DNA of 44,538 bases. Source: Octopus sinensis. Its lineage: Eukaryota. The notes beneath the pieces were generated by a model. That model ran no database searches. It had not been told where the DNA came from and worked only from the letters and a program-made list of their open reading frames with translations. Below, one piece after another: positions 1-44,538 of the stretch (its first letter is position 1; every line of letters begins with the position of its first letter). Position numbers and translations under genes: made by a program. The stretch lies in assembly GCF_006345805.1 (NCBI RefSeq), contig NW_021835033.1, forward strand, positions 1 through 44,538. The letters are read 5' to 3'.

Positions 1-42
1 TAAAATTTGTCCTGTTTATAAGTATACCATATGTTACACCAC

Positions 43-75
<33 letters not shown>

Positions 76-134
76 CATACAAATATATATTATGTATGTA
101 TGTATATGTGTATATAATATATATATATATATAC

Positions 135-375
135 CGGGTAGTACGTAAACAATAAATGTGAAACAAGGTGAAAAAAAAGAGTACTCAAATACCAGGGATA
201 GAGTATATGCTTATTAAAAGCAGCAGAAATTCAACAAAACCTGTTACTCGGAGTTTCACGTTCCCGTTCGTCGGACAGTTTTATAATTTTAACAAAAACT
301 GTCCAACGAACGGGAAGTGAAACACAGAGTAGAGTAGTAACAAGTTTGTTGAATTTCTGCTGCTTTTAAATAAAG
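135..375. mobile_element. Penelope-like pseudo-LTR fragment with an inverted partial duplication, inside (TA)n
   Basis: Arms about 210-282 and 295-373 are reverse complements (aaaagcagcagaaattcaacaaa / tttgttgaatttctgctgctttt), each with a hammerhead-like core; flanked by TA microsatellite. Confidence 0.55.
241..278 (-). ncRNA. Minimal type I hammerhead-ribozyme-like motif of the kind found in Penelope-like elements
   Basis: Minus strand reads CUGU-CCGACGA-ACG GGAA CGU-GAAA-CUC C GAG-UA-ACAG: stem I CUGU/ACAG, stem II 3 bp + GNRA loop, near-palindromic stem III, GUA cleavage triplet. One core deviation (U4C). Confidence 0.6.
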
Positions 376-437
376 TATATATATATATGTATGTATGTAT
401 ATGTATGTATGTATGTATGTATGTATATCCCACCCAC

Positions 438-778
438 ATGCTGGGTTCAGTCCAACTGCATGGCACCTTGGGCAACTATCTTGTTTTATACCCTCGGACT
501 AACCAAGACCTTTGTGCGGTCAGAAACTGAAAGAAGCCCATCGTGTGTGTGTGTGTCTTTGTATGTGTGTGTGTGTGCATGTGTGTGTGTGTGTGTGTGT
601 ATGTTTGTGTTTGTCACTGTAACTTAGCATTTCAGCGAAAGAGATCAATAGAATAAGTTCCAGGATTTATGATACAAAAAAGGAATTACTCCTGGGGTCG
701 ATATATTCAGCTAAAATTCTTCAAAGCAATGCTCCAACATGGTCCCTGTCTAATGACTGGTACAAGTAAAATATTAAA
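438..778 (+). mobile_element. SINE family A, diverged 5'-truncated copy
   Basis: gggttcagtccaactgcatggcaccttgggcaa ... internal (TG)n ... ctccaacatgg ... acaagtaaaa. Confidence 0.7.
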
Positions 779-786
779 AATATATA

Positions 787-1190
787 GGCACAGGAGTGGC
801 TGTGTGGTAAGTAGCTTGCTAACCAGCCACAAGTTTCCGGGTTCAGTCCCACTGCGTGGATATTGGGCAAGTGTCTTCTGCTATAGCCTCGGGCCGACCA
901 ATGCCTTGTGAGTGGATTTGGTAGACGGAAACTGAAAGAGCCCTGTCGTATATATGTATAATAATGCTGTGTGTGTTTGTGTGTCTGTGTTGTCCCCCTA
1001 GCATTGCTTGACAACTGATGCTGGTGTGTTTACATCCCCGTCACTTAGCGGTTTGGCAAATGAGACCGATAGAATAAGTACTGGGCTTACAAAGAATAAG
1101 TCCAGGGTCGATTAGCTCGACTAAAGGCAGTGTCTCCAGCCTGGCTGCAGTCAAATGACTGAAACAAGTAAAAGAGTAAAAGAGTAAAAG
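787..1190 (+). mobile_element. tRNA-derived SINE family A, full length
   Basis: A-box-like TGGCTGTGTGG, B-box-like GGTTCAGTCCC, internal TA/TG microsatellite, (GTAAAAGA)n tail; about 10 related copies in the window. Confidence 0.85.
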
Positions 1191-1309
1191 ACATAAATAT
1201 ATAATAGGTAATAGGTGCAGGTATGGTTGTGTGGTTAAGAAGTTTGCTTCCCATCCCTAAGGTTTCAGGTTCTGTTCCTCTGCATGAATTGAGGAATAAC
1301 ATAAATAGA

Positions 1310-1478
1310 AATACACTCTTTTCTACTCTAGGCACAAGGCCCGAAATTTTTGGGGAGAGGGCTAGTCGATTATGCAACTGGTACTTAATTTATTGGCCCC
1401 CAAATGGATGAAAGGCAAAGTCGACCTCGGCTAAGAATTTCACCTGGCGTGCTAACGTTTCTGCAAGCTCGCCGTCTT
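1310..1478 (-). mobile_element. SINE family B copy
   Basis: ggatgaaaggcaaagtcgacctcgg and gtgctaacgtttctgcaagctcgccg match the reverse complement of family B. Confidence 0.7.
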
Positions 1479-1674
1479 ATGAATAGAAATATACTGAGTA
1501 GCATTGTTGAAACAATACTGACAGTGAAGATCTCCATGGAAATTGTTGATCTTTCGAATATATCAAATAAATTTTCGCTTAAAATAAATATTTGTCCTTT
1601 AAAGGACTCAGGTAAAATATCCTTAATGTTATTAATTAGAGGAGCTATCCAAGGAAAATTACTTGCTAAAGCAG

Positions 1675-2250
1675 CAGACATGTTTTCTTACAAACATCAG
1701 ACATCTTTTTTTCAAACATCAGGTATATCTTTGGTCTAACAATAGCCATGTCTTCTTTCAAACATAGGACACATCTTTCAAGCACCTGACATGTTTTTCT
1801 TACAAACATCAGACATCTTTTTTTACAAACATCAGGTATGTCTTTGGTCAAACAATATCCATGCCTTCTTTCAAACATAGGACACATCTGACATGTTTTT
1901 CTTACAAACATCAGACATCTTTTTTCAAACATCAGGTATGTCTTTGGTCTAACAATAGCCATGTCTTCTTTCAAACATAGGAGACATCTTTCAAACATCT
2001 AATATGTCCTTCAAACATCAGACATGCCTTTGGTCAAACAATAGTCACATTTTCTTCAAACATTGGATATGTCTTGTTTCAAACATCAGACATGTCCTCT
2101 TTCAAACATCAAATATGTCTTTGATCAAACAATAGCCATATCTTCTTTTTCACATAAGGCACATCTTCCATCAAGCATCAAACATGTCTTCCTTCAAACA
2201 CCAGACATGTCATTGACCAAACAATAGCCATGCTTTCTTTCAAACACATC
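1675..2250. repeat. Hierarchical minisatellite (about 20-bp subunit CAAACATCAGACAT..., about 110-120-bp higher-order unit)
   Basis: Recurrent caaacatcagacatc / ggtc(t/a)aacaatagccatg blocks. Confidence 0.85.
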
Positions 2251-2258
2251 ACTGTTAT

Positions 2259-3235
2259 TTAACCCGTATTTATTTTGAGGTTACCTGTGTTTCTTTCAAT
2301 CAATTTTAAATATAACAAAGAATTTAGTAAAATAACTTAGTTATCATTAAGCTAGTGTTAGGAACATAGATTATGACTAAGGTTTGGTGGAAGATTTTAA
2401 TTCAAAACTTATGAAAATAAGACATTTGTACTACAGAACCAGAAGTGGTTTCAGCTGGGTTGGTATTAAAAGGGTTAAGAATTGTTTCTCTATTATATAT
2501 TTAACCCTTTCGTTACTGTATTTATTTTGAGATGTTCTGTGTTTCTTTCAATTAATTTTAAATATAACAAAGAATTTAGTAAAATAACTTTCTTATCATT
2601 CAGCTAGTGTTAGGAACATAAATTGTGACTAAGGTTTGGTGGAAGATTTTAATTCAGAACTTATGAAAACAAGACATTTGTACTCAGAGCCAGAGGTGGT
2701 TTTAGCTGGGTTGGTATTAAAAGGGTTAAGAATTGTTTCTCTATTATATATTTAACCCTTTCGTTACTGTATTTATTTTGAGATGTTCTGTGTTTCTTTC
2801 AATTACTTTAAATATAACAAAGAAATGAGTAAAATAAACTTGGTTATCATTCAGCTAGTGTTAGGAACATAAATTGTGACTAACGTTTGGTGGAAGATTT
2901 TAATTCAAAACTTATGGAAACAAGACATTTGTACTCAGAGCCAGAGGTGGTTTTAGCTGGGTTTGGTATTAAAAAGGTTAAGAATTGTTTCTCTCTCCGA
3001 TATCTTTTAACCCCTTTCGTTACTGTATTTATTTTGAGATGTTCTTTTTTCTTTCAATTACTTTAAATATAACAAAGAAATGAGTAAAATAAACTTGGTT
3101 CATTCAGCTAGGGGTTAGGACATAAATTGTGACTAACGTTTGGTGGAAGATTTTTTATTCAAAACTTATGGAACCAAGACATTTGTACTACAGAGCCAGA
3201 GGTGGTTTCAGCTGGGTTGGTATCAAAAGGGTTAA
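2259..3235 (+). mobile_element. Head-to-tail array of four piggyBac-type MITEs (about 225 bp each plus spacer)
   Basis: Units run TTAA|CCCTTT...AAAGGG|TTAA (the first unit start and third unit end are diverged); TTAA at 2259, 2475, 2501, 2726, 2752, 2978, 3007, 3232; spacer gaattgtttctct... Confidence 0.85.
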
Positions 3236-3340
3236 AGGGTTTGCACTAAATACCTCTAAACACACCTATAACGCTTTTCTTAAGACTTCTCTTGTTAAAC
3301 TCATTTTACATGAATTCTTTACCGATTCTTTACTCCACAG

Positions 3341-25476
<22,136 letters not shown>

Positions 25477-26196
25477 GTAAGTAGAAACTCTATGCCAACG
25501 CTTTGCAATGTTTACCATTGTCTTCTTCCAGCTTTTTCTTCCTTATTCTTCCTTTTTTCTTATTTGATTTCTAGTCAGCCACCTGGCATTAGTTACACAG
25601 ACAGAATTACCAGATCATATTTACCATATTCCATACTGTGCATGATTGGTATGGTTCTAACCATCACACCCTTTCCTTCTCTTAACTTCACCAAGCACAC
25701 ATACACACATACACACAAACACACACACACACATATGCACGTACACACACAGTTTTTTTTTTTTTTAAATGTACTTTGATTTACATATGACATGGAAAAA
25801 GGAAAGAGAATGGTACACAGAGAAATTATATTGGAGACATGGCGTCTGTTGGAATTTCTAGAAGAATATGAAATGCCAGTAAATTGCTTCTTGACAAATA
25901 GAAGTTAGTTTTATTTATAATTTGTTGATTTACTGATGGACACTGTAGATTACAAGTGTGTGTGTGTCTCTGTGTGATGCATATATATATATATATGTAG
26001 GTATAAATAATATATATATATATAATGATATATATATATATCTATAGATATATGCATATATCTACACACTCATATTTATGTATGTATAAAGATATATGTA
26101 TATAAAAAACCTGTATATCTATATCTATATATTATATATATATAAGATATATGTATATATATATGTACATTTATATCTATAATCTATCTATATATA

Positions 26197-26268
<72 letters not shown>

Positions 26269-26653
26269 TATATATTATATATTATATTATGTATGTATGT
26301 ATGTATGTATATATGTGTATATATATTTATATATATATATTATATATATATACATACATACACATATTATATGTATGTATGTATGTATGTATGCATGTAT
26401 GTGTGTATGTATGTATGTATGTATGTATGCATGTATGTATGTATGTATGTATGTATGTATGCATGTATGTATGTGTATATGTATGTATATATATGTGTGT
26501 GTACAGTATACATATATATACCTATATATGTATACATATAGATAAATACATATATATGTATGTATGTGTACATATATATATCTACGCAAATATACATATA
26601 CATATACACACATACACACACATATATATATGTATATGTGTGTGTGTGTATAT

Positions 26654-26714
<61 letters not shown>

Positions 26715-27274
26715 ATTGTTTGCCTTTATGTTGAGTTAAAATAATTTTTAAAATTAACATTAAAATGAAGAGTTACTTAATACTTTTTGTTGAGTGGAGT
26801 CCAAGGAAATATGGAAGACCAACCCTTCCAAGTCACTGTCACTCCGCTTCTTGTAAAAGAGAGAGAGGTAGGAAGGAGGGAGAGAGAATGCAATAAATGT
26901 GTGTGTATGTGTGTGTGTGAGTGTGTTTACATAGAAAAGAAAAGAAAGCAAGAGTGTTTCTTTATAAGATGTAAATAACTCCATCTTACATACATTTCAT
27001 TTATGTAAGATGATTATTGGTTACAAAATGTAGACTTACAAATTTACATAATCCCCACTTGTTGCCAATTCATCAGAGATGTCATGGTCATCATCTTCAT
27101 CATCACTATCATCATCATGTGTAATCAATAAATGTAATATTCTTGGAAAGAACATGTAACAAAAGTAATAGTGAAATTGGAGATGGCCCACAACAGTATA
27201 TTTATACATATATATATATATATGTAGATATACACCTGTATGTGTATGTATTTAGATCCCATTTTCCTTTGCCA

Positions 27275-27506
27275 TTTCTTTACTGCCCACAAGGGGCAAC
27301 ACACAGAGGGGACAAACAAAGACAGACAAATGGATTAAGTCGATTATAGCGACCCCAGTGCATAACTGCTACTTATTTAATCGACCCCGAAAGGATGAAA
27401 GGCAAAGTTGACCTTGGCGGAATTTGAACTCAGAACGTAGTGGCAGATGAAATACTGCCAAGCATTTCACCTGGCATGCTAACGTTTCTGCCAGCTCGCC
27501 GCCTTA
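27275..27506 (-). mobile_element. SINE family B, full length
   Basis: atttctttactgcccacaagggg ... gtttctgccagctcgccgcctt. Confidence 0.85.
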
Positions 27507-27933
27507 GGGGAGATAAATATTATCTCTTTATTGTAGATCATCATCATCATCATCCAGTATTTTAAATTCGGGTTTTGTCCCCATTAACAGGAGTGGCCGG
27601 ATCTACCTCAATGCAATAGCAGCTGAGGTAGGCAGGTGCAGCCCACCCCAACCTTTGGACTGGCTGGTGCCCATTCTCCCTTGCTACCATGAGGCTTTAT
27701 TGGAGCTGGATTTTCTACAGGGAGCATGCCCTTGCTTACCCCCAGCCTCAGCTTCAAGGCATGAGTGGTCCCAAGACCAAGGCTTCTACCACGATTTTTA
27801 AGAAATGTTGTGAAAATCTAGCTCAGGAAAGCAGGGACGCTACTCCCTGAGACCCCTTTTGGAGCCCCCACCCCACCCCACCCACTAGATATACCTGCTC
27901 AATTGAAACACTGCCTATAGCCAATCTACACTG

Positions 27934-28242
27934 GGTGGAAGCACATGGCCTAGTGGTTAGAGCAGCGGACTCGCAGTTGAGGGATCGCGGGTTGGAATCT
28001 CAGACCGGGCGATGTGTGTGTTTATGAGTGAAACACCTAAGCACCACACGGCTCCAGCAGAAGGTAATGACAAAACTTCTGCTGACTCTTCTGCCACAAC
28101 ATTCTCTACTCTTCCCTCCTGCATCTTGCAGCTCACCTGTGATGGACCGGCGTCCCATCCAGGTGGGGAACCTATACGCCAAGAAACTGAGAAACCGGCC
28201 CTTATGAGCCAGGTATGGCTAGAGAAGGAACAAACAACAAAA
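27934..28242 (+). mobile_element. SINE family E with an 11-bp target-site duplication
   Basis: TSD aatctacactg at 27923-27933 and 28243-28253; homologous to 21287-21590. Confidence 0.9.
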
Positions 28243-28653
28243 AATCTACACTGAGCAACAATAACATCCTTGCTTTTTTAGTTGTAGTTCAAGTTGGAGT
28301 TTCGGCTGCAAATCAATCTGAACACTAATTGCATGTACCTATAAATCTACATCATCAGACGTAATATTACCTGTATTATATATTTTATGTGTGTATACAT
28401 ATTTCTATTTGTATGTGTATGTATATGTGTAGTTGTACATATATATGTGTGTATATGTGTATATGTAAATATATGTCTCTTTGTGTGTATGTGTGTGTGT
28501 GTGTGCATATATATATGTGTGTGTGTGTGTATGTCTGTCTGTGTGTGTATGTGTATATATATATATGTGTGTGTGTGTGTATGTATATATATATATATAT
28601 ATATGTGTGCGTGTATATATATATGTATATCTGTGTATGTATGTATATCCATA

Positions 28654-28702
<49 letters not shown>

Positions 28703-29316
28703 ATGTGTGTGTGTGTTTGTGTGTGTGTATATGTATATATATATGTGTATATATATGTGTAAGTATATGTATATATGTGTGTATATATATGTATATATGT
28801 GTGTGTGTGTATATATATATATATACATATATATATACACATATGTGTATATATACATATACACATACAAATATATAATACATGCATGCATACACACACA
28901 CAGATGCACTATTATAGTATGCCGACTCCTCCCACTCCACGGCGTAGTGTTATATGTATTACATGGATAAAACGTTTAATTATTTTATCTATTACGATGA
29001 TGAAGTAATTAAGGAAGTCAAAGCCTAGGATGGGATAATAATTGACATTAGGCGAGATATTGACAATTCAACAGGGCCATTGATCTATGTAGGTGAGTGT
29101 GTGTGTGTGTGTGTGCGTTTGCTTGCATGCATGTGTCTGTGTGTGTGTGTTTACATACATATGTACATGCATCTGTGTGTGTCCATGTGTTGGCATATGT
29201 ATGTATGTATGTATACATACATGCATATAGACAGATAGATTGTGATATATGCATATATATGTGTGTGTGTGTGTGTATACCTACATATATATATATATAT
29301 ATATATATAGATATAT

Positions 29317-29514
29317 AGGAGTGGCTGTATGGTAAGTAGCTTGCTTACCAACCATATGATTCCGGGTTCAGTCCCACTGCATAGCACCTTGGGCAAGTGT
29401 CTTCTACTATAGTCTCGGGCTGACCAAAACCTTGTGAGTAGATTTGGTAGATGGAAACTGAAAGAAGCATGTTGTTTATATGTGTATATATATACACATA
29501 TATACTACTAGTAG

Positions 29515-29566
<52 letters not shown>

Positions 29567-29870
29567 GATGTATGGTATGTATGTATGTATGTATGTATGT
29601 ATGTATGTATGCATGTATTAATGTATATGTATATACATATATATGTATGTATATGTATGTGTTTCTGTGTCTGTGTTTGTACCCCCCGACATCGCTTCAC
29701 ACCCAATGCTGGTGTGTTTACATCGTCGTAACAGAGCAGTTCAGCAAAAGAGACCGATAGAATAAGTACTAGGACTTACAAAGATTAAGTCCTGGGATCG
29801 ATTTACTCGACTAAAGGTGGTGCTTCAGCATGGCCGCAGTCAAATGACTCAAACAAATAAAAGAATAAAT
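29317..29870 (+). mobile_element. SINE family A
   Basis: ggagtggctgtatggtaagtagcttg ... cagcatggccgcagtcaaatgac. Confidence 0.85.
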
Positions 29871-29902
29871 ATATATATTAACGGATGTACAAATAGGTAA
29901 TG

Positions 29903-29953
<51 letters not shown>

Positions 29954-30115
29954 GATAGATGATAATCGTAGGTCGTAGATAGATAGATAGATAGATAGGT
30001 AGACAGGTAGATAGATTAGAATGATAGATAGATAGATAATAATAGATCGATAGATAATAGATAGATAGATATATAGATAGATAGATAGATAGGTAGACAA
30101 GGTATAGGATAGAAT

Positions 30116-30151
<36 letters not shown>

Positions 30152-30156
30152 CATAC

Positions 30157-30196
<40 letters not shown>

Positions 30197-30223
30197 GTAG
30201 GTAGACAGGTAGATAGATAGAAT

Positions 30224-30290
<67 letters not shown>

Positions 30291-30292
30291 TG
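29903..30292. repeat. (GATA)n microsatellite
   Basis: Direct reading. Confidence 0.95.
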
Positions 30293-30711
30293 AGATATAT
30301 GTATATGTATATATATGTGTGTGTGTGTGCGTATATATACCAAAAAGCACATATGTGTATATGAATTTCCAAAATTTTACCTACAATCCAAATACGCCCA
30401 CTCCAACTCTGTGAACCATTTCTATGTAAAAATCACAAACTCCAATTCAAATGACATTTCAAGTTTAGGTAAGAATTCTAAAATTTTGTACTTTTCATTG
30501 TTTTAACAATTTCTCCTGAAATATTCTACCATTTTCTCTGCATGAAATATAGGAGACCTCTCCCTCAACAAAGTCTAAATGGGACTGAGTGGTTGACATA
30601 TAGAATAAAGGGACCAAAACCCTAAATTCAAACCCAGACATTAACATTTCATTGTCCCCTTTACAGACACTACAACACTCTAAATCAAAGTGGGTTATTT
30701 ATACATACATA

Positions 30712-30930
30712 TGAGGGGAGGGGCTGGAAAGTTCCTGGCTTTGGGTAAAAGAATATAAAGGGGAATCAGTTAATTATGGTTTTATTGAACATATTCCCCT
30801 CCCAGATTCACACACTCATTGCAGCGGTCCTTCAGTTTTTCTAAGCTCTGCAAAAGAACATGGAAGGTTGGGCCTCCAGCCAAGCCTTTTACAATACCTT
30901 CAAACCCAGGAATTTTACAGCACCCCCTCA
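30712..30930. mobile_element. Tc1/mariner-type MITE
   Basis: TA|TGAGGGG..GCTGGAAAGTTCCTGGCTTT ... AAACCCAGGAATTTTACAGCACCCCCTCA|TA: imperfect TIRs with a TA duplication. Confidence 0.75.
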
Positions 30931-30947
30931 TAGATACAGGCAGCAGT

Positions 30948-30987
<40 letters not shown>

Positions 30988-31030
30988 TATATGCATATAC
31001 ATACATGTGTGTGTGTGTGTGCGTGTGTGT

Positions 31031-31190
31031 ATTGACAAACTACATGTGACAGCTAAGGAGGTAGACCTGAATATTGTTAGAAATAGAGGATTATATTTGT
31101 TTAATGACACAGTTGTGGAGACTCACATACAGAACTTGAAGTTTCAGTGTTGGCAATACAATGAACACAGCACTCTTCAGATGCCACAAG

Positions 31191-31286
<96 letters not shown>

Positions 31287-31448
31287 TGACAAACTGCATG
31301 TGACAGCTAAGGAGGTAGACCTGAATATTGTTAGAAATAGAGGATTATATTTATTTAATGACACAGTTATGGAGATTCACATACAGAACTTGAAGTTCCT
31401 GTGTTGGCAATACAATGAACACAGCACTCTTCAGATGCCACAAGCTCT
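31031..31448 (-). repeat. Tandem duplication of a 164-bp unit separated by (TG)n; contains a degenerate hammerhead-like motif
   Basis: Copies 31031-31194 and 31285-31448 differ at about 6 sites. Confidence 0.85.
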
Positions 31449-31859
31449 GTGTGTGTGTGTGTGTGTGTTTGTCTCTCTCCACCACTTGACAACTGGTGCT
31501 GGTGTATTTATGTCCCCATAACTTAGCATTTCAGCAAAAGAGACCAATAGAATGAGTACTAGGCTAAAAAAAAGAGCCAAAAAATCCTTAGTCGATTTGT
31601 TTGACTAAAACCAAATGACTGGAACAAATAAAAGAGGACAGATAAAAGATAATCCAGGAAATGGTTTTGTGGAATTGTAAAAATGTCAGACCAAGTGCAT
31701 TGTGGTGTTTGTTCCAGTTTTTGCATTCTGCATTTAAATCCTATTCTGACCAACTCATATAACAGACTTCACCTGTAGCCGTTTAACATCACTACCTGGC
31801 ATCTTGGTTGCTTTTAGCAGAATCTACTCTGTAGCAAGCATGCAGGTCAGGTGGTCTCT

Positions 31860-32245
31860 ATACTCTTTTTACTCTTTTACTTGTTTCAGTCATGTGATTG
31901 TGGCCATGCTGGAGCACCGCCTTTAGTCGATCAAATTGACCCCAGGACTTATTCTTTGTAAGCCTAGTACTTATTTTATCGGTCTCTTTTTTGCCGAACC
32001 GCTAAGTAAACACACCAGCATCGGTTGTCAAGCGATGTTGGGGGGACAAACACACATATTATATACATATACATATATATATGATGGGCTTCTTTCAGTT
32101 TCCATCTACCAAATCCACTCACAAGGCTTTGGTCGGCCCGAGGCTATAGTTGAAGACACTTACCCAAGGTTCCACGCAGTGGGACTGAACCCAAAACCAT
32201 GTGGTTCGTAAGCAAGCTACTTACCACACAACCACTCCTACGCCT
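31860..32245 (-). mobile_element. SINE family A, full length, reverse orientation
   Basis: ctcttttacttgtttcagtca ... cttaccacacaaccactcctacgcc. Confidence 0.85.
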
Positions 32246-32393
32246 ATTTGGAGAAAATCTTTCTTTCTCCTTTCCACTAGTTTCAGAGGATCTCTAAAGG
32301 ATCATTGGCACAGCCTCCACTACTGGCCAAAAAGATAAAATTAAAATTCTGATTGAACCAACTTGGGAGAAGAAGAATGGTGTTCTCCCATGA

Positions 32394-32621
32394 TTAACCC
32401 TTTTGTTACTGTATTTATTTTCAGATGCTCTCTGTTTCTTTCAATTACTTTAAATATAACAAAGAATTTAGTAAAATAACTTAGTTATAATTCAGCTAGT
32501 GTTAAACACATAAATTGTGACAAAGGTTTGGTGGAAGATATTAATACAAAACTTATGCAAACAAGACATTTGTACTCAGAGCCAGAGCCAGTTTCAGCCG
32601 GGTTGGTAACGAAAGGGTTGA
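32394..32621 (+). mobile_element. Solo piggyBac-type MITE
   Basis: TTAA|CCCTTTTGTTAC ... GTAACGAAAGGG|TTGA. Confidence 0.85.
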
Positions 32622-32624
32622 AAT

Positions 32625-32940
32625 ACATTAGTACTAATACCTTACCTTTCAACTACATTCAGAAGCATTGGTGTTACACCCTAACCATTCTGCTACATTC
32701 TCAAGCATTGGTGTCAATGCCCTCCTTCTACATTCCCAAACTTTGATATTAAAGCCACACCTTCTTACATTCACTAACACTGGTAGTTATGCCACACCTT
32801 CCAACTACATTCACAAACATTGGTATTAATATCCCTTTCCTACTAATTTGCATGCATTGGAATTAAAGCCACACCTTCCTATTACATGCACAAACATTGG
32901 TATTAAAGCCACACCCTCCTGTTACATTCACAAACATTCT
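32625..32940. repeat. Degenerate minisatellite, about 38-40 bp unit
   Basis: Recurrent tacattcacaaacattggtattaaagccacacc. Confidence 0.7.
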
Positions 32941-33103
32941 CAAAGACCAAGTAGATTATCAATGTTATATCATGTTTCTACCAATTTTCTACCAGACCAC
33001 TCTCTCCCATTCTGCATGCTACCTTTTGGAATGATTCTTTACTTTGAAAAATCTTCTAATTATTTAATCATTTCTTTCATCACTCTGTAAGGAATTATTA
33101 TTA

Positions 33104-33191
<88 letters not shown>

Positions 33192-33449
33192 ACAGTAAGA
33201 AGAGCAATGATGTAGCATGTCATAAAAACACAAATTGATTCTTCATTGAAGTGAACAATATTTTGGCAGAATGTCTGTCTGTCTGTCTTCAGGTTCAAAA
33301 TAAGACAAGAATAATGAAACATGAGAAATACACTGAAATATAGAAATTCAAAATCTTGATTGGACTGTCTTTTGTTCTTCTCTGGACAAAATAGCATCAC
33401 CATGTTCCACTTGTTTGTAACTGGTTGAAACAAGGAGATAGATTAGACT

Positions 33450-33451
33450 GA

Positions 33452-33482
<31 letters not shown>

Positions 33483-33980
33483 GAAGGAAGGAAGAACAAA
33501 AGAAAGCATGAAAGAATAAAAGAAAGAATGAAAGAAAGAAAAATGAAAGAAAGAGTGAAAGAAAGAACGAAAGAAAGAAAGAATGAATGAATGAATGAAA
33601 GAATGAAAGAGAGAAAGAACAGAAGAACAAAAGAACAAAAGAAAAAATGAAAGAAAAAAGAACGAAAGAAGGAAAAAAAGAAAAGAAAGAATGAATGAAA
33701 GAAAGAACAAAAGAAAAAAGAACAAAAGAATGAACGAACGAAAGAAAGAATGAAAGAAGAGAAAGAACAAAAGAAGAGAAAGAATGAAAGAAAGAAAGAA
33801 AGAATGAAAGAATGAAAGAAAGGAAAACAAAAGAAAGGAAGAAAGAACGAAAGAAAGAACGAAAGAAGGAAAGAAAAAATGAAAGAAAGAGAGAATGAAT
33901 GAATGAATGAAAGAATAAAAGAACAAAAGAAAGAACAAAAGAAAGAATGAAAGAATGAAAGAATGAAAGAAAGAAAGAAC
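33450..33980. repeat. (GAAA)n/(GAAT)n polypurine tract
   Basis: Direct reading. Confidence 0.9.
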
Positions 33981-34469
33981 TTCCTTTTCCTTTCTTTCTT
34001 TCTTTTTTCTTTAACTTGTTACAAATAAGTGAAACTTGATTACATCTTTTTGTCCAGAAAGGAATGCAAGATAGTCCAGTTGAAATTCTGAATTTCTGCA
34101 ATTTTTCTGCATTTTCCATTTATTCATTATTCCTGTTATATTTTCGGTAGCAAAGGTGGCAGAGCCATTAGCACACCAGGCAAAATGCTTAGCAACATTT
34201 CGTCTGTCTTCACGTTCTGAGTTCAAATTCTGCCTTCGCCTTTTATCCTTTCAGAATCAATAAAACAAGTACCGGTATGTAATTGATTCATCCCCCTCCC
34301 CCAACATTGCTGGCCTCGTGCCAAAATATGAAACCAATATTCTTGTCCTATTCTGAACCCAAAGAAGACAGACCCACTCTGAAAATACTGTTCAATTCAA
34401 TAAACTATGTCAATCCGTGCTTTATTTCATATTGCATCATGTGTTTTTAATTGTATATTTAACTTCGTA

Positions 34470-34649
34470 AATTATTATCCTCATTATCATCATCATCATC
34501 ATCATCATCATTATTATTATTATTATTATTATTATCATCATCATTATTATTCTCATAATTATTATTATCCTTCTTATTAATATCATTATCATTTTTTATT
34601 ATTATTATTGTTATTATTATTATTTATTATTATCTCATCATCATCATCA

Positions 34650-34680
<31 letters not shown>

Positions 34681-34864
34681 CCTTCATATTAATATTATTA
34701 TCATTATTATTATCATTTTTATTATTATCCTTCTTATTGATATTATTGTCATTATTATTATCATTTATTATTATTATTATTATTATCCTTCATATTAATA
34801 TTATTATTATTGAGTGAGAGAGCAGTTCTATTATTATTGTTATTATTATTATTATTTACTGTTA

Positions 34865-34924
<60 letters not shown>

Positions 34925-35009
34925 CATCATCATCATCATTATTATTATATTATTATTGAGTGAGAGAGCAGTTCTATTATTATATTGTTATTATTATTAT
35001 TATTTACGG

Positions 35010-35044
<35 letters not shown>

Positions 35045-35237
35045 CATTATTATCATTATTATATCATTATTATTTAGTATATTATTATCATCATCATCAT
35101 CTCATCATGCATTAATTATTATGAGTATTATTATTATTATTATTAATATTATTATCCTTCATATAAATATTCTTATCATTATTATTATCATTTTTATTAT
35201 TATTCTTCTTATTGATATTATTGTCATTATTATTATC

Positions 35238-35270
<33 letters not shown>

Positions 35271-35413
35271 CCTTCATATTAATATTATTATTATTATTAT
35301 TATTGTTATTATTATTATTATTTACTGTTATTATTATTATTATTATTATATTATTATTATTATTATTATTATTATCATTATTATTATTATTATTATCATC
35401 ATCATCATCATCA

Positions 35414-35465
<52 letters not shown>

Positions 35466-35480
35466 TACTATTATTAATAT
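34470..35480. repeat. (ATT)n/(ATC)n low-complexity tract
   Basis: Direct reading. Confidence 0.9.
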
Positions 35481-36014
35481 TGTCATATCTATTTTTTTTC
35501 CAATTGTGTTAGTCTACTAGTCATTGTTGCCTTTGAAAGCCATCTGAACTGGTCCCAATCACAAGTCCCAAAAGCATTTCATTATCGTTACCATTAATAA
35601 TAATTTATTACTTCAAAATGTCATTGTTGTTAACAACTTTCCAGAACTTTCTCTTTTTCTAAACATTTTCATTCCTTAAACCATATTCTTTCTGTCCTTC
35701 TTTATCATTTCTGCTTGTCTTGTTTCGTTCATATTTAACGATTCTTTTACTACAAAACAAATTACTGATTGTTTCGCAGCTTCTCTGATGGGATCATTCG
35801 TTAATGAATAAATAAATAAATGAATAAATAATAATAATAATAATAATATAATAATAATAATAATAATGATAATAATAATAATAATAAGTAGAGTATGAAG
35901 AAAATGAAAAAAGACAGAAAAACTAGACAAAGTAATAATAATAATAATAATGATGATGATGATAATGGTGATGGTGATGGTGATAATGATGATGATGATG
36001 ATGTTATTATTATT

Positions 36015-36133
36015 GAGTAAGAGAGCAGTTTATACCATCAAAGTGACACTGGGGTAAAATATGCGAAGCCCTGTATACCCATCATGATTACCCATCTGAT
36101 AAGGGTACATCTGGCACATGCATCACAACCATA
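36015..36133 (-). mobile_element. Truncated element G
   Basis: Matches 10965-11082; flanked by (ATT)n. Confidence 0.8.
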
Positions 36134-36140
36134 TTATTAT

Positions 36141-36171
<31 letters not shown>

Positions 36172-36269
36172 ATTATTATTATTATTATCATTTATTTCAA
36201 TTTCTCAATCAGTTTTCGATGTTTTTGTCAATCCTTGTGGTTAATAGAAAAAACATTATATTATCATCA

Positions 36270-36306
<37 letters not shown>

Positions 36307-36332
36307 CATTATTATCATTATTATTATTATTA

Positions 36333-36363
<31 letters not shown>

Positions 36364-36729
36364 TTGTCTTGTTTTTCTTTCTTTTCTCATCTTCTTCATA
36401 CTCTATTTCTTTCGGGTTTTAGTCTTCTTTTTTTCTTTTCTTTTCTTCTTCCTCTTCATGCTTCTCCTTCTTTGTCGTATCCTTTCCCTTACTTCTTAAC
36501 TTCCCCAAGCCCTTTCACTATCTCTCCCTTTCACTATCCCCTACCACACACCACCACCACACGACCCGGCCAGAAATCCCATTGGTCTAAAAGCGGACAC
36601 TCAAAGTAAGACGAATCTTAGAATACTTTGCAAGGAGTTTCTTTCAAATATCAGAAGATCATATGCATAGCACCAGCAGCAACAGCAGCAGTAGCAGCAG
36701 CAGCATCAGCAGTAGTAGTAGTAGTAGCT

Positions 36730-36763
<34 letters not shown>

Positions 36764-38155
36764 CAGCAGCAGCAGCAGCATGTTCTCATTAGTGTTTCAG
36801 TGACATCAGAAGGAAATGTGTGTCTACTTTGTTAGGTAACTTAAATATGTTTCCCAGCTAACTGTATTCGATGTATTTATTGCAGGGTTTCAGTAATGGT
36901 ATATAAGCACACTAGTAGGTCAGGGGAGAGGGGATAAATTCCCTGACAAGACAAGAGTTGTGCTACACTGCATTTAAATATGGACCAACTTGGTTTAAAG
37001 TAGTCTTTCTTGGATAATAAGGATCAGTGGCCTAACACACATTAACAGAGTGATTCTTCAATGGCAACAATATAATATACTGGCTGTTTTGTTGATCAAT
37101 GCTTCAGGCCATTGCAAGTTATGCAGTTTCTTGTGGGGACAAAGAGGGCAATTACAAGCGCCAAATGAGTAAGTGGGGTCTCTATCAGATGCCCTATGTG
37201 ATGTTGGAGAAGTTGTTTCCTTGCTCCAAGAGTCACCAGGCAAAGCAGGATAGAGAGTTGAATTTTTTCTTGTCTTTGAACCTGAAGGAGTGCGTGTGTT
37301 GTGTATATCTATCTTTGAATTCATTGGCTGTTAGGCCTGTACACTCTCTTGAGATGTAAGTGACTGATGTGAGAGTGGCTTTATAAACCACAGCCTTTGA
37401 GTGGCAGGATCCATTCAGTGGACTGTTAGTGTGCTTTTAACAGTTACAGGCTGAGGGATAAAAATGGGGGATTTTGTAGATGTGTGTGTGTGTGTGCTTT
37501 GTTGTATCATACAAATTTAGAAGTGATGGTGGCCTTGCCATGGGATTAATGTAATATGTTATTGGCTGAGAAAGTTTGTACTCATGTGGATTAGCCAATG
37601 ATTAGCATTCTTTATTGGATATATATGCCAATTGCAAAGAAGATAAAGACCAGTATTTCATCTACTAATGTCACTGCTATTGCTCATTGTTTCCTTACTA
37701 TACAACAAAACTATCTCTGTTATTATTCACACCACCCTACTATATGCCAGAACTGTATCACTACAAACAGCACTGATTGATTAATTCCATACGAAGTTTC
37801 ATACCATTCTCTGTATTAACTTATGTCTTTGTCTTAAACCCTTTCTCCTGTCTACCATGTTATAGCCAAGATAACAAAAATCTGTGACAATAACAAGTTG
37901 ATCTCCTTAGGCAGTGTTTATCATTGTGGGCTAAAAAACTCATCAATTACTCTGAACTATCAAGTATTTATCACTTCATCTGCCTAGCTCATCTCTGATT
38001 CAGTTCTCTTTTACTTAAACTACTATCAGTCTTTTTATATACTAATCTACCCATCAGCATATTTGTCTATATATCAATGTCTCTCTCTCTCTCCCTATTT
38101 ATCTATCTATGTCTGTCTCTCTCTCTAGCTCTATGTCTCTCTCTCTAGTTCTATG

Positions 38156-38210
<55 letters not shown>

Positions 38211-38251
38211 AGTTCTATGTCTCTCTCTCTCTCTATATATATATCTAGTTC

Positions 38252-38621
<370 letters not shown>

Positions 38622-38801
38622 TAATACTGTACCAAGAGGTTTCTTTTTATTGTTCTACTATATATATATATATATATATACACAAACACACACAAATACA
38701 CATAAACACATACACACGCACATATGTGTGTGTGTGTGTGTATGTATTTTTATATACATCTATAAATACACACATATGCACACACACACACTCAAACACG
38801 C

Positions 38802-38833
<32 letters not shown>

Positions 38834-39333
38834 TTATCAGCCTGTCTACCTATATATATATATATATATTTATATATATACACACATATATATATACATA
38901 TAAATATATACATATAAATATATTTATATGTATACATACATATATTTATATATATACATATAAATATACATATAATATATATAAAATATATATATATATT
39001 ATATATAAATATATATATATCATCATCATGATATATATATATATATATATATACATTATTATATTATATATATTATATATAATATATAGATCGATAGATA
39101 CCTATGTATATATAGTATATATATAGATGTATATATATATAGATATAGAAACACATCCATGTAAACAATCTATAATAACTAGTTCTCTCATACCTATCTC
39201 TTGATCTCTTTCTATCTCATGTCTCTTTAAGTCATCCTACCACCGCCTCTCACCTCACCCTCTCAACACATCCTCGGCTCTGCCTCCTCTCCATCCTCTC
39301 ATTCTATTCTAACCATTTTCCTTCATCTTTCAG

Positions 39334-39378
39334 TGGGAACGACGTTTCATGTCTGTTTATGCCTATAGAGGCCAAATG
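39334..39378 (+). CDS. Candidate 45-nt micro-exon in the DI-DII linker
   Basis: Branch-like TTCTAAC at 39307-39313, pyrimidine tract, tttcag|TGG...ATG|gtaaac; length divisible by 3; phase 0 reading WERRFMSVYAYRGQM is open; no homology support. Confidence 0.4.
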
Positions 39379-41354
39379 GTAAACTTTTCATTTTTGTTTA
39401 TGTACCTCTACCTGCCCAGCTACTCATCATTCCCCGTCCTGCCTCCTCTTCATCCATCATTGTGTTCAATTCTACCCACTGTACAATTGTCGTCCCTATT
39501 GCTTACTAACAACATTCAACCATCCACCCACCCATACGGTGTAGTGTAACATCAGTCCTTCCTCTCAAACCTTGCTTACAACCTTCAGGGCCAGTGTTGG
39601 GATGGGGGAACTACGTGTCAGGGGTAGGGAGAAGTGAAACCCCTTTCACTCGACATGGCCTTACACATGCAGACATACATATATACACGCATACATATAT
39701 ACATATGCACAAGCATATACATACATACACATTCACACACATATGCACGTGTACATTCATATATATATATATGTGCACATATATGTACATACTCATGCAT
39801 AATGCACACATTTGCATACACATACACATAAATGCACATACACATAAACACCCACATACATGTACTCATGCACACACACACAACACAAACACATATACAT
39901 ACATACACACATATGTATGTACACATTCATACACACATGCACGCGTGCACACAGACACACTCACATATATAGACATATACATACGCACACAAACATACAA
40001 ACACATATACATGCACACCTCACATACAAACTCACATATATACATATATTCACATACACATACACACATACACATATACACATACATATCAAACAACATT
40101 ATCATCATCATCATCATCATAATCCTCATCATCATTTTACATTCATTCTTTTCCCATGTTTGCAAGGGTTGGGCAGGGGTCTCCTCCAGCGTAGTGCTTC
40201 GCCATTTATTGTTGCCCCTTGTCATCTCCTTCGTAAGCTTCAACATCCTTTGGTCAACATATTTTTTTGTCTTGTTTTGTTTTGTGTTGTGTTGTTTTGT
40301 GGGTGACCAGCCTATCACTGACCCCTCAAAAGCATGGCCTGGGTGCTTTGCATCATGTCATTGGCCCCCATCTCCTCTATACTCATTCAGCTTTTATTCA
40401 GTGTCATTGTTGTCCTAAATGCATTACCTTCAAGTCAGATCCCATAGACCCCTGTCTCTTTAGTGCAACAAGGATCAGCGATCTTTATACATGCTGTTGG
40501 GTTTGTTTAGGGAGCCCCCAACATCCTAAACATGTTGCCATGACTACAAATTCAAGAGCTGCATCTCTCACCAAAATATCGGCAGAGAGGGTAGCTTGAT
40601 GAGAACTGGGACACACACACACACACACACACAGTCACATACACACACTCACATGCTCACATACACACACACTCACACACACATACACACAAACACACTC
40701 ATACATTCATATATGCACACATGCACACATGCACACACACACTCACATATACTCACTTACACGCATACATATACACACGCACTCACACACACATACATAC
40801 ACACACACTCACATACACACACGCTCACATACATACACACTCACTCACACACTCACACTCACACATACACACAAACACACAAACACACATTGATATATGA
40901 ATATATACATACATATATGAATTTATACATAGATAGTGATGATGGTGGTGGTGGTGGTGGTGGTGGTGGTGGGTGGTGGTGGTGGTGGTGGTGGTGGTAA
41001 CAGTGATGATAGACAGATAGACAGACAGATAACTTTCTTTATTGGACGCACAGGGCTGAACACAGAGGAGACAAATACAAATGTAGAGCTTTTCTTTTCA
41101 AAGATGGTGTGGTGGTATTAGTTGTAGTGGTAGTGATTGTTGTTTTGTTGTGATAAGTGTGGCGCATTGTGGTTGTAATTGTTGCTGTTGTAGTTGTAAT
41201 CTTTGTTGATGTATAGGTATGTGGTGTGGTGGTGGTGGTGGTGGGTGGGGAGCGGGGTTACTTGATGTATTTGTGCTGTAAGGGGACAACAGCAACAACA
41301 ACAGCAACAACTGGAAATGATAAATCATACAGCTGAAAGAAATTTTGGGGAAAA

Positions 41355-41680
41355 GAGAAGGGCGGGGGGGAGAGGGGAGGAGGAGGGGGAGGGAGGCGGA
41401 GGAGGAGGCGGAGGAGAGGAGGAGGAGGAGGAGGGAGGGAGGTGGCGGAGGAGGCGGAGGAGGGAGGGAGGTGGCGGAGGAGGAGGGGATGACAGAGGAA
41501 GAAAGGGGTTGAGGAGGGAGGTGATGGAGGAAGAAGGGAGTTGAGGAGGAGGGGGTGATGGAGGAAGAAGGGGTGAAAGAGGAGAGGAGGACGGTGTAGG
41601 AGGAAAAGGAGGAGTAAGAAAAACAAGGAGGAGGAGAAAGAAGGGAGAAGAAGGAGGGGTAAGAAGAGGAGGAGGAGGTG
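41355..41680. repeat. (GGA)n G-rich polypurine tract
   Basis: Direct reading. Confidence 0.85.
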
Positions 41681-42614
41681 TGATGGTGTTAATAGTGGTG
41701 GTCATGGTGGGAGGTGGAGAGGAAAGAGAGGACAATATGATTGACTCATAGTTTGCGGAATTTGGGCCAATTGCCAAAATTGTGATTGGATGTTGAAAAT
41801 GTGACATATTGAGTTTGAAGTGTTATGACAGAAAGGCCTGGAAATCTAATTCATCATATATTGGCCTGTAAACAAAGATCGGACTCTCCTTCCTCCAAAC
41901 ATGTAAACAAAGACCAAACTCTCCTTTCTCTAAGTACATAAACAAACCCTGAGAAATTAATTCCCTAATTTTTTCTGTAATAATCTCCCCTTTTATTTGA
42001 GAGTTGCTATCGACTACTACTTGGATTTGTCGGCTACTTTCACTTTCAGAATGTTTGTATCCAGAAATCAGAGCATCACTCTATAAAATCTTCATCAAAA
42101 TTCTTGCCAGTGGCCCACTTGAGTTACATCCCTTTGCTTATTTCTGTTTACGTAATTGAAGTTCTGATTGTTGGTCTTAGCATACTTTGAAATCCCTAAC
42201 ATATGTAAGAACTTAGCTTTTCACCTTCAGTTATGTATAAATAAAGGAACTGCCCAAGTATGGTAGGAGCTGTTTCAGTTTCTTGTACAAAAGTCCATCC
42301 CAAGTCAGCATCCATAGTGCTAGTTTCCCTTATCATCATACAATAAAACAGATGGTTTTTAGTCCCTGACACAACACGAACACGCATGTACACGCACCTT
42401 TAATGTGTCGTGTTACTCCCCAAACACACAGTTCACAATTAAGACACTGCCACAATACTTTTAGGCTTTGGGACTCTTGCTCTTCTCCATTCGTATTTCT
42501 GGATATGAAGTGACCCTACATTTCCAATAGAATGACTCTGTGACGTCAGTTCTAATCCAACTTGCACTCATCATTATAACCAGTTGGTACTGGATTCACA
42601 TTAACATACACATA

Positions 42615-42760
42615 GGCACGGGAGTGGCTGTGTGGTAAGTAGCTTGCTTACCAACCACATGGTTCCAGGTTCAATGCCACTGTGTGGTATCTTGGGCAAG
42701 TGTCTTCTGCTATAGCTTCAGCCTTCTGAGTGGATTTTGTAGATGGAAACTGAAAGAAGC

Positions 42761-42810
<50 letters not shown>

Positions 42811-42864
42811 TGTATATATATATGTGTGGTGTGTGTATGCATATATATATATATGTGTGTGTGG

Positions 42865-42895
<31 letters not shown>

Positions 42896-43210
42896 CACAC
42901 ACAGCACACACACACAGACACACACACACACACAGACACACACAGACACACACACACACATATATATATATACATATCTATGTGTGTGTGTGTGTGTCTG
43001 TGTTTGTCACCCCCATCATCACTTGACAACCAGTATTGGTGTGTTTACATCCTTCTAACTTAGCAGTTCAGCAAAAGAGACCAATAGAATAAGTACCAGG
43101 CTTTAAAAATAAGTGCTGGGGGTTGATTTGTTTGACTAGCAATTCGAGCAAGTGCCCCAGCATGGCCGTATAATGACTGAAACGGGTAAAATATAAAAGA
43201 TAAAAAAGAT
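42615..43210 (+). mobile_element. SINE family A
   Basis: ggcacgggagtggctgtgtggtaagtagcttg ... cagcatggccg ... gactgaaac. Confidence 0.85.
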
Positions 43211-43219
43211 GACAAGGGT

Positions 43220-43835
43220 GTCAGTGACCCACTGACTTTTGAACTTCCAATAATGACCTTATGACCTTTCCACTACCAATACTGACCAATTGACATTTCA
43301 ACTATCAAGGTGAACTGAAAGGTGACATAATAACCTTTCAATTATCAATGGTGACCTAATGACCTTCCAACTACCAGTACTGACCTAGTGACCTTTCAGC
43401 TACTTATACTTACCTAGTGACCTTTCAGCTACTTATACTGACCTAGTGACCTTTCAGCAACTTATACTGACCTAGTGACCTTTCAACAAGCATTGGTAAC
43501 TTAGTGACCTTTCAACAAACATTGGTGACCTAGTGACCTTTCAAGCTCCAACAGTGGCCTACTGATATCCCAACAACCCATGGCGACTTTGTGACCTTTC
43601 AACACCAATACTGGTCTAGTGACATTTCAGTCGACCTAATATATTGACCTACTGACCTTTCAATTTCCAATGTTTTGACTTGGTGACATTTCAACTAAAA
43701 ATAGTATCTAAATGACCTTTTGACTACAAATGATGACTCGATGGCATTTCAACTAAAATGGTAACCTAATGACCTTTCAACTACAAATGGTGACCTGGTG
43801 ACCTTTCAGCCATCAATGTTAACCCAATCAATTTC
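43220..43835. repeat. 29-bp minisatellite (GACCTAGTGACCTTTCAGCTACTTATACT)
   Basis: Near-identical units at 43382-43480, more diverged towards both ends. Confidence 0.85.
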
Positions 43836-44357
43836 AAGAGTCACAAAATGTGGAGTTATCAGGCAAAGATGGCCTGGCCTTGAACAATAGCATCTCACTT
43901 GTCAGATGCACACTGTGTCATTGATGTAGATGTTCAATAATGTAACCACCATGTCCTAGTGCCATTAGTGTTGATGTTCAATATTGTAACCACTACATTC
44001 TTGTGCCATTTATGTGGATGTTCATTACCAGACCTGTCAGATACATTCTAATGTCTTTGTAGATATTGTTGTTGTTCAAGTTGCTGACAGTGTTGCTGTT
44101 GCCTTCTTAATTTTCAATGAAAGCTAAATCAATGACTTAGGATTTTGTGGCTGTTAATGTATGTGTGTCTGTGTGTGTGTGTTGGGGCATGTATCCATAT
44201 GCTTATGTATGTGTAACTTTGCAGAGATGTCACTCTGTGCATGTGTGTAATTCATATAAGGAACATATATGTGTTTCATGTATGTGTAATGTATACATAT
44301 ATGTATAAAATTACAACTTTCATATACATACATAACATACATATATATAATATATCT

Positions 44358-44415
<58 letters not shown>

Positions 44416-44462
44416 ATATAACATGTATATATATTACATATATATATATATATATACATATG

Positions 44463-44496
<34 letters not shown>

Positions 44497-44538
44497 GGAA
44501 GGGCATCCAGCTGTAGAAACTCTGCCAGATCAGATTGG

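What the first reader, a model, noticed from the sequence alone, without database searches (positions are those of the whole stretch)
210..373. Minimal hammerhead-like motif with a non-canonical core, in an inverted pair inside a sodium-channel intron
Seen: the minus strand 278->241 folds as a type I hammerhead, CUGU-CCGACGA-ACG(GGAA)CGU-GAAA-CUC(C)GAG-UA^ACAG, with the predicted cut between + positions 245 and 244. An inverted, more decayed copy sits on the + (sense) strand at 299-343 (CCAACGA...GAAACACAGAGTA). Established: minimal hammerheads with a palindromic stem III occur in pseudo-LTRs of Penelope-like elements and can act as dimers, and inverted pLTR arrangements are typical. Inference: both copies carry C at position 4, so U4C may be a family-wide variant core rather than decay. 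The sense copy carries a G5A change expected to inactivate it, which fits selection against cleaving the host pre-mRNA.
Basis: partly seen in the sequence, partly recalled or inferred. Interest (0 to 1): 0.75.

Follow-up and report, generated by a model that had tools for sequence, protein, structure and literature searches.

The report
Penelope stub, drifting hammerhead core
This is an ordinary back-to-back pair of cut-short jumping-gene ends in what is likely a sodium-channel intron; the odd letter in its self-cutting-RNA motif is shared by over a thousand older copies, the youngest copies appear to have switched back to the standard letter, and whether either version cuts RNA is untested.

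Summary
The motif is real and is the hammerhead of a Hydra-clade Penelope-like element (PLE). Window 134-375 is two 5'-truncated ends joined back to back in a TA repeat. C4 is inherited, not decay: 1,178 exact copies carry it, against 90 with U4 and 61 with G5A, about the CpG decay rate of a control CpG in the motif (172). So the sense copy's G5A needs no selection. Both arms are also predicted to be locked in a -87 kcal/mol hairpin. C4 is not family-wide, though: the youngest subfamily (2,699 exact copies, intact RT-endonuclease ORFs) has canonical CUGAUGA and nests inside the C4 copies in an endonuclease tree, a likely reversion. The C4 motif stayed frozen (0 of 38 changes) while its flank changed 22 of 106, which suggests constraint. 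Genomic stubs show no sharp peak at the predicted cut. Cleavage is untested. The locus is ordinary; the family is a modestly interesting natural allelic series.

The parts
41..133 (.). TA/CATA microsatellite, left flank (likely insertion target)
   Evidence: the same kind of flank in relatives
134..209 (-). PLE 'tail': the ~70-nt extension that follows the pLTR end and precedes the ORF in full-length copies
210..240 (-). 3' end of the pLTR downstream of the hammerhead, including the 3' strand of an extended stem I
241..278 (-). Minimal type I hammerhead motif, C4 variant, identical to the subfamily's majority form; C4 at 273, predicted cut between 245 and 244
279..298 (.). Head-to-head junction of the two 5'-truncated arms, in the hot zone just upstream of the motif
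299..343 (+). Second, decayed hammerhead copy: C4, G5A (CpG transition), stem II deletion, stem III change, 7-nt duplication
344..375 (+). pLTR 3' end of the inverted copy, without tail
   Evidence: (I18)
376..428 (.). TA/TATG microsatellite, right flank
3341..3451 (+). First sodium-channel exon found in the window (domain I S3-S4); sets host sense as +

Best explanation
Window 134-375 is a back-to-back pair of 5'-truncated ends of a Hydra-clade Penelope-like retrotransposon flanked by TA repeats; its hammerhead motif carries a C4 shared by over a thousand copies and likely inherited from the source element, and both motifs here are predicted to be silenced by pairing with each other. Shown: family identity, ORF linkage, copy counts, subfamily series. 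Inferred: reverse transcription started at two internal sites (the pLTR end and the tail end), both cDNAs stopped just upstream of the motif, and they joined head to head. Inferred: in the source lineage the C4 motif was a constrained but weak ribozyme, probably needing the element's protein or a second copy, and not required on the RNA that is copied; the youngest lineage went back to U4 by a CpG-type transition. G5A in the sense arm is neutral CpG decay after insertion.
For: 6 of 6 loci fetched for a linked endonuclease ORF carry the C4 motif 1.2-1.3 kb downstream on the same strand. Long ORFs show RWK, DKT, YRDD, CxxC and CxH. Published Hydra-2_aMil has the same stem I, stem III arms and cut site with a U4 core. 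Exact 26-mers: C4 1,178, U4 90, A5 61; control CpG 172 (151 vs 172, p=0.27). The young canonical variant has 2,699 copies. Of 20 long-ORF loci, 18 have U4, 1 has C4, 1 has no motif found. The U4 clade has support 100/99 inside C4 copies, and C4 monophyly is rejected, p-AU 0.0036. Oldest versus next subfamilies: motif 0 of 38 changed against 22 of 106 flank columns, p=0.001. Later changes hit N7, the stem III loop base and GGAA>GCAA, both GNRA. Three lineage changes in the extended stem I keep pairing, one of them compensatory. Hairpin -87.3/-92.9 kcal/mol, stem I probability about 1e-25. PMC11167929 (passages): a PLE hammerhead is protein-assisted, uncut RNA is the main template, and RT starts at two internal sites.
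Against: No cleavage data. The fold is not the predicted minimum for the C4 or U4 versions. No real covariation inside the three core stems. No Rfam hammerhead hit, though the canonical young motif is missed too. No sharp peak of 5' truncations at the predicted cut. From the window's subfamily to the youngest, the motif changed as fast as its flank (5 of 38 vs 11 of 104, p=0.77). The tree root rests on one long-branch copy with no motif (L200). U4 exceeds A5 (90 vs 61, p=0.02), so a few U4 copies may be inherited. The window's arms are unevenly decayed (7 vs 2 events), matched by only 1 of 22 other pairs.
Confidence: 0.8

Rival explanations
1. The C4 motif was catalytically dead for the whole C4 period and was conserved for another job, such as a binding site for the element's protein or a promoter element near the RNA 5' end.
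For: U4C lowers activity considerably in vitro (PMC3088659, passages). Stem II is only 2-3 bp. No truncation peak at the cut. Hammerhead mutants did not impair insertion in vitro for another PLE. 19 of 30 copies start within 24 nt upstream of the motif.
Against: The positions that changed are mostly those a hammerhead tolerates. The lineage returned to the canonical letter. A viroid U4C variant stays infectious.
Confidence: 0.35
2. One reading: the sense copy was inactivated by selection because it would cut the sodium-channel pre-mRNA.
For: The sense arm has 7 changes against 2 in the antisense arm, in the tail of the sample. A preprint reports that tandem retrozymes avoid introns in Xenopus (abstract).
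Against: G5A is a common CpG transition (61 exact copies). L027 shows 7 vs 1 as well. The hairpin is predicted to block folding anyway. One lesion would suffice, so several point to ordinary decay.
Confidence: 0.05
3. The palindrome is a separate non-autonomous unit (a MITE-like or retrozyme-like element) that spreads as such.
For: Many copies look alike over the full 174 nt.
Against: Junctions differ from copy to copy. Each subfamily makes its own fold-backs: 30 of the first 100 young hits lie in 15 inverted pairs under 300 nt apart (counted by eye). The same ends continue into ORFs.
Confidence: 0.03

Closest known systems
Hydra clade of C-terminal-endonuclease PLEs (Craig et al. 2021, PMC8557442), nearest motif Hydra-2_aMil and Hydra-2_aJap; Hydra-1_Obim is a different published family
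   Same: RWK, DKT, CxCX5C linker, CxxC/CxH, TA targets, tail, inverted 5'-truncated copy, and a type I hammerhead with the same stem I and stem III arms
   Different: All 26 Hydra rows of File S2 have U4; here the older subfamilies have C4. Stem II is only 2-3 bp with a GNRA loop. The unit is about 3.3 kb and the tail about 70 nt rather than 30-40.
Minimal hammerheads of metazoan PLEs (Cervera and de la Pena 2014, PMC4209133)
   Same: Type I, short palindromic stem III, dispersed single and opposite-strand copies; natural core variants exist (U3-A8)
   Different: The parts read (1-2 of 4) describe no position-4 variant; stem II here is shorter than their 6-8 bp.
Viroid U4C hammerhead variant (cited in Perreault et al. 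2011, PMC3088659)
   Same: Same core change, reported to keep enough activity in vivo
   Different: A viroid hammerhead with tertiary contacts, not a minimal PLE motif amplified over a thousand times
Anolis Poseidon PAc hammerhead (Frangieh et al. 2024, PMC11167929)
   Same: Tail explained by two internal RT start sites; no genomic or read signal at the cut
   Different: A different clade; tested in vitro, where it is protein-assisted

Membership tests
Hydra-clade PLE | Single ORF, RT followed by C-terminal GIY-YIG endonuclease | tested here: met
   711-aa ORF with YRDD. The C-terminal region aligns with the Pfam GIY-YIG stretch of homolog P0002. Pfam finds nothing on the ORF itself.
Hydra-clade PLE | RWK motif and DKG changed to DKT | tested here: met
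   RWK and DKT in long ORFs; DKT also in C4-linked L121
Hydra-clade PLE | CxCX5C linker, CxxC and CxH around the endonuclease E and N | tested here: met
   Complete in C4-linked copies. The second linker Cys is replaced in 17 of 20 long-ORF loci.
Hydra-clade PLE | Insertion into (TA)n, tail at one end, inverted truncated copy | tested here: met
Hydra-clade PLE | Canonical hammerhead core in the pLTR | tested here: inconclusive
   Met in the youngest subfamily, not met in the window's subfamily, which has C4
Hydra-clade PLE | Placement inside the Hydra clade in an RT phylogeny with published members | not tested
   Published proteins were compared by eye only
Canonical hammerhead ribozyme | Core C3 U4 G5 A6 N7 G8 A9, G12 A13 A14, U16.1 H17 | tested here: not met
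   C4 in the minus copy; C4 and A5 in the plus copy
Canonical hammerhead ribozyme | Three helices supported by covariation | tested here: inconclusive
   95.4% of cells paired but core stems nearly invariant; one compensatory change in the stem I extension; cross-species stem variation in File S2
Canonical hammerhead ribozyme | Site-specific self-cleavage | not testable with these tools
   Indirect genomic test gave no sharp peak
Non-LTR retrozyme | Tandem non-coding repeats each with a hammerhead | tested here: not met
   Inverted pair with variable junctions, continuous with coding elements

The most novel reading that the evidence does not exclude
One retrotransposon lineage records a natural dial on its own ribozyme. 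It amplified through several successive subfamilies with a selected, attenuated C4 core and a paired base of stem II, then regained canonical U4 while losing that base pair. Both states would give low, protein-gated cleavage, and the intact young elements plus their C4 ancestors would form a ready series for testing what PLE hammerheads do.
Probability: 0.3. Interest if true: 0.6.

Novelty: new variant of a known kind. Interest (0 to 1): 0.33.

Why it matters
What hammerheads do in Penelope-like elements is open (PMC8557442 says their function is unclear; PMC11167929 finds cutting unnecessary for insertion in vitro). Here an element multiplied over a thousand times with a core change known to slow cleavage, kept the motif frozen, and later appears to have reverted. 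That either shows fast cleavage is not needed or that weak cleavage is tuned. Searches that demand CUGA would miss this whole layer of repeats. The single insertion in the channel gene most likely has no effect on the host.

Tried and rejected
Rfam scans found no hammerhead in the window or on the canonical young motif, so the blank says nothing. Pair counting on 39 copies gave no useful covariation in the core stems; the two both-sided cells are single old copies with both CpG letters decayed. Co-folding two copies did not give the dimer hammerhead for any of three versions; such models handle three-way junctions poorly. Truncation test at the cut: 301 hits at the cut site, 45 of the first 100 junctions by eye, 11 of 30 in fetched loci (9 by script plus 2 miscalls); control window 9 nt away, 131 hits, 60 of 100 by eye, 22 of 30 by script. 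That is roughly 110-135 against 80-96 before correcting for different letter filters and a shared microhomology: no sharp peak. Sequencing runs: no RNA holder listed, contigs only, so no ends, strand or level. Downstream-flank divergence as an age measure was dropped because the flank defined the subfamilies. Subfamily B (n=3) and the U4 majority in B and E1 reflect loci picked by the U4 pattern and were not used. No motif was found beside the most divergent ORF copies (L200, L203, L216), so the original U4>C4 step is undated. Lunse et al. 2017 on dimeric PLE hammerheads is not held and is recalled only; it or its supplements may already list C4 variants.

Full report
Observation. The plus copy at 299-343 has C4, G5A and several more lesions. 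The two arms form one hairpin of -87.3 kcal/mol, z -16.6. The isolated arm does not favour the hammerhead fold: -4.5 against -7.9 kcal/mol. Plus-strand exons match sodium channels. The first found, 3341-3451, is internal, no earlier exon motif turned up in 1-3400, and the contig begins at window position 1, so the intron placement is an inference. The animal is probably an octopus; that is my guess from genome size and repeat content, not a call result.

What it is. The stretch is a repeat: all 40 scored candidates of 1,781 matched. Alignment of 23 distinct loci shows a shared pLTR end, a tail of about 70 nt on one arm only, TA repeats outside and variable junctions; the window element is 134-375. 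Walking upstream from unfolded copies led through a long 3' UTR into an endonuclease ORF. In 6 of 6 such loci fetched, the C4 motif lies 1.2-1.3 kb downstream on the same strand; these loci were found with a C4-derived query. A protein search gave 150 scored matches of 3,630 candidates, many with open frames over 700 aa. These carry RWK, DKT, YRDD, CxxC and CxH, and C4-linked copies have the full CxCX5C linker: the marks of the Hydra clade in PMC8557442 section 11. The C-terminal region aligns with the Pfam GIY-YIG stretch of a bivalve homolog. In that paper's File S2 all 26 Hydra rows have U4, and Hydra-2_aMil shares stem I, the stem III arms and the cut site with this motif. The motif is therefore a hammerhead by descent.

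C4 is inherited. Exact 26-mer counts in G000: C4 1,178, U4 90, G5A 61. Positions 4-5 form a CpG. A control CpG in stem II shows 172 decayed copies, not different from 151 (p=0.27). The oldest subfamily sampled shows CG, TG and CA at this site (10, 10 and 4 of 26), which points to an ancestral CG; the sample was seeded by a TG copy.

C4 is not family-wide. A degenerate pattern finds 5,623 copies; of the first 100 listed, 61 have U4, 38 C4 and 1 G4 (counted by eye). The canonical variant alone has 2,699 exact copies. Of 20 loci picked for long ORFs, 18 have U4, 1 has C4 and 1 has no motif found. An endonuclease tree of 49 rows (7 duplicate loci and most motif-less rows left out) is a ladder. Window-like C4 copies have end branches of 0.027-0.054, C4 copies with G at the base of stem II 0.010-0.024, U4 copies 0-0.025. 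U4 copies form one clade (100/99), and holding the 9 C4 rows together is rejected, p-AU 0.0036. The root is a single long-branch copy, but end-branch lengths point the same way. With U4 in all published Hydra motifs, the likely history is U4>C4>U4.

Was the C4 motif constrained? Between the oldest subfamily and the next well-sampled one, the majority motif differs at 0 of 38 positions against 22 of 106 flank columns (p=0.001); against the window's subfamily 1-2 of 38 versus 25 of 106 (p=0.014). Across the series only five motif positions change: 4, 7, one loop II base (GNRA kept), the base of stem II, and the stem III loop base. In the extended stem I one pair goes C-G (10 of 15) to A-U (41 of 44) and two others move to G-U wobbles; a fourth is not kept. 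Against this, the core stems show no covariation, and from the window's subfamily to the youngest the motif changed as fast as its flank.

Does it cut? Untested. If cut RNA were the template, stubs should pile up at the cut. They do not clearly: about 110-135 junctions there against 80-96 at a control window, some 2% of copies. That fits PMC11167929, where uncut RNA is the main template and cutting needs the element's protein. U4C is known from a viroid, slower in vitro yet infectious (PMC3088659). Instead, 19 of the first 30 C4 copies begin within 24 nt upstream of the motif, where this insertion's junction also lies. The RNA may start there; that is inference.

This locus. Read from either side, the antisense arm is made first and the motif is then captured; the computed probability of stem I is about 1e-25. 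An inverted pair offers no second sense copy for a dimer. The sense arm has 7 changes against 2, but L027 shows 7 against 1 among 23 pairs. G5A is the expected CpG transition. Selection for the host is not needed, though not excluded without an annotation.

Literature seen. PMC4209133: parts 1-2 of 4. PMC8557442: passages, section 11, supplement part 2 of 59 and search hits. PMC3088659: passages and section 8. PMC11167929 and PMC13481778: passages; the latter uses a CYGANGA descriptor for viral hammerheads. bioRxiv 10.64898/2026.07.22.740005: part 1 of 5. Six searches showed no report of a C4 core in a PLE; Lunse et al. 2017 was not available and may bear on this. Hammerhead numbering and the expected effect of G5A are recalled. 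Earlier scan notes found the same family and C4 elsewhere in this genome, after my reading was set.

Verdict. An ordinary PLE fold-back stub. The family is a new variant of a known kind, with a constrained C4 phase and a likely reversion. Interest 0.33.

Noticed in passing
L157-L176, endonuclease linker: In 17 of 20 long-ORF loci the second Cys of the Hydra CxCX5C linker is replaced (mostly by F or Y), although these are the youngest copies; C4-linked older copies keep it.
   Followed up: partly
L061-L090, upstream of the motif: 19 of 30 copies are 5'-truncated within 24 nt upstream of the motif, a possible mark of the RNA start or an RT stop.
   Followed up: partly
one search list, position at the base of stem II: U4 travels with A at the base of stem II (56 of 58), while other letters there travel with C4 (37 of 42): each version has one apparent weakness.
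   Followed up: partly
window 3341-25500, + strand: Sodium-channel domain I exons only (3341-3451, about 6740-6990, 12300-12443, about 25340-25475) on a short unplaced contig; the S3-S4 exon is divergent in its extracellular loop.
   Followed up: partly
window 1663-2240 and 2266-3000: Tandem arrays with 23-nt-based and about 251-nt units in the same intron.
   Followed up: no
window 430-1200: Two copies of a common tRNA-like SINE-type repeat about 400 nt apart (D11-D17); the identification is recalled, not tested.
   Followed up: no
runs X10, X19, X20 on window 214-282: Contigs from three other coded organisms cover the C4 motif with no other letter listed at position 4, and X19 also holds the young U4 form; a hint that both layers are shared across species.
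   Followed up: partly
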